From a virus: a stretch of 64,000 bases of DNA. The stretch is taken from positions 18,180 to 82,179 of IMG/VR virus record IMGVR_UViG_3300021964_007119. One strand, written 5' to 3'. Made by a program: the position numbers and the translations under genes. Below, piece after piece: positions 1-64,000 of this stretch. The first letter of the stretch is position 1, and each line of letters begins with the position of its first letter. Under the pieces are notes generated by a model. The model did no database searches, was not told the origin of the DNA, and saw nothing but the letters and a program-made list of their open reading frames with translations.

Positions 1-622
1 TTTTTTCTTCATTTAAGTATTGTCTTTTATGAATATCACCAATTAGACCCATATCGTAATCGTCAAAGTAATCTATTGTAACCTTACCTGGTAGTGAAAA
101 TCCTACATCAGTTTTTGACCTATCAACTGTTCCGTGATATAAAACAACCTTTGTATCAGCTTCAAAGTCTTTTGCTTTAATGTAGTTCTCTTCATCTTCC
201 CAAACATCCCAAACTACAAAACTCATATCGGCTATGTCGTAAACGCCTGAGCGTTTTAAGTAATGTAAGTTGGGTAAATTTAAATTATTGATGATAGGTG
301 TTAAAACATCTAATCTATTCAAGTTATTTAAATTACAATCGTGATTACCCGTTATAACTATCGTAGGACAAATCTCTGAAAGAGATTTTAAAAAACGAGA
401 AGTTTGGTCTACGAGTTCGGGGGACATATCGGTTTTTGAGTGTGCTATATCACCACCGATATAAATAATAGAATCCTCACGATTCTGTTTGATTTTTTCA
501 TACAACCTTTCAAATACTTGTTCGTATTCGGCGTGTCGTTTTAAATTTCTAATATGAACATCAGATATGTGGTGTATGTATTTAATTTTTTTTAAAGGAA
601 TATCAACTTTTGTTCTTTTCAT
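1..622 (-). CDS. Mre11/SbcD (T4 gp47-like) metallophosphoesterase recombination nuclease, runs off the window edge
   Basis: Not in the ORF track; manual translation MKRTKVDIPLKKIKYIHHISDVHIRN...GGDIAH...ITGNHD...LYHG...GDIHKRQ shows the DxH, GD, GNHD and GDIH motifs; ATG overlaps the primase stop. Confidence 0.88.
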   Translation of the reverse strand, partial: MKRTKVDIPLKKIKYIHHISDVHIRNLKRHAEYEQVFERLYEKIKQNREDSIIYIGGDIAHSKTDMSPELVDQTSRFLKSLSEICPTIVITGNHDCNLNNLNRLDVLTPIINNLNLPNLHYLKRSGVYDIADMSFVVWDVWEDEENYIKAKDFEADTKVVLYHGTVDRSKTDVGFSLPGKVTIDYFDDYDMGLIGDIHKRQYLNEEK

Positions 623-1536
623 TATATCATACCAAGTTTATGTTTCATTAATTCTCTAAATGAAGTTTCTTCTGTTAAATTTTTCATATCTGTAAATTTT
701 TCATAACCAATATCATTTGGGTCTTTTTCAGTCATTTTAATCATATGAACTTTTATACCCTCGTTCATTAATTCTTCTACAATTCTCATACTATCTTTTA
801 CAGCATCATTATCAAGTGCAACATATAGAGTTTTTACTTTCTTTTCTAAAATCTTTCTTTTTAAACTATTCATAATTGTTTTACCAAATAACGGGATAGA
901 ATTTATTTTGGTTGATATTGCATCTAAGGCTCCTTCAACTAATAATATTGGTTCTTCCCAATTTACAAACAATTCAAATCCAACAATATCTTTTGGTGTT
1001 GGTGAATTTCTATATTTAAGTTTACTATCAAATACATCTCTACCGACAAAAAAATTTAATTTACCCCCACTATCATATGAAGGAATAATAATTCTGTTTG
1101 AGTATAGTCCGTCTTCACAATAACCAATTGAGTATTTAATCATATCGTCTGATGAAACTCCTCGTGATTTTAAATACTTTAATGCGTGTTTATAAATTGG
1201 TGAGTTAGATTTTACCCATATAGGTTTGTATTCGTCTGGTAATTTTACTTCTTTGTTTTCTTGTTTGGTTGGAACATACTCAAATGAAAAATCATCTGAT
1301 AATTCTTTTAGTTCACCATATTCTTTTTTGGAAGCTTTGACTTTCTTAAACAACTGAAATAAGTTATGACCACCTTGACCAGATACCCAACAATGCCATT
1401 TTCCATTTTTAACATTGACTTGTAGTTTAGGTTTGTGATGACTAACAAATGGACTCCACCACATATACTCATTTTCTTTTGTTAATTGTTGTCCTTGTGA
1501 TTTTAATACTCTATTGAGTAGATTTACTATCTTCAT
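622..1536 (-). CDS. DnaG-type phage DNA primase (TOPRIM)
   Basis: EGALDA and LDNDA TOPRIM motifs, RIIIP...GR, KDPND; degenerate N-terminal zinc-finger region. Confidence 0.88.
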   Translation of the reverse strand: MKIVNLLNRVLKSQGQQLTKENEYMWWSPFVSHHKPKLQVNVKNGKWHCWVSGQGGHNLFQLFKKVKASKKEYGELKELSDDFSFEYVPTKQENKEVKLPDEYKPIWVKSNSPIYKHALKYLKSRGVSSDDMIKYSIGYCEDGLYSNRIIIPSYDSGGKLNFFVGRDVFDSKLKYRNSPTPKDIVGFELFVNWEEPILLVEGALDAISTKINSIPLFGKTIMNSLKRKILEKKVKTLYVALDNDAVKDSMRIVEELMNEGIKVHMIKMTEKDPNDIGYEKFTDMKNLTEETSFRELMKHKLGMI

Positions 1537-1864
1537 CTAATAATTCTAACAACCTTTCAAACTCTATTGTAGCATAAATTTTACTTCTGTTTCTTTTAAA
1601 CACTAATAATGGTATGTGTTTTCCTGCGTTTGTTTCAGCTTGTTCAAGAGAACTCCATATATTTAATTTCTCTTGATTTTTACATTCTGTTGCAAATGGA
1701 AACAATTTACGAGCGGCTGGTGATAATAAAACATCTTCACCACTATCTCCCATAGTAGTTGAACGAACATCATCTTCTTCTAGTTGTGTGAATTTTTCTA
1801 AGATTAAATCTCGGACTTTATTCTGTAACCTTTTACCTTTGTTTTTAGCACTTCTCGTTTTCAT
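1511..1864 (-). CDS. PD-(D/E)xK Holliday junction resolvase-like nuclease
   Basis: SAKNKGKRLQ...GEDV...ECKN...PLLVFKRNR; probable start MKTRS at 1864. Confidence 0.75.
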   Translation of the reverse strand: MKTRSAKNKGKRLQNKVRDLILEKFTQLEEDDVRSTTMGDSGEDVLLSPAARKLFPFATECKNQEKLNIWSSLEQAETNAGKHIPLLVFKRNRSKIYATIEFERLLELLDEDSKSTQ

Positions 1865-1902
1865 AACCAATAATAAATATAATTGAGATTACCCAAAATC
1901 AA

Positions 1903-3684
1903 TTATTTTTTTCTTAAACTATGTTTCCATTTTCCTCTCCACTCTCGTCTAGCCCATCTTTCAGCTGCTATTTCAAATGGGTTGTTGTCGTGGAAATCTT
2001 TACCCTTATCTTCTTGTTCTTGTCCAGCTTGTGTATACATTCTTACAAACTTTTTACGACCATATTTTTTACTATCCATAGCGTGATAAATTTCGTGTAA
2101 CAAAGTTATCATAAAATCTTGAACACTTTTATAAAAAGGTCTTAACTTTATAATATCTCTGTCAAAATCATAATCACCTTTTGTTGCTCGTGGACTAAAT
2201 TCTAATTTTGAATTAACTCTGTATTTATTCATTATTTTTTTAGCTATTTGTTGAAAGTCTATTCTTTCTAATAATAAAGTTGTTCCGTCTTTTAATGTAT
2301 ATGTTTCTAACATTTTTTGTTTTCTTACCCAAGACTTACCTCTCGGATTTTTTATTGGTCTTTTGATAAATTTAGATATTCCTTTTTTAACCAACATATT
2401 AAATCGTTTTTGTGCTTGTTTTGGTGAAAGGTCTTTGTTGTTATCAATGATTATAAAGTTATTACCACCAAACAATCCTTGAAATCCACCAATATTTTTT
2501 ATAACTTCTCTGTGTGAATCAACAACTATTTTTTCCGGTAGAACTCTGTCACGATTTTTATTTCTTTTAAGTGCTACTTCTAATGTAGTGTTGACAAATA
2601 CCATATAACAATCATATCCTTTTTCCTCTAATTCTTTTTTCTCTTTTGATATTTTTGCATAATCATCACCGGTTCCGTCAATAATCATACCGAGTCTTCC
2701 GTTTTGATATAATTTTTTTCTCACACCGGTTAATTCTTTAGCATAACTTCTCAATCCACTTGCGTCTGGTCCATCACCTGTTAGATTGTCAAATACTTCG
2801 TCTGGTAATGCGTCTAAGTTAGTTCCGAACCCGTATTTTTTTAATAAGAACTTTAACTCTTTATCTGTGTTGACCATTTTCATACCGGTCTGAGATACAT
2901 TAACTCTTTCTGGTATTCCAAATAAACCTTTTGCTACCCAAGTTTTACCACTTCCAGGCCCACCTGCTAAGAAAACTGCTTTTAAAATACCTGGGTCATT
3001 GATACCTTCTTTTAAAATCATTGTTTCACCATTTTTGGTAAGTATGTTTTCCATATGTTTATAATATTCTTTTTCAAATCCCAACTCAACAAAAGCTGTA
3101 TAACCTTTTGGCCCTTGTCTACCTGATGCTTGTGAAGCTTCTTTTAATGGTAATCTAAATGTTACAACTTTTCTACCATTGATTGTTGGCATTCCGTGTT
3201 CATCTTTACCAATAGATTTGACTACGGTTTTTTTATTTTTAAATCTACCAGTTAAAATAGTATCTCCAATCTTTACTGGTATATTTACATCTTCTCTAAT
3301 ACTACGATTTAATTTTCCGTGAATTCTTTTCATTTTTTTTCTTTGTGCTAAACTTGTAGGTATCCAATCTGGTCCAAAAGTATAATCCTTGTTTTCTTTT
3401 GTTTTCTTTTTCATCTTGTTGATATAAGAACGATAAACCGCGGCTTGAGATGATTTACCCATTTCTTTTGCTCGTTGTTCCATTGCTACAGCGGCTTGAA
3501 TTTTGTGTGCGTGAGATTTACCACTACCCTTGATTTTACTTACTGAAGATTTAGCATCTTTAACAGTTGCAAACTTTAAACCTTTGATTGTTCCTTTTGG
3601 ATTTTCATCTGTGTATAAATCTGAATGAGATGAAGAACCTCTATGTTGTCCTTTTTTTCTTGGAACTCTTGGTGTTTCGTTCAT
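1903..3684 (-). CDS. Multidomain putative head protein: basic N-terminal module, small beta module, P-loop kinase (zeta-toxin/AAA_33-like), HExxH metallopeptidase-like domain
   Basis: KAVFLAGGPGSGKT and IIDGTG; LLHEIYH...NPFEIAA; [I/L]xE sites at domain junctions. Confidence 0.65.
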   Translation of the reverse strand: MNETPRVPRKKGQHRGSSSHSDLYTDENPKGTIKGLKFATVKDAKSSVSKIKGSGKSHAHKIQAAVAMEQRAKEMGKSSQAAVYRSYINKMKKKTKENKDYTFGPDWIPTSLAQRKKMKRIHGKLNRSIREDVNIPVKIGDTILTGRFKNKKTVVKSIGKDEHGMPTINGRKVVTFRLPLKEASQASGRQGPKGYTAFVELGFEKEYYKHMENILTKNGETMILKEGINDPGILKAVFLAGGPGSGKTWVAKGLFGIPERVNVSQTGMKMVNTDKELKFLLKKYGFGTNLDALPDEVFDNLTGDGPDASGLRSYAKELTGVRKKLYQNGRLGMIIDGTGDDYAKISKEKKELEEKGYDCYMVFVNTTLEVALKRNKNRDRVLPEKIVVDSHREVIKNIGGFQGLFGGNNFIIIDNNKDLSPKQAQKRFNMLVKKGISKFIKRPIKNPRGKSWVRKQKMLETYTLKDGTTLLLERIDFQQIAKKIMNKYRVNSKLEFSPRATKGDYDFDRDIIKLRPFYKSVQDFMITLLHEIYHAMDSKKYGRKKFVRMYTQAGQEQEDKGKDFHDNNPFEIAAERWARREWRGKWKHSLRKK

Positions 3685-3837
3685 CTATCTATACCCCATT
3701 TGATTTGGATTGATACCTAATTTTTTTAATTTGGCTTTATATTTTTTATGTTGGTTTGCAGTTCTACCTTCTTTAGCCCATTTTTCATTGAGTTTTCGTC
3801 TTCGTTCTTTTCTATCTTTGGCGTTTCTATTCGGCAT
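3685..3837 (-). CDS. Small basic hypothetical protein (50 aa)
   Basis: Manual translation MPNRNAKDRKERRRKLNEKW...; late-type motif just upstream. Confidence 0.6.
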   Translation of the reverse strand: MPNRNAKDRKERRRKLNEKWAKEGRTANQHKKYKAKLKKLGINPNQMGYR

Positions 3838-3869
3838 ATCTACAATTATAAATATAAAATTTTCGATTA

Positions 3870-4988
3870 TTATGTATCAAATCTAACAATAAAACTTATG
3901 TCTAACTCTTTGTCGTTTTTGATTGGTTTGGCTAATTTACCCATAGCTAATAAATCATTGTGGTCGTCATAAAGTGCTATGGTTGTAACATATGGTGCGA
4001 AATTTGAACCTGTCGCTATATCTAACAAAGAACCAGTTCCGGCGTATCCCTCGTCACTATACGAAGAACTTGCTGGCCATATAACTGGTAAATTTAAATG
4101 TTCTGTTGAATAAGTTTCGTCTTCTGGAAATAAATTAGTTGGAACACCAAAACTACCACTATTTCCTGGTGTTAATGTAATATTTGAACTATTGGCAAAT
4201 TCACCCCTTCCAACATTACATTGAATTTCTCTTTCATAAATTGTTCTTGTTGATTTAAAAGTTATATCCCAACCATCATCACCACCCGTATTACCTATAT
4301 TATAATAAGAACCAGTATCGGTTATAACAATCAATCCGTAACTATACATAACATTACCTATAATACTACCAGTCGTTTGTCCACCACCATCAGCTTTAAA
4401 CGATTCTGATGCTACTGCGAAAGATGATGAATAGTTGTTGTCGTATAGATTTCCTAGTCCATCATCTTTTAATGTATAAGTTATATCTGTACTATTATCT
4501 GTGATAGTAACCGATTTTGGTTTTATTTTTTCACCATAAAATTGTCTTGGAATACTAATGATTGAAGCTGATTTGTGTAATATTCTTGATGAAAAGTTAT
4601 ATGTAAATCTATTAGGGAAATCTGATAAAGATGATGATACTATTGCTTTAACTGGTGAATGTGTTTTTTCCCAGTGTGTTAAATCAACTTCACTACTATC
4701 TATAACATTGACATCACGATAGAACATATTGTTTATTGTGAAATATATTGGTGATTCATAAAATGTTGCCCAATATGGATTTTTTCCCATTGAAGATGAG
4801 AGAGAATTGTATACCCCAAAACTTTGTGAATTTGCTGTTGAATTTTGGAAATTGTAAATACTTCCACTTCTTGCACGAATTCCATAAACTCCACTACCAC
4901 TGTCGTTATTTGTGAATGTAAATTCTTTATGGACTTCAAATGACCTAAGTGATACATCTTCCGGGTTTATATTTTTGTAAATACCCAT
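3870..4988 (-). CDS. Virion tail/baseplate structural protein
   Basis: C-terminal PYVTTIALYDDHNDLLAMGKLAKPI resembles the end of tail-collar/fibre attachment domains; Ser/Thr-rich; structural cluster. Confidence 0.65.
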   Translation of the reverse strand: MGIYKNINPEDVSLRSFEVHKEFTFTNNDSGSGVYGIRARSGSIYNFQNSTANSQSFGVYNSLSSSMGKNPYWATFYESPIYFTINNMFYRDVNVIDSSEVDLTHWEKTHSPVKAIVSSSLSDFPNRFTYNFSSRILHKSASIISIPRQFYGEKIKPKSVTITDNSTDITYTLKDDGLGNLYDNNYSSSFAVASESFKADGGGQTTGSIIGNVMYSYGLIVITDTGSYYNIGNTGGDDGWDITFKSTRTIYEREIQCNVGRGEFANSSNITLTPGNSGSFGVPTNLFPEDETYSTEHLNLPVIWPASSSYSDEGYAGTGSLLDIATGSNFAPYVTTIALYDDHNDLLAMGKLAKPIKNDKELDISFIVRFDT

Positions 4989-5001
4989 TTGTATAACCTA
5001 A

Positions 5002-6099
5002 TTAAAAGTCTAACTTAACTTTAATAAGTGCTTCTCTACTTCTTGATTTTAAAATTGGTTGACTTAGTTTTGCAATAGCTAATGGTTCTGCTGTTTCTTC
5101 ACCATAAAGTGCTACAGTTGTAATATAAGTTTTCGGGTCATTTTTAAATGCTTCAATTTTTATATCACCAGAACTTGACACATAAGTTGGATTTGTGCTT
5201 GAATTAAATTCACTATTTCCAACTCTACAAAAGTAATGTGTTGAACTAATTGTTTCTTCTCTACGAGCTTGGAACAATGAACCAGAATCTATAGCTTCAA
5301 CCATTCTATGTAAACTATGCGATATTCTTGAATTTATTACATTTGAACCTGTTTTGTTCGCTAGATAAAATAAAGGGTCTTGTTGTGGAACTGATAATGT
5401 ATGAACATCAGCTACACTTCCAAGTTGTGTAGATTGTAATCTATGAGCACTTAGGATAAGTAATCCAAAGTCTGGATAAAACTTACCATAAGAACCACTT
5501 GCAGCTCCTTCAGATGAAGCGGCTGTATCAATTGTTGTTGAACCACCTTGTATAGAACCAGAAACAATATTATATTCTGTTACTCCAGCTGAGTTTATAG
5601 GGTTCGTATTTGTTGAACTATCATCAATCAATTTAACTTTTATTGTTGACTTATGACCACTCAAATTTAGTTCCCAATTTCCAGGGTCAACTTTTTCTCT
5701 CATACGACTTCTGTCAAGTGATAAAGCGTATATATGTTGTTTAGTAACATCTGTTCCTTGTTCAAAAGTAAATAATTCTGTTTCAGGTGGTTGGGTTAAA
5801 TTTAACATCTGTCCATAAACAGTTGCTGTTTCTCTATTACCATCAACACCAGCTTTTCCTAATGAACCACTACCACCTTTGTGTCCATATAAAACTGAAA
5901 ATTGTTTTTCTGATGTAGAACCAGAAACATCTGTGTTAAATAATTGTAAGTAATATTGTCCATTTGAACTAGACTGTACTGAAGATGTATAAACATTAGT
6001 AAGAGTTGATACTCCACTTGACCATATTCCCGAAGAAACTGTTTGGTTCACCTCTCTTACGATATCATTTTCTTCCACTAATGGTTTTTGATAACTCAT
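5002..6099 (-). CDS. Virion tail/baseplate structural protein, C-terminus paralogous to 3870..4988
   Basis: KTYITTVALY...LAIAKLSQPILKS...VKLDF. Confidence 0.65.
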   Translation of the reverse strand: MSYQKPLVEENDIVREVNQTVSSGIWSSGVSTLTNVYTSSVQSSSNGQYYLQLFNTDVSGSTSEKQFSVLYGHKGGSGSLGKAGVDGNRETATVYGQMLNLTQPPETELFTFEQGTDVTKQHIYALSLDRSRMREKVDPGNWELNLSGHKSTIKVKLIDDSSTNTNPINSAGVTEYNIVSGSIQGGSTTIDTAASSEGAASGSYGKFYPDFGLLILSAHRLQSTQLGSVADVHTLSVPQQDPLFYLANKTGSNVINSRISHSLHRMVEAIDSGSLFQARREETISSTHYFCRVGNSEFNSSTNPTYVSSSGDIKIEAFKNDPKTYITTVALYGEETAEPLAIAKLSQPILKSRSREALIKVKLDF

Positions 6100-6110
6100 T
6101 ATTTATCCCC

Positions 6111-6794
6111 CTAAGTTCTTGTTAAGTTAATTGTTAAACTATCTAATTTACCAGTCTGAAGACCTCTAGCAGTTAAAACTACTTGTCTGTCTTGACTTCC
6201 AAGAATTGCGGTAGGTCTACATTTAATAGTAACTGATGTTCCTATTGTACTTGTTGTTCCTGATGGATTTCCTCCTCCACCAGTACCAGTATATCCACCA
6301 CTTTGACCTGGAGTGACTTGACCTAGACCACCACCTGTTTCTTGTTCTACTTGTGGAACTGAACGATTTGGTTGAGAAGTTGTTACGATAGTAGCATATT
6401 GACTTGAACCTAATACAAATTCATATAACTCTCCTGCAGCATTATCAGTTTCTGCTGTGTATACACTTGATTTTCCTGCTTGGATAGTAGAAGCTCCTGT
6501 AAGTGTTATTATTGGTGCTGTTCCACTATTTTGATTTGCATTATTATTTAAAAAGTATTTAACTGCTAAAGTTTGATTTGGAATAGCTTCTAGAAGATTC
6601 ATACTCTCTATCGCTTGTCCATAAAAGTTTGAACCATTAGGATGTGTGATATCATATAATCCATAATCAATCTCATCATCTGCTAATGCAAACTTTGTAA
6701 TTTTAAATTTTCCTTCTCCTTGTGCTAATAACTCACGACCTTTTTTAGTTAATATAGCATCTACCGTTATGGTTGTGTTATCTAAAACTCCCAT
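6111..6794 (-). CDS. Virion structural protein with tail-collar/fibre-like N-terminus
   Basis: ILTKKGRELLAQG...KITKFALADDE resembles the N-terminus of P2 gpH/DUF3751-type domains; SD AGGAG. Confidence 0.6.
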   Translation of the reverse strand: MGVLDNTTITVDAILTKKGRELLAQGEGKFKITKFALADDEIDYGLYDITHPNGSNFYGQAIESMNLLEAIPNQTLAVKYFLNNNANQNSGTAPIITLTGASTIQAGKSSVYTAETDNAAGELYEFVLGSSQYATIVTTSQPNRSVPQVEQETGGGLGQVTPGQSGGYTGTGGGGNPSGTTSTIGTSVTIKCRPTAILGSQDRQVVLTARGLQTGKLDSLTINLTRT

Positions 6795-6885
6795 TTTTAC
6801 TCCTAATTGTGATTAAATTTTGATTTCATTTTGAAACTACTTCGGTGTCAATTATAAATATATGAAAACAAAATTTTTAGTTAAA

Positions 6886-9800
6886 TTAATTATTTTTTAC
6901 TACCTCAAGTCTTTTACCAGTACTAGTCTGTTTAGTGACTACGGCTGTCTGTGATGTTGCTGATACAATAAATGGAAGTTCCCCATCTATTGTAGTTTCA
7001 ATCGTATTTTTTACCCCCTCAAAATGAATTTTTCTATATCCACTCAAATAATCTGAAGGTGGTTGGTATTCAGCCTTTTTAAATGATGATGAATACGCGT
7101 GAAGTGCAGAACTTGAATATTGTGCATAAATCTGTTGACTTAAACTTGTAGTTAAAGGTTCTCCGACAGCACCTGAACCAGTATAGAATATATCTCTTAC
7201 TTCAAATCTATCACTTAATCTTGATGATGAAATAAATGGTGATAATGCTTCATTGAACAATACATCAGGAACTTTTACACCTTGTACAATAGAACCCGTT
7301 TTATAAGTAGTTGAACTTCTTACAAAAGAGTCTTTGTATCTACTACTATTTAATGATGATGATAATGACGCACTTCCAATCAAATAAAATGAAGGTTCTT
7401 GGAATAAACTCTCTGATACCACACCAGTATAATCATTTGTTGAACCAGAAGCAGATATTATTGCTCTACGGAGTGATTGTGTTGCTTCTAACAAACCTAC
7501 ATTTATTTCTCCCTCTCGTAACAAACTTTCAATACTTGGTGTCTTACCTATTATTTCTTTTGGTCTTTCTAATATAGTAGGTTCGATTAATAAACCAAAA
7601 TTAAACTTGGTTCTTGCTGGAATTACTTTTTTAATTTGTTCAAATATTGCTTGGTCATAAAATTTTATTAACCTTATATATTCCCAAAAATTATTTGTTT
7701 TTGTATATTTTTGGAAATAAGATTCAGCTAGTTCTCTTAAACCTCTATAAAATAATTCTTGTTCATCTCTCGGGTCTCCAATCTCTTTGTCAATGTCTAT
7801 GTCTGCTACTGATTCAATTATATCTCTGTTAATAACATCTGTTGGTGAGAAGAACACACCGACCTTATTCGAATCAATTGGTGCTGTATCATATGAACTT
7901 TGTTCTGTTCTATAATCAACTGATAATCCAGAACCACTATTTATCCAATTTCTTTCTATACGAACTTTTGAATTTGATAGTTTATATCCTATATTTGGCG
8001 TAAGAGATTTTTCTTCTTGTTCTACATTACTAAATGTATTTGCGGTAAATCCAACTGCACTACCTGACTCAAACGCTCCGTCAGAGTTAGCAAACAAGTT
8101 TTGGTCTGGTGCTATATTGTTTAAAGTTGGTGATGTTGATAAATTTTTGTTATCATCTAATCTTAATCTAAATACTAAATCTGTAAATGATGATGATGCG
8201 TGATTACCATTTATTGCTTTTGGAGCTCTTGTATGGTTGTTAAATGCTGATTCTGTTAGTGGTGAATTGTAATATCTTATTTCTTGTAAAGAACCTGTAA
8301 ACTCTCCACCTAAATCACCAAAAGAACCTGTTGAACCAAAGAACATATCACCACTTGCAGTCCATTGTCCGTTATGTAGTGATGAAGTTAATCCTGCTCC
8401 TGTGGTTGAACCACTTAAAATCATTGAAGTTGATGAATCATAAAGTATTTTACTTCTGCCAGCTTCATATTGTTTTACAAATAAATTATATTTTATACTT
8501 GATGTTGTCTCAAATTCGTTCTTTACTTCTTGGTCATATCCACTACTTAGTTCTCTTGTAATACCTACTGACCAAAACTCATTATTGTAAACTGGGAATA
8601 AAGATGAAGTAACACTCGTTGTTCCTAGTGAACTTGTGATTAAAAATTCTACTTTACCTTTATTATCTGTGATTGAACCTTGTTCTAATAATCTTACTGC
8701 AAATCTTTGGTCTTTGGCTACCAATACTTGATTGGAACTTGACGCGGCTCTAAATCTAAACTCAATAGTATCCGGTGTTCTTAAACTACCTGATGTTTCT
8801 TTCCATTGTGTTTGAATATGTTGACTATTTTTAAAATCTAACGCTCTTGTAAATCTTTGTCTAATATCAAATGTTGGTTGATATTCTTTTACATCTGGTC
8901 CACCATACTCATTAATTCTTAATATTGTTGGTGGAATACCATACGCATTAACAAGAGCTTGAATTGACTCTTTTGTTCCTTTTCTTTTTAAAATATAAGG
9001 CATACTCGATAACACACGACCCCATATTTCTCTTTCAATATCTTTTTCTGATTCTGTTGAGTAAACTTCATATGTTGATGAAGTTGCTGAACCACTTAAT
9101 TGGTATCCTTTTATGTATCTATGTAGTTCTACTAGTTCTTTACCTGATGGTTGTTTCCAACCGAATGCATCTGATATAGTCCAAACTAAATCTTTTGATA
9201 ATCCTTCTGTTAATTTTTCTCGTCTATCATAGGTGTCTTCAAATGCTTTAATGTAAATTAAAAAGTTGTCAAAGTAATGTCCAACCATATCTAAGAAATC
9301 TAAAAATGGTTGATTTTCAGAATCTCTTATAATGTGCTCTGGAATTAAATTGACTAAACGATTTGGATTGTTTTGGTCATAGATAGAAGCGGAAGTTATA
9401 TTGTTGTTATACCAAGTTGTAGCGGCTGATGCTGTTACATCTGCTATTGTATATGGTTTAGAAGAATTTGTCTTTGGCCAACTTGTGTCAAATTCTAACC
9501 CAAATGAACTTGTGTTGGCTGATGAGCTTTCATAAAATAAATACTTTTCGTAATGGTCAAAGTTATTTACAATACCATTTTTTAATTCTTCATTTTTGGC
9601 TATTGCTGAATCATATACTGATGATGTTGTTGTGGCTTTTACTGCGAAAGATGCACTTTCTAATGAGTATGCTTCATATTGTTGTAATTTTGTTCTAAAG
9701 TTTTGTAGTCTTTTTTCTACCGAACCAAATGTTGAAAAGTTTTTATATTCATTATAGTCAACATTTATTTTTACTGAGTTACTACCGCTTTGTAATTCAT

Positions 9801-10710
9801 TAAATAAAGAACTTGATAAAAAATTATTATTAGTATAAATGTCTTCTAAACTTTTTTGTCCTGTTTTAGAATTGTTAATATAGTCTATTGATTGTTCTGT
9901 TGGTTGTCTTAGTATAGGGTCTCCTAATTCAGCATCTTCAAATGGATACAGTCTTATAGTTTCTCTAATTGGTTCAGACATTTCTTGAACAATATGAACA
10001 TTTTGTTTTACTTGAACATTATTTGGAACTTCATCATAAGTTTTTAAAACTACCGAGTGTGGTGCTATTTTTACACTATCAACATCAGTTTGTGAATTTA
10101 CAATTACTGATTTTTGATTATTTCCAAAATCAATTAGTGTGTTTAGTTTTTTATAATCAAAATTATTATATTTAATAGCCCAATTAATACTTTGGTCATA
10201 TGTTTTTGGATTTAAATTATCATCAAGTTTATCTTTTAAAGCATCTTGTGTAGTTATGATACCTTGTTCAACATCTACATTTGTAATTTTTGAAACAAAT
10301 CTTTGATATATTTTTTTTGGGATAGATGAACTACCACCAGTACTTCCACCACCAGTTCCAGTTCCACCACTACTATTAATAACTTTCCAATTACCAGGAA
10401 TTTCATATACCACTTCTTTAGTCGAATCTGGTCCAGATTGTTCTCTAGTGAATACTCTAGCTACAACATTCCAATTACCAGTATAATTCTCGAAGTCTAG
10501 TGTTAGTTTTGAATTACTACTTGGTGGTGATGGACGAAAAGTTTGACCATTGTATGAAAGAAGAAATTGATAATTCGTTATTTGTATTCCAGAATCATTT
10601 TCGGTTGTTTCTACTTCAATAGTTCCTTTTTTAATTGAATCACTAACGACAAATGTTTGTAATCCATTTACAATTGAAAAATTTTCTCCATATGTTAGTT
10701 TAAGTTGCAT
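6886..10710 (-). CDS. Large baseplate/tail structural protein with LamG-like segment
   Basis: LKRKGTKESIQALV wedge-type motif; FTGSLQEIRYYNSPL LamG-like end; 1274 aa. Confidence 0.65.
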   Translation of the reverse strand: MQLKLTYGENFSIVNGLQTFVVSDSIKKGTIEVETTENDSGIQITNYQFLLSYNGQTFRPSPPSSNSKLTLDFENYTGNWNVVARVFTREQSGPDSTKEVVYEIPGNWKVINSSGGTGTGGGSTGGSSSIPKKIYQRFVSKITNVDVEQGIITTQDALKDKLDDNLNPKTYDQSINWAIKYNNFDYKKLNTLIDFGNNQKSVIVNSQTDVDSVKIAPHSVVLKTYDEVPNNVQVKQNVHIVQEMSEPIRETIRLYPFEDAELGDPILRQPTEQSIDYINNSKTGQKSLEDIYTNNNFLSSSLFNELQSGSNSVKINVDYNEYKNFSTFGSVEKRLQNFRTKLQQYEAYSLESASFAVKATTTSSVYDSAIAKNEELKNGIVNNFDHYEKYLFYESSSANTSSFGLEFDTSWPKTNSSKPYTIADVTASAATTWYNNNITSASIYDQNNPNRLVNLIPEHIIRDSENQPFLDFLDMVGHYFDNFLIYIKAFEDTYDRREKLTEGLSKDLVWTISDAFGWKQPSGKELVELHRYIKGYQLSGSATSSTYEVYSTESEKDIEREIWGRVLSSMPYILKRKGTKESIQALVNAYGIPPTILRINEYGGPDVKEYQPTFDIRQRFTRALDFKNSQHIQTQWKETSGSLRTPDTIEFRFRAASSSNQVLVAKDQRFAVRLLEQGSITDNKGKVEFLITSSLGTTSVTSSLFPVYNNEFWSVGITRELSSGYDQEVKNEFETTSSIKYNLFVKQYEAGRSKILYDSSTSMILSGSTTGAGLTSSLHNGQWTASGDMFFGSTGSFGDLGGEFTGSLQEIRYYNSPLTESAFNNHTRAPKAINGNHASSSFTDLVFRLRLDDNKNLSTSPTLNNIAPDQNLFANSDGAFESGSAVGFTANTFSNVEQEEKSLTPNIGYKLSNSKVRIERNWINSGSGLSVDYRTEQSSYDTAPIDSNKVGVFFSPTDVINRDIIESVADIDIDKEIGDPRDEQELFYRGLRELAESYFQKYTKTNNFWEYIRLIKFYDQAIFEQIKKVIPARTKFNFGLLIEPTILERPKEIIGKTPSIESLLREGEINVGLLEATQSLRRAIISASGSTNDYTGVVSESLFQEPSFYLIGSASLSSSLNSSRYKDSFVRSSTTYKTGSIVQGVKVPDVLFNEALSPFISSSRLSDRFEVRDIFYTGSGAVGEPLTTSLSQQIYAQYSSSALHAYSSSFKKAEYQPPSDYLSGYRKIHFEGVKNTIETTIDGELPFIVSATSQTAVVTKQTSTGKRLEVVKNN

Positions 10711-12065
10711 TAGAAGTTAATTCCTTGTCTTACAAATTGTTGTGCAAATTTTAAGTTTTCAGAACCCTCTGATACATTATAATCTGGTATTACTGTAAAC
10801 AAGTTTGGTCTGTAAATAGTAAATCCTCTTTTTGTGTTATTCAAGTTAAAATTTAAATTAAATTCTACACTATATAGTCCACCAAATCTTTTGTGGTCAG
10901 TTGGGATTGGTATTGTTCCTGTTGTTCCATTACCATTAAATTTTTGTTTTGACTCTGATACAAACTTATCATTACTTACTAAATCAATACCATATAATTT
11001 AACTAAAAGTTCTGGTTGTAAAAATTTTATTTTATCCAAATCTGATATTGTTGTATTTATTTTAAATGGAAAACCAACTACATTAGCTGTCTTATAACCC
11101 ATTATAAAAGCTCCGTCAAAAAGTTTAAGTCCACTATCTTCTTTAACTTCTAGTGCTATATCTCTAAGTTTTCTATTATTATCTTGATTCGAATCAATTC
11201 CTAATTCATTGAAAGTATCTATAAAATTAATATCGTTTGACCCTTCTTGGTCTCCACGATTAATATACGCTCCACCACCAGGCCCATAGTTTGTATTTGC
11301 TCCCTTATTACCTATTGTTATTTGGAATCCATCATTTTCTACTGATAAAGATTCTAAATCCATAATTTCAAACGCATCATTAATAACAAAATTACCACCA
11401 ACCATACTATTGTCTAATTGAATAGAACTATCAGTTCCAAGTGTAAATTGATTTGAATAATTTGAATTTGGATTATCAAAGTTTACTATATCTTCAGTTG
11501 TATTAGCATAAGTTACAATTTCTTGTTCTGTTAGGGAATTGAATTGTTTTTTATATTCTTCATTTTTTATCGGTAAAGTTGCTAATCTTATTTCCTTTTT
11601 ACTATTTGATATTTGGTGAACATAGTATTTATAGTCTATTTCTCGTAGTGGTTTTCCTGTTGTTCTTTCAACAACACTACCATCAATCAATACATCATAC
11701 TCACCAGTATAAATTTCGTTATTTTGATTTACTAAAACTGATTCACTACTTCCGGCTACCTCTCTTAAAAAATTAAATTGTATTTCATAATCTCCTGAAA
11801 AATAACCATTTCTTCTCATTATTATTCCTGGATTTATTTTAAACTCACCACTTTTATCAATGTATTTATTTATTTCATTAAGCCTTATGGAATCCAATAA
11901 TGTTCCGTTGGTGTTAAAAATGTTCATTTCAATATAATCTCTTGATGATTTACCAAATTCTGTTCCTTCTTTTTTTCCAAGCGTAGTCTTTCTACCAAGA
12001 GAAATTATATCATAATCTGTATCTGATATATTTGTTTTATATTTTTTATTTAAAAAGTGTGCCAT
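10710..12065 (-). CDS. Putative virion structural protein
   Basis: 451-aa ORF coupled (TAATG) to the 1274-aa protein in the baseplate cluster. Confidence 0.5.
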   Translation of the reverse strand: MAHFLNKKYKTNISDTDYDIISLGRKTTLGKKEGTEFGKSSRDYIEMNIFNTNGTLLDSIRLNEINKYIDKSGEFKINPGIIMRRNGYFSGDYEIQFNFLREVAGSSESVLVNQNNEIYTGEYDVLIDGSVVERTTGKPLREIDYKYYVHQISNSKKEIRLATLPIKNEEYKKQFNSLTEQEIVTYANTTEDIVNFDNPNSNYSNQFTLGTDSSIQLDNSMVGGNFVINDAFEIMDLESLSVENDGFQITIGNKGANTNYGPGGGAYINRGDQEGSNDINFIDTFNELGIDSNQDNNRKLRDIALEVKEDSGLKLFDGAFIMGYKTANVVGFPFKINTTISDLDKIKFLQPELLVKLYGIDLVSNDKFVSESKQKFNGNGTTGTIPIPTDHKRFGGLYSVEFNLNFNLNNTKRGFTIYRPNLFTVIPDYNVSEGSENLKFAQQFVRQGINF

Positions 12066-12067
12066 AA

Positions 12068-12817
12068 TTAACCTGCATTATAAATCATTGGTGAACCTAA
12101 TGGAATAGAATCTAAATCTTCTCTTTCAACTACTAAAATTTCTAATTCAATGTATAGAGACAAAAGTGTTCCCACATAAGAATTAAGAATTTCTTGTGTT
12201 GGAAATTGTCTTCTAACATTATTTTCTAAATAATAAACTTGTAAATAATTATCAATTTTCTCTTCGTCGGTACTGACTAAAACTTCATTCCAACCATTTG
12301 GTGCTATTATATCACCATTAACTAAATCAATTGTGTATCCGTTAGTTCTTTCATCTGGAGTTTTTCTTGATGGTGTTAATAGTGTTGGTGTTACTATTGT
12401 TCCATCATCATCTACATTTTGAAATAATCTTGGTTCTAATACATTGTCTTGTGGTTGATTAGCTAATCTAATGGTAGGTAATGATGTTGGTTGATTTACT
12501 AACTCATCTATTCTTGTATCAATTGTTAAATTAAATTTTTCACCAGATGAATAAACTGGATATTGATTTGGTTTGATAATATTTTGGTCTTCTCTATCTA
12601 ATCCAGCTCTTTTAAATGGTTCTTTTAATCTAACTTCATCATTAATATTTTCGAAACTTAACAAAGTCCCGTTTTCGTCAATTATATGATTTCTTATTTC
12701 ATTATCAATTTGGTCTTGTTGAGCTTCATCAAGATATAAATTATATTCATCTTGTCTGGCTTTTTTTCTATCTTGATACCATTGATAGTTTTCTAATTCT
12801 TCTCGTGTGTAAGGCAC
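12068..12817 (-). CDS. Hypothetical protein (acidic, structural cluster)
   Basis: 249-aa ORF, GTG start. Confidence 0.45.
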   Translation of the reverse strand: MPYTREELENYQWYQDRKKARQDEYNLYLDEAQQDQIDNEIRNHIIDENGTLLSFENINDEVRLKEPFKRAGLDREDQNIIKPNQYPVYSSGEKFNLTIDTRIDELVNQPTSLPTIRLANQPQDNVLEPRLFQNVDDDGTIVTPTLLTPSRKTPDERTNGYTIDLVNGDIIAPNGWNEVLVSTDEEKIDNYLQVYYLENNVRRQFPTQEILNSYVGTLLSLYIELEILVVEREDLDSIPLGSPMIYNAG

Positions 12818-12821
12818 TTGT

Positions 12822-13922
12822 TTACCTCGTTACTTTAAATATGTGGTCATTGTCTACAATATGTTCTACTCTTGTGTTTCCACTACCACTAACTACCTTG
12901 TAAAGAAAACGATAATGTCTTTCTGGTTGAAATGCGTTTAAATCTAATCTGAAAAAGTTTCCAGTTCCATCACAACTTAAGTAAGAACCTGTTGAAAATG
13001 GAATAATAACATCTTCTGTCAAAGCATCTCTAACTGAATATTGACTTTGACTTGGAATAAATTTCACAGTTAAATTTTGTGAACTTGTTGAATAAGTTCT
13101 TGTTGGAAATCTTTCACGACCATATACTCTAAATTTAACTTTTGATTTTTCTTTATATTCTTCTCTTAAACCTGACATATAAACCATAACTTCATCAACA
13201 TCATCTGCGTCCAATGTAGATAGTGAACCAGTATTAAATACTGAATCATCATATTCTACTTCTAACTTTGGTGGATAAATTGTATGTGTGTCTCTTGAAA
13301 AGAATGCAAAATGTCCAAGTCTATTCGTACTTCCCTCGTCTAATGAAGATGATGTATTACCTACACTACCAGAGCGTTTTACCATAAATCCTTCGTTTGC
13401 TATAGAACCACTTAACCATAGTTTAGTGATGTCAGTTACATCCATTCTCATATCGGTTGTTTCGTGATTAAACGATTGTGATGCTTCATATTGATTAAAC
13501 CAAGTTCCACCAGTATTGTTTGAACCACTAATCCATTGTGTTCCAGTTGTTTCTCCGTCACGATATCTCCAAGAACAACCATCAGTAGTTGCTGGTTGGT
13601 CGAAGAATCTACCATCACCTTGAACCCAAGACTGACTTACTGGATAAGCAAATAATAATTGACTTGTTGTTAATTCTTTTGAGTTAGCGTCATATAAATT
13701 TAAATAATATCTTGCATTTTCAGGAATAATTCCTGCTACAATTGATGACGATATATCTGCTAAATCAAACTTTATTAAAGCTCTTGAAACATTTACAACC
13801 GAACCATCGGCGTTCATATCTTTACGAACTTCTAATATTTCATCTAACCCAGTATTTCTACTTTGAGTAGCACTACCTTCGTATAGTGTTGAATCTTTTT
13901 CTGCAAATGAAAAGAAATGCAT
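12822..13922 (-). CDS. Virion structural protein with DNRLRE-like beta-sandwich
   Basis: EKDSTLY...SRALIKFDL...DVTDI...PKLEVEY pattern; SGS-rich. Confidence 0.6.
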   Translation of the reverse strand: MHFFSFAEKDSTLYEGSATQSRNTGLDEILEVRKDMNADGSVVNVSRALIKFDLADISSSIVAGIIPENARYYLNLYDANSKELTTSQLLFAYPVSQSWVQGDGRFFDQPATTDGCSWRYRDGETTGTQWISGSNNTGGTWFNQYEASQSFNHETTDMRMDVTDITKLWLSGSIANEGFMVKRSGSVGNTSSSLDEGSTNRLGHFAFFSRDTHTIYPPKLEVEYDDSVFNTGSLSTLDADDVDEVMVYMSGLREEYKEKSKVKFRVYGRERFPTRTYSTSSQNLTVKFIPSQSQYSVRDALTEDVIIPFSTGSYLSCDGTGNFFRLDLNAFQPERHYRFLYKVVSGSGNTRVEHIVDNDHIFKVTR

Positions 13923-13924
13923 TA

Positions 13925-15892
13925 TTAGTATCCTCCTTGATTAGTGTTTGTTCCAACGACTTCTCCACGAATATCTTTTAGTGGAAACTTAAGTTCAAAT
14001 ATACTTGGGTCTAATGATGGATATAGAATCCCATTTTTTAGGGCTGTATCAACATCATATCCATTACCACTATATCCTTCTGATGTTTCAAATTTATTTA
14101 CTATTTTAATATCAGTTACTGAAGCTACACCATCTACTAATGATATTTCGTATCCTAAATCACTCAATACTATTGGTTGATTTATTTGCCAATTATCAAT
14201 ATTAAAAAATTCTGATACTCTTTCATTTGCTAAACCAAGAACTTGTTCTTGTGAGAAGTTTGATTTGGTAATGATTTTATATTGAACACCTATGTTAATT
14301 ATGTATCCGTTTTTAATATTTACTGCGTCAGTAATTGGTCTAAATCTTGTTAAGTAAGTTTTTAAATTTTGTTTTACTGCATCATTTACAAGTGATAACT
14401 TTCTATTAGAGTTATACCCCAATACATATAGGTTTAATGCTAATGGATTAGGTATTCTGTTTTGTATTTCTGAAAGTGGTTTACCAACATCTTCTTGTGT
14501 TATTTCATAACTTGATTGTGGTGTTCCACTTAGTTGGTCATCTTGAACTATATAAGCTTTTGCAATGTTTCCATATTTGTCAGGTAATGCATAAGTTCTA
14601 ATGATATAATCTTCTTTAGTAACTGCTCTACCTTGAGCTTGAAAATAAGCTTTAATATTTTCTCTCAACTCGTCAACACTTTCTGCACCAAGACCACCTG
14701 ACGATGCTTCTGGATTAGAAATTCTAACTGATTGTTTTACGGTATCTAATGTTGATTGACTTAAGTTAGTAGAATCTATTTCTAATGTGATACCAGCAAT
14801 CTTATTAATTTCATCAACACCAACATTGTCTTGAATACCACCACCATATTGATAAGTAATTGATAGTGTTGTGTTGGAAGGTGCTAACCCGTAAGTTTTT
14901 GTTTTTAAAAAATTACTTGGGTCAAATGTTTCATAAATTTTTGAAGGACTATCTGGTAGATTAGAACCAACATTATCAGGATTTGGAATAATGTCTTCAT
15001 CTGCATTATCACTAACACCGGCTCCAAATCGTAATTCTGTTTTTCCATCTGGTCTTCTGTAAGTTGTAAATCTTCTTGATACTCTTTTTAATTTTAATAG
15101 ATAAGGAACATCATCTGAGTATTGTGCTAATCCTGGGTCATTGTTTGAATTATTTTCTACTTCATCAAATACTGTATCTTGTGCTAAAGAATCAACTTCG
15201 TTCCAATTGTTTCCGTCTGAATCTACTACACTTATAATGTCTATGATACTAGTGTTTGATAATTTAATTCTTGAATATTTTTTAGCACTTGTAAAAGTAA
15301 AATCTTCACTTGTAATAGCACCACTTTGTGCTTGAACTTGTTTTTTTAACAAATAAAATGTTGGTGAATCATTACTATCGGTTTCAAATACCGTAGTAAC
15401 TCTTGGTGAAGAAGTTGTGTTGTTGTATCTAAAATCACAACCTTGTATTGTTCTGAAAGTTACTCCGTCTGATGTTTCAACGCGAGCTCCTACTGGAATA
15501 TTTAATGCATAATCATAATCGGGTTCTATACTAGATGCTGTTCCTTTTGCTGGAACTAATTGAAATATGTCTAGTGTTACTTGTGAAGGAGCAGTTAATC
15601 TTGGTTTATATCCAAATGTTTGAGCCATTGAATATAAAGTTCTTAATTCTTCCGAATATCCTAATAAAGATTCTTTGAATTGTGAATCAACATAATATGA
15701 CATAACATCACCAACATAAGATGCCATTTCAATAAACATCATACCAGGTGATGATTCGTTAAAATCTTTGTAAGTGTTTGGATAATATTGTTTTGAAAAC
15801 TCAATCAAGTTATTTCTAATTTGAGAGAAGTCTTTATTTAAATACCTCACTTCTTTATTTACTTTTCCAGTTTTATTACTTCTGTATGCCAT
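13925..15892 (-). CDS. Baseplate wedge subunit (T4 gp6 / baseplate J-like)
   Basis: YLNKDFSQIR...DFNESSPGMMFIE...AQGRAVTKEDY; next to gp25. Confidence 0.85.
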   Translation of the reverse strand: MAYRSNKTGKVNKEVRYLNKDFSQIRNNLIEFSKQYYPNTYKDFNESSPGMMFIEMASYVGDVMSYYVDSQFKESLLGYSEELRTLYSMAQTFGYKPRLTAPSQVTLDIFQLVPAKGTASSIEPDYDYALNIPVGARVETSDGVTFRTIQGCDFRYNNTTSSPRVTTVFETDSNDSPTFYLLKKQVQAQSGAITSEDFTFTSAKKYSRIKLSNTSIIDIISVVDSDGNNWNEVDSLAQDTVFDEVENNSNNDPGLAQYSDDVPYLLKLKRVSRRFTTYRRPDGKTELRFGAGVSDNADEDIIPNPDNVGSNLPDSPSKIYETFDPSNFLKTKTYGLAPSNTTLSITYQYGGGIQDNVGVDEINKIAGITLEIDSTNLSQSTLDTVKQSVRISNPEASSGGLGAESVDELRENIKAYFQAQGRAVTKEDYIIRTYALPDKYGNIAKAYIVQDDQLSGTPQSSYEITQEDVGKPLSEIQNRIPNPLALNLYVLGYNSNRKLSLVNDAVKQNLKTYLTRFRPITDAVNIKNGYIINIGVQYKIITKSNFSQEQVLGLANERVSEFFNIDNWQINQPIVLSDLGYEISLVDGVASVTDIKIVNKFETSEGYSGNGYDVDTALKNGILYPSLDPSIFELKFPLKDIRGEVVGTNTNQGGY

Positions 15893-15901
15893 TATTTACT
15901 C

Positions 15902-16345
15902 CTAATATCCACCACTAGTTGTTGTTGACTCTGATGTAGTGTCAAAATTTAATGTGATAGAATTAAATCTATTTGGTTCATAGTTTAAAGAAAAATCAAT
16001 ATCTACTTTTGTTTCTGTTGGATTGGTTTCGTTTTGAATTACATCAACTTTCGCTATATCAATGTATGGTAACCAAGTAGACATTGCTTCTTGTATTTCT
16101 TGTTTTATTCTTTCGGTTAAATCTTCTGTATATTGTTCAAACAATAAATCTCTTAAACGAGAGCCGAAGTTAGGTTGCATTACTCGTTCACCTTTAGCGG
16201 TTAGTAAAAGGTTTTTTATGTTAGAACCCGCTTGTTCTAATGTTGTTTCCGTTTGTGGAAATAAACCTGACTTTCCTCTATTGAAAGGTAGTTTTAAACC
16301 GATACGAATATCTGGGTTTAAATCATTTTCTCTTGCACTTGCCAT
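15902..16345 (-). CDS. Baseplate wedge protein gp25 / GPW-like (sheath initiator)
   Basis: NIKNLLLTAKGERVMQPNFGSRL...WLPYI. Confidence 0.9.
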   Translation of the reverse strand: MASARENDLNPDIRIGLKLPFNRGKSGLFPQTETTLEQAGSNIKNLLLTAKGERVMQPNFGSRLRDLLFEQYTEDLTERIKQEIQEAMSTWLPYIDIAKVDVIQNETNPTETKVDIDFSLNYEPNRFNSITLNFDTTSESTTTSGGY

Positions 16346-16770
16346 TATTTACCTTTTTTCTTATCTATAGCTTTTATTAAATCTGAATAGTCTCTTGTCA
16401 AAGCGTTCTTTAAGTGCTCTGGAGCTGCTTCTGGATTCATACCCGCACTTTTCATTGTGCTTGCGGCCGCTACTTCTCGTTTAACTTCTTTATTTCCCAA
16501 ACCACCGCCGTATCCTAACATTTCGGTCATACGACTTGTATCAAAAGTTCCCCCGCCTAATGTTGGGTATTCTTCTTGTTGTTGAGCAGTTTCGTTTAGA
16601 ATTTTATTAAGAACCGAGTTGTCTGTAAACTTCTGTTCCTTAACTTTTTTCTTAACTACTGGTTTTGTTTTGGGAATATTTGTTTCGTTAATAAGTATAT
16701 CGGTTATCTGTTTTTTAACCTCTTGTTTGACAACTTCTTTTATTAATGATACTAATTTATTCGATTTCAT
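16345..16770 (-). CDS. Hypothetical protein, probably virion-associated
   Basis: 141-aa ORF with SD AGGAG in the structural operon. Confidence 0.5.
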   Translation of the reverse strand: MKSNKLVSLIKEVVKQEVKKQITDILINETNIPKTKPVVKKKVKEQKFTDNSVLNKILNETAQQQEEYPTLGGGTFDTSRMTEMLGYGGGLGNKEVKREVAAASTMKSAGMNPEAAPEHLKNALTRDYSDLIKAIDKKKGK

Positions 16771-16778
16771 TTTTACTC

Positions 16779-18035
16779 CTAATCTGTTATGATATCCCTT
16801 CTTAAAAAATCTCCTTTTGCAAATTTACTAATTACTTTTGTAAGTTTACCAAGTGCTATTGCAAAACCAACTGGGTCTGTTGCAGCTTTCGGTGTTGCTT
16901 GTTCTAAACCTTTTTGAGCATTTTTATATTCATTTTCTAATTTTACAAATTCATCTGTTTTAAGTGTTGGTCTTAAATTTGTTATTTGTCCTAAAGTTTT
17001 ACTTGGGTCAATTTTTATATTGTTTAACTTTTGTTGTAATTGTTTTAGTTCTTCAAATTCTTTTTGTGGAACATTACCAAGTTTTTTAATTTCTTCAATA
17101 CACTTTTGAATTTCTCTTTTTACAGCTTCAATAGGGCCGTTTCTTAAATTATCTAAAATCTTTTTGGTTTCACCAGTAAATATTGTTCCGTCTTTTTGAT
17201 TATGTTTTATTTCAACATTTTTTCCAATAACTTCATTAAGTTCTCCTGATTGTTGTCTAAGAACTTGTTTGGCGTTTAAAACAATATAATCGGCATCCAA
17301 CACAATTACTGAACCTTTAGTATAAATATCACTTAAATCTGGATTTGGATTTTTTATTTCTTGACTACTACCTCTACCTTGAACATAAATTGAAGCTTCA
17401 TCTTTTTCTAAATCGTGTTTTACTGGTTCATTTACTTCAAGTTCTTCGGTGTTGTGTCCGGCTACTATTTGAACACTTGGAACTAAATCGTTTTCACCAA
17501 TTTTTATAGAACTAGCATATCTACCAGTTAAAACTAAATCACCACGATTAGCTTCTATGTTTCTTTGATATCTAAAATCTTCATCTGTTGTTTGTATAGA
17601 AATTTTTGTGTTGTTTCTATCACTTAGTCCTGTTTTAATATTATTGTTTGGATTGTTTTTTATATTGATAATATCACTATAATAAGTTTGTCCAAAATAA
17701 TTTACACATACAACATTTTCACCAACAACAGGATATCTTTTTATTTGTGTATCTATTGGCAGTATGTGGACACCATCACCTAAAATTTGTTGGTCTTTAT
17801 TGTTACACCAACTTCCTTTTATAGCTCCGTAATATTTGTAGTTTGGTTTTCCATTAGATTTTTTTGGAAGTTTATTTTTATCTAGTAAAACTTCTTTTAC
17901 TTCTAGTGGTTCAAGTTCATAAAAATCATATTCTCTTGAATCCATTATTCTATGAATATCAGAGTGAATTCTTTGAACTTGTGAATTACCAAAACTTGTT
18001 ATGTTTGATGATTTGGTTTTTCTTCTTTCGGCCAT
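16779..18035 (-). CDS. Putative baseplate hub/spike (gp5-like) protein
   Basis: YPVVGENV OB-like segment and GDLVLTGRYASSIKIG beta-strand repeat; upstream of gp25. Confidence 0.45.
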   Translation of the reverse strand: MAERRKTKSSNITSFGNSQVQRIHSDIHRIMDSREYDFYELEPLEVKEVLLDKNKLPKKSNGKPNYKYYGAIKGSWCNNKDQQILGDGVHILPIDTQIKRYPVVGENVVCVNYFGQTYYSDIINIKNNPNNNIKTGLSDRNNTKISIQTTDEDFRYQRNIEANRGDLVLTGRYASSIKIGENDLVPSVQIVAGHNTEELEVNEPVKHDLEKDEASIYVQGRGSSQEIKNPNPDLSDIYTKGSVIVLDADYIVLNAKQVLRQQSGELNEVIGKNVEIKHNQKDGTIFTGETKKILDNLRNGPIEAVKREIQKCIEEIKKLGNVPQKEFEELKQLQQKLNNIKIDPSKTLGQITNLRPTLKTDEFVKLENEYKNAQKGLEQATPKAATDPVGFAIALGKLTKVISKFAKGDFLRRDIITD

Positions 18036-18036
18036 T

Positions 18037-18426
18037 TTATTGTTTAGATTCTATATCTTTTCTAATTTTATCAGATGTTTCTTGCAAATCTTTTGTATCG
18101 TGTTCTAATATAGTGTTCATAATATCTTGTTTTTCTATTTCAGATAAACCAAATTCACTTTCTGCTTCACCCTTACTTTCTGCAGAAATAATTTTCTGAA
18201 CAATGTTAGCTAACTTTACTAATAACTCATCATTACGAACATTGATTTCTAAATACTCTTTAATCATTGGAACTATCTGAACAGCTGTATCTCCGTCTTT
18301 AATCATAGAAGTAATGTTCTTAGTTAAGACATCTAATTGTTTTCTGTTGTAGTTTTGATTTTCGTAAATATCTTGAAACAACGACGATAATGACTTTCCT
18401 TTAAATATTTCATAATCGTTTGACAT
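18037..18426 (-). CDS. Helical hypothetical protein
   Basis: 129-aa ORF preceded by the late-type motif. Confidence 0.5.
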   Translation of the reverse strand: MSNDYEIFKGKSLSSLFQDIYENQNYNRKQLDVLTKNITSMIKDGDTAVQIVPMIKEYLEINVRNDELLVKLANIVQKIISAESKGEAESEFGLSEIEKQDIMNTILEHDTKDLQETSDKIRKDIESKQ

Positions 18427-18458
18427 AATATAATCCTTTAACTATAAATATATGGAAA

Positions 18459-18501
18459 CAAAAAAAGGGAACAAAATAAATTAATACTCTGTCCCCCTTT
18501 T
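18459..18501 (-). terminator. Rho-independent terminator
   Basis: Minus strand AAGGGGGACAGAGTA-loop-TATTTTGTTCCCTT followed by a T-run, after the 82-aa gene. Confidence 0.7.
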
Positions 18502-18546
18502 CAGTTTAAGTAATATGTAGGAAATATTACTTATTATTTCGCGTTC

Positions 18547-18795
18547 CTACTTACGAATTAGACCTAATAATATCACTAATGTGATGAAACCAGCAAAACC
18601 GCTTTCACCAAACATATTAACAAGTGACATTAAATTAGCTATAACATCTAACCCAAATAATCCGCCTTGGAATATAATTCCTGCAACGGCACCCAGGCCA
18701 ATAAGAGAAATAAGAACTGACATTAAGTCGTCTACATATCCCTTTATTAATTTAATGATGTCTTTCATAGTTTGTTTCCTCCGTATTGTGAACAA
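18547..18795 (-). CDS. Small two-helix membrane protein
   Basis: Two hydrophobic segments; likely start MKDII after SD GGAGG. Confidence 0.6.
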   Translation of the reverse strand: MFTIRRKQTMKDIIKLIKGYVDDLMSVLISLIGLGAVAGIIFQGGLFGLDVIANLMSLVNMFGESGFAGFITLVILLGLIRK

Positions 18796-18842
18796 ATATA
18801 CCCCACATACGCGGGGTAATCCTAAATAACTATCTATATTTA

Positions 18843-19559
18843 TTAGTTATGAATAACAAAAGACCCAGTGGTCTTTGTGTCAATGAATCCATTTACTTGA
18901 AATTCCTTGTAAATACCTTTCTGATACTTTTTCATTACATTGATAACTCGTGTAATGTGTTGTGTGTTTGATTGTGTCATTTCTCTAATTAAGATGTATA
19001 GAGCTTTTTTATTAAACAATTCTATATTACCTTTGATTCTAAAAATATGTAATACTGCATCAGCAACTCTTACATCTTTTTGTCGTCTAAATATTACATT
19101 CATATTGTTATCCCAATACTCTAACATCTGTTGAACAAATTCATTAAACTCTTGGTTTGTATTTTTTTGAGAAATCTCTGTTTGAATACTTCTATCCCAA
19201 TCCATAACATCAATCTTGTCGTGTGTTTTCATTTTTTTATAATTGTTGTTGTTATGTAGGATTAAATAATTTTTAGCTACGATACTAAAATATGAAAATG
19301 CTTTTCCTTTACCTGATGTAAACTTATGCATATTCATAACTAAAAAACTTACTACTTCATTTTTAACTTCTTCTGATGAAACATCAAAATAATAAAACTT
19401 AAATGTGTGAATTATGTTTTCACATAATTTATCAAAAGCATCTTTTATGTGGTCGTTGTATATTCTATTTCTCATAGCAGGTCTTTCTTCGTTGTTATAA
19501 CGAATAATTGCTTTTTCTGTTACATCTGTAAAGTAATAATTTTTTCTCTTACGGCCCAT
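18843..19559 (-). CDS. Phage RNA polymerase sigma-factor-like protein (probably late)
   Basis: Region-2-like KFTSGKGKAFSYFSIVAKNYLI; C-terminal helical segment. Confidence 0.7.
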   Translation of the reverse strand: MGRKRKNYYFTDVTEKAIIRYNNEERPAMRNRIYNDHIKDAFDKLCENIIHTFKFYYFDVSSEEVKNEVVSFLVMNMHKFTSGKGKAFSYFSIVAKNYLILHNNNNYKKMKTHDKIDVMDWDRSIQTEISQKNTNQEFNEFVQQMLEYWDNNMNVIFRRQKDVRVADAVLHIFRIKGNIELFNKKALYILIREMTQSNTQHITRVINVMKKYQKGIYKEFQVNGFIDTKTTGSFVIHN

Positions 19560-19826
19560 TTAGTTCTCCTCAGTAATTTCTGTTAATTCCTCAAGTGATT
19601 GAACTTCTTGTTTTATTTGTTCAAACACTTGACCCACCTCATCATCAACTTCAAAGTATCCTTTGTAATCAATCTTTCTAATATTTGTATTTACTTCATT
19701 AATCTTATCAATATAATCTTCAACCCAATCCTCAAGTTGTTCTTGTTTAACCAATAAGTTATAAACTGCATAAATTAATGATACTGAAAGTATTACAAAA
19801 AATCCTAATGTTATTTCTAATATCAT
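19560..19826 (-). CDS. Membrane-anchored coiled-coil hypothetical protein
   Basis: N-terminal hydrophobic helix. Confidence 0.5.
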   Translation of the reverse strand: MILEITLGFFVILSVSLIYAVYNLLVKQEQLEDWVEDYIDKINEVNTNIRKIDYKGYFEVDDEVGQVFEQIKQEVQSLEELTEITEEN

Positions 19827-20638
19827 TTTTTATCTCCAAATAATTCATCAAATAAGTCATTAGATATTTTACCAGGTTTATCTTGTAGTTCTACTGGTTT
19901 ATCATTACTACCTAAAACTTCTTTGATGTTTTTTATTTTTTCAAATGTTTCTGTTTCTTCTTTTTCAATTGATTCTTTTGTTAAACGACCCTCTATCTGA
20001 GCGGCCATCATATCAGCTTGATGAAGAATATATTGTATTGTAGAACGAAGTTGAAACTCTGATTTATACGCTACTAAATAACTTTTATTTGCTTCTTCAT
20101 ACATTCCGTCTGTTAATCTGATTCCGATAAATTCTTTTTTAGTAATTGGTATATTATAATGTTGTAGTAAAAAGAAAGCTCTATCTGTTACTGACATATA
20201 TTCACACTTTGGATTGTGTGTAAATATTTCCCCCATATTCTTTCTTCTCCACTCGTTGTCTTGTGGAATATAATAATCATTTTCTAAATCACCAACTTTA
20301 CCTAAGTCGTGGTGTAAGGCCGAAAATACTAATTCTTCATCTGTAAAATCTATTTTACAATTACTTTGTTCCCACAACTCTTTTACTTTTAATGAAAAAT
20401 CTACTACTCTTAATATATGGTCTACATAACCACCTAACATTGCGTTATGATAGTGTTCTTTAGCACTTGCGGGAGCCATCATAAATCTATCTTTCATATC
20501 TTCATACATCTTTAATACTTTTTCTTTCCTATCACCAGTAATGTGAAGTTGGATTGTATTAATTAATGAATCATAATTCTGTTGTATTTGTTCTGCTGTA
20601 AGTTCTCTCATTTTACCACCATTGGTTTTCTTTATCAT
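19823..20638 (-). CDS. HD-domain phosphohydrolase
   Basis: HYHNA...GGYVDHIL...ALHHDLGK...HQAD. Confidence 0.82.
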   Translation of the reverse strand: MIKKTNGGKMRELTAEQIQQNYDSLINTIQLHITGDRKEKVLKMYEDMKDRFMMAPASAKEHYHNAMLGGYVDHILRVVDFSLKVKELWEQSNCKIDFTDEELVFSALHHDLGKVGDLENDYYIPQDNEWRRKNMGEIFTHNPKCEYMSVTDRAFFLLQHYNIPITKKEFIGIRLTDGMYEEANKSYLVAYKSEFQLRSTIQYILHQADMMAAQIEGRLTKESIEKEETETFEKIKNIKEVLGSNDKPVELQDKPGKISNDLFDELFGDKK

Positions 20639-22088
20639 TAAAAGTCGGGTCTTTTAATGAGTGTTCTAATTTTTTACCATTTTCCCCGAGACCACCTGCG
20701 TCATCAACTATCTTTTGTATTTCATCTCGTCTTTCATCAGGTATCCATAGTCTTGTAAATTCTTTTGTTGGGTCATCTAATACACCTTTACTCATACACC
20801 ACAATCTAATCTTCTCCCAAGAGTTGCTTAAAAATAAATTTGGGTGTGAGTTGTGAAGTAAGTTTTTCTTATATCCGTTTCCTTGTAAAATATGATACAA
20901 CCACTCTACACCAGATTTTGTATTCTTAACTTGTTTCTTTTTACTATCTAGTGCACTAATTAAATCACCAACCAAGTTTTCTTCAAATTGTTTGTCGTGT
21001 TCTGGTAAAGTCCAATCTAATGTTTGTCCAACTGATACATTGTCTAACATTTCTTTAAATGATTTTTTATCTTTAAAGTATAAAGGATAATCTTTACCTA
21101 ATACATGCTCGTGTGTATCGTGTTTATAAGTTAAACTTGGTCTACCAACTTTAATAGCATCTTGGACTGATAAATTCCAAGTCATATAATCATCTACTAA
21201 ACATAAACTTGCAAAACATTTGTCCAATAGATAGCGATAGTTTCCGCCACTTGGTAAGTTCTTAACCATCATCCAATCTGGTGCTGGTGCACCTGCTTTA
21301 GGTTTTTTAGCTTCATCATCAGTTACCCAAACTAACCACTCATCTCTATCTAAATCTTCTGTAAACTTAATTAATTTTTTTATACCGGTTGTGTTGTTCC
21401 ACCTATGGTTAAATACTAAAATCTTTTTATCTGGTAATGGAAATGGTTCTGGGTCAGGTAAATCTCCAACACCTAATGGAAAGTAATTTATTTTTTCTTT
21501 CATTACTTCTTCGTCAACACCTTTTGATGTATGTTTATTTTTATCCCAATTAGATTTCATATAATCTAAACTAACAGGACAATGGAAGTAAGAACGATAA
21601 GACAAATCAATGGCTTCTAATTGTCTGAAAAATCCAACAGGATAGCCACCAGTTGGTCTACTCTTTGCACAATCAACCCAATGGAAAAAGTTAAATGACT
21701 CTACTGACATACCATATCTACCAGTTAATAATGCATTATAAACATTGTATAATAATTCTGGTTGATGATTGAACACAAAATCAAAATCTTTTGCTCTCCA
21801 ATCCGTATGTTTAACTAAATGTCTTCCGTGAAAGAACCCACGATTAAACAATACTGATTGAGCATAGGGGAATGGAACTAATGTTACATTATCTCCTAAA
21901 TCTGGTATTGTATGATTTTCAGGGGTTAATATTGTGTGATGACACATAGGTAGCCATTTAATAGTTTTGGCCATTACCTTATAGTTTGAATCTGCGTGAA
22001 CGATATGTTTACTACCTTTCCACCTGACTGGCGACATTATATGTAGTATTCGTCTTCCGTATAGTTTGTGTGTATAACCTGTTTTCAT
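20613..22088 (-). CDS. GT-B-fold glycosyltransferase-like protein, substrate unknown (possibly DNA)
   Basis: DFVFNHQPE; KILVFNHRW...TG; TWNLSVQDAI in the position of the GT4 Ex7E motif. Confidence 0.55.
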   Translation of the reverse strand: MKTGYTHKLYGRRILHIMSPVRWKGSKHIVHADSNYKVMAKTIKWLPMCHHTILTPENHTIPDLGDNVTLVPFPYAQSVLFNRGFFHGRHLVKHTDWRAKDFDFVFNHQPELLYNVYNALLTGRYGMSVESFNFFHWVDCAKSRPTGGYPVGFFRQLEAIDLSYRSYFHCPVSLDYMKSNWDKNKHTSKGVDEEVMKEKINYFPLGVGDLPDPEPFPLPDKKILVFNHRWNNTTGIKKLIKFTEDLDRDEWLVWVTDDEAKKPKAGAPAPDWMMVKNLPSGGNYRYLLDKCFASLCLVDDYMTWNLSVQDAIKVGRPSLTYKHDTHEHVLGKDYPLYFKDKKSFKEMLDNVSVGQTLDWTLPEHDKQFEENLVGDLISALDSKKKQVKNTKSGVEWLYHILQGNGYKKNLLHNSHPNLFLSNSWEKIRLWCMSKGVLDDPTKEFTRLWIPDERRDEIQKIVDDAGGLGENGKKLEHSLKDPTFNDKENQWW

Positions 22089-22144
22089 AATAAATTTTTA
22101 ATTGTTAATTATTCTACTAGTAATAAATATCATTTAACTTTGTC

Positions 22145-22182
22145 AAAATACAAAATATTTTTTCCAATGTCAAGAACTTTTT
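22145..22182 (-). promoter_or_regulatory. sigma70-type early promoter
   Basis: AAAAAAGTTC-TTGACA-17 bp-TATTTT. Confidence 0.65.
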
Positions 22183-22718
22183 TAGTTATCAGTAATAAAT
22201 ATAATATCTTCGTTTAAATTTGCTTTCTTAATCTTAGCATCTGTAAACTTATATGGTTTAGTTCCTGGTGATTCCAAGATATCAATACGATTTACAAATC
22301 GTTTATTCATAGTATCTTTAACTTGGTAAACTCCGTCCTTTCCGTCTGTTCCACTCAACACAATAAAATCACCATAGTCTAACCAACCACCCCAACGCTT
22401 TAAAAGGTTTCTACTAACAGCAACATATTTGTATTCTGATGCTTTATGTATTGTAATTTTAGTTCCGTCGGCTAATATATTTGGTGTTCTATCAGTTTGA
22501 CCTCTTACTGGGTGATACATTGTAACCACAACATCAAGTCCGTCTAATCTATAACCATTTTCTAATTCATCAATTCTTAATTGCAATCTAACTCTATCGT
22601 CTTCTAGACTATCAATTGTCTGTAACCAATATTCACGATATCCTTTAAATAAATCTATCCAGATGTATCCATTGAATATCATAAAGATTGTTAAAAATAT
22701 AATAAAATATTTTTTCAT
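22182..22718 (-). CDS. Membrane-anchored 3D-domain (MltA-like) cell-wall hydrolase
   Basis: N-terminal TM helix; VTMYH...VAVSR...VKDTM...RIDIL. Confidence 0.7.
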   Translation of the reverse strand: MKKYFIIFLTIFMIFNGYIWIDLFKGYREYWLQTIDSLEDDRVRLQLRIDELENGYRLDGLDVVVTMYHPVRGQTDRTPNILADGTKITIHKASEYKYVAVSRNLLKRWGGWLDYGDFIVLSGTDGKDGVYQVKDTMNKRFVNRIDILESPGTKPYKFTDAKIKKANLNEDIIFITDN

Positions 22719-22750
22719 AATAAACTCCTGTGTTCTTATTATCTTAAATA

Positions 22751-22900
22751 TTAATATATGTCAATTTCGTCATCAGTTTCAAATTCATCATATTCTGACT
22801 CACCTTTGATAACTCTTATTGCTTCTTCTACTAATGACCAATCTTCTCTTTCAATCGCATCATAAAGTAGTTCTAATACTTGTTGTTTGTCAATTTCCAT
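22751..22900 (-). CDS. Small acidic hypothetical protein (49 aa)
   Basis: Manual translation MEIDKQQVLELLYDAIEREDWSLVEE... Confidence 0.5.
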   Translation of the reverse strand: MEIDKQQVLELLYDAIEREDWSLVEEAIRVIKGESEYDEFETDDEIDIY

Positions 22901-23483
22901 TTATAACCCAACCTTTCTCCAAATAAGGAATAGCTTTTTTATACTTCATTGTTAAAGTTTCTTTGTCTTTCGTAATTGTAACTTTTTCGTTTCTACCAAT
23001 CTTTAATTCGGTTCTACGAAAACTTTCTCTTTTAAATTCTCTATCGTAAATAGTCTTACCATTTAAGTGGTCTATCTCGTGTTGAACACAAACTGATTCT
23101 AATATTAGTAAATCATTATCAACTTGATTATCTTTTTCTGGACCAAATATCATTGTTCCCTCAACATTGTCTGCTTCAACTTCAATTCTCTCGTATCGTT
23201 TTGTCGTAACCATTTTGTCCGGTATAGACAAACAACCTTCTTTATAAATTATTTCTTTTTGTTTTTTAACAATAACGGGATTCAATAAGAAAAAAGGATT
23301 CGTAACATCAACAACACAAACTGATTTATCTTCTCCGATTTGATTTGCTGATAATCCTAATCCACCCTCTTGTTTTAAGGTTTTAAACATCTCAACCGCT
23401 AATTTTTGAGCAGTCTTTAAGTCTGTTTTCTTTGTTGGTGTAGTTAATATATCATTTGGATATACTACAATTTCTTTTATCAT
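22890..23483 (-). CDS. def: Peptide deformylase
   Basis: GLGLSANQIG, EGCLS and QHEIDHLNG motifs. Confidence 0.95.
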   Translation of the reverse strand: MIKEIVVYPNDILTTPTKKTDLKTAQKLAVEMFKTLKQEGGLGLSANQIGEDKSVCVVDVTNPFFLLNPVIVKKQKEIIYKEGCLSIPDKMVTTKRYERIEVEADNVEGTMIFGPEKDNQVDNDLLILESVCVQHEIDHLNGKTIYDREFKRESFRRTELKIGRNEKVTITKDKETLTMKYKKAIPYLEKGWVINGN

Positions 23484-23490
23484 ATAACCT

Positions 23491-23715
23491 CTATTTAAAT
23501 TTCTTTACTATTTTCTTGGCTTTTTCTAATTGTTCTTTATTCAATTCAATGTCCCAGGCAATATCATCACCCTCTCTCATATAAACAGCCGGTTTGAACT
23601 TTCTATCTCTTTTAAGTTTTAAAGTATCTCTAATTTCTTTATAGATTTCCCAACTAGGTATATGCATTTTCCATTGACCTTCTCCAATACTCCAAGTTTT
23701 TATTTTACTTTTCAT
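23491..23715 (-). CDS. Hypothetical protein
   Basis: 74-aa ORF in operon. Confidence 0.5.
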   Translation of the reverse strand: MKSKIKTWSIGEGQWKMHIPSWEIYKEIRDTLKLKRDRKFKPAVYMREGDDIAWDIELNKEQLEKAKKIVKKFK

Positions 23716-24634
23716 AACTTTCCTTTATAAATGGTTGTATCGCTAATTCCTTGTGTTTAGCCTCCACCATTACATCTACCTCTTTTCCATAAGTATTAGG
23801 AAGTTCATTTATTATGTCAGAATGTGCTTGTGGTTTAATTGACTCATCTAATTGATGTTCTGCTTTTGATTCTGAATAATGAACTACTGGAACAATATCT
23901 TTTGGCCAAGTTGATAGAGCCATTTCTAAGGCTTCTTGTTCTGTTTGTCCACCTGTATTAAACTTAAAGTGGTGGTAATCAAACACAATAGGAATACCAA
24001 TTCTTTTGTGAATACCCTCGTATAAATCTTTTACTGAATACATAGAAGCTTTGTCGTCATTTTCGACGGTAAGTCTTGTTTGAACTGACTCTGGTAGTTG
24101 TTCAAAATTTTTACAAAATCTATCTAATGCTGACTCCTTATCACCATATACCCCGTTACAATGTATATTGAGTTTGTTGTATGGTGTTCTTGATAAACCC
24201 ATAAAGTCAAATATGTCTGCGTGGATAGTCAAATCTGTGATTGTGTTCTGAACTACATTTTCATTTGGTGATACCAATACATTGAAAGGCCCCGGGTGTG
24301 AAGTTAGTCTATGTCCATACTTTGTTGCTAAATCTCCACAATCTTGTAGTATGTTTTTAATCTTATCAATGTTTGGAAAGTTATTCCAATCTTGGTAATA
24401 CTCAGAAGCCCAAGGAAACATTTCTGATGATAAACGAAAGAACTTAATATTGTTTTGTTCGTTCCACTCTATAATAGAATATAAGTCTGTTACATTTTTT
24501 AGAACTAATTCTGATGTATAGTCCAAACCTTTCTCTTGGAAAGTTCTTTTAATCATTGTTCTATTCGTGGTAATTCTATCATCACCCTTACGAGAACTTA
24601 ATTCTGTGTTGATACATGCGTAACCTAAATTCAT
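23705..24634 (-). CDS. uvsE: UV-damage endonuclease
   Basis: LGYACIN, FFRLSS, HPGPF, ENDD, FDYHH, HYSES, AHSD, EAKHKE. Confidence 0.93.
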   Translation of the reverse strand: MNLGYACINTELSSRKGDDRITTNRTMIKRTFQEKGLDYTSELVLKNVTDLYSIIEWNEQNNIKFFRLSSEMFPWASEYYQDWNNFPNIDKIKNILQDCGDLATKYGHRLTSHPGPFNVLVSPNENVVQNTITDLTIHADIFDFMGLSRTPYNKLNIHCNGVYGDKESALDRFCKNFEQLPESVQTRLTVENDDKASMYSVKDLYEGIHKRIGIPIVFDYHHFKFNTGGQTEQEALEMALSTWPKDIVPVVHYSESKAEHQLDESIKPQAHSDIINELPNTYGKEVDVMVEAKHKELAIQPFIKESYEK

Positions 24635-24640
24635 ACTTAT

Positions 24641-24678
24641 AATATAACCTATTTATTTTCGTTTGTCAAGAGCTTTTT
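24641..24678 (-). promoter_or_regulatory. sigma70-type early promoter, leaderless uvsE
   Basis: AAAAAGCTC-TTGACA-17 bp-TATATT, with ATG 6 nt after the -10. Confidence 0.75.
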
Positions 24679-24886
24679 TAAAACTTTTTTCAATCCAATA
24701 AATAACTACCATAACTTGTTCTTCTAATAGTGTTCCTAAAAACCAACTTAATGCTGGAAATACTATTAAAAAAGGTATCCACCAAAAGAAATATGCTATT
24801 AAATATATAACATATAAAACTAATAGTGTTGGTAGAAATCCAATTGTTATAAATTTAAAGTCTTCTTGTTTCAATTTTAATTTCAT
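24653..24886 (-). CDS. Small membrane protein
   Basis: Long hydrophobic stretch. Confidence 0.5.
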   Translation of the reverse strand: MKLKLKQEDFKFITIGFLPTLLVLYVIYLIAYFFWWIPFLIVFPALSWFLGTLLEEQVMVVIYWIEKSFKKALDKRK

Positions 24887-24887
24887 A

Positions 24888-25451
24888 CTATCCTACTTCT
24901 ATAATGTTTTTAATTTCTAACAAATGATTAATTCTGTATTTAGAATCTACATCTTTATTATACTCTCTATTAAATACAATAAAGTTATCTTTGTCTTCTC
25001 TGTTTTCAACCCAATGTTTGTGATTGACGGGTGAATCATCAATTAAATAATCTATATCGTGTATCCATTTAAATCTACTTTTCTCAAATATAACTTGATT
25101 TGGATTTAAACCATACTTACCTAACCAAGTTAAAGTGTGATGAAAGTTTCCTTTGAATTGAGATGTTACGATAATTAACTCGTGTCCGTTTTGTTCTGCC
25201 CATTTTTCAAGTGTCCAAAAGGCCGGAACTACTTCTGGAAAAGGAAGTGCTTCTTCAAAACATTCTCTTGAAAATTTATGTTTGTAAATTTCTTTTAGTT
25301 CATCTCTTGTTAATCCGGTTATATCGTTTTCAAATTTCCAAGACGATATAATTTCCGGGAACACAACATCAGGGTGTTCTTGTCCAACAACCTTTTTAAA
25401 AGCTGCTATGAAGTCTCTTAACACTCCGTCTACATCAATTCCTATTCTCAT
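24888..25451 (-). CDS. 5'(3')-deoxyribonucleotidase, HAD superfamily
   Basis: IGIDVDGVLRDF...IVTS...LIDDS. Confidence 0.85.
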   Translation of the reverse strand: MRIGIDVDGVLRDFIAAFKKVVGQEHPDVVFPEIISSWKFENDITGLTRDELKEIYKHKFSRECFEEALPFPEVVPAFWTLEKWAEQNGHELIIVTSQFKGNFHHTLTWLGKYGLNPNQVIFEKSRFKWIHDIDYLIDDSPVNHKHWVENREDKDNFIVFNREYNKDVDSKYRINHLLEIKNIIEVG

Positions 25452-25675
25452 TATCTCTCTCCGTATAAGTCAAATGTTTCTATTACTGGTTCAACTTCTA
25501 CCCCGTCATCAATCATTATCACACCTTTTTTAGCATCAATGTGAAAATCTGATACCTTGTATTGTAAATAAATTGAATTAAGTGCTTCTGTTAAAGATGT
25601 AAACAATACATCTGAACCCTCTACTTTCCACCTATCTCCTGGTGGTTGTCTAAATGCTATCTCTTTGTCTGCCAT
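25451..25675 (-). CDS. Hypothetical protein
   Basis: 74-aa ORF, RQPPGDRW motif. Confidence 0.5.
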   Translation of the reverse strand: MADKEIAFRQPPGDRWKVEGSDVLFTSLTEALNSIYLQYKVSDFHIDAKKGVIMIDDGVEVEPVIETFDLYGER

Positions 25676-25679
25676 AATC

Positions 25680-26030
25680 TTACTCCACTAAGTTTGTTAC
25701 TTGAATTAATATAATTGCTATTGCTAATATAATACATATAAAAGTTTTTAGTGTTGGTATTTCATCTAACATAGTCCAACTCATAATACCAAACACAATT
25801 GTTCCTACTCCGAATCCTATCATACGCATATTCCAAGTGAAACCAAAATACTCATAACATAATTTTGTTGCTATAAAAAAAGCATATCCAACTGGTATCC
25901 CGAATATTGACATATAATATGGATTGTTCCAAAATGCACTTTCAGTCCATTTGAATTGTGCGTTTAATTGATACCACGCTAAAATATTACTTATAATTAA
26001 TATTACGATTGTTAAAAAAAGCTTGTTCAT
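25680..26030 (-). CDS. Four-helix membrane protein (DMT/SMR-like)
   Basis: Four hydrophobic segments in 116 aa. Confidence 0.55.
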   Translation of the reverse strand: MNKLFLTIVILIISNILAWYQLNAQFKWTESAFWNNPYYMSIFGIPVGYAFFIATKLCYEYFGFTWNMRMIGFGVGTIVFGIMSWTMLDEIPTLKTFICIILAIAIILIQVTNLVE

Positions 26031-26090
26031 TTATTTTTTTTCCCGATATTTACCTTTGGTAATAACAAAAAGGAAGAATGATATACCTCG

Positions 26091-26990
26091 TCAACTACCA
26101 ATTTTTTTCACCACATAATTTACTATTTTTTCCCCAACATTTACTTTCGTAAACTTTTCCATACCTTCAAACCCTGGTGCAGAATTTACTTCACAAATTG
26201 TATAAGTTCCTTCATTGAATAATAAGTCTACTCCTGCAATATCTAAGTTTAATAATCTAGAACACTCACCTGCTATCCACTCGATATCTTCATCAACTTG
26301 ATAAGGAATCGCTTCTCCACCACGAGTTAAGTTTGCTCTAAAATCTCCGTCAACTGATTGTCTCATCATACAACCTACGACTTTTCCGTTTACTACTAAT
26401 ACTCTTAAATCTTTTCCGTAAGAATCCTGAATAAACTCTTGTAAAATAATATTATAACTTGGTTTGGTTAGTTCTGCCATTTTCATCAGTTGTCTAAATT
26501 GTTTTCTGTCCTCAACTAGAAATACTCCACTACCATATGAACCACTTAAAGTTTTTACTATCATTGGATATTTTAAATTCTTTTCAACTAGTTCCAGATT
26601 AATAGGGTGTTTTACCAACATAGTTTTTGGAACTGGTAAATTTGATTGTCCAAGAATTTGTTGTGAATATAATTTATCTTTAACATTATCTATAGCATCA
26701 CTTCCGTTAATCATCACAACACCTAGTCTTTCCATATGTCTAATAATGGCTTTAATAAAGTAAGTTGTTCCAGAACCTGTTCTTGGAAATACAAAGTCAG
26801 GTAATTTTCTTGGTTTACCATCAACGATAATAGATTTTCTATCATCTCTGTCTACAAAGATATCTACATCTTGTGGATTAACTACACGAATATCTACTCC
26901 TTGTTTTTCAAATTCATCTACAAGTCTTTTGACTTCGTGGTTCTCACCCAATTCTTTTTTATGTATTATCCAACCTGTTAAATTCGCCAT
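26091..26990 (-). CDS. rimK: RimK-family ATP-grasp ligase
   Basis: PRTGSG, DKL, VPKT, GSYGSGV, QEFI, DLRV, FRANL..GG, GVDLL, EVNSAPGF. Confidence 0.85.
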   Translation of the reverse strand: MANLTGWIIHKKELGENHEVKRLVDEFEKQGVDIRVVNPQDVDIFVDRDDRKSIIVDGKPRKLPDFVFPRTGSGTTYFIKAIIRHMERLGVVMINGSDAIDNVKDKLYSQQILGQSNLPVPKTMLVKHPINLELVEKNLKYPMIVKTLSGSYGSGVFLVEDRKQFRQLMKMAELTKPSYNIILQEFIQDSYGKDLRVLVVNGKVVGCMMRQSVDGDFRANLTRGGEAIPYQVDEDIEWIAGECSRLLNLDIAGVDLLFNEGTYTICEVNSAPGFEGMEKFTKVNVGEKIVNYVVKKIGS

Positions 26991-27193
26991 AATCTATCTT
27001 CCTCTGATTTGTCAGGATTTGTATCTTCTGGTTTTAATTCTTTGATGTATTGTATTAGTTCTACATAATCACTATCACTTACAACTTCAGATAGGTGTTC
27101 TACATATTTTAAAGCATTATCTTTACCACCATTCTGATACTCGTGTAGTGCCTTTCTTTTAAACCAATCTATACTTAACCAACTCTTGTTCAT
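26978..27193 (-). CDS. Hypothetical protein
   Basis: 71-aa ORF in operon. Confidence 0.45.
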   Translation of the reverse strand: MNKSWLSIDWFKRKALHEYQNGGKDNALKYVEHLSEVVSDSDYVELIQYIKELKPEDTNPDKSEEDRLWRI

Positions 27194-27573
27194 TTATTTT
27201 CTGTTTCCCATTCTTCCCCGAAGTGTCCTATCGGTACTCGTATCTCATCTTCTACATCATACTTTCTTGTTACATAATATAATAATATAGAGCCTGGTTC
27301 TAATGCTTTATATCCGTGATAAATACTTGGTGTTATCTCTAATACTCTTGGATTTTTGTCTGAAAGATATTCAAACTTACAACCATCTTCTTCTGTTGCT
27401 AATCCTACTTTAAATGAACCTTTTATACATACCCAATAATCTGTTTGTAGATTATGTTTATGCCATGCTACAATATGACTCGTATTATTTACATACGAAA
27501 CATTTACTTGTCCTGGTAAAGTATCAAAGACATCTAATAGTCTTTGTGCTCTATCATCTTCATTATACATCAT
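27190..27573 (-). CDS. RmlC-like cupin (dTDP-sugar 3,5-epimerase family)
   Basis: EDDR...AWHKH...HGYKAL...LLYYVT..YD. Confidence 0.75.
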   Translation of the reverse strand: MMYNEDDRAQRLLDVFDTLPGQVNVSYVNNTSHIVAWHKHNLQTDYWVCIKGSFKVGLATEEDGCKFEYLSDKNPRVLEITPSIYHGYKALEPGSILLYYVTRKYDVEDEIRVPIGHFGEEWETENK

Positions 27574-28067
27574 TTTAATACCAACTTTCTTTGTTTTCTA
27601 TTTAACATATGTATTGTGGTTAAGTAGTTTACACAATTTTGTTTCGTTGTTAAATTAATTTTATTTGTTTTAAATAACTCGGATAAAAATTCTAATGATT
27701 TATCATAACCACTTTGTTTATAAGTATCTCTACACTTTACAAAAACATCAGAAAACTTTTTATGGTTATATCTTACAACCTTTGATTGTTTTTTTGTTTT
27801 TGGTTGTGGTATAGGTTCTGACATTTTCCACTCGCGAGCTTTTGGTGCATTAATCTTACCACCAACTTTAACTGCTCGTCTATCTAATCTGTCTAAATTC
27901 TTTTTTGTTTCTGACGATACTGGTTGTATAAATGCTCCAGTCTTGTGTGGATATACAATATGTGCTGAATAAGCTTCTACTGATGAACACTCAACACATT
28001 CACGATACCCAAGATGAACTCTTTCATCAGGTATTTTAGTATCACATTTTATGCACTTATCAATCAC
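27570..28067 (-). CDS. Hypothetical protein with DksA-type C4 zinc finger
   Basis: CIKC...IPDER...CVEC. Confidence 0.55.
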   Translation of the reverse strand: MIDKCIKCDTKIPDERVHLGYRECVECSSVEAYSAHIVYPHKTGAFIQPVSSETKKNLDRLDRRAVKVGGKINAPKAREWKMSEPIPQPKTKKQSKVVRYNHKKFSDVFVKCRDTYKQSGYDKSLEFLSELFKTNKINLTTKQNCVNYLTTIHMLNRKQRKLVLK

Positions 28068-28497
28068 ATTTAGTCCATTTGTTATTTATCTTTTTAAATT
28101 TTGTAACTCGTTCTGTTAATGGAACAATTAGAAAATTACAATATTCTGGTTTCCAACCATTACAATCTCTGTATTCAACATCATATTTATTTATCCAAGT
28201 TCTCATTTTTTTATCAGATACAGCAATACATTTTGTTTTTTGTTTATTAAACAAAACATAATGACAAGGTTTTTTTCTTTTCCAATATCTTAATTTTCTA
28301 TCTTCAATTCTCCACTCGGTTCTTCTGTTATCCTGGATAGTAGTAAATGCTACTTCAACATCATAAGAAGTAGAAACCAAGTCCACATCTTTTACTGGTC
28401 CATTTACTAACCTATCATTAGAACCCATATCTTTCCATAGTCGTTTAGTTTCTTCACGATATGGTTTGTCATTGTATGTTACATCTTTATGTTTCAT
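28060..28497 (-). CDS. Hypothetical protein, possibly PD-(D/E)xK nuclease fold
   Basis: True start MKHKDV at 28497 (the longer track ORF runs through the tRNA); DVDL...DVEV motif. Confidence 0.45.
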   Translation of the reverse strand: MKHKDVTYNDKPYREETKRLWKDMGSNDRLVNGPVKDVDLVSTSYDVEVAFTTIQDNRRTEWRIEDRKLRYWKRKKPCHYVLFNKQKTKCIAVSDKKMRTWINKYDVEYRDCNGWKPEYCNFLIVPLTERVTKFKKINNKWTKCD

Positions 28498-28499
28498 AG

Positions 28500-28573
28500 T
28501 GGGAGCACAAGGACTCGAACCTTGAACCAAGAGCTTAAAAGGCTCCTGCTCTACCAAATTGAGCTATACTCCC
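28500..28573 (-). tRNA. tRNA-Lys(UUU)
   Basis: GGGAGTA acceptor, anticodon loop CT-TTT-AA, GGTTCGAGTCC T arm; no encoded CCA. Confidence 0.93.
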
Positions 28574-28585
28574 GTATACAACATT

Positions 28586-28623
28586 AATATACAAAATTAA
28601 TTGTCGTATGTCAAGAGTTTTTT
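28586..28623 (-). promoter_or_regulatory. sigma70-type early promoter for tRNA-Lys
   Basis: AAAAAACTC-TTGACA-17 bp-TATATT. Confidence 0.75.
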
Positions 28624-30424
28624 ATAATATTTGTTTATTATTAAGTTCTTGATACTTTTTATTTCTTGTTTCGCGAACAACATTATCATCTTTATGTATA
28701 ACCTTCATATATTCAGAAAGTCTTAAAACTCCCATTCTTAAATTATGGTGTTGACTCATAGCTCTACAATTCGTATCAAAGTCAAATACATCACCAAGAC
28801 CTTCTTCTTGAAAAGCTTTATTTCTTTCTTCATCAGTCATACGACTTAATTCCATATCTGAAATTATATGTCCACCAACTGGTGTTGATAGTAATTTGTT
28901 TCCGTCAATATCGTAGTGGTTGTTATCTTCCAAAGAATCTAATATGACTTCTCTACTAAATGTTCTATTTAATCCTGTTGGATTTGGAACTATACCTATT
29001 GTTTTTAAATACTCATCTTTGTAAAGACCTTTTAGAAACTCTTTCTTAATTTCATTGTAAACTAGTTTCATTTGACCTTGACCACTATTACGAGTATTTA
29101 ATCCAAACTTTGTTAAAGACCCCTCATTATCAACGGCTCTATTTCTATAAAACTCATTGAAACAACTCACAAAAGTTACTGGGTCATTAATAGTAAATTG
29201 TGTATCTTCAATATCTCTATTCATTAATAACAATTGTAAAAGATATTGTCTTTTAGGAAAAGGTTCTGACTCCTTAGTAGTTCTTAATGAAGAAATCATA
29301 TCATATAAAAAATCTAATTGGGTTTCAATTTCATCAAAGAAATTTATATCATCAGATTTATTATCAAATGCATTTCTATTGTTGTATTGTTCGATTAATT
29401 TAAAATCACTAAGGTCTACGGCTTTTTTATTAGAGTCAACAAAACAACCCACCATAGTTGAAACAGCTAAAGATTGTAATTTAACTCTTTCTTTTTCTGA
29501 CATCAACTCATATAGTGGATGATAGTTTGATTCCATAGCTCGAAACTCAACATACTTTGGTGATGACATTCTTAATATCTTCTTCATAAAATTACTTGTT
29601 TCTGCATGAAACATTTGTAAATCAGATTTTGGTGAATGAACATTGACTTCTTTAAAGTAGTTCTTTGTTTCTTCTGGACTATAAAATGGAAGTATTGTAA
29701 AATTAAATTTATTACCATACCAGTAATCATTTAATACTTCATCTTTTGTTATTGAAACTCCTTTTGATTCGGCTTCTTTTATGATGTCTTCTAAATACAT
29801 TCTGTTAACTTTGAATCCTCTAACGGATTCTTTATTTTGTTCGTCCCATTCTTCTGGTAATTGTTCATTATAATACCAAAGATTTTGTTTAGCATCAACT
29901 TGAACTAAACCTAGTGGAAAACCAATTAGTCCCCATAGACGATGTTCAACATCACAAGGTTCTAACACAACTTTACCATTGTTGTATCTTGTCATATTAA
30001 ATGTTCCAGAACTAATCCATTGAGAATCACTTTTTATTCTTTTATTGTCTTTGTTATACCTGATTGTCCAACCCCAATGTCTTCCAGCGTGTTCACAAGC
30101 ACTTCTATGGTTTGGTGCTGTATAAACCTTTGGGTCTTGACCGGTTTCTGGTTGAGAAAATAATTCTCCATTTATATATTTGTCAACTAATGGTTTTGGT
30201 GAACTTGAAAACTGGTATGAACCATATGATTCGTGTGGTTTTAAATTCTTCACATCAACATCAAATATCAATCCAATATTTTTTATAATTTGTTCTGTAT
30301 TAAATGATTGTTTTAAAGATGGATAATTTTTAAGATATTTTCCATATTCATCTTCTGTTAACCAGTCTGGTGCTGATTGTTTGATTAGTTTGTTGAGTAT
30401 CTCTCTCTTTTCTTTTTTAGTCAT
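28622..30424 (-). CDS. Divergent DUF262 (ParB-like) plus C-terminal HNH protein, GmrSD-like architecture
   Basis: EPCDVEHRL aligns with the DGQQRL motif; C-terminal GGHIIS...NCRAMSQHHNLRMG is HNH-like. Confidence 0.5.
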   Translation of the reverse strand: MTKKEKREILNKLIKQSAPDWLTEDEYGKYLKNYPSLKQSFNTEQIIKNIGLIFDVDVKNLKPHESYGSYQFSSSPKPLVDKYINGELFSQPETGQDPKVYTAPNHRSACEHAGRHWGWTIRYNKDNKRIKSDSQWISSGTFNMTRYNNGKVVLEPCDVEHRLWGLIGFPLGLVQVDAKQNLWYYNEQLPEEWDEQNKESVRGFKVNRMYLEDIIKEAESKGVSITKDEVLNDYWYGNKFNFTILPFYSPEETKNYFKEVNVHSPKSDLQMFHAETSNFMKKILRMSSPKYVEFRAMESNYHPLYELMSEKERVKLQSLAVSTMVGCFVDSNKKAVDLSDFKLIEQYNNRNAFDNKSDDINFFDEIETQLDFLYDMISSLRTTKESEPFPKRQYLLQLLLMNRDIEDTQFTINDPVTFVSCFNEFYRNRAVDNEGSLTKFGLNTRNSGQGQMKLVYNEIKKEFLKGLYKDEYLKTIGIVPNPTGLNRTFSREVILDSLEDNNHYDIDGNKLLSTPVGGHIISDMELSRMTDEERNKAFQEEGLGDVFDFDTNCRAMSQHHNLRMGVLRLSEYMKVIHKDDNVVRETRNKKYQELNNKQIL

Positions 30425-30566
30425 TATAGACTCCTATGTTTATGAGGTTCTACCTCTTTTATAAATGTTACTTTTAATGGTGAACATTACTAACCATATA
30501 TCAATAAGTATATGTTAATACGCCTAAACAATCAAGCTATTTTAATCATATAAAACTTACAATTAT

Positions 30567-30600
30567 AATATAATACTTTTTTTGTTGTTTGTCAAGAACT
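30567..30600 (-). promoter_or_regulatory. sigma70-type early promoter
   Basis: GTTC-TTGACA-17 bp-TATATT. Confidence 0.7.
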
Positions 30601-30760
30601 ATTTTTCTCTAATACGGTTTATGTATTTCTTTATCAGTCGTTCTCTAAACGAAACTTTATCTTGTGAATGACCTGGATTCTGTTTAGTCCTAGTCAGTCT
30701 TTTTTGTAGTTGGTGAATCTTTCTAAATAATTTTGACTTGTATTCAAACTTCTTACTCAT
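30599..30760 (-). CDS. Small basic hypothetical protein (53 aa)
   Basis: Manual translation MSKKFEYKSKLFRKIHQLQKR...; SD AGGAG. Confidence 0.55.
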   Translation of the reverse strand: MSKKFEYKSKLFRKIHQLQKRLTRTKQNPGHSQDKVSFRERLIKKYINRIREK

Positions 30761-30791
30761 TGCATTCTCCTATCTAAATTGTGATTTTATT

Positions 30792-31172
30792 TCAATATTC
30801 GTTTTTGTTTAATTTCTTTTTATGGATTCTATACTTCCACAAGTTTTTTGGATTAAATGGAACATCTGGTATTTTGTCTACTTCTGCTTTCAATTTCAAT
30901 ATACTTGGTATCTGTACTACATAAGTATCATCAATAACATTGAACCTACAAAGTTTATTTGTTTTATCACAAATACCCACTAAATCACCTTCTTTGGTTT
31001 CTATCAAATGTTTTCTATCACTTGGTAACCCATACATATTTACATACTCTCCGCCTTCACTTGGAACTGAATGAAATATGCTTGGTTTAGGTGAACCATT
31101 ATACTCAGACACATATGTCAAACACAATAGTTCATCTTCTGGTGTTTTGGTTGTTTGGTTATACCTTTTCAC
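30792..31172 (-). CDS. Hypothetical protein
   Basis: 126-aa ORF. Confidence 0.45.
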   Translation of the reverse strand: MKRYNQTTKTPEDELLCLTYVSEYNGSPKPSIFHSVPSEGGEYVNMYGLPSDRKHLIETKEGDLVGICDKTNKLCRFNVIDDTYVVQIPSILKLKAEVDKIPDVPFNPKNLWKYRIHKKKLNKNEY

Positions 31173-31627
31173 TATCTACGAAATGCATTTGGTTCATCAT
31201 ATTCGACTAATCCACTAAATTCTGATGATGAACGAATTTTCTTTCCAAGACCTTGTTGAAAATCAATTCCTAATTCACCACATACTTTTACTTCTGGTGA
31301 ATTTGAAGCATCTCTATCACCACCATTACAAAATATTAGTTTGTCCATAGGTTTAAATCTGTGAATCATCTTAATAGTTTCACATACTGACTTATCTTCA
31401 TCAATTGATATGATAGCTTCATCAACCATATCTAAATGATATACGATTTCTAATCTATCGTGTTCTATCATAAATTCATCACCTTTCTTTAACAAACATT
31501 GTTCACGATTATTTACAATAACCACCAACTCATCTGCTAATTCTTTAGCTAATTTAAAGTATTCTAAGTGTCCTATGTGTAGTGGGTCAAAGTATCCACT
31601 AACTATTGCTGTTTTTTTTCTTTTCAT
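31172..31627 (-). CDS. Cytidylyltransferase-family nucleotidyltransferase (TagD/RfaE-like)
   Basis: SGYFDPLHIGH (HIGH motif), NGGDR, KIRSSS. Confidence 0.85.
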   Translation of the reverse strand: MKRKKTAIVSGYFDPLHIGHLEYFKLAKELADELVVIVNNREQCLLKKGDEFMIEHDRLEIVYHLDMVDEAIISIDEDKSVCETIKMIHRFKPMDKLIFCNGGDRDASNSPEVKVCGELGIDFQQGLGKKIRSSSEFSGLVEYDEPNAFRR

Positions 31628-31629
31628 TA

Positions 31630-32538
31630 TTACTCCTTTATAATAAGTATTTCGTGAGAATCCTTTTGATTACTGATTCCCATCTGTTTTCTGTTTTTTC
31701 CTATTCTCGTTTCACCCGTTCCCATAGAATAATTCCATTTAGGAAATACTTGGTGAAAATCTTTATACCATTCTCTAATGGTTTCACAATTATTATATGA
31801 TAGAACAAATGAACCTTCGTGGTCATATAACATATCTCTCAACTTCTCGTGGTCAAATCCGTCGTGATGAACGGGTATATTCCTCATTGGATAAATACCA
31901 TTGAACATCTTGTTGTCTTTGTCTTGTTCCAAATAATAAGGTGGGTCTAAATATAATAAATCTTTTTTGTGATTAGGTATCACATCTCTATAATCTGCTT
32001 GTTGAACTGACAAATTGGGGCACAAAAAGTTATTGATGTTTTTGCACATTTGTTTCCACTTATCTGCTTGTAAATATACTGAACTACCCCAACCGAGATA
32101 ACCCGGCCCATAAGAAGTATTGTGGTTAAAGTAATAAAGAGAAGCTCTTTCTAAATCAGATAACGATATCACATTGTCTCGTTTGTAAGAATCTGTTTTC
32201 CAATCTGCTAGCATATCTTGTGTTTTATCTAATGACATAAGAATTTCTTTTACTTCTTTATAAGTCTTATCATCAGGGGTAATCTTGGAAAGTTCCTTTG
32301 ACAACTCTTGTGGTTGTGATAAAAGAACTTCCCAAAAATTAACCAACATATCGAACACATCATATCCAATAACTTCAATATCCAATTCATTAGCCCAACG
32401 AACCTCTAACGAACCACCACCAATAAATGGCGATATAATTCGTTTAGGTTTAGGCCAAAATGGAATGTAAGTTGAGATAAATCCATACGCTCTGGACTTA
32501 CCACCTGCATATCTTAATGGTGTTCGACTATGTTTCAT
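31630..32538 (-). CDS. dam: DNA adenine methyltransferase, D12 class (Dam-like)
   Basis: LRYAGGKS, SPFIGGGS, YLDPPY. Confidence 0.85.
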   Translation of the reverse strand: MKHSRTPLRYAGGKSRAYGFISTYIPFWPKPKRIISPFIGGGSLEVRWANELDIEVIGYDVFDMLVNFWEVLLSQPQELSKELSKITPDDKTYKEVKEILMSLDKTQDMLADWKTDSYKRDNVISLSDLERASLYYFNHNTSYGPGYLGWGSSVYLQADKWKQMCKNINNFLCPNLSVQQADYRDVIPNHKKDLLYLDPPYYLEQDKDNKMFNGIYPMRNIPVHHDGFDHEKLRDMLYDHEGSFVLSYNNCETIREWYKDFHQVFPKWNYSMGTGETRIGKNRKQMGISNQKDSHEILIIKE

Positions 32539-32720
32539 TATTTATTTTCTTCAACTGAAGCTTTACGATACTCAGTAACTAACTTTTTTACTTCACCAAT
32601 CGCTTTACGAGCTCTCGTTCCAGCGGCTTTGTTTCCAGTATTTAAGTTAGTTTGATGATTCGTTGAAAAGTCTGTAAACAAATCATTCAGTTGTGAATAT
32701 AACTCATCTAATTTACTCAT
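32538..32720 (-). CDS. Histone H1-like (Hc1-family) small protein
   Basis: GNKAAGTRARKA...VKKLVTEYRKASV; SD AAGGAG. Confidence 0.75.
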   Translation of the reverse strand: MSKLDELYSQLNDLFTDFSTNHQTNLNTGNKAAGTRARKAIGEVKKLVTEYRKASVEENK

Positions 32721-32765
32721 TGTAATCTCCTTAAGGTTTGAGTTTTAGTTTTTCCTTTTCTTATG

Positions 32766-32837
32766 AGGCGTGTGTAGGAATCGAACCTACGAACAATGGT
32801 TTTGCAAACCACGACATTGCCATTCTGTCAACACGCC
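32766..32837 (-). tRNA. tRNA-Cys(GCA)
   Basis: GGCGTGT acceptor, loop TT-GCA-AA, GGTTCGATTCC, U discriminator. Confidence 0.92.
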
Positions 32838-32841
32838 GTTG

Positions 32842-32926
32842 TGGTAAGTGATGGATTTGAACCACCGTATCTCATACGAGAGTCAGATTTACAGTCTGAT
32901 GCTTTTAACCGCTCAGCCAACTTACC
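32842..32926 (-). tRNA. tRNA-Tyr(GUA)
   Basis: GGTAAGT acceptor, loop CT-GTA-AA, long variable arm. Confidence 0.93.
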
Positions 32927-32927
32927 G

Positions 32928-33001
32928 AGCTTCCAGTAGGATTTGAACCCACGACATTCTCATTACAAATGAGATGCTCTACCAAACTGAGCTATGGAAG
33001 C
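32928..33001 (-). tRNA. tRNA-Thr(UGU)
   Basis: GCTTCCA acceptor, TCTCA-TT-TGT-AA-TGAGA. Confidence 0.93.
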
Positions 33002-33006
33002 GTTTG

Positions 33007-33078
33007 TACTCCGACGGGTAGTCGAAACCCGATTTTATGGATGAAAACCATATGTCCTAACCATTAGACGACCGGAGC
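33007..33078 (-). tRNA. tRNA-Glu(UUC)
   Basis: GCTCCGG acceptor, TATGG-TT-TTC-AT-CCATA; T arm with U53:A61. Confidence 0.88.
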
Positions 33079-33081
33079 ATT

Positions 33082-33190
33082 ACTTATAGAAGCTTTGTTA
33101 TGTCCTTGAAGAATAGCATTTAAGTCTTGTTCTGACAAGGTGTGGAATTATTTAATCGGTTTTCCAATCATTTCCGAACTACCTATAAGT
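33082..33190 (-). ncRNA. Candidate 109-nt structured RNA in the tRNA cluster
   Basis: Terminal helix ACTTATAG/CTATAAGT extendable with G-U pairs; internal hairpins GATTGG-AAAA-CCGATT and CTTGT-CAGA-ACAAG. Confidence 0.45.
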
Positions 33191-33197
33191 GTTTAAT

Positions 33198-33278
33198 TTA
33201 AAGGTTAATTTTTCTCAGACCTCTGTTTATAACCAGTCCAATACAAAAACCTAATAATACTAATAATATTTCTTGCAT
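33198..33278 (-). CDS. 26-aa hydrophobic micro-protein
   Basis: MQEILLVLLGFCIGLVINRGLRKINL; SD AAGGAG. Confidence 0.5.
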   Translation of the reverse strand: MQEILLVLLGFCIGLVINRGLRKINL

Positions 33279-33301
33279 GTTTATCTCCTTTTATATGTTT
33301 G

Positions 33302-33374
33302 TGGAGCTGACAGGAATCGAACCCGCGACCTACGCAGTGCAAGTGCGTCGCTCTTCCAACTGAGCTACAGCCCC
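33302..33374 (-). tRNA. tRNA-Ala(UGC)
   Basis: GGGGCTG acceptor with G3:U70, loop CT-TGC-AC. Confidence 0.94.
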
Positions 33375-33446
33375 ATATCTGTTTATCTATTAACTATTAA
33401 GTTAAATAAAATTACACTCGCTAATACACCAGTCATTTCTACCATA

Positions 33447-33599
33447 CTATCTCCTTTTCTTATATCTGTTCAAAGTTTTCTTAGGAACTGCTCCTAAGTG
33501 TGTTTGTGGTTTCGTTCCAAACTTGGTATTCTTTCCTTTACCTTGTCTGGTTTTTTTCTGACCATTACCCGTTCTACTATCACTTGTTAATACTGCCAT
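33447..33599 (-). CDS. Small basic protein (50 aa)
   Basis: Manual translation ...KKTRQGKGKNTKFG...; SD AAGGAG. Confidence 0.55.
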   Translation of the reverse strand: MAVLTSDSRTGNGQKKTRQGKGKNTKFGTKPQTHLGAVPKKTLNRYKKRR

Positions 33600-33608
33600 A
33601 CTCTCTCC

Positions 33609-33875
33609 TTATACTTTCCAAAAATCTTCTTCTTTATATGTGTTGGTAAATGAACCTTCTCCGTGTACTTCTTCAGCACCTTCGGTTGAACTATAATAGT
33701 TAACAACAGCTCCTTTAATATCAACAACCTTACCTTCTTCTTTTGGATTGAAGTTTCTATTACTTGGTGGAATCTTTATGTGGATATGTTCCACTTGTCC
33801 TACTCTTCCAGTATCTGAACACTTCTTTCGTAGTCCTTCTAAATTAATTCCTTGATTTCTTCTTCTTCTTGGCAT
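33609..33875 (-). CDS. Hypothetical protein
   Basis: 88-aa ORF, SD GAGGAG. Confidence 0.5.
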   Translation of the reverse strand: MPRRRRNQGINLEGLRKKCSDTGRVGQVEHIHIKIPPSNRNFNPKEEGKVVDIKGAVVNYYSSTEGAEEVHGEGSFTNTYKEEDFWKV

Positions 33876-34341
33876 TTTTGCTCCTCGTTTTTAGTTTTAC
33901 TTCTGAAGTTGTCTTTTCTCTATGACACTTCTTACATAGTGTTTGTAAATTTTCTAATTTATAATAATTCCAATCTAAATCTTTTTCTTTTACACCCTTT
34001 TGTTCTACCAATGGTTTGATGTGGTCTGCTTCCCAATGTAAATCAAAGTATCCACATTTTTTACAAATACCTTCATCACGATTCCATAGTTGAGCTCGTT
34101 GTTCTCCACTATGATAGATTAATAAGTATTCAGTTGCACAATCTTCGTGCCAACTTTTACGGGTGTTAATCGTATCTTCTTTCTCATTCAATATAACATT
34201 ACCACACCACCTACAATTACCTTTGGTCTTGGTATAGTAATGTTTTGGTTTTGGTGGTTTACGGAAATCTCCGTTCCACTTCTCTTTTTTCTTTTTTCCA
34301 AATGTCTTCTCGTGTCGTGAACTCCACCTACTTAACGGCAC
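33844..34341 (-). CDS. HNH endonuclease
   Basis: CKKC...ADHIKPL...NLQTLCKKCHREKT. Confidence 0.85.
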   Translation of the reverse strand: MPLSRWSSRHEKTFGKKKKEKWNGDFRKPPKPKHYYTKTKGNCRWCGNVILNEKEDTINTRKSWHEDCATEYLLIYHSGEQRAQLWNRDEGICKKCGYFDLHWEADHIKPLVEQKGVKEKDLDWNYYKLENLQTLCKKCHREKTTSEVKLKTRSKNAKKKKKSRN

Positions 34342-34410
34342 ATAAACTCCTTTGAAAGACGCGGGCCGTGGGGGCCGTCATAAACATCTGCCTTTGCCTC
34401 CCGAACCATT

Positions 34411-34524
34411 TTATTTTAAATCCTCATATAAGTTTAATAATATCACATATACAGCTATTCCACATATCAACAAAACAAAGCTTGTGACAATCCATTGTAT
34501 TATCGTAAATATTAAACTAAACAT
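34411..34524 (-). CDS. 37-aa membrane micro-protein
   Basis: MFSLIFTIIQWIVTSFVLLICGIAVYVILLNLYEDLK. Confidence 0.45.
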   Translation of the reverse strand: MFSLIFTIIQWIVTSFVLLICGIAVYVILLNLYEDLK

Positions 34525-34575
34525 TTATAACTTTCATTGTACTCATAATTTTTTAAAACTCGGGTAATAATAAAA

Positions 34576-34719
34576 CTAAAGAAGCTCACCCTCATAACTA
34601 TCGTCGTCCGTATCGTCCATAGGTATATCTATATTAAGATGTGATACAATATTCACATATAAAAAGAATACCCCACACCCTATACCGATGATACCGGTTA
34701 ATAATTCTAATCCGTTCAT
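34576..34719 (-). CDS. 47-aa membrane micro-protein with acidic tail
   Basis: MNGLELLTGIIGIGCGVFFLYVNIVSH...DDTDDDSYEGELL. Confidence 0.45.
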   Translation of the reverse strand: MNGLELLTGIIGIGCGVFFLYVNIVSHLNIDIPMDDTDDDSYEGELL

Positions 34720-34907
34720 TTCTTAAACATTTGGATACACAATTGTAACATAGATATCAGTTTAGACTTTAACGAAGTCGATTCTGATATAATGTTAGAT
34801 TGTAATTCCGATGCCGTTTTATTTTTCTTTTTCTTAAACATATTTATCCACTCTATTACATTAACCCACATTTATAAATATCAGGTAAGCCTTCCAAACC
34901 ACCAGGC

Positions 34908-35240
34908 TTACGCGTCTATTTCTCTCTGGTCTTCTAAAGGTCTTTCATCTATTTCTTGTTTCCAATCTAAGATTTCCCAAGAAAAGGCCTTTCTATTTCT
35001 TTGAAACTCAGTCATAGACCAATTAATGTTATCAGTTGTTAATGTCACGACCTCTGTATTGTGATTCTCATAATACATAATTTCAATCAGATAACTTTTT
35101 CTCTGTGATATTCTACTATTCATATTCTTTCCTTTATTCTTTATTAATACTATTCCTAAATCATTCATCTTGATATAACCCACGCCATACCAATTATAAT
35201 TAGTATGTTCATAAACATTTCCATTAATAATTTCTCCCAT
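34908..35240 (-). CDS. Hypothetical early protein (start uncertain)
   Basis: 110-aa ORF; alternative start MNSRIS after SD AAAGGA. Confidence 0.45.
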   Translation of the reverse strand: MGEIINGNVYEHTNYNWYGVGYIKMNDLGIVLIKNKGKNMNSRISQRKSYLIEIMYYENHNTEVVTLTTDNINWSMTEFQRNRKAFSWEILDWKQEIDERPLEDQREIDA

Positions 35241-35318
35241 ACTTATCGGCGTTTCTCATTGCCCATAAAGTAAACACTATTAAACCTAATCCATATATTG
35301 TATATCCTAATATCTCCA

Positions 35319-35456
35319 TTATCCTATCCTCGTTAAAATATAAAATTGTAAGAACAACACCATCAGTGCAATGATTGTTCTGATAAACTCCATTAAATGA
35401 TTATGTCTATCGAAGAACCTTTCAATTCTATACCATATACTATCTCTGTAATCCAT
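35319..35456 (-). CDS. 45-aa membrane micro-protein
   Basis: MDYRDSIWYRIERFFDRHNHLMEFIRTIIALMVLFLQFYILTRIG. Confidence 0.5.
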   Translation of the reverse strand: MDYRDSIWYRIERFFDRHNHLMEFIRTIIALMVLFLQFYILTRIG

Positions 35457-35511
35457 ACTATTACCTATTCCTTCCCTTGACACCTTGTGTCAAAAAACCT
35501 ATGTGTTAAAA

Positions 35512-35603
35512 ATACTCCCGAGTTTTGCACGACCTCGAGATAAAAATCAGTCAGAGCCTCCTCTATAAATCTTGCGACTTTGCAATCACGGTTAAATGCT
35601 CCC
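35512..35603 (-). ncRNA. Candidate structured 5' leader or small RNA with SAM-II/V-like 5' half
   Basis: Starts at the predicted TSS: GGGAGCATTTAACCGTGATTGC; GGAGC/GCTCT helix, GCAA-tetraloop hairpin, possible TTGCA/TGCAA pseudoknot. Confidence 0.35.
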
Positions 35604-35606
35604 TAT

Positions 35607-35645
35607 AATATACGACATCTATTTCTCAATGTCAAGAGCTTTTTT
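35607..35645 (-). promoter_or_regulatory. sigma70-type early promoter
   Basis: AAAAAAGCTC-TTGACA-17 bp-TATATT. Confidence 0.8.
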
Positions 35646-35647
35646 TA

Positions 35648-35836
35648 TTATCCTATTCCTATTTGAAATCCTAATTCTTCTGCGTTTTCTTTAAACTCCC
35701 ATATACCTTGAACTAAGCCCTCTACTTCTTTATCGGACTTTTCCCAGAATTTGGGGTCGTGAAAGTCTTTTTGTATATCTTTCATTACTTGTTTCATCAT
35801 ATGTTGTAATTCTTTATCGTCTATATTACTTCTCAT
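35648..35836 (-). CDS. Hypothetical early protein
   Basis: 62-aa ORF. Confidence 0.5.
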   Translation of the reverse strand: MRSNIDDKELQHMMKQVMKDIQKDFHDPKFWEKSDKEVEGLVQGIWEFKENAEELGFQIGIG

Positions 35837-35992
35837 AGTAGGAGCTTCTTTACCTTTATACTTACCCGTGATATACCAAGCCTCGTGGATTTACGATATT
35901 AACACCACGAGAACTTGACGAACCTATTTGTTTATAATGTTTTCTTAGAACATTTATGTAAATCACTTATCCTTTTGTTAATAAAATTTTTG

Positions 35993-36189
35993 AGGGTGTT
36001 GTAGGATTCGAACCTACACGCTCCAATACTAACTCGTTACTTAGGTGAATATCACTATGGGTTCTCACACCCTACTTATCTAGATTCAGTATCACCGACC
36101 TTCGTCTTATTCTCGTCAGTCCCCTATTGGACTCGCACCGATTTTCATAACTCGTGTTCTTGACGACAAAACCAATCGTCATAACACCC
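35993..36189 (-). ncRNA. tRNA-like RNA (197 nt) with a large structured insert
   Basis: Perfect 7-bp acceptor GGGTGTT/AACACCC, canonical T arm GTAGG-TTCGAAT-CCTAC, 6-bp D-like stem TGACGA/TCGTCA, about 140 nt in place of the anticodon and variable arms; own promoter. Confidence 0.75.
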
Positions 36190-36207
36190 AATTTTCAAAT
36201 ACATCTT

Positions 36208-36246
36208 AACTTACTACAATTACCCGTAAAAGTCAAGAGCTTTTTT
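36208..36246 (-). promoter_or_regulatory. sigma70-type promoter for the tRNA-like RNA
   Basis: AAAAAAGCTC-TTGACT-17 bp-TAAGTT, 18 nt upstream of the acceptor stem. Confidence 0.7.
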
Positions 36247-36250
36247 TAAA

Positions 36251-36694
36251 TTATTTCGGATAGATAGCAAAGGTATCAGCATACTCAGCCAGACAATGCC
36301 CTTGAGCTCTCTCGTATCCGTATTGTTCTTTACTACAACCTCTATACTTAATTCTATAATTCCCCGTTTTCATCATATTCCTAATCGTAGGATTATACCT
36401 AACTCTCATAGGAATACCTTTGTACAACGCTTGTTCAAAATAACCAGCTTCATATTGTTCCAACCTAATTGCTGGTTGATTCTGATTTAATCTATACAAC
36501 TCCATAGGATTATGAGCATATCTATAACTCGTTATCTCGTGAGTTCCGTTCTCAACATACTCTCCTTTATCATTATAATAACCATAAAAATTTTGAATAT
36601 ATCGTGTACATAGTGTATCTTCATAATTCCTCATAGGAATACCAAAAGTATCAGTTTGAATTTCCATATTTTCCTCGTTGTTTTGTTCTATCAT
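36251..36694 (-). CDS. Hypothetical early protein (Tyr-rich)
   Basis: 147-aa ORF directly after an early promoter. Confidence 0.55.
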   Translation of the reverse strand: MIEQNNEENMEIQTDTFGIPMRNYEDTLCTRYIQNFYGYYNDKGEYVENGTHEITSYRYAHNPMELYRLNQNQPAIRLEQYEAGYFEQALYKGIPMRVRYNPTIRNMMKTGNYRIKYRGCSKEQYGYERAQGHCLAEYADTFAIYPK

Positions 36695-36699
36695 ACTCT

Positions 36700-36737
36700 A
36701 TATTACGAATACCCGAACTAAAAGTCAAGAGCTTTTT
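36700..36737 (-). promoter_or_regulatory. sigma70-type early promoter
   Basis: AAAAAGCTC-TTGACT-17 bp-TAATAT. Confidence 0.7.
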
Positions 36738-37260
36738 CACATATTTCTCAGCTTTTTCCCCCAAAATCCCCTATGCCCCACACAGGCCGCAGTCTGTCAT
36801 TTTGTCATACATCAGATTTTTTTACTTTTTTTCAAAAAGCACTTGACAATAACGGCCATTTTTAGTAAATTATAAGTTAAGCTGTATTATGTATCTGCAA
36901 GATTAGGATTGTCGCTCTAATATCTAGTAGCTCTTTCTTTTTGTATATGTGGATAAGCTGTGGATAAGTGTATGTCATTGTGTCATATCAGGGAAAAAAA
37001 TCGCAGGGCTCAACACGAACATATTATATTTCTTGTTATGATATTAAGAACTTGGTGGTCTGGTTGGGAAATTATGTGTGAAAAGTGGGTTGAATTCCCT
37101 TACTTTCCCTATTTTGATAAAAATGATATGTAGATTGGTGATGCACCAAATGAGTTTATAGGATTAAATATAATGATAGATTACTTTTTATTTGATATAT
37201 GACAACCTTTTTTTATAAAAGTGTCTTAAAGGGGTATTCCCGTTCCAAATTTACCTATAC
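36733..37260. other. Putative replication origin region with DnaA boxes
   Basis: Non-coding gap; TGTGGATAA at 36948-36956 and 36959-36967; TTTTTCACA at 36733-36741; AT-rich stretch about 37160-37220. Confidence 0.5.
36843..36871 (+). promoter_or_regulatory. Divergent + strand sigma70-type promoter
   Basis: AAAAAGCAC-TTGACA-17 bp-TAAATT. Confidence 0.55.
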
Positions 37261-37285
37261 CCGTTGATGAAATTTTGTTTGTGAG

Positions 37286-37450
37286 TTATTTCTTGATGTC
37301 GAACCAAATCGTTTCGTCGTCTTGATTTTTTGGTTCTTTTTTCTTGGTAGGTTTATCACTCCAGATGAGTAATAAAATTCCGATAATGAGTAGGATATGC
37401 AAGAATATTCCTATCCATTGATAGTCTGATATGTGATTTAAAAAATCCAT
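37286..37450 (-). CDS. 54-aa membrane micro-protein
   Basis: MDFLNHISDYQWIGIFLHILLIIGILLLIWSDKPTKKKE... Confidence 0.5.
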   Translation of the reverse strand: MDFLNHISDYQWIGIFLHILLIIGILLLIWSDKPTKKKEPKNQDDETIWFDIKK

Positions 37451-37621
37451 AGTTGAGTATAACTATTTAGATATATTAATTATCTATCAGTTTTTTAAGT
37501 GAATACAATACCCACGCGGATATAGTTAAAGATGAGATTGCTATGATAAAGTGTTCCATATACTATTCTATAATAGATGAGATTCCTAAACATAAAATCG
37601 TTCCTATGTAAATTATTAATG

Positions 37622-37843
37622 CTATCGTTTCAACAACCATAGTTTTTTCTCCTGAAAATGTTTGATGTGTTTACAAGGTTTCCCTCGTCTAAATTTGTAT
37701 CCTGGACAAGTACAAGTCCACTCCAATACTCTTGGATTAAAAGTTATATCGTAGTCTTTATCTTTGATTTTTAGGTGTTGAGTTCCGTCGTCTTCTACCC
37801 ATACTCCACCTATTAAATCAATGAGATAATTATAATTGTTCAT
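37622..37843 (-). CDS. SWIM zinc-finger protein
   Basis: WTCTCPG...PCKHI (CxC...CxH). Confidence 0.75.
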   Translation of the reverse strand: MNNYNYLIDLIGGVWVEDDGTQHLKIKDKDYDITFNPRVLEWTCTCPGYKFRRGKPCKHIKHFQEKKLWLLKR

Positions 37844-38018
37844 TAAAATCCTTTTGGTATAATTTTACTAATTCTTTGTCCATACGCATCCACCTTTTGA
37901 AATCTTTAACTTCCAATACCATTATATCCAAACACTCTTCTATTTGAGTATCTGAATATCCTAATTTCAATAGGTGCTCAATTAAATCTGATAATGTGTA
38001 ATTATTCTTCAAAACCAC
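37830..38018 (-). CDS. Hypothetical early protein
   Basis: 62-aa ORF. Confidence 0.45.
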   Translation of the reverse strand: MVLKNNYTLSDLIEHLLKLGYSDTQIEECLDIMVLEVKDFKRWMRMDKELVKLYQKDFNEQL

Positions 38019-38226
38019 CTAAATATTCGTGTATTTCGTCATCAGTCATTCTGTTATCTTCTTGAAGTCTTTCAACCATTTCATCATAGGTTAAAGGTCT
38101 TCCATTGTTATAAACTGGTCCAATATTGGTTTCCATTTGAAACTCAATATCGTGTTGAGGTAATTTACCATTATCCCTATTCAATTCATAGTTCATACAA
38201 CCCATAGCGAAAGTTCCCATATCCAT
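38002..38226 (-). CDS. Hypothetical early protein
   Basis: 74-aa ORF, SD AGGAG, first gene after a promoter. Confidence 0.55.
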   Translation of the reverse strand: MDMGTFAMGCMNYELNRDNGKLPQHDIEFQMETNIGPVYNNGRPLTYDEMVERLQEDNRMTDDEIHEYLGGFEE

Positions 38227-38261
38227 AATTTAAATTCTCCTATTCATTATCATTACAATAC

Positions 38262-38298
38262 AATATAGGAGCTTCCTCATTCAAAGTCAAGAGCTTTC
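38262..38298 (-). promoter_or_regulatory. sigma70-type early promoter
   Basis: GAAAGCTC-TTGACT-17 bp-TATATT. Confidence 0.7.
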
Positions 38299-38475
38299 TT
38301 TAAAAAAGATGAATTTTAATGCGAAAAATCTTTGATTTTTCCAATATATATGGTGGGCCTATTAACATATATCTATAATATTATCAGAATTGACTCTTTC
38401 AGTCCAGTGTATAGGTACGATATGTGATTAGTGTGATGTATGGAGATTCTGATATATGGGAATTCTCAAATCAAG

Positions 38476-38498
38476 ACAGTTCCCGCGGGGGGAACTGT
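38476..38498. repeat. GC-rich 9-bp hairpin in a non-coding gap
   Basis: ACAGTTCCC-GCGGG-GGGAACTGT. Confidence 0.7.
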
Positions 38499-38761
38499 GG
38501 TTGAATGGGAAAAGAGCTTCTACTTATACTCATCTATTAGGGATATTTTCACGGGATGTAGACCCTTATTATGATGTATGTAAGTGTAAGCTACTTTCCT
38601 TTTTATAATTCTTTACACAAGAACTGTCTATTTTTTGTGGACTTTTTTATTTCGTGTGATTACTTGATTACTATTACTATATGTAGTGGCTTCTATACTA
38701 TCTATATTATTATTACCCGAGATGGCTCATATATCCATATTCTTTACCACCATAAAAGTCG

Positions 38762-38902
38762 TTAGACTTTTTTGGATTGGGATTTGAGTATTTTCGTTGT
38801 TCCTTTGGTATGTTTCGGGTCGTAAGGGCACATTTTACAACCACTCCCGCAACAATAACCACGAGCCAAGTGTTTCTCTCTTGACATTACTTTCTTTTTC
38901 AT
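38762..38902 (-). CDS. Small Cys-rich protein (DUF5522-like)
   Basis: Manual translation ...HLARGYCCGSGCKMCPY... Confidence 0.7.
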   Translation of the reverse strand: MKKKVMSREKHLARGYCCGSGCKMCPYDPKHTKGTTKILKSQSKKV

Positions 38903-38909
38903 TTTGATT

Positions 38910-39218
38910 TTAGTTTGAGAACATATCCCAGAACATATCACCTATTAATGCGATTAAACCACCACCAATTATAGTTCTCCACATAGTTGTGTTTTCTCTA
39001 AATTGTGTGTTTTGTTTGGTTTCCGCCCATAGGCCTTCATTGGGATTGAATAGATTTTCTTTGATAAATGAAATATCTTGGTGTATTTCATCAAATTTTG
39101 ATGTGAAATGTTTTTCCAACTTTTGAACTGATTTATCTTGTTCGTTTAGTCGGTATAGTATTAATTCTAAATCTTGTTTGTCTTGTTTATTCATAGGTTT
39201 TTTTAATCCTTTTTTCAT
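38910..39218 (-). CDS. Coiled-coil protein with C-terminal TM helix
   Basis: Heptad pattern then WRTIIGGGLIALIG; late-type motif upstream. Confidence 0.5.
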   Translation of the reverse strand: MKKGLKKPMNKQDKQDLELILYRLNEQDKSVQKLEKHFTSKFDEIHQDISFIKENLFNPNEGLWAETKQNTQFRENTTMWRTIIGGGLIALIGDMFWDMFSN

Positions 39219-39241
39219 CTCAAATATAAATATAACATTTA

Positions 39242-39598
39242 TTATTTTTGAGTAGGATTCGGGTCATTTTCTTCACGGGGTTCGTTATTATTTTTACCAC
39301 GAAGTGTATCTATTGGGCCTCCAACACCACCCATACCTGTTACTTTGGTTTTTTTACTAAAATCATTTATTTTTGGTTTCATATTTACCTCTTTTAATTC
39401 CTCTTTTGTTAATGGTCTATCTAACATTGGTATTTCTTCATCACATTCACAAATGTTACAACCACATTCTTCTTGATTAACTATTTTTTTGTTCTCATTC
39501 ATAACTTGCATAATTATCCAACCACTCATCAATACGATTGTCACCGAAATAAAGATAAATAATAAAAATCCTAATAATATGCTTAATAATGTGTTCAT
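39242..39598 (-). CDS. Membrane-anchored hypothetical protein
   Basis: N-terminal TM helix, CGCNICEC. Confidence 0.5.
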   Translation of the reverse strand: MNTLLSILLGFLLFIFISVTIVLMSGWIIMQVMNENKKIVNQEECGCNICECDEEIPMLDRPLTKEELKEVNMKPKINDFSKKTKVTGMGGVGGPIDTLRGKNNNEPREENDPNPTQK

Positions 39599-39695
39599 TT
39601 CGTCTATAAGTATTTGTTTTTGTTATTTTCTTCTATAATAAACAACACTATTAATGTTAATATTACGAATATCGGGAAGGCAGAGGCAGATAACA

Positions 39696-39932
39696 TTACA
39701 CCGAGCCCCCTTTGTATTCAAACACCACCTCGTATTTATATTCTGGTTCTGATTGTTTTAATCTATTGAGTTCTGTGTCGATATCTTTTGTCGTTATCCA
39801 CTTTTCTTGAACTTGATTATTGTTTTTGTCTGTGATTTTAACAATAAATCTTGAGTCAATCTCTCTTTTCTGTTGTTCTGTTAATTCTTCCATTGTCGTC
39901 CTTTTGTTTAGTGCTCCAAACTCCGTCGTCAT
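39696..39932 (-). CDS. Hypothetical protein (probable start MEELT)
   Basis: ORF track; SD AAAGGA before the internal ATG. Confidence 0.45.
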   Translation of the reverse strand: MTTEFGALNKRTTMEELTEQQKREIDSRFIVKITDKNNNQVQEKWITTKDIDTELNRLKQSEPEYKYEVVFEYKGGSV

Positions 39933-40071
39933 AACACACTTTTTTGTGTATTTTTAAATCTTCTCTATCTTCTAATTCTGAATCTATTGTGTCGTAGTAG
40001 TCTTCGCTTTCTCTAATTAATTTTGTAAATGTCTCTCCGCCGTTCCATATTCCTTTCTCGGAATCACTCAT
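39856..40071 (-). CDS. Hypothetical protein
   Basis: 71-aa ORF. Confidence 0.4.
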   Translation of the reverse strand: MSDSEKGIWNGGETFTKLIRESEDYYDTIDSELEDREDLKIHKKVCYDDGVWSTKQKDDNGRINRTTEKRD

Positions 40072-40711
40072 TATCGTTGTCCTTTCCTTTATCTTCCCAA
40101 GTTTTCATTTTTTTAATAGTCCAACCCAAATTATCGGGACTTTTTGGGGTTTCCATAATCTTTTTTTCTTTCGTGTTTAATATGAAAAAACAATTATAAC
40201 ACAATGTTCTTAAATTACTTAAATCTCTGTTTGACTTATCTTTGTCAATATAATCTAAGATTAACGGCGATTGTGAGTCTGATTTTCTAAATTCTGAATA
40301 TCCACAATTGGAACATTCTTGAATTAACCAACCCACTTTGATTAATCTATTTAATAATTTGTGGTCAGGATAGTTAGGGTGATTACCACTTAATATACTG
40401 GATAACCAGCCCTCGGTATTAAACCTATCCCCACCTTTGTTAACACCAACTCCTGCGGCATTCTTATTTTGTTCAAATAAGTCATACATTTTCGCATACT
40501 TCTTAAATGTATTATAGGATACTCCTAAAAACTTTGAGGCGGCTCGGATAGACCTCGTGTTTTGAATAGCCCACTCAATTTTAGATTTTGGAATTGGTTT
40601 ACTTCTAAAAGGATTTTTCTTATGTCTTTGTGGTTGAACTAATCCTCGTCCAAAAGCGTTTTCAAGTTCTTCCAAACTCTCTTGATGTTCTTTTTTTACA
40701 TCTTCACTCAT
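40064..40711 (-). CDS. HTH plus degenerate HNH-like zinc-binding protein
   Basis: SIRAASKFLGVSYNTFKKY HTH; CSNC...LILDYIDKDKSN...NLRTLCYNC with the HNH His replaced. Confidence 0.65.
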   Translation of the reverse strand: MSEDVKKEHQESLEELENAFGRGLVQPQRHKKNPFRSKPIPKSKIEWAIQNTRSIRAASKFLGVSYNTFKKYAKMYDLFEQNKNAAGVGVNKGGDRFNTEGWLSSILSGNHPNYPDHKLLNRLIKVGWLIQECSNCGYSEFRKSDSQSPLILDYIDKDKSNRDLSNLRTLCYNCFFILNTKEKKIMETPKSPDNLGWTIKKMKTWEDKGKDNDNE

Positions 40712-40713
40712 TT

Positions 40714-40926
40714 TTACTTTTTATATTTCTTTTTAAAAGGTTTCTTTTTATATCTTTTTTTAGGTTTTTGTTTTAATAGTTCGTCTTTTAACATTTTTCT
40801 TTGTATTCTTAAACTAATAACTTCATTATCTAAATCACTCATTTTTCCTGATGATACTATTGCTACTGCTAAACTACCACCAATACTACCTATTAATAAA
40901 CCTATTGTAAATAAAATCCATTCCAT
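40714..40926 (-). CDS. Membrane-anchored small protein with Lys-rich tail
   Basis: N-terminal TM helix; SD GGAGG. Confidence 0.55.
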   Translation of the reverse strand: MEWILFTIGLLIGSIGGSLAVAIVSSGKMSDLDNEVISLRIQRKMLKDELLKQKPKKRYKKKPFKKKYKK

Positions 40927-40927
40927 T

Positions 40928-41134
40928 TTATTCCTCCTCTAAATATTCACTATTCTGATGTATTATAATTAACGAGCCACTATCTTCGTTTGGATTTTCT
41001 TCATAATCCAATCGGACATTTACTGCTTCATCAAAAATAGTTTTTTTTAATTCAGTTAATTCTTTATCAGAATTTAACTCTTGTATTTGTTTCGTCTTTT
41101 TCTTTTTTAACTTCATATAACCTCTCAAAATCAT
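40928..41134 (-). CDS. Hypothetical protein (start uncertain)
   Basis: ORF track; overlaps the upstream gene. Confidence 0.35.
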   Translation of the reverse strand: MILRGYMKLKKKKTKQIQELNSDKELTELKKTIFDEAVNVRLDYEENPNEDSGSLIIIHQNSEYLEEE

Positions 41135-41255
41135 CTTTACTTGGTATTTGTTTTTTAAAGTAAAAGAATTCTTTTGCTTCTTCCATATCTGTTAAATTAT
41201 CTTGGACATCTACTACTTCTTTTGCTGTTTTGTTGATTAATCTATATCTACCCAT
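41067..41255 (-). CDS. Hypothetical protein
   Basis: 62-aa ORF. Confidence 0.45.
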   Translation of the reverse strand: MGRYRLINKTAKEVVDVQDNLTDMEEAKEFFYFKKQIPSKDDFERLYEVKKEKDETNTRVKF

Positions 41256-41472
41256 ATAATTTCATTAAATCCGTATAACCACCGATAACTTTTTCATTCA
41301 CAACTATTGTTGGAATTGCTAATCTACCGGTTAATTCCATTAATCTGTTTCTACTTATTCCTTGCGAGTCTATGTTAATTTCTTCATAAGGAATGTTTTT
41401 CTCGTCGAGAAATCTTTTTGCGGATACACAACCAGAACACCAATCTGCTGAATATATTACTATCTTATCCAC
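41248..41472 (-). CDS. Glutaredoxin / NrdH-like redoxin
   Basis: YSADWCSGC...AIPTI...IGGYTDL. Confidence 0.88.
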   Translation of the reverse strand: MDKIVIYSADWCSGCVSAKRFLDEKNIPYEEINIDSQGISRNRLMELTGRLAIPTIVVNEKVIGGYTDLMKLYG

Positions 41473-41848
41473 CTAAAACCTTTTTCTTTCCACCATCATA
41501 TTCGTATGCGTGTCCATTATCTATCAGTAATTGGTTCAATGATTTATCTTCACCTTCAATAAAGATTTCACCAAGTAATCTACCATATTTTCCAACCCCG
41601 TGTGATTTCACTGTGAATTTACCATCATTTCTTGATAACATTTCTAATGTGTATGCTTTCGCTTTTAAACCTAATTTTTTTTCTTCAAGGTTTCGTGTTC
41701 TACTTTCCCAGGTATCAACACCCATAAATCTAATTCTTTTCTTTACTTGTGTATTGAATCCTAAATCTATCCATGCATCGGCGGTATCTCCGTCAACTCC
41801 TTTTATTAATCTTGCATTATAAATCCACGGGTCTAATTTTTTACCCAT
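41465..41848 (-). CDS. Thermonuclease (SNase-like)
   Basis: VDGDT...RIRFMGVDTWE...KYGRLLG...HAYEYDGG. Confidence 0.88.
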   Translation of the reverse strand: MGKKLDPWIYNARLIKGVDGDTADAWIDLGFNTQVKKRIRFMGVDTWESRTRNLEEKKLGLKAKAYTLEMLSRNDGKFTVKSHGVGKYGRLLGEIFIEGEDKSLNQLLIDNGHAYEYDGGKKKVLGG

Positions 41849-41897
41849 TTTATTTCTCCTGATATTGTGAACATTTCATATAGTAATAAATATCATT

Positions 41898-42134
41898 TTA
41901 TTTAATTTTTAAGCCTTTTATTTTATCTAAAAACTCTTCTATTGTATAATCTTTAACTTGTTGGTCTATAATACGAACTTCTTCTAATTTTTCTGGATAT
42001 TTTTCTACCAAGTTCATTAGAATTTTAAATCCGTCTTCGGTATGAAATGTGTTGAAACTAATCTCACCCAATGTATTTGTTGAGTTGATTGCATCCTTTT
42101 CGGTATCACCTTTCATTAAAATATAGAAAGTCAT
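41898..42134 (-). CDS. Hypothetical protein
   Basis: 78-aa ORF. Confidence 0.5.
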   Translation of the reverse strand: MTFYILMKGDTEKDAINSTNTLGEISFNTFHTEDGFKILMNLVEKYPEKLEEVRIIDQQVKDYTIEEFLDKIKGLKIK

Positions 42135-43054
42135 TCTGAATCAAATGGTATTTCTAATTGTTCTGACTTTTCCCAAGCAACACCAGTATCATTGTCTTCC
42201 CAATCTTTTTCCGGTCTTACTTCTAAATTGGTATTCCACACACCACTTAAAGTGTGCATATCCAATCCTAATTCATTACCAAATGAAATCATTGCACTAA
42301 TATCTTTTGGAAAACATTTACCACCAAAACCAAACTTTCCATCTGGTCCTGGAACATTCATATGTGAGTGTCCTATTCTTCCGTCTCTTATGAAACCTTC
42401 AACTGCCATATTCCAATCTGCTTCACACAAATCAGAAACTTGTCTCATTTCGTTTAAGAAAGATACTTTAGTTGCAAAGAAACAATTATTCATATATTTT
42501 ATTAGTTCTGCTGTTTGATAATTTGTTTCAATAACTGGGATAGTATCACCAAATCTCCAACGATATAAATCTGCTACTTTATTTGTATTTTCTTTATCAC
42601 CACCCAATATATAACGAGTTTGATTTATAAAATCAAAGTTAGCACTTCGTTCTGTTAAAAACTCTGGATTAAATACCAAGTTTAAGTTTTGATATTTTTG
42701 TTGAAGCTTTTTGGTTGTTCCAGGTGTTATGGTGCTTCTTATCAATACAATGTTATCAACTGCTGGAACTAATTCTAAATGTTCTGGTTCTATTTCAGCA
42801 GTTATTTTAGATATTTCTTGTAATGCATCTTCTACATAACTTAAATTTATACTTCCGTCTGAATTTGATGGTGTTGGTACTGATAAAAATATAAAGTCAG
42901 AATATGCAACTACATCTTCCAATGTGTGCAATGACCTTGATTTGTCTTTATCGTAGATATACATTTCATCTACATCACAACCCGTTTGTGGTGAAAATCC
43001 AAACTCTACCGCTGAACCTACAAATCCTCTACCTACTATACCAATTTTATACAT
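42131..43054 (-). CDS. ugd: UDP-glucose/GDP-mannose 6-dehydrogenase (short form)
   Basis: GRGFVG, VPTP, NPEFL, AELIKY, GFGGKCFPKD. Confidence 0.85.
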   Translation of the reverse strand: MYKIGIVGRGFVGSAVEFGFSPQTGCDVDEMYIYDKDKSRSLHTLEDVVAYSDFIFLSVPTPSNSDGSINLSYVEDALQEISKITAEIEPEHLELVPAVDNIVLIRSTITPGTTKKLQQKYQNLNLVFNPEFLTERSANFDFINQTRYILGGDKENTNKVADLYRWRFGDTIPVIETNYQTAELIKYMNNCFFATKVSFLNEMRQVSDLCEADWNMAVEGFIRDGRIGHSHMNVPGPDGKFGFGGKCFPKDISAMISFGNELGLDMHTLSGVWNTNLEVRPEKDWEDNDTGVAWEKSEQLEIPFDSE

Positions 43055-43961
43055 CTAATCCCATCTCCTTTTTATATTTTGGAATCCAAGTATCAATATT
43101 TCCTTTTGGTTTCCAACCCAACAATTCTTCTGCTAATGAATTGTCTGCTAATGTTTCTGGTGGTTCAATTACTGGGTCTACATTAACTTTATCTCCACCA
43201 ATCATATCTGCGATGTCATTAATTGAACGATTATCACCATTACCAATATTGATGACTTCACCATTACCAACATTTTCAGATTGAGATGCTAGTATGTTTG
43301 CGTTTACAACATCACCTACATAAGTGAAATCTCGTCTTTGTTCTCCGTCGCCTCTAATTGTCATTGGTTTTCCATTTAATAATTGGTCTACGAATATACC
43401 AATAACCATTGCGTAAGCTCCACCAACATTTTGTCGTTCACCATAGATATTAAAATATCTTAATGATACGGTTTCTAATCCGTATACTTCGGAAAACATT
43501 TTACACATAACTTCACCATAATATTTTTGTGCTCCATACGGGGACAATGGATTTACCGGGTCTGATTCTTTTGATGGTAATTTCTCGGTATTTCCGTAGG
43601 CTGATGATGACGCACTATATACGACTCTCCTCACACCTGCGTCTGAAGCACATTTTAAAACATTTAAAGTTCCGATTGTATTATTAGTTTCATATTCAAC
43701 AGGTTCTTCGATTGAAGGTTGAACTCTCGCTTTAGCGGCTAGTAAAAATACTGAATCCGCTCCCTTCATAACTTCTGTCATATTCTTATCTTGTTTAGGG
43801 TCACTAATATCCATATACTCTAACTGAACTTTTGGATTAATATTCTCTCTCTTACCCGTTGATAAATTATCTATTACTACTACTTCGTGGTTCTGTTCTA
43901 CAAGTTTATCTACGATATTACTACCGATAAAACCTGCACCACCTACTACTACATATTTCAT
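43047..43961 (-). CDS. NAD-dependent nucleotide-sugar epimerase/dehydratase
   Basis: GGAGFIGS, YGAQK (YxxxK), LRYFNIYG, RDFTYV. Confidence 0.92.
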   Translation of the reverse strand: MKYVVVGGAGFIGSNIVDKLVEQNHEVVVIDNLSTGKRENINPKVQLEYMDISDPKQDKNMTEVMKGADSVFLLAAKARVQPSIEEPVEYETNNTIGTLNVLKCASDAGVRRVVYSASSSAYGNTEKLPSKESDPVNPLSPYGAQKYYGEVMCKMFSEVYGLETVSLRYFNIYGERQNVGGAYAMVIGIFVDQLLNGKPMTIRGDGEQRRDFTYVGDVVNANILASQSENVGNGEVINIGNGDNRSINDIADMIGGDKVNVDPVIEPPETLADNSLAEELLGWKPKGNIDTWIPKYKKEMGLDV

Positions 43962-44632
43962 TGTTTTTTCTCCAATTTACTATCATATTTTTTTGTTTCT
44001 TCCGAATCATTTGTTCTATTGTTGTCGTGGAAACGATAACGATATAATGGCATTCTCAAATGATACATTTTATATTTATCTAAAAATCTTTTATTCAAGT
44101 CGTGTCCTTCTCTCATTTTGAAACTCTCATCATAAAAACCAAGATTTGCAAGTGATTCGTAAGTATACATTATACCACACGCAACAAATTCTTCTTTTGA
44201 ATTGTGTCTAGATAATAATTCGGCCGTGTCATTGACTTTAAAATAATCACACGCTACTGCTTGATAATTACAATCTGTGTTCATTACTCTTGGTCCAGAA
44301 TTTGACTTTAAAAAGGTTGACAAGACATATAAAAAATGACTTGAAACATAATCATCACAATCCACTCTTACAAAATACTTTGACATTGATGTTTTTAAAA
44401 TTTTGTTTAATGATGTTGGTAATCCTAAGTTTTTTTCGTTATTGATTACCCTAATGTTCATATGTTCTTTAAAAATATCAGTAACATCATCTAATGTTTC
44501 ATTTGGGTCATCATTGACTACTACAACTTCATATCTTGATTTTTCTAATGTTTGTGAGTTTAAACTTCTTAAACAGCGGTGTAACCACTCTTTTTGTTTA
44601 TAAACACAAACTGCTACAGTGATTTCATACAT
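43958..44632 (-). CDS. Glycosyltransferase family 2
   Basis: VVVVNDD, NLGL, RVDCDD. Confidence 0.88.
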   Translation of the reverse strand: MYEITVAVCVYKQKEWLHRCLRSLNSQTLEKSRYEVVVVNDDPNETLDDVTDIFKEHMNIRVINNEKNLGLPTSLNKILKTSMSKYFVRVDCDDYVSSHFLYVLSTFLKSNSGPRVMNTDCNYQAVACDYFKVNDTAELLSRHNSKEEFVACGIMYTYESLANLGFYDESFKMREGHDLNKRFLDKYKMYHLRMPLYRYRFHDNNRTNDSEETKKYDSKLEKKQ

Positions 44633-45546
44633 AATTCTAATATACTCCTAAATGCTATTTCTTGACTATCTGTCGTTACACCAGCAACATGCGGTGTTAA
44701 AGTTAAATTTTCATACTTACCACTTTGATACAATTGAAATAATTCTGAGTGGAATGGTGTGTTTTCATTTTGTTCATCTACAATTACATCAGCAGAATAA
44801 TAAATTTCTCTTGACTTTATCAATAAACTTATGTATCTTTCATCAACGACTTCACCTCTTGAAGTATTAATGACCACAAGACCCTTTTTAAAGTCTTTAA
44901 AGGTATCATATGTGATTAAATTTCTACTCGTATCATTTAACCCACAATTAATTGATACAATATCTACATCTTTTAATGATTCAATATTTGGAACTTTATT
45001 TTTTCCTCGTAAAACATTTGGGTCATAGAATTTATAATTCATACCGAAAGTTTCTGCATATTTTGAAACATTTTTACCTATTCTACCATAACCAATAATA
45101 CCAATGGTTTTTCCATATAATTGTTGAGTTCTTAAATTTTCTTCGTTATTTTTTTCTCTCCAATGTTTTGTATTGTTAGTTGCTTCTCTAAACTTTCTCA
45201 TAGCATTCATAATATGTAACCAAGTAAATTCTGATGAAGCTGTTATTTTATCTAATGATTTTCTATCATCTAATAATGAATAAAATTGTATTCCTCTTTT
45301 CTTTAAATAATCTAAATCAATGTGTGTATTACCGGTTGAAGGTGTTGCTACTATTTTTAAGTCTTTACACCACTCGTTATTAAGTGAACTTTTATCATAT
45401 TTAAAATCACTACCAGGATTAGTTATTAATATTTCTGGATAAATACTTTCTTCTAATCCTAAATCAAATAATAAATCATCTTTAATATTAATAAAATCTG
45501 TTGGACAATCTATTTGTATTTTAGTTCGTTCTTTTTTCCAACTCAT
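44614..45546 (-). CDS. D-isomer-specific 2-hydroxyacid dehydrogenase
   Basis: GIIGYGRIG, INTSRGEVVD, LTPHVAG. Confidence 0.88.
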   Translation of the reverse strand: MSWKKERTKIQIDCPTDFINIKDDLLFDLGLEESIYPEILITNPGSDFKYDKSSLNNEWCKDLKIVATPSTGNTHIDLDYLKKRGIQFYSLLDDRKSLDKITASSEFTWLHIMNAMRKFREATNNTKHWREKNNEENLRTQQLYGKTIGIIGYGRIGKNVSKYAETFGMNYKFYDPNVLRGKNKVPNIESLKDVDIVSINCGLNDTSRNLITYDTFKDFKKGLVVINTSRGEVVDERYISLLIKSREIYYSADVIVDEQNENTPFHSELFQLYQSGKYENLTLTPHVAGVTTDSQEIAFRSILELCMKSL

Positions 45547-46280
45547 TAACTTCTCTCTATTGCTTCTTTTATGTTTAACATTACTTCTGCTATTCTTAAA
45601 TCTATTTCACTATCTATGTTGATTGAATATTTATCTTCCATTACATAAGGTCTTGAAATTTTTCCGTGTCTTGTTTTTTCGTTCATTAGTGTATCTCTTT
45701 TCATTGAATAGATACCACCATTTCTAATATAACACGGCTCTAAATCTTGTCTTCTACCAGCATCTCCCTCTGGATATTCTGAACAAAAGTCTTCAATCAA
45801 ATCATCATCAGTAATTCTTTTCATTCTAACGGGGTGTTTGTCGGTCATTTGTGTGACTGAAATAACACTATCTGCATCTGTTGTGATTAATTTATTTACA
45901 GCTTCTCGAATGTGGTCTTCGTTTCTTAATGGACACACTACTGGAAGTTCTACTACATAATCATATGTAATTCCTTTTAACTTTTCAATCTCACCAACCG
46001 CCCAATGTAAAGAATCAACTGATAAAACTTCATCTCCTGATAATTCTTCTGGTCTTTTTATTGTATTGACTTCTTCTTGTCTTCCAACTTCTAGTATTTC
46101 ATCTGAATCAGAACTAACCCAAATACTATCAAATACATTACTTTTTTTAGCAGATTCGATAGTCCAAGTCATTAATGGTTTTCCATTAACTTTTCTAATG
46201 TTCTTTCTTGGAACACCTTTTGAACCACCACGAACTTGCAATACACACAAAATTTTATTCTTCTGATAAGTATGATTCAC
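45546..46280 (-). CDS. neuA: CMP-nonulosonic acid synthetase (acylneuraminate cytidylyltransferase)
   Basis: RGGSKGVPRKN, GKPL, NGGIY, NIDSEIDL. Confidence 0.88.
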   Translation of the reverse strand: MNHTYQKNKILCVLQVRGGSKGVPRKNIRKVNGKPLMTWTIESAKKSNVFDSIWVSSDSDEILEVGRQEEVNTIKRPEELSGDEVLSVDSLHWAVGEIEKLKGITYDYVVELPVVCPLRNEDHIREAVNKLITTDADSVISVTQMTDKHPVRMKRITDDDLIEDFCSEYPEGDAGRRQDLEPCYIRNGGIYSMKRDTLMNEKTRHGKISRPYVMEDKYSINIDSEIDLRIAEVMLNIKEAIERS

Positions 46281-47250
46281 TCATTTTCTCCTTTAATTGT
46301 TCTTCGGTAAGAGGCTTTTGTTCAACTTTCATATCCCAACGACCTGTATAATTTTCTCTTGTTTCGGCTTCTATATCTTGATAATCTCTACCTAAAAATT
46401 GACTTGTTTCTTCTCTTAATTTAATGTAGTTATTTAATTCCAACATTTCATCAGGAAGTATTGAGAATTTATTATCTCTACCAGGTAAACTTTTATCTAT
46501 TGTGAAATGTTTTTCAATCCAATCAACACCATATTCTAATGATTGTTTTGCAACTTCAATACCTTCACAATGGTCTGAATAACCTATTTCAAATTTTTCT
46601 AATCCAGGTGTTTGTTCACACAATTCTCTTAACAAATTAATTTTTGGTAAGTTTGCTCTACTTGGTTCACAAGGATAAGACGAAACACAATGCATCAAAA
46701 TAAGTTTTTTATTATATCCACCTACTGATGTAGGGAAATATTTACAAGTGTTTTCTATGTTTTCTCTTATTTCTGAAAACTTTGAAGTTCCGGTTGACAT
46801 AAAAACATTATCAAATACTGAAAAAGTATATTTTAATAAATCTTTATTTCTTGACTCCATACTTGGAATTTTAACGCTTCTATGTTGAAAAGAATTGTGT
46901 CTTCTGTCCGACATCATTAACATTCTCATTCCTTGTTGACTAAAACCTGTGCATAAAAACTTTATACCTACATCTCTACAAATATCTCTTATTTCACTTA
47001 AACTTGTTGGATAACCATTTGCCATTGAAGCCTTTTCATAAATTTCCCTACGACCATCAGTATCCCAAGGCCCAGGTTTTAAATATTTAGGGTCAAAGTA
47101 TTGGAACTTTGCGAATTCAGCACCACTATCTTTAGCGGCTTGAACCATTTCTTTACATAATCCTGCATCATCTATGTAATTAAATCCTATTTCAGCTATT
47201 AATTTCGTCATAATACTCCTCAAATGGAAATGGAATTTCATTAAATCCAA
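46255..47250 (-). CDS. neuB: Nonulosonic acid synthase, NeuB family, no C-terminal SAF domain
   Basis: IAEIG, AKFQ, KIPS, MSTG, MHCVSSYP, GYSDH, IEKHFT; probable start MTKLIAE. Confidence 0.88.
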   Translation of the reverse strand: MDLMKFHFHLRSIMTKLIAEIGFNYIDDAGLCKEMVQAAKDSGAEFAKFQYFDPKYLKPGPWDTDGRREIYEKASMANGYPTSLSEIRDICRDVGIKFLCTGFSQQGMRMLMMSDRRHNSFQHRSVKIPSMESRNKDLLKYTFSVFDNVFMSTGTSKFSEIRENIENTCKYFPTSVGGYNKKLILMHCVSSYPCEPSRANLPKINLLRELCEQTPGLEKFEIGYSDHCEGIEVAKQSLEYGVDWIEKHFTIDKSLPGRDNKFSILPDEMLELNNYIKLREETSQFLGRDYQDIEAETRENYTGRWDMKVEQKPLTEEQLKEKMSESYLSEE

Positions 47251-48145
47251 CCATTATTCTTTTTAAATTAAAGTTATCTAATTTAGCATCGTTATCACCA
47301 GGCATTGCTGATGGACATATTGCTATGTTTGAATCTTTTAAAAACTGAATTACTTTTTCATTGTAATGTTTTTTCTGTCCTTCTGGATAACTAAACAAAC
47401 TTATTTTTCTATCTAGTTTTTCTTCTAATATTTCTAAACAAGTTGTTATTTCAGTTGCTAATTCTGCGGTTGATAAATAAGACATTATTTCGTGATTGTG
47501 TGTATGTCCGCCAATATCAAACAATAGATTTTCATCAATTTCTTTTATTTGTTCCCAAGAAAGATTTTGTATATCTGGATAATAATAATCCATATCAATA
47601 CCAACAGCTTGAAACTCTTTTTTAAATCCTTGTATAAATTCATCTCTTTTTTTCGGACTACAATTTTTTAAATATCCTTTTACATCTTCTACAAAATTTA
47701 TCTTACCTTCATCAGTTTTTAAATTGTATTCTTTACCATATACATCTAATTTTGTTTTTTCTTCATTGGAATAGTTTACAAAGTAATCAACGATATCAGT
47801 CCAATAAAATCTATTCGTTGGAAATGGTCTACCAACTCCTTTTAAATCATCAACAAATCCTGTTGAAATAAAAAATGTTGCTGGTAAATTATATTTTTTT
47901 AATATTGGAACTGCATTGTGATATAGATTTTCATACGAGTCATCAAAGGTAATTGCTACATCATCTTTTGGTCTGTATTGAATCCAATCAGTTAGTTTGA
48001 CTACTCTTTTGTTTTCACTTAACCACCTCATTTGTCTTTCAAATTCAAACAAATCAATATGTTTTCCATTGTAGTTTAGAAAAGTTCCATCTCTTGGCTC
48101 TTTTTTCCAATCTGTTACTCCGTGATATAATAATATTTTACTCAT
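47192..48145 (-). CDS. Polysaccharide deacetylase (CE4/NodB)
   Basis: LLYH, ITFDDSY, GGHTHNH, FSYPEG. Confidence 0.88.
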   Translation of the reverse strand: MSKILLYHGVTDWKKEPRDGTFLNYNGKHIDLFEFERQMRWLSENKRVVKLTDWIQYRPKDDVAITFDDSYENLYHNAVPILKKYNLPATFFISTGFVDDLKGVGRPFPTNRFYWTDIVDYFVNYSNEEKTKLDVYGKEYNLKTDEGKINFVEDVKGYLKNCSPKKRDEFIQGFKKEFQAVGIDMDYYYPDIQNLSWEQIKEIDENLLFDIGGHTHNHEIMSYLSTAELATEITTCLEILEEKLDRKISLFSYPEGQKKHYNEKVIQFLKDSNIAICPSAMPGDNDAKLDNFNLKRIMVGFNEIPFPFEEYYDEINS

Positions 48146-48872
48146 TGTATAATTTATAATCGTTAATGTATTTAATAAAGATATCCTCTGTTAAATGTTT
48201 TTCTTCTAATGACATTGCTGTGTAGTATTCTCCAAATTCTGTTTGTCTTTCCCCTTTAATCTTACCATCTTTTTGTTTAAATTTTTCCAAAACTTCCAAC
48301 ATCATATTTGTTGCTAATATTGTGGTGTGGTATTTTAAATGATATATTTCATCAACTTTTGTTAGTGAAACTTTTCCTGTTGAAAGAACATCACCGGTGT
48401 CTAAATCCTCATCAACATAATGTATTGCTACCCCAATGTTATCAAAGTCTTCGTTCTTAATAGCCCACAAATCAGAGTCTAATCCTCTATACTTATCAAT
48501 CTGTCCTCTATGAACATTAATTGTTCCCCACTTAGAAGCATTAAAAATATAAGGTTTTACTATACCAGTTCCAAAAGTAATAATTAAATCTGGATTCATT
48601 GACTCAATATATTTTTGTAGGTTTTTATTGTTTACTGAATAAACCTCTACAATTTTCTTTTTTAACTCGTCTGATAAATCATTAGGTGTCCCATCTTCAA
48701 AAAACTTGTCTTCATATTTGTTTTCTAAATTACTATAAAATGGACCTGTTGGATAATCTTTTTTCAAAACTTTGCGTTCATAGATTATACCACAAATGTT
48801 GTGTAGTTCAGCTATCTTATTTATGAAATAAGTGTGATGTTTAGTCGGTGTTGATAGAATCAGAATTTTCAT
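48138..48872 (-). CDS. Formyltransferase (sugar N-formyltransferase-like)
   Basis: INVHRG..YRG, GVAIHYVDEDLDTGDV. Confidence 0.85.
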   Translation of the reverse strand: MKILILSTPTKHHTYFINKIAELHNICGIIYERKVLKKDYPTGPFYSNLENKYEDKFFEDGTPNDLSDELKKKIVEVYSVNNKNLQKYIESMNPDLIITFGTGIVKPYIFNASKWGTINVHRGQIDKYRGLDSDLWAIKNEDFDNIGVAIHYVDEDLDTGDVLSTGKVSLTKVDEIYHLKYHTTILATNMMLEVLEKFKQKDGKIKGERQTEFGEYYTAMSLEEKHLTEDIFIKYINDYKLYNE

Positions 48873-48907
48873 TATAACCTTTGGTAATAAGTATCATTTA
48901 ATTGCCC

Positions 48908-50185
48908 CTAATTAAACTTTTTTTTTATTTCGTGTAAGTTTTTTAACGAAGTAATGTTTAAATGAAATATTGAATAAGCCATCTCACCCAATTCTCCACT
49001 ATCAGTTAATATGTCTCCAAGATTAAGTAAAAAATTATACAACTCATTTGTTAATTCAGAACCATCAAATCGAACTACAACTCCATTGTTAATTTCATCA
49101 TCATAATGACCGACTCTTTCTTTCAAAGGTCTTGTTGTATTTTTTTGTTCTCTATGAATATACAAATCTAATTCTCGTTGATTACAATCTGTATAGATAT
49201 TTGAACACCAAGGCTCTAATTGATATAACATTGCTAAATCACAATTTTTAATCTTGAAAGCTATATCATACTTTGGTTGTATAATTGGATACATAAGTGC
49301 ATCGTGTTTAACTACACTACCCCATTTTCTAATAAATTCTCTTGTTGAATTATTCATTAGATTCTGCCATTCTGCTGATTTTTGTGAATGGTCTTTGGTT
49401 AATTTTCCGTGTTGAAATTGTCCACCTCTTGCTGTTAAATGATAAACAAATGAATTCCAAGATTGAATTAATTCCATACCACCCAATACCATACGATTAA
49501 ACAAATCAGAATCTTCTCTTGCTGATTTAAAACGATAATCGTGTCCACCAATTATTTCTAAATCTTTTTTGTGAATTAGCCAAGGAGCGAAACAACCCTC
49601 AGTTGTCTTTTCCCCATATTGTTCTTTACATTTTTCAACATATTCATCAAATCCTTTTTCATCAAAACCTTCTTCAACATCTTGTTCAGGCCACATACCA
49701 AAGTTTTCAACTATTTTTTCTGGACCTTCGGGGTGTAGTGGTGGTTCTATTCTTGTTGAACAAACTACTACTCCTCGTTTCCAATGTTTAAACGCGTGAT
49801 AGTCAGCATCTTTACCTAACATCATATCGGCGTGAAATATCATACCAATATCTGTTGGTGCATTATAAATAAGATAATCATACGCCTCTCCAATACCATA
49901 CAAACCATCTCTTTCGTTTAACTTGACGATTGTGTTTTCGTCTTTGTTTTCCATTAACCACTCGTAACATTTATCTTCATTAGAATCAACCAAAATATGT
50001 ATGTAGTGGTCTTTTCTAAATGCATTCTTTCTAATACTTTCTATGGCTACTTTTACATATCTCAAATTATTTTTACTTGGAATACAAAAAGTTATTCTTG
50101 GCATATATCTTTCTTTTTTCAAATGATGTGGTGGATTACCAAATTGGTGTTTTACTTTTCGTTTGTGTTGTTTACTTTTTGCCAT
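48908..50185 (-). CDS. Glycosyltransferase family 2 with C-terminal extension
   Basis: FCIPS, FHADM, IGGHD...REDSDLFNR; probable start MPRIT. Confidence 0.8.
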   Translation of the reverse strand: MAKSKQHKRKVKHQFGNPPHHLKKERYMPRITFCIPSKNNLRYVKVAIESIRKNAFRKDHYIHILVDSNEDKCYEWLMENKDENTIVKLNERDGLYGIGEAYDYLIYNAPTDIGMIFHADMMLGKDADYHAFKHWKRGVVVCSTRIEPPLHPEGPEKIVENFGMWPEQDVEEGFDEKGFDEYVEKCKEQYGEKTTEGCFAPWLIHKKDLEIIGGHDYRFKSAREDSDLFNRMVLGGMELIQSWNSFVYHLTARGGQFQHGKLTKDHSQKSAEWQNLMNNSTREFIRKWGSVVKHDALMYPIIQPKYDIAFKIKNCDLAMLYQLEPWCSNIYTDCNQRELDLYIHREQKNTTRPLKERVGHYDDEINNGVVVRFDGSELTNELYNFLLNLGDILTDSGELGEMAYSIFHLNITSLKNLHEIKKKFN

Positions 50186-51407
50186 TGTCTGCTCTTCCCA
50201 ATAACCCTTTTGTTATTGATTTGTCTTTATCATATTCTGGAAGTATATCTGCTATTTCAGTTACTACTCTTCTTACATCTTCTTTTGACATATGTAAATG
50301 TAATGGTAATGATATTAGTTCTGAACTAATTTCGTGAGCGTTTTTACAAGTTCCGTGTGCGTAATTATACATTGGATATTGTGTGTTGTCTAAGTAATGA
50401 ACACCACAATAGATATCTCTTTTTGATAATTCTTCCATTACAAAATCTCTCAACCCTTTTTTAATTCTGATTGGATACAAATGTCTTGAATGAGTTCCCT
50501 CAACCAATGTATTTTTTACCGATTGGATTGATTCTAAATTAAGTATATTAAAATAATAATCATAAGTTTCAGAAAGTAAATTTCGGTATTGGTTATCTTC
50601 ATTTAAATATTTTAGTTGAACTAATCCAATAGCTCCCATAAGTGCATTTCCGTGATACTTATATCCAACATTTGGCACATCATACTTCCAATTATAAGTT
50701 CCTTTGTTGTATCTATCGTATGTAGATTTATCAATACCCAACCAAGATAATTGTCTCGCGAGTTTGTCATCTTCTTCGTCTTTGAAACAAACCATACCAC
50801 TATCTGCTGTTGGTAAGTTCTTTACCGCTTGAAAACTAAATACCGAAACATCAGCATCCCAACCAACTTGTGATTGTGTCATCGCTTGATATTGTGGATA
50901 AACTCTCATTGTTTGTGTTCCTGCTAAATGAGCCGCGTCTAAAATCAATGGTATATTTTGTAAATTACAAATCTCTCTAATCTTATCATATTGTCCAATA
51001 TTACCACCAATCCCAACAAACATTACTGCTCTTGTTTTGTCTGTGATATTACTCAGAACTGAATCTGGGTCTAAACACAAGCTATCATCAACATCAGCGA
51101 ATACTGGTTTTAAGTTTTCATACATAATGGCGTGATTGGTAGAAACAAATGTTAATGGTGTTGTGATAATTTCATCTCCGTCTTCCCAACCATATTTTTC
51201 TTTAAACACTTTAAGTGCTAAATGTAATCCTGCTGTTGCTGATTGTAGAAAATGAGCGTGTTCAAGGTCTGCATAGGTTTTCCACTTTTCTTCAAACTCA
51301 ATAGCTTTTCCACCCATACCAGTCCAACTCGTATCTAAACACTCTTGAATTTCTTTTAGAATTTCTTCTGTTCTGTATTTTGGTTTTAAAACTTGTATCT
51401 TATCCAT
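50172..51407 (-). CDS. DegT/DnrJ/EryC1/StrS sugar aminotransferase
   Basis: SATAGLHLAL, TPLTFVST, DAAH, FSFQAVKNL. Confidence 0.92.
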   Translation of the reverse strand: MDKIQVLKPKYRTEEILKEIQECLDTSWTGMGGKAIEFEEKWKTYADLEHAHFLQSATAGLHLALKVFKEKYGWEDGDEIITTPLTFVSTNHAIMYENLKPVFADVDDSLCLDPDSVLSNITDKTRAVMFVGIGGNIGQYDKIREICNLQNIPLILDAAHLAGTQTMRVYPQYQAMTQSQVGWDADVSVFSFQAVKNLPTADSGMVCFKDEEDDKLARQLSWLGIDKSTYDRYNKGTYNWKYDVPNVGYKYHGNALMGAIGLVQLKYLNEDNQYRNLLSETYDYYFNILNLESIQSVKNTLVEGTHSRHLYPIRIKKGLRDFVMEELSKRDIYCGVHYLDNTQYPMYNYAHGTCKNAHEISSELISLPLHLHMSKEDVRRVVTEIADILPEYDKDKSITKGLLGRADNGKK

Positions 51408-51661
51408 TATCCCACCACAGCTAACACTTCTTTTTCAGACATTATTAATACATCTTGTCCTTCGTGATTTACTTCTGTTCCTGTATATTTAGGATACAAA
51501 ATTAAATCATCTTTTTTAATTGTTTCACAATCACCAACTGCTAATACTTTACCTTCTTGCGGTTTGTCTTGAGCTGTATCTGGTAATATAATTCCACTCT
51601 CTGTTTTTTCTGATTGTGTCGTTGGTTCTACAACAACTCTATCTCCTAATGGTTTAATCAT
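51407..51661 (-). CDS. groES: Co-chaperonin GroES
   Basis: IKPLGDRVVV...KTESGIILPDTA...GKVLAVG. Confidence 0.95.
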   Translation of the reverse strand: MIKPLGDRVVVEPTTQSEKTESGIILPDTAQDKPQEGKVLAVGDCETIKKDDLILYPKYTGTEVNHEGQDVLIMSEKEVLAVVG

Positions 51662-52401
51662 TTTTTCTCCTTTTGACTAACTAATTTATTTGCTTGAACT
51701 AAACTATCTGGTGTTCCGGCGTCTGACCAAAATCCTTTTAATTCACTATGTGTTGTTTTTCCTCTATCAATATACCAATTAATTAAATCAACCACTTCTA
51801 ACTCACCTCGTTCTGATGGTTTTAGTGTGTCGATAACGCTCCAAACTTCATCATTAAACATATAAAGTCCTGTAACTGCATAATTAGACATTGGTTTTTC
51901 TGGTTTTTCTTCTACTTTTACTAAGTGTCTGTCCATACCTTGAAATACTGGAACTCCAAACCTCCCAGGGTCTGGAACTTCTTTTAAAAATATATGACAC
52001 CAACTATCGTAATAATTTAATTTTAAATCACTAAAGTCATCTTCAAAAATATTATCACCCAAACAAACAAAAACATTATCTCTCCCTGCAAATTCTTTAC
52101 ACAATCCTAAAGCTTGAGCGATACCACCAGGTTTTTCTTGAACTCTGTAAGTAATATCTACTCCATATTCACCACCACTTCCTAATTGGTTCATTATTTG
52201 TCCACAATGTTCTTTACCAGAAACAATACAAATTTCTTTACAACCAATTTGTTTTAGTGTTTGTAATGGATAATAAATCATTGGTTTATCGTAAACAGGT
52301 AATAATGATTTGTTGAATATTTTTGTTAATGGATACAACCTTGAGCCGTGTCCACCTGCTAGTATTATACCCTTCATTCCATTCTCTCCCCAATAATACA
52401 A
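51658..52401 (-). CDS. rmlA: Glucose-1-phosphate thymidylyltransferase
   Basis: KGIILAGGHGSRLYPLT, VYDKPMIYYPL, EEKP, SERGELE, WSDAGT. Confidence 0.9.
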   Translation of the reverse strand: MYYWGENGMKGIILAGGHGSRLYPLTKIFNKSLLPVYDKPMIYYPLQTLKQIGCKEICIVSGKEHCGQIMNQLGSGGEYGVDITYRVQEKPGGIAQALGLCKEFAGRDNVFVCLGDNIFEDDFSDLKLNYYDSWCHIFLKEVPDPGRFGVPVFQGMDRHLVKVEEKPEKPMSNYAVTGLYMFNDEVWSVIDTLKPSERGELEVVDLINWYIDRGKTTHSELKGFWSDAGTPDSLVQANKLVSQKEKK

Positions 52402-53195
52402 GCATCTGGTAATTGTCTAAATGGTGGTTCTTCGTATTTCAATCTAACTTGACCAGCTCCACATTCAGTCATATATTTCGAAAAACGATATTGGTCTGAT
52501 AAATATTTCATACCTTGTTGTCCAAATACTTTTGTGAATTTGTATCCGTTTAGATATTCCGAAGTATTTCCATTAGGGTCTCTTGAATCACTACCATCAG
52601 GCATTTCAATCAATGGAAAGTTTACATAATCAAATCCACCAACTTCTCTAATGTATTTCATTTTAGAAGCAAAGAAACTTCCTCTCATTGACCAACATTG
52701 TAAAGGTTCTTCATAAAGATGTTTGTTTTCTTCTTTTGCATAATCTCTCCAATTGTATCCGTTTTTTAACCAATAAGATAATCTTGCTTCTTCTAATGGA
52801 TTAATATCCCACGGGTAATTCCACCCATTTCCAATTACTTTTGTAGTTGGATTTAAATTGAAATGGTCTACACAAACATTAATGAAAGACCAATCGTGAA
52901 CAACCATATCATCTTGAATAAAGAATAAAAAAGTATCATCATCTAAATCCATATCATTTAGAACTTTATCATAAGCTCCCCACTCTAATCCAATATTTTC
53001 ATATTCTTTGTAATCAAATTTTTCTGTGATTATTTTTGGTGGTGTCTTATGACAGGTCCACATCACATCTAAATTTTCGTTTTCTTCTTTTAGTTCGTAT
53101 AGTGCATCAATGAAATCTGTTTGGTTTTTCTTTCCGTCCCATTCATCATACCACCAACCACATACTATAAATTGTATTTTCATGCTTGTTTCCAA
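52374..53195 (-). CDS. Putative GT-A-fold glycosyltransferase
   Basis: ENIGLEWGAY, FFIQDD, VGGFD; glycan-cluster context. Confidence 0.55.
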   Translation of the reverse strand: METSMKIQFIVCGWWYDEWDGKKNQTDFIDALYELKEENENLDVMWTCHKTPPKIITEKFDYKEYENIGLEWGAYDKVLNDMDLDDDTFLFFIQDDMVVHDWSFINVCVDHFNLNPTTKVIGNGWNYPWDINPLEEARLSYWLKNGYNWRDYAKEENKHLYEEPLQCWSMRGSFFASKMKYIREVGGFDYVNFPLIEMPDGSDSRDPNGNTSEYLNGYKFTKVFGQQGMKYLSDQYRFSKYMTECGAGQVRLKYEEPPFRQLPDACIIGERME

Positions 53196-54166
53196 CCTTT
53201 CGGGTCTAATAATGCTAAATCACTTTCAACCATATTTTTTACTAATTGTTTAAAATCTGTTTTAGGTTTCCAACCTAATTCATATTTTGCTTTACTTGCA
53301 TCACCTCGTAAAACATCAACTTCTGCGGGTCTCATAAATCTTGGGTCTTGTTTAACATATTTTTCCCAATTAGAAATACCAACCACATCAAAAGCAGAAT
53401 CTAAAAATTCTCTAATAGTGTGTGTTTCTCCTGTTGCTATCACAAAGTCATCTGGTTTATCTTGTTGTAACATTAACCACATTGACTCAACATAGTCAGG
53501 TGCATAACCCCAATCTCTTTTTGCTTCTAAATTACCTAATGTTATGTGGTCTGATAATCCGTGAACTATTTGAGCAACTCCATCAGAAATCTTTCTCGTA
53601 ACAAATTGGTGTCCTCTTCTTTCAGATTCGTGATTAAATAAAATACCACAAGTATTAAACATATCATAAGATTCACGATAGTTTTTAGTAATCCAATGAG
53701 CGTATAATTTAGAAACACCATAAGGACTTCTTGGATAAAAAGGTGTTCTTTCTGTTGCTGGATTTTCTATCATACGACCAAATAGTTCTGATGTTGATGC
53801 TTGATAAAATCTTGTATCCATATTTAATGTTCTGATTGCATCTAATATTCTTAATGAACCTAACCCTGTTACATTTGAAGTTTGTTCTGGTGTGTTCCAA
53901 CTTTCTCCAACAAAAGATTGAGAACCTAAATTATAAACTTCATCTGGTTGAGCAGTTGATAGTGCTGAAAGTAAAGAAGTGCTATCAGTTAAATCTCCCG
54001 TAATAAACTCAAAGTTTTCATTTGATTCTAAATGTTTTGTATTGGTTCTGTTTTTCAATGACGAATGTCTTTCCATACCATAAACTTTATAACCTTTTTC
54101 TAATAAGAAATCGGCTAAATGGCTTCCGTCCATACCATTTATTCCTGTTATTAACGCTCTTTTCAT
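53180..54166 (-). CDS. gmd: GDP-mannose 4,6-dehydratase
   Basis: ALITGINGMDGS, FYQASTSE, FYPRSPYGVSK, GILFNHES, RDWG. Confidence 0.95.
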   Translation of the reverse strand: MKRALITGINGMDGSHLADFLLEKGYKVYGMERHSSLKNRTNTKHLESNENFEFITGDLTDSTSLLSALSTAQPDEVYNLGSQSFVGESWNTPEQTSNVTGLGSLRILDAIRTLNMDTRFYQASTSELFGRMIENPATERTPFYPRSPYGVSKLYAHWITKNYRESYDMFNTCGILFNHESERRGHQFVTRKISDGVAQIVHGLSDHITLGNLEAKRDWGYAPDYVESMWLMLQQDKPDDFVIATGETHTIREFLDSAFDVVGISNWEKYVKQDPRFMRPAEVDVLRGDASKAKYELGWKPKTDFKQLVKNMVESDLALLDPKGWKQA

Positions 54167-54759
54167 TCTTTACTCCTGTTTTGGTCTTGTAAATTATTAA
54201 TATCAAGTCGTGTGTTCATTTCTACGACATTATCTGATTTTTTATTGAAAAAGTTTGGTAAGAAAAAACTATTAATTTCTTTACCAACAAAAATTATACC
54301 TGGTTCAGTATATATGTCTAGACTATGATAACCTAAATAATTACATAGTGTTGCTGCCCATCTTTGATTTTCTGGAATCATTACTCTACCAAAAATATTA
54401 TCAGCATCGCGACCCCAGTTTGCTTTAACATATCTTTCCCCAATAAGATTAAGATAAAGTCCCAAGTGTTCTCCCCTGTGTCCTTTTTTTACTACTGTTG
54501 AAGTTTCTACAGCTCTAACTTCGATATCAAACATAAAAGTCCATAAAGCAACCATTTCTTTTTTCTTATTAAATATTACAATATTTTGGAAATTTTTTTG
54601 ACCATCATAAAAAAATTGTCCCCAAGTTTCCGCATATTGTAAATCCAATGACCAAGTTTTAGTAGTCGACTCACACTCTTTTACAAAATTTTCAAATTCA
54701 TCAAATGTTTCAACATCAGACAAATTTCCTACAATATATTTATTTTTATTTATCAACAT
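54163..54759 (-). CDS. Hypothetical protein, weakly GNAT-like
   Basis: VVKKGHRGEHLG resembles the acetyl-CoA-binding V..xxRGxGxG motif. Confidence 0.4.
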   Translation of the reverse strand: MLINKNKYIVGNLSDVETFDEFENFVKECESTTKTWSLDLQYAETWGQFFYDGQKNFQNIVIFNKKKEMVALWTFMFDIEVRAVETSTVVKKGHRGEHLGLYLNLIGERYVKANWGRDADNIFGRVMIPENQRWAATLCNYLGYHSLDIYTEPGIIFVGKEINSFFLPNFFNKKSDNVVEMNTRLDINNLQDQNRSKE

Positions 54760-55645
54760 TTTTATTCCTGTCTATCCTATTTGGTGAACCATCTATAATT
54801 GGCATCGGTCTAACAAACTGAAACTCATCTATATCTGGTAATTTTCCATACTTTAATTGAAATTCTGTCATACTATTGATTTCAAATTCTTCTAAATGTT
54901 TTGGTCGTGTTGTAAAATCATCATCTGGGAAACGACTTGTTCTTGATGCAAAATGATAAATGTTTGATTTATAAGTTAGAGCTATTTTAAAACCCTCGTT
55001 TTGCATTCTAATAAATAAATCTGCATCTTCCCAATACATTGGAGCGAATCTATCATCATTACCACCAATGTAATCCCAATCTTCTTTTTTAATTAAACCA
55101 CTTACACCCTCGGCCTTTCTAATAATTCTCTTTCCATTTAATTCTGAAAACTCATCACACCAATCTAAAAAATATTCTTCATTGAAGTCGTGGTGATACG
55201 CTCCAAATAAATCTAATGGAACAAAAACCGTACCTGGTCTTTCGTTGTCGTTAAAAATATCTGGTTGTATTCTATTACTGAAAACTATTCCTCTATCATT
55301 TCCAACCATTTCATCATAACACTCAAACAAATGTTTATCCCAATCTCTTGAAACATAAATGTCTGCTTGTAAAAAGTTTATAAATTCTGTTTTAACTTTG
55401 TCAGCACAATAGTTCATTCCACCACCAATACCTCGTCTGACTTTGTTTCCGGTTTCTACATAAACATCTAAATTATATTTTTCTTTGTTTTCTTCTAACC
55501 ATTCATTTGTTCCGTCATCAGAATTTTCTGAATAAATTACAAATGGACAATCTTTATCATAAGAGTTTTCTCTTACTGATTTTACTACTAATGGAAGATA
55601 ATTTATTCCATTGTGAACTGATATACATATTGTTTGTTCTCTCAT
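54746..55645 (-). CDS. Glycosyltransferase family 2
   Basis: SDDGT, FLQADI, IGGNDDRF...WEDADL. Confidence 0.85.
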   Translation of the reverse strand: MREQTICISVHNGINYLPLVVKSVRENSYDKDCPFVIYSENSDDGTNEWLEENKEKYNLDVYVETGNKVRRGIGGGMNYCADKVKTEFINFLQADIYVSRDWDKHLFECYDEMVGNDRGIVFSNRIQPDIFNDNERPGTVFVPLDLFGAYHHDFNEEYFLDWCDEFSELNGKRIIRKAEGVSGLIKKEDWDYIGGNDDRFAPMYWEDADLFIRMQNEGFKIALTYKSNIYHFASRTSRFPDDDFTTRPKHLEEFEINSMTEFQLKYGKLPDIDEFQFVRPMPIIDGSPNRIDRNKNVDK

Positions 55646-56418
55646 AACTCTACTCTCGGTATTGATTTATCTGCTGGATTTCTATCAGAACATATCTTAA
55701 AGTCTATCCCTTTTTCTTTTAACCAATTGTGTATAAATGGAACACTATTTGTAACTAACTCTATTTCTTTCTTTGTCATAGGTGTCGGTGCATATTTAAT
55801 GTTTTGTTTCCCCTCATAAAAATGGTCTTGCCATTGTTCTTCGTTTTCATTATCACTATCAAATTTTGAAATATCTCCGATATCCCAACCGACCGTAATA
55901 ATTTCTTTACAACCTAAAAACATTGCTAATGGAATAGCCATTTCATACATTAAACCAGGCCCCCACGCTCTATCATAAGTTTTGTCCATTGTAAAATCAT
56001 CAAAGTCCAATCTAGCGGCTTGTGTATTGTCCATTGTTCCGTGATTTCTTATAACTGGAAACATAACATCTACATTAAAACCATTTTCTAAAATCATTTG
56101 TGGGTGATATTGTTCAAATACTTCCCACGCTACTATTGTTTCATTTAACCATTGATATGGTTCAAAATTTGTGAAATTTAAAATGTGAAAATCACAAATT
56201 TCCTTTAATAATAAATAGGATTGTTTAATCGTAAATACCAATTTATTTTCTAATTTTGACTTTAAATATTCGGGTTCATAGTTCTTTAAAGAAGGCCCTG
56301 CTGATACAATATAACAAGTTTCCCCGTGATATCTATCTTTTAAACTTTCTATTCTTTCTGGAACACTTTCGTATTTCTGTAAATCTTGTTTTACGCTTCT
56401 TGTAATACTTTCTATCAT
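55642..56418 (-). CDS. Maf/DUF115-like putative nonulosonate transferase
   Basis: CYIVSAGPSL, LAMFLGCKEIITVGWD, HFY. Confidence 0.65.
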   Translation of the reverse strand: MIESITRSVKQDLQKYESVPERIESLKDRYHGETCYIVSAGPSLKNYEPEYLKSKLENKLVFTIKQSYLLLKEICDFHILNFTNFEPYQWLNETIVAWEVFEQYHPQMILENGFNVDVMFPVIRNHGTMDNTQAARLDFDDFTMDKTYDRAWGPGLMYEMAIPLAMFLGCKEIITVGWDIGDISKFDSDNENEEQWQDHFYEGKQNIKYAPTPMTKKEIELVTNSVPFIHNWLKEKGIDFKICSDRNPADKSIPRVEL

Positions 56419-57149
56419 CTTTTATCCTCAAATTCATATCCAAAAAAGTTTAAATCTTTGTTAAACATTTTAGAAACTAACCAAATTGACTCGTCATCAT
56501 AGTAATGTGAATAGTGTTTGTGTTCTGATGTATTTCTTTGTGGAAGTTTTGGTGGTGTGTATCCTAATTTCTTAAACATTGCTTCCCACTCCTCATTTAA
56601 ATTTTCTTGACGAAGTATTGTATCTGTCATTAATCTACCACCTGTCAATGGATTGGATAAAAAATCAACTTGATTAAGATATTCTAAATGACTTCTTAAA
56701 TAATTTCTACCCATAAATCCTCTGTCTTTTGATTTATAAGCCCAATAAGAATTGAAATAAGCATCACTACACATTCTTGCAATGCCCTCATCCGTTGTCC
56801 CTTTCATAATAGGACTTTTTATCCAACGATTAAAATCCCACTCTGTTCCGTCTGGACCCAAATTGGTATCAAATAAATTTGCGTGAATATATAAATCCCC
56901 TTGCTTTTTTCTAAATGAATATAAAGATACCATTCTTTCAAAAGGATTTCTTACAATAGAAAACTTGTGATAAGAATTATAAATATCATCATTGGTTGTA
57001 TACCTAACATCAATGGCTAATGCAGTTGACACATTTTTGTGTGGAAACGGGTGTGTTGATTTATCGATTCCAATAGCTCTTCTAACACTAACACCAGCAC
57101 ATTTTGGTATATGAAAATAAATTAATTTATATTTATGACTTTCGTTCAT
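56415..57149 (-). CDS. Sulfotransferase (Sulfotransfer_2 family)
   Basis: FHIPKCAGVS, VRNPFERMVSLY, DLNFFGY. Confidence 0.85.
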   Translation of the reverse strand: MNESHKYKLIYFHIPKCAGVSVRRAIGIDKSTHPFPHKNVSTALAIDVRYTTNDDIYNSYHKFSIVRNPFERMVSLYSFRKKQGDLYIHANLFDTNLGPDGTEWDFNRWIKSPIMKGTTDEGIARMCSDAYFNSYWAYKSKDRGFMGRNYLRSHLEYLNQVDFLSNPLTGGRLMTDTILRQENLNEEWEAMFKKLGYTPPKLPQRNTSEHKHYSHYYDDESIWLVSKMFNKDLNFFGYEFEDKR

Positions 57150-58863
57150 TTAATATCTCCAATACTTTATCAACATCTTCTGGAATATCAACGGCTTGTG
57201 TTGTTCCGTATGTTTCCAACATTTTTACATTTATTCCTAATTCTAAAAACCTTAAAATTTCAATATCTTCTGACCACTCTATTTGAGTTTTTCCGTGTTT
57301 TAATCCAAACTGATAAAACTTATCTAACTCATCTTTTGTAAATGCATAAATACAAACTTGTTTATGAACTAATTTTGAGTGTCCTTCTTTTGTTCCAGGT
57401 ATTGCACTTCTTGACATATAAACCAAGTTATTGTTGAAGTTAGACACAACTTTTGGAATATTTCTGTTTGTTGCTTCTGATGAATCAAATCTACTCATAC
57501 AATTAACAACACTATCCATATTTTCTAATTTACAATCAATAACTTTTTGTATATCTTCTGGGTCTAACAATGGTTCATCACCTTGAATATTTACAATAAT
57601 ATCACTATCTATTTCTTGTGATGCTTCACAAACTCTATCAGTTCCAGTTAAACAATTATCAGAAGTCAAAATAACTTTGTAATCATAATCATCAACTACT
57701 TTTGCTATTCTTTCGTCTTCTGTTGCAATATAAATGTTTTCTTTTGGAACGACTTGTGATGCTATATCAGCCACTCTAATAATCATTGGTGTTCCGTCAA
57801 TATCTACAATTGGTTTTCCAGGAAATCTACTTGACTTGTATCTTGCTGGTATCACAATACTTACTGACTTTTCTGATAATGGTTTTATCTCGTCTTGATT
57901 GTAAAATTCCTTACCACCACTAAACGATAATTCTTCTAATTTGTCTTGTATTTCGGAATCTGAAATGTGGTAGGTTTGTAATTCTTGTGGATAAGAAGGG
58001 TGTATTTCATTAATCCCAGAATACATATAACTTGGACTCCAACCCCACTTTGATTTTTGTTTCATTGGTTCAAATTTTCTTTGAACTAAGTCTAATAAAT
58101 TTTTTGTAGGTTTTTTCTTCCACATTAAATATTGTTCTATTCTTAAATTACCAGCACCTCTACCCATACCGGTAATTGTTCCGTCAACAATGTCCACCCC
58201 AAATTTTTCTGCTTGATATGAATTAGAAAAGGCTAATCCTAAATTATTATGTGGATGAAAACCTAACCATTTATCCCAGTCATCACAAGTCGCTCTAAAT
58301 TTTTTAAATAATTTTGTAAGTTTTTCTCCTTGCAATGAACCCAATGAATCTGCTACATATATCATATCAGAACTAGATTTACCAATCTTTTGAAGTGCTA
58401 ATCCTACTTCAAGATTAGTCAATGTGGCTACTTTCATCAGATTTAATGCTGTGTAATATCCTAAATCAGAAATTATTTCTAACATTTCTAATGATTTGTC
58501 TAATGTTTTATAATTAGTTGCTATTCTACAAAGTGTAAATGGTGATTTATCTTTTGGTTTAATAACATCAAGTAATAATCTTTTATTTACTTTGTTGTCC
58601 TCTATGAAATCTTTAGCATCAATCATAAATGCAAGTTTAGATTGTTTACCAAAAACTTCAACATCTTTTAAAAGGTTTTCAATAAACTTATCATTACATT
58701 TTCTAAATCTACCACCGGGTAATGGCGATTTATAACCTAATTCAATGTAATCTACTTCTGAAAAGTTTAAACACTTGACCATTTCTTTAACCAAGTCATC
58801 ATCAAACTCCCAATTAGTATAATAACCCCCGTCTCTTAATGTGCAATCTAATATTAAACTCAT
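57133..58863 (-). CDS. kdsB: Fusion of a DRE-TIM (HMGL-like) pyruvate aldolase and a CMP-Kdo-synthetase-like cytidylyltransferase
   Basis: N-term ILDCTLRDGGY...GFHPHNN...GMGRGAGN; C-term IPARYKSSRFPGKP...TGTDR...NIQGDEP. Confidence 0.85.
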   Translation of the reverse strand: MSLILDCTLRDGGYYTNWEFDDDLVKEMVKCLNFSEVDYIELGYKSPLPGGRFRKCNDKFIENLLKDVEVFGKQSKLAFMIDAKDFIEDNKVNKRLLLDVIKPKDKSPFTLCRIATNYKTLDKSLEMLEIISDLGYYTALNLMKVATLTNLEVGLALQKIGKSSSDMIYVADSLGSLQGEKLTKLFKKFRATCDDWDKWLGFHPHNNLGLAFSNSYQAEKFGVDIVDGTITGMGRGAGNLRIEQYLMWKKKPTKNLLDLVQRKFEPMKQKSKWGWSPSYMYSGINEIHPSYPQELQTYHISDSEIQDKLEELSFSGGKEFYNQDEIKPLSEKSVSIVIPARYKSSRFPGKPIVDIDGTPMIIRVADIASQVVPKENIYIATEDERIAKVVDDYDYKVILTSDNCLTGTDRVCEASQEIDSDIIVNIQGDEPLLDPEDIQKVIDCKLENMDSVVNCMSRFDSSEATNRNIPKVVSNFNNNLVYMSRSAIPGTKEGHSKLVHKQVCIYAFTKDELDKFYQFGLKHGKTQIEWSEDIEILRFLELGINVKMLETYGTTQAVDIPEDVDKVLEILNERKS

Positions 58864-59756
58864 TGAAATGTATCCTCTAAATATTTTTCTAAATCCATTG
58901 TTGGATAATAACCCAACTCTTGTTCTAATTTATAACAATCCAACCAATATGCTTTATCGTGTCCAAGTCTATCGTCAACTTGTTGAAAGTTAACTCCACC
59001 CTCAGTCAACATAGTTACTTTATCAACAATATCAACATTACACCAAATGTCACCTGTTCCGACATTGTAAATACCATAATGATTTGAACTATGAGTTAAC
59101 AAGTCAATAATTCTTATATTATCTCCAACCCAAATCCACTCTCGTCTATTCAATCCGTCTCCGTATAACGGGAAAGCCATTTGTTCTTTATAACACTTAA
59201 AGAGCTTGGGAAGAAACTTTTCTTCGTGTTGTCTATCACCATAATTATTACAACTGCGTGTAATTAGATAAGGTAATTCGTATGTTTTACCGGCCGCAAG
59301 CACAATTTGGTCAGCCGCAGCTTTTGTGGCGGAATAATAAGAACTTGGTTTTAAAACATCTGTTTCAATTGAAGGTTCTTTAACATCACCATAAACTTCG
59401 TCAGTTGAAATCTGAACAAACTTCTTAAAGTTTTTCATTTGTCTACATAATTCTAGTAAGTTAAATGTTCCATTAACATTTGTTTTGACAAATGGACTTC
59501 CGTCATCAATAGAATTATCTACATGCGATTCAGCTGCAAAGTTTACACAATATTGTATTTCACCAATATCATCATAAGTTAAATCATTGATATCTTTTTT
59601 GATTAGTTTAGCATTACCTGGTAAATAATCAATGTTAGAAGCGTATGTAAGTTTGTCCACCACTATCACTTCCATATCTACATAACCCATTTGGAAATCT
59701 GTAAAGTGTGAACCAATAAATCCACACCCACCTGTTATTAACATTCTTTCTTTCAT
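58860..59756 (-). CDS. rmlB: dTDP-glucose 4,6-dehydratase
   Basis: DKLTYA, FAAESHVD, ISTDEVYG, YSATKA, DRLGHD. Confidence 0.92.
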   Translation of the reverse strand: MKERMLITGGCGFIGSHFTDFQMGYVDMEVIVVDKLTYASNIDYLPGNAKLIKKDINDLTYDDIGEIQYCVNFAAESHVDNSIDDGSPFVKTNVNGTFNLLELCRQMKNFKKFVQISTDEVYGDVKEPSIETDVLKPSSYYSATKAAADQIVLAAGKTYELPYLITRSCNNYGDRQHEEKFLPKLFKCYKEQMAFPLYGDGLNRREWIWVGDNIRIIDLLTHSSNHYGIYNVGTGDIWCNVDIVDKVTMLTEGGVNFQQVDDRLGHDKAYWLDCYKLEQELGYYPTMDLEKYLEDTFQ

Positions 59757-60670
59757 AATCTCTCACTCAACTTTCGTAGTTCTTCTGGATAATATTTGTT
59801 AGCATTATCTCTGTATCTTTGTTTAAATTCATCTGAATTTGTTTTGTCTGCTATGTAATTTACATAAGGATTTAAATCTCTATACTTTCTGTTTTCACAA
59901 ACCAACATATTATCTAAAGTATATTGTTTTATATCATATCCTTTTTGTTGCATCATACGACAACCTTCTTCTACAAATGTATCATCTAATCCGTATGAAC
60001 TTAATGAATCTGGAACATCAATTAATTTTAATAAATTAGAACTAAACACATTAAACCAACCACCACCAAATTTAAATCCATTTAATTCTTTAATTCCAAT
60101 TGTAGATGAATATTCAAAAACTTCTGAATCTAATTTGAACGGGTCATAGTTCAACCAAATTTTAGAATCATAACCCATAGGAATATATCTTTCATTTGAA
60201 ATTATATTCCAACTTTCGTCCCACAATCTTAACAATTGTGAATTTAAAATATAATATTTATTATTAATTTGTTCCATTGCTCTAAACAAATAAGATAAAT
60301 TAAACATTGAAAAATAAACATCAGTATCTAAATACATAAAGTTTTTAGGATTATTTTCTCTAATACTATTTCTTCTCTTATCGTTTATTCCTAAACATCT
60401 ATTACTATCGTTTATTTCAAAAATATTTTTAGAAGTCCAATCACATCTTTGTTTCATCATCTCAAATTTATCGGCGAAAAACTCTTTTGGTAATTGACTT
60501 GTTTCCCAATCGGTTAATTTATCTGATAGGTTTAGGGTAAAGTCTAAAATAACTTCATCATTTGATTCTAAAAAATGTGATGACCTTTTTAAGTGATTAA
60601 CTATTCTGTCTAGTTCATCTATTTCTCTTGGTAAACAATGTAATATTATATGTAAATCATTCGTCTTCAA
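59753..60670 (-). CDS. Putative GT-A-fold glycosyltransferase
   Basis: MYLDTD (DxD), YGLDDTF; context. Confidence 0.6.
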   Translation of the reverse strand: MKTNDLHIILHCLPREIDELDRIVNHLKRSSHFLESNDEVILDFTLNLSDKLTDWETSQLPKEFFADKFEMMKQRCDWTSKNIFEINDSNRCLGINDKRRNSIRENNPKNFMYLDTDVYFSMFNLSYLFRAMEQINNKYYILNSQLLRLWDESWNIISNERYIPMGYDSKIWLNYDPFKLDSEVFEYSSTIGIKELNGFKFGGGWFNVFSSNLLKLIDVPDSLSSYGLDDTFVEEGCRMMQQKGYDIKQYTLDNMLVCENRKYRDLNPYVNYIADKTNSDEFKQRYRDNANKYYPEELRKLSERL

Positions 60671-61304
60671 GTCTTATAACCTTTTTTTGTTTAACTAAAT
60701 AATCTAAATAATCTTTTTCTTTTTGTAAATTATGGTCTGTTCTACCACTTCTCCACGCGTGTTTTGATGTTCTAGTTTCTTTTGTATCATAGTAATGAAT
60801 ATATTTATACTCTTTACTATGTCCATCAAATCCGTGAATATAAATTTGGTCATAACTATTAGTCAAAAACTGAATAGCTATTAGACCACTAGTTGGCCAT
60901 GCTGGTGAAAAGTTTACGACTGAATTAATATCATCTTCTAATTGACTTGGTAGTAATTGTATATCTTCATATTGATTACAAAATTTTAAAACTCGTTGAC
61001 ACTCATCAGTTTGTAAATTAATATTGTGTTTAAATTTTGGACTAATAAAATAAACATAACCGAACTCGTTCCAACGACTAGAACCCTCAATTTTTTCATT
61101 TTCATTTTCTAACCATTGAACACCATTATCTGCTAAAAACCAAGCATCAACTCTTGTCCCAACATTTTTTTCATAACTCTTAGTTTTGAATCTATTAATT
61201 CTGTAAACTAAGTCGAAGTCATTATCTATTTTTTCACCAAATTCATTGTCCATAACTGATGAACCATTTCCCATTAATAATATTTTCATTTTACAACACA
61301 CCAC
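60657..61304 (-). CDS. GT29 sialyltransferase-like protein
   Basis: Sialylmotif L (GNG...GEKID..D.V.RIN...NVGTR), S (PTSG...GFD), III (HYYD) and VS (HxxxxE). Confidence 0.75.
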   Translation of the reverse strand: MVCCKMKILLMGNGSSVMDNEFGEKIDNDFDLVYRINRFKTKSYEKNVGTRVDAWFLADNGVQWLENENEKIEGSSRWNEFGYVYFISPKFKHNINLQTDECQRVLKFCNQYEDIQLLPSQLEDDINSVVNFSPAWPTSGLIAIQFLTNSYDQIYIHGFDGHSKEYKYIHYYDTKETRTSKHAWRSGRTDHNLQKEKDYLDYLVKQKKVIRLEDE

Positions 61305-62041
61305 CTTTCAAATGAATCTTCTGTGATATATTTTTCAAATCTATCAACTGGTTGATTAAAGAAAAATTCATTTACGGCTATTCTTGCACCAGGATATTTT
61401 AACGAATAATATTCGTCAAAAATTATTGAACCACCTTGTTTTACATTTTTGTAAAGGTTACTCAAAACATCTAAATAACTTTGGTATAAATCACAATCTA
61501 AATGTAATATGTCTATTTCTTTGTTAAAATTTTCTGTGGTTTCTGAAAATGTTCCTTTATGATATTTGACAAATAAATCTGAAAAGTGATTTTCAAATGT
61601 TAAAACATTCCCTATATTTGAAAAGTATTCCTCTGATAAATGATTTAGTCCTTTGAAATTATTTGTTCTTTCTTTTGCTTTATCAAAATGTTCTTGGTCT
61701 ATAGCTCCATTTTCAAAAAGGTCTATAAATTGTGCGGGTTCGTCATTTGAATTAGAAACTACATCACTAGGAAATCCACCGAAAGTATCAAATCCGTGAA
61801 ACTCAATATCATAATTATATTTTTTACAATACAAAAGTACTGGAACTAATGTCCAACCTTTGAATACTCCACATTGAACAAATACTCCTGATTTTATTTC
61901 TTTTATTTTTTGTAAAAGTAATAAATTATTATAACCAACACTCCATTCTTCAGTATTTACAATATCTAGTAATTCATTGGCTACTGGTTTTATTTCTTCA
62001 AAGTCTTGGACTACATCATTATCTATTTGATATGTTTTCAT
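61286..62041 (-). CDS. TylF/MycF-family O-methyltransferase
   Basis: CGVFKG, GFDTFGGFP, LHLDCDLYQS, IFDEY. Confidence 0.85.
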   Translation of the reverse strand: MKTYQIDNDVVQDFEEIKPVANELLDIVNTEEWSVGYNNLLLLQKIKEIKSGVFVQCGVFKGWTLVPVLLYCKKYNYDIEFHGFDTFGGFPSDVVSNSNDEPAQFIDLFENGAIDQEHFDKAKERTNNFKGLNHLSEEYFSNIGNVLTFENHFSDLFVKYHKGTFSETTENFNKEIDILHLDCDLYQSYLDVLSNLYKNVKQGGSIIFDEYYSLKYPGARIAVNEFFFNQPVDRFEKYITEDSFERWCVVK

Positions 62042-62648
62042 ATAACCTATTTTGTCTTTCTTGTCTTTTTATATCTTTCGGGTGATATAAACAAAATTCT
62101 TCTTGTGGTGGAAAATGTGAAACTTTTTTTGCTCCCTCAACGACTTCGTGAACTGGATTTATCCAATAAATAGATTTATCATTACGATAAATTCTACCTT
62201 GATAATCTGGGAAGTTTATCCACCCTTGTTCCGTTACTCTCCAACCCCATTTCTGTATGTGTTCTTCTGTAATTCCTTCTACGGTATTTACTCTTGGTAA
62301 CCAAATTAAATCTACATCATTTGATTCTAAAATTTCGTGTATATTTTTAATCAACCATTTGTTTGGTATTTCGTCTGCGTCAATACAAAAAATATAATCA
62401 AATTCTTCTCTAATTAAACTATTGGCGTAATTGTGTTGTTTTGAAAAATCACCAGCTAACTCGTGTTGATAATAATCGTATTGTTTTGACTCAGAATATT
62501 TTGAAAGTATTTTTCTTGTTGGTGCATCTGAAAAATCATCAACGACTATAATGTGGTCTTGTTCTTTAATGTTTTCAAATAAAAAGTCTAATAGTTTTTC
62601 TAAACTATCGGTTTCGTTGTGTGTTAATATTTTATAACATATTCTCAT
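62019..62648 (-). CDS. Glycosyltransferase family 2
   Basis: VVDDFS, IDADE, PDYQGR, VHE. Confidence 0.85.
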   Translation of the reverse strand: MRICYKILTHNETDSLEKLLDFLFENIKEQDHIIVVDDFSDAPTRKILSKYSESKQYDYYQHELAGDFSKQHNYANSLIREEFDYIFCIDADEIPNKWLIKNIHEILESNDVDLIWLPRVNTVEGITEEHIQKWGWRVTEQGWINFPDYQGRIYRNDKSIYWINPVHEVVEGAKKVSHFPPQEEFCLYHPKDIKRQERQNRLYENISNR

Positions 62649-63400
62649 TAACCTTTAACTCCCGTATCTAAATTACTTTCTCTAAGTTTTAGTTCAAATT
62701 TTATATTTTGTTCTTTTTTTAATTTTGCCATAACTTTTTCTAAAGCTTTCATTGCGGCTTTTAATTGTTTTTCTCTTAGTTTTTTTAATTTTATGTCTTT
62801 TTTTGTTTTTTCAGTCTTGATAGTTTGTTTTTCAGATATGTTTTCTTTAATTTCTTTTATTTCTTCTTCTGGTTGTTCTGGTGCTTCTTCTTTTGGTAGT
62901 TTTTTCATTTCTAACTCAATTAATTTTCTTTGAATGTCAAATTTTGAAAAGTCATATGTTACTTTTTTAATTCCAGTCATTTTGTCTAATGAATAAGTTC
63001 TGTATAAATCATATCTGTCAAATCGTTTAAGATGTCTGTAATAAGTTTTATCTCCGTCTTCACCACCTTCAAACACAAAATTTAATATTTGTAAACTTTT
63101 ATCAATGTAATTTGTGTCAACAAGGTATTCAACACTTCTAGTTTTATATTCGGTATAAAATCTATTAATGAGTCTGTTAAAAATAGGTATTGGCATATTT
63201 TTTAATAATAGTCCGTGCATTTTTCTTATTTTTTTTCCACCTTTTAACGGGTAAACATTTGTCACCAACACTAATTCTAATTCTTGTCTTCCTGATTTAT
63301 CAACATATCTAAATGCAACAATGTATCCAGGCCTCATTTCTGAATATTGAATACCTTGTCTATCTTTAATATTTGCTCTATGTGTTGCTAAAAAACTCAT
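62648..63400 (-). CDS. Hypothetical protein with charged coiled-coil tail
   Basis: 250-aa ORF; faint resemblance to DNA end-protector-type proteins, not established. Confidence 0.45.
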   Translation of the reverse strand: MSFLATHRANIKDRQGIQYSEMRPGYIVAFRYVDKSGRQELELVLVTNVYPLKGGKKIRKMHGLLLKNMPIPIFNRLINRFYTEYKTRSVEYLVDTNYIDKSLQILNFVFEGGEDGDKTYYRHLKRFDRYDLYRTYSLDKMTGIKKVTYDFSKFDIQRKLIELEMKKLPKEEAPEQPEEEIKEIKENISEKQTIKTEKTKKDIKLKKLREKQLKAAMKALEKVMAKLKKEQNIKFELKLRESNLDTGVKG

Positions 63401-63401
63401 C

Positions 63402-64000
63402 TTACATCATCATTCCGGGATTCATAGGTGGTTGTGTTGAATCAGATTTTTCTTCTGGTTTATCTGTAATGGCTACTTCCGTAGTTAATAACAATCCAGA
63501 TATTGATGAAGCATTTTCAACGGCTACTCTGGAAACTTTAGCTGGGTCAATAATACCCGACTCAAACATATTAACATATTCTTCGTTTCTTGCGTCATAA
63601 CCAAAATCATCTTCACTCTCAAGAACTTTCTGAACAACGATTGATGATTCCACACCAGCGTTTGAACATATTTGTCTGATTGGCCCTTCCAATGCTCTTT
63701 TCATAATATCAACACCGACTTGTAAACTTGGTGTTGTTTCTATGTTTTCTAAGTCTTTACTTGCTCTAAGTAATACAACTCCACCACCTGTTACAATTCC
63801 TTCTTCAACAGCGGCTCTTGTTGCGTGTAAAGCATCATCAACTCTATCTTTCTTTTCTTTCATTTCAACTTCGGTAGCGGCTCCAACATTTAATACTGCT
63901 ACACCACCACTTAATTTTGCTAGTCGTTCTTGTAGTTTTTCTTTATCGTAGTCTGATTTACTTTTTTCAATATGAACTCTTATTTCATTAACTCTGTTTG
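63402..64000 (-). CDS. groEL: Chaperonin GroEL, C-terminal part (5' end beyond window)
   Basis: [16 protein letters not shown]...[29 protein letters not shown]...GIIDPAKV...GMMM. Confidence 0.96.

Follow-up and report, generated by a model that had tools for sequence, protein, structure and literature searches.

An uncultured marine or estuarine phage carries, on the minus strand of the window (the whole 64,000-nt stretch of DNA analysed here), a gene for a 197-nt RNA, read from the sequence at 36189..35993, in which a folded and conserved insert of 143 nt occupies the place of the codon-reading arm of a tRNA-shaped molecule. With somewhat better than even probability, we interpret it as a stand-alone gene for a non-decoding, tRNA-scaffolded RNA, whose tRNA half would recruit host processing and stabilise the molecule and whose insert would be the effector. 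By the tests run, it is not an intron-bearing tRNA, a tmRNA, a Y RNA or a known ribozyme. Its parts are the following, RNA position p being 36190 minus the window coordinate.

36208..36236, minus strand: promoter TTGACT-17-TAAGTT, with the -35 element at 36236-36231, a 17-nt spacer and the -10 element at 36213-36208, ending 18 nt before G1
36190..36207, minus strand: 18-nt stretch AAGATGTATTTGAAAATT from the -10 element to G1, holding the predicted short 5' leader, with U at -1
35993..36189, minus strand: whole RNA, p1-197 (G1 at 36189, discriminator U197 at 35993), read directly and found in 25 orthologues at 155-273 bits
36183..36189, minus strand: 5' strand of the acceptor stem, GGGTGTT, p1-7, seven pairs, invariant in all 14 distinct rows with letters there
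36161..36181, minus strand: D arm TGACGA-TTGGTTTTG-TCGTCA, p9-29, a 6-bp stem with a loop containing GG
36148..36154, minus strand: 5' strand of helix Ha, p36-42, which closes the insert and stands in for the anticodon stem
36118..36133, minus strand: hairpin Hb, AGUCC-AAUAGG-GGACU, p57-72, its five pairs kept in all 16 distinct rows
36097..36117, minus strand: purine-rich strand of 21 nt, p73-93, predicted single-stranded, invariant
36044..36096, minus strand: three-way-junction domain, p94-146, closed by helix Hc (GGUGA/UCACC) and holding He, Hd and the 10-nt strand AUAGUGAUAU
within 36044..36096, minus strand: hairpin He, p99-117, stem p99-102/114-117
within 36044..36096, minus strand: hairpin Hd, GGGT-GTGAGA-ACCC, p118-131, with compensatory change
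36033..36039, minus strand: 3' strand of helix Ha, p151-157, pairing with p36-42
36018..36032, minus strand: 15-nt linker from Ha to the T arm, p158-172, its last three bases hypervariable
36001..36017, minus strand: T arm GTAGG-TTCGAAT-CCTAC, p173-189, loop UUCGAAU, with a closing pair of the G53:C61 type
35994..36000, minus strand: 3' strand of the acceptor stem, AACACCC, p190-196, pairing with p1-7

The features of the upper half of a tRNA are all found, namely a 7-bp acceptor stem, a T arm with a UUCRA loop and a D arm with GG. The acceptor, T arm, D-like hairpin and U discriminator with the CA after it had been described in the original prediction, and each can be observed directly on the minus strand. 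The CA, located at 35992-35991 directly 3' of U197, is invariant, and CCA is not encoded by the RNA gene; all 23 sequences that extend to the 5' end have G3:C70 and U73. The D stem, predicted as over-long, does have six pairs and shows no variation, while in the orthologue alignment its loop varies in sequence and length (8-10 nt) and always keeps the GG. In the T stem, A175:U187 is replaced by G:C in four of the 16 distinct rows, in both clades, and the UUC of the T loop is retained across orthologues. Position 8 is an A instead of the usual U8, which, together with the six-pair D stem, means that the frame is not that of a textbook tRNA and that recognition by host enzymes is not assured. 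The nearest frame is that of the phage's own tRNA-Cys, which has a near-identical T arm and likewise U73, and which is the best non-self match of covariance model R3 within the contig (22.6 bits).

A single sequence proves little here, since the fold energy of the RNA is unremarkable (z = -1.59, with 14 of 200 shuffles folding equally well) and a frame script found, among 12 T-arm-like sites, two at which a perfect 7-bp acceptor occurs by chance at a distance of 150-240 nt; the proof comes from the 25 orthologues. These were retrieved by one metagenome pattern scan, the pattern of which fixed p70-78 and p84-93, and by covariance models; full-length or end-cut, they comprise 16 distinct sequences in two clades. 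Conservation and covariation are observed throughout the alignment: the 43-pair, eight-helix model has 96.8% of its cells paired (26 rows, 16 distinct), six pairs have changed on both sides (0-1 in six slid controls), and the covariation score is 0.114, compared with 0.046 +/- 0.007 after shuffling, none of 500 shuffles reaching the score. The variable positions that lie inside helices number 15, and each of them covaries, retains a G-U pair or, in most rows, has a pair in place of a mismatch, only three mismatched cells departing from this; the remaining changes fall mostly in loops, and the acceptor and D stems are without any variation. Alignment A3 was fitted to the proposed structure, a bias in favour of that structure, and RNAalifold, applied to an earlier alignment that had not been fitted to the full model, arrives independently at the acceptor, D, Hb, Hc, Hd and T helices, with four pairs changed on both sides. 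The homologues are all close syntenic orthologues with flanks that are 70-100% identical, and because the one branch that separates the two clades accounts for most of the covarying changes, the independent events are few, about seven. Pairing and covariation support the view that the proposed eight-helix structure is under selection. The RNA is 89-97% identical to its orthologues, compared with 47-95% for the upstream ORF and 81-91% for the downstream ORF where alignable; outside these ranges stand L160 (identical to the window), L161 (37% for the downstream ORF) and the end-cut L169 and L175.

Within the insert, the helices change in a way that preserves pairing. In Ha, which is flanked by linkers of 6 nt and 15 nt, G39:C154 of clade 1 becomes C:G in clade 2, and a tandem G-A/A-G of clade 1 is replaced by Watson-Crick pairs in clade 2 in the alignment fitted to the Ha structure. 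One Hb pair is C:G in 14 distinct rows and U:G in two, and the Hb loop is replaced in L169. U96:A144 of Hc becomes A:U in six of the 16 distinct rows, U102:A114 of He becomes C:G in six, U:G in one and a mismatch in one, and in Hd G119:C130 becomes A:U in one row (G119A together with C130U also occurs in one contig of sequencing run X19) and U121:A128 becomes G:U in six and a mismatch in two. The end of the linker towards the T arm, p170-172, reads CGU, UGC, GCC, CUU or -GC among the orthologues and behaves as an unpaired variable loop. In the purine-rich strand only p79-83 offer free evidence of conservation, as the search pattern itself prescribed p73-78 and p84-93.

Collecting homologues and examining their covariation, as the original prediction had proposed, yielded 25 orthologues with a conserved insert and six two-sided pair changes. 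Its hairpin GGGT/ACCC and its long-range pairing GGTGA/TCACC both show compensatory change, and its AGTCC/GGACT is retained with one C-to-U change giving a G-U pair. A further pairing, TCCAATA/TATTGGA (p59-65/162-168), is present in the letters and unsupported: L169 alters five of its bases uncompensated, and it competes with AGTCC/GGACT. For Ha, the alternative is a local hairpin, p33-38/49-53. Two helices that the prediction lacked (p99-102/114-117 and p36-42/151-157) both carry compensatory change. We rejected two other pairings, a hairpin p70-75/p91-96 of the minimum free energy fold, which is contradicted by U96A in clade 2, and a pairing of p170-172 with p54-56, the former being hypervariable while the latter is constant.

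The dedicated promoter of the prediction is also supported, and its conservation in 17 distinct upstream sequences follows the pattern of a working promoter: neither the -35 element TTGACT nor the A-rich block that precedes it varies, the spacer is free in sequence and 17 nt long (18 in one), and the -10 element is TAAGTT in 11 and TATATT in six, with TAnnTT kept in all 17. The 18-nt stretch between the -10 element and G1 is largely conserved in the same 17 sequences, with a 9-nt duplication in one. The motif TTGACW-N15-19-TAnnnT occurs 29 times in the window (18.9 +/- 3.8 expected; none of 100 shuffles reaches 29), one copy lying 12 nt before the phage tRNA-Lys in the same layout as at the 197-nt RNA gene. 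Expression early in infection, as originally suggested, is not supported beyond what the sigma-70-like promoter may indicate.

On the 3' side, the trailer CA(A) after the discriminator is also present in four of the six phage tRNAs, none of which encodes CCA, and the CCA-adding enzyme family PF01743 is absent from the phage's own contig. No intrinsic terminator was found 3' of the RNA up to the next ORF, so that an early transcript may begin with the RNA and continue beyond it; the interval before that ORF also contains a second promoter-like site, TTTACA-17-CATTAT (35962-35934). In four RNA-library runs, contigs span the element just as they do its two flanks, which is no sign of transcription, as libraries of this kind may contain DNA. 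These contigs, which can miss rare forms, display no joint or skip inside the element, the only joint being one from 36421 to 36494 in the upstream ORF, seen in a single contig of run X24 at depth 2. A contig of run X20 ends at 35991, and the 3' end cannot be read from it because another contig bridges 35931-36017.

The RNA gene is located 2.6 kb upstream of the phage tRNA cluster and on the same strand as the tRNA genes, among small early-type ORFs and homing endonuclease genes that make up a hypervariable block. It is followed by ORFs of 62, 54 and 110 aa and preceded by one of 147 aa; the ORFs flanking the RNA have no family in Pfam or PHROGs. Further out on the upstream side, the same databases gave one SWIM zinc finger over the cut-off and some matches below threshold. 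The downstream 110-aa ORF has no relative among the viral contigs searched, and the upstream 147-aa ORF has 40 relatives with 66-79% identity. The RNA is missing next to all 40 (nothing by blastn at E<=1e-3, 0/40 with model R3), and none has the T-loop motif within 750 nt downstream; the downstream ORF block is likewise missing in these 40 relatives, which keep only the 147-aa gene. At E<=50, blastn returned only chance matches of 10-18 nt at these loci, and a 12-mer recurring in six of them belongs to unrelated, coding-looking sequence. In orthologous loci that extend that far, the RNA and the downstream ORFs occur together.

Region 35900-36300 had no match by blastn in distant mode among 50,697 phage records, and exact scans found no occurrence of a 24-mer or a 26-mer in viral contigs, nor of a 21-mer in genome contigs. 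Model R1 applied to 50 whole IMG/VR records of related phages gave two matches of 16-17 bits only, both in one record; the 157-nt one is not tRNA-like, and ARAGORN is silent at both. On Microcystis phage Mel-JY01, the uncultured phage LR756508 and Flavobacterium phage immuto, model R3 gave only matches of 26-87 nt at 16-26 bits, and the genomes of Mel-JY01 and immuto, scanned with the frame script, contain no large-insert frame. Judged by the baseplate protein, these two are the closest phages in culture, Mel-JY01 at 47% and immuto at 38%. A recurring TACCCG/TTACGGGTA core is not enriched (12 matches, 8.46 +/- 2.61 expected, with 12 of 100 shuffles having as many). A sequencing-run index listed 24 runs, 18 of them with half or more of the sampled words; most are labelled as estuary or marine and three as soil, and the source sample may account for six.

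Comparison with known RNA classes likewise left the element unclaimed, in line with the proposal that this is an undescribed tRNA-mimicking RNA gene: no Rfam family and no tRNA or tmRNA caller matches it, and the insert covaries. For 35900-36300 Rfam returned nothing at curated cut-offs and only noise at E<=10; the tRNA family RF00005 does not reach its gathering score, and only tRNA-Sec appears at E<=10, with 16.5 bits for a cut-off of 47. ARAGORN with default settings calls neither a tRNA nor a tmRNA on the element, whether or not introns are allowed. A hammerhead was considered and dismissed: CUGACGAG...CGAA is present, but Rfam shows no such family at E<=10, helix II would consist of just one pair, and C3/U4 fall inside the conserved Hb. 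There is no Y RNA match in Rfam at E<=10, and a TROVE/Ro60 gene was not found in the 82-kb contig, a weak absence as the contig is 44% complete (the control was positive in 2 of 14 genomes). A small protein gene was also rejected: four ORFs of 29-39 aa overlap the element, and the 39-aa frame, which is read on the RNA strand, would be put out of register by the 1-2-nt length changes of the D loop. In the portions of the literature covered by our search, no described RNA of the same design was found.

In the reading that we favour, a host-type, sigma-70-like promoter would start transcription about 10 nt before G1, and the stacked acceptor and T arm, with the corner formed by the D and T loops, would make the transcript resemble a pre-tRNA. 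Given this resemblance, we propose that host RNase P cuts off the leader, a step suggested by the tRNA shape; host trimming and the host CCA-adding enzyme would finish the 3' end, and tRNA-like stability would be gained. In the place of the anticodon stem, Ha would carry a two-part domain of 108 nt, made up of a hairpin, the purine-rich strand and the three-way junction, which would be the working part and would most likely bind a host or phage factor. Such an RNA is unable to decode.

It is unlikely that the RNA is instead a cis-acting processing or control element of an early transcript into the 62-, 54- and 110-aa ORFs, with the tRNA shape as a cut signal for RNase P/RNase Z or a 5' stabiliser and the excised RNA without a job. 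The lack of a terminator-like site before the next ORF would agree with this, as would the joint presence of the RNA and the downstream ORFs in orthologous loci and their joint absence from the 40 loci that keep only the 147-aa gene; yet cutting needs only the tRNA frame, while the 143-nt insert is kept with compensatory changes in four helices, and the promoter-like site at 35962-35934 separates the RNA from the next ORF. Somewhat less probable is a role as decoy or sponge, binding a host protein that reads the upper half of tRNAs, such as an acceptor-end toxin or a tRNA-modifying or -binding enzyme, the insert adding affinity or blocking turnover. Sequence-specific recognition of the acceptor end would fit the constancy of acceptor, discriminator and D stem while the T stem covaries, and hypervariable blocks such as the one that houses the RNA are a frequent phage site of counter-defence genes. 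No defence or partner gene was found, however, and anticodon nucleases, one of the decoy targets originally put forward, are unlikely, because no insert hairpin has a conserved 7-nt anticodon-like loop and the loops that differ vary in both length and sequence. A decoy would also be a special case of the general scaffold reading, and nothing separates the two. Improbable, too, is a trans-acting tRNA mimic that is aminoacylated through the invariant acceptor and U73, perhaps with Cys or Gly, and carried to the ribosome, a transferase or a tRNA-sensing defence protein, where the insert acts; if true, it would join tmRNA as a second kind of tRNA-bodied effector RNA and give the first clue to the job of T4 RNAC-type RNAs. 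A role with EF-Tu or the ribosome, as had been envisaged, is pure speculation.

An RNA charged with an amino acid and active in translation or close to it, whether as a tmRNA-like ribosome effector or as a donor for a non-ribosomal transferase, appears slightly less probable still. It shares the topology of tmRNA, in which a closing helix connects a tRNA-like domain to a structured body inside the molecule; its acceptor stem and U73 are invariant, and the phage tRNA-Cys, with its near-identical T arm and U73, is the best non-self match of model R3 in the contig. U73 is a main identity element for CysRS and for the GlyRS of bacteria, and cysteine can be attached to acceptor minihelices that carry U73. 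The case against tmRNA, made from the outset, is borne out by the invariant G3:C70 and U73: the 14 distinct rows that cover the position all have G3:C70 in place of G3:U70, the D stem is complete, unlike that of tmRNA, ARAGORN calls no tmRNA even at an 80% threshold, and no Rfam tmRNA family appears at E<=10. The only candidate open frame for a tag, in the single-stranded region, is broken by 1-nt indels (G103 is missing in 13 of 25 orthologues, those of clade 2, and an A is inserted in two of 25), so that tag peptide and stop would differ among orthologues. It is about as improbable that the gene is a tRNA interrupted by a group I, other self-splicing or processed intron and spliced to a working tRNA. 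Homing endonuclease genes are nearby and ARAGORN, at the 80% threshold with introns allowed, draws a tRNA-Asn(AUU) with a 106-nt intron over the exact element span, but this model, which the default settings do not call, pairs only three of five anticodon-stem positions and borrows bases of the covariation-supported Hc; no 5-bp anticodon stem with a U33-type loop could be made by eye from the flanks, neither Intron_gpI nor any ribozyme family of Rfam matches 35900-36300 at E<=10, and the contigs of the four RNA-library runs, a weak witness as contigs drop rare forms, skip no part of the element. Least probable is a decayed tRNA gene with a meaningless insertion. The unremarkable fold energy of the single sequence would suit it, but the insert is conserved among orthologues, with compensatory changes in four helices and loops that vary while stems hold, the promoter is conserved, and conservation of the RNA equals or exceeds that of the protein genes beside it; covariation and promoter conservation already contradict this reading.

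The tRNA-scaffolded RNA proposed here can be compared with several known systems. As in tmRNA (SsrA), its ends form a tRNA-like acceptor/T domain, from which a long helix leads to an internal structured body; it differs from tmRNA in G3:C70, U73, the full D stem, the lack of a conserved tag frame, its length of 197 nt and the lack of an ARAGORN or Rfam match. It resembles YrlA-type Y RNAs of bacteria and phages as a non-coding RNA with a tRNA-like module. YrlA ends in a Ro-binding stem rather than an acceptor, whereas the ends of the 197-nt RNA are the acceptor, and no Rfam match was obtained at E<=10.

The closest precedent is T4 RNAC (species 1 RNA, 139 nt), which, with RNAD, is likewise a phage-encoded RNA on the strand of the tRNA genes, RNAC being a small stable RNA. 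Both RNAC and the 197-nt RNA have a canonical T arm (CCGGG-UUCGAAU-CCCGG in RNAC), acceptor-like ends and no anticodon arm. They have no sequence or insert homology, model R3 scoring RNAC at 13.6 bits and ordinary T4 tRNAs at 8.6-17.8 bits; RNAC has two U-U mismatches in its annotated acceptor and no D arm that could be seen, in contrast to the complete upper half of the 197-nt RNA, and lies inside the tRNA cluster, whereas the 197-nt RNA has its own promoter 2.6 kb upstream of the cluster. The tRNA-like stable RNAs of T4 have been known for decades, and their biological role, that of RNAC included, is still listed as unknown in PMC3014915 and PMC9697503. With its complete tRNA upper half, its own conserved promoter and a covarying insert of 143 nt, the phage RNA described here is a cleaner example than RNAC.

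The same design exists in the engineered tRNA scaffold of Ponchon and Dardel, in which, according to PMC3753655, the acceptor, T and D arms are retained, a helix carrying a foreign structured RNA replaces the anticodon stem-loop, and the scaffold arms are recognised by cellular factors of E. coli. The scaffold is man-made; the 197-nt RNA is natural and conserved, and has linkers of 6 nt and 15 nt beside the carrying helix. A phage thus employs a design at which RNA engineers arrived independently, and the RNA family is a possible source of natural, stable RNA scaffolds. Identification of its partner could reveal a new phage action on host tRNA biology, translation or defence.

The minus strand of the window carries, at 36189..35993, a 197-nt element whose parts could be read directly from the sequence and bear out the original prediction of a tRNA-shaped RNA. 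It is a real RNA gene, conserved and structured, that combines a tRNA frame with an insert belonging to no described family. Positions in the RNA (p) are counted from G1 at 36189.

Parts of the element, by sequence reading
Within 36189..35993, minus strand: perfect acceptor stem of 7 bp
Within 36189..35993, minus strand: D hairpin of 6 bp with GG in the loop
Within 36189..35993, minus strand: 143-nt insert, p30-172, replacing the anticodon and variable arms
Within 36189..35993, minus strand: T arm with loop UUCGAAU
3' end of the element, minus strand: discriminator U, then CA

ARAGORN calls six ordinary tRNAs in the window and leaves the element uncalled, and Rfam at curated cut-offs returns the same six only. 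At E<=10 the element region gave only noise in Rfam (a plastid UTR, a snoRNA, and tRNA-Sec, whose 16.5 bits fall below its cut-off of 47), and the fold of the single sequence is unexceptional (z = -1.59).

The element region had no match by blastn against phage records, and neither exact scans of IMG/VR with two long words from the element nor an exact word scan of species-representative genomes gave a match; according to the sequencing-run index, estuary and marine metagenomes often contain near-identical DNA. Relatives were retrieved with one gapped pattern from the insert, which yielded 75 metagenome stretches. A single-sequence covariance model matches 25 of these (160-273 bits); the remaining 50 are chance matches, none being hit by the covariance model R3. 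All 25 relatives are orthologues in synteny, sharing 70-100% identity with the window in their flanks, and they form two clades (12 and 13) comprising 16 distinct sequences; the invariance of p70-78 and p84-93 is no evidence, since the retrieval pattern fixed these positions. So far the RNA is known only from a single clade of estuarine and marine myoviruses.

Among the orthologues the D stem is constant around a D loop that differs in sequence and length, the three bases preceding the T stem are hypervariable, resembling a variable loop, and the stems of the insert hairpins hold where their loops differ. Compensatory changes were found in six pairs which, the sequences being closely related, represent only about seven independent events:

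T stem: A175:U187 to G:C, in both clades
GGUGA/UCACC helix, p94-98/142-146: U96:A144 to A:U
Hairpin p99-102/114-117: U:A to C:G
Hairpin p118-121/128-131: G119:C130 to A:U
Hairpin p118-121/128-131: U121:A128 to G:U
Closing helix p36-42/151-157: G39:C154 to C:G; here a tandem G-A likewise turns into Watson-Crick pairs

A model was built with the eight-helix structure and the 25 sequences and the window were then realigned to it; in this alignment, which is biased towards the proposed structure, standard pairs fill 96.8% of the cells (40-53% once the 3' partners were slid), six pairs are changed on both sides (0-1 in six slid controls), and the covariation score of 0.114, versus 0.046 +/- 0.007 in shuffles, was reached by none of 500 shuffles. 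Its mismatches lie at p121:128 in two rows and p102:114 in one. From an earlier alignment not fitted to the full eight-helix model, RNAalifold independently recovers the acceptor, D, p57-72, p94-98/142-146, p118-131 and T helices, with four pairs changed on both sides. G119A and C130U occur together in a contig from one RNA-library run; such contigs are no proof of expression, as the element and its flanks are covered alike. A 7-bp UCCAAUA/UAUUGGA pairing, also predicted, has to be given up: it competes with the hairpin p57-72 and is contradicted by the end-cut orthologue L169.

The promoter TTGACT-17-TAAGTT predicted upstream of the element is upheld by 17 distinct upstream sequences, in which neither the -35 TTGACT nor an A-rich block varies, the sequence of the 17-nt spacer is free to vary and the -10 takes two forms (TAAGTT in 11, TATATT in 6); the 18 nt preceding G1 are largely kept, with U at position -1. 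The same promoter type is enriched in the window (29 matches versus 18.9 +/- 3.8 expected), one copy lying 12 nt upstream of the phage tRNA-Lys, and it suggests a host with E. coli-type rather than Bacteroidota-type promoters.

22173, 22893, 24669, 28614, 30595, 35635, 36236, 36728 and 38290, minus strand: sigma-70-like promoters TTGACW-N17-TAtatT, preceding genes and tRNA-Lys
35925-35955, minus strand: small hairpin AUGUU-CUAAGAA-AACAU, about 40-65 nt beyond the 3' end of the RNA

The discriminator is followed by CA in four of the six phage tRNA genes, as in the element, and none of the six encodes CCA. Given this tRNA-like CA end and that no terminator was found after the RNA, the layout is that of a phage tRNA gene heading an early unit. 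The small hairpin may act on the next ORF as a control element, or else terminate transcription weakly. It overlaps a promoter-like site, TTTACA-17-CATTAT, and in some orthologues both of its stem strands change jointly (e.g. GGCU...AGUC, CGAC...GUUCG).

The source contig is an 82-kb IMG/VR virus (completeness 44% by CheckV, G+C ~30%), and almost all genes lie on the minus strand. Judged by its baseplate-J-like protein the phage is a myovirus, the nearest cultured relatives by this protein being Microcystis phage Mel-JY01 (47% identity) and Flavobacterium phage immuto (38%).

33844-34341 and 40064-40711, minus strand: two HNH homing-endonuclease-like genes, flanking the RNA-bearing variable block
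26091-26990, minus strand: RimK-like ATP-grasp protein (this and the next two being translation-related and nucleotide-kinase-like auxiliary genes)
22890-23483, minus strand: peptide deformylase
1903-3684, minus strand: 593-aa protein with a Zeta-toxin/AAA_33 P-loop kinase domain
42131-63400, minus strand: long sugar-metabolism gene run (UDP-glucose dehydrogenase-like, glycosyltransferase, cytidylyltransferase fused to an HMGL-like domain), which may encode a glycan or nonulosonic-acid pathway of the phage

The 147-aa gene upstream of the RNA has 40 IMG/VR relatives (66-79% identity). Since the RNA is absent from all 40 and shared synteny ends where this gene ends, the RNA is located in a block that varies and is composed of small ORFs together with HNH endonuclease genes. 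In RNA-less relatives (L041:4575-4605 in one of them, and similar loci) a strong intrinsic terminator and then a converging gene come after the 147-aa gene, so that the RNA block was apparently gained or lost as one unit exactly at the end of that gene. The whole block between the HNH genes is missing from relatives having the 147-aa gene.

What is conserved of the tRNA is, in established tRNA biology, the portion recognised by RNase P, 3' trimming, the CCA-adding enzyme and EF-Tu. Because this part is conserved and the helix placement is that of a laboratory tRNA scaffold, we lean towards a natural tRNA-scaffolded RNA, in which the carrying helix occupies the anticodon-stem position and the insert would be the effector. 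That the element is a mere processing signal serving the downstream early ORFs seems unlikely, and that it is a decoy for a protein reading tRNA acceptor ends slightly more so. We give little credence to a charged RNA, whether tmRNA-like or a donor. The element is not a tmRNA: G3:C70 and U73 (tRNA numbering) are constant, a D stem is present, tmRNA had neither caller nor family match, and the sole frame for a tag through the single-stranded region is interrupted by 1-nt indels between variants.

An intron-bearing tRNA is a shade less probable again. With introns allowed, ARAGORN called none at the default threshold; at 80% it proposes a tRNA-Asn whose intron is 106 nt and whose anticodon stem has 3 of 5 pairs, a sub-threshold model that conflicts with a covarying helix, whose bases it uses. 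Group I and ribozyme families had no match in Rfam, and none of the RNA-library contigs jumps over a part of the element, which weighs little against splicing. A decayed tRNA is hardly credible, being opposed by the covariation and the conserved promoter. Other identities were also rejected: a Y RNA (the RNA ends sit in the acceptor, Rfam had no match, and the contig, which is incomplete, has no TROVE gene), a hammerhead (the CUGACGAG...CGAA likeness fails at helix II, and C3/U4 fall within a conserved hairpin) and a small protein (its 39-aa frame is shifted by D-loop indels).

The best non-self R3 match in the contig, at 22.6 bits, is a phage tRNA-Cys:

32765-32837, minus strand: tRNA-Cys, T arm GTAGG-TTCGATT-CCTAC near-identical to that of the element (35993-36017), same U discriminator

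On this sequence likeness, the frame of the element may descend from a tRNA-Cys-like gene. The cultured relative Flavobacterium phage vB_FspM_immuto_3-5A (L222:747-832, record 20247-20332) has an 84-nt tRNA-like gene, an odd or degenerate tRNA whose CCA is encoded, lying 0.6 kb before the tRNA cluster of that phage; it goes uncalled by ARAGORN and scores 32.3 bits for Rfam tRNA, just above the cut-off of 29.

The element, with its carrying helix in the place of the anticodon stem, is designed like the laboratory tRNA scaffold, for which tRNA arms were chosen that E. coli cellular factors recognise (PMC3753655). Among natural RNAs the closest precedent is RNAC of T4, whose record annotates rnaC (139 nt) and rnaD next to tRNA genes; PMC3014915 and PMC9697503 both describe RNAC and RNAD as RNAs of unknown role. 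The T arm of RNAC is canonical and its acceptor imperfect, and RNAC shares no homology with the element past the tRNA frame, R3 scoring it at 13.6 bits, within the range of T4 tRNAs. The element belongs to a poorly understood kind of RNA first met as T4 RNAC.
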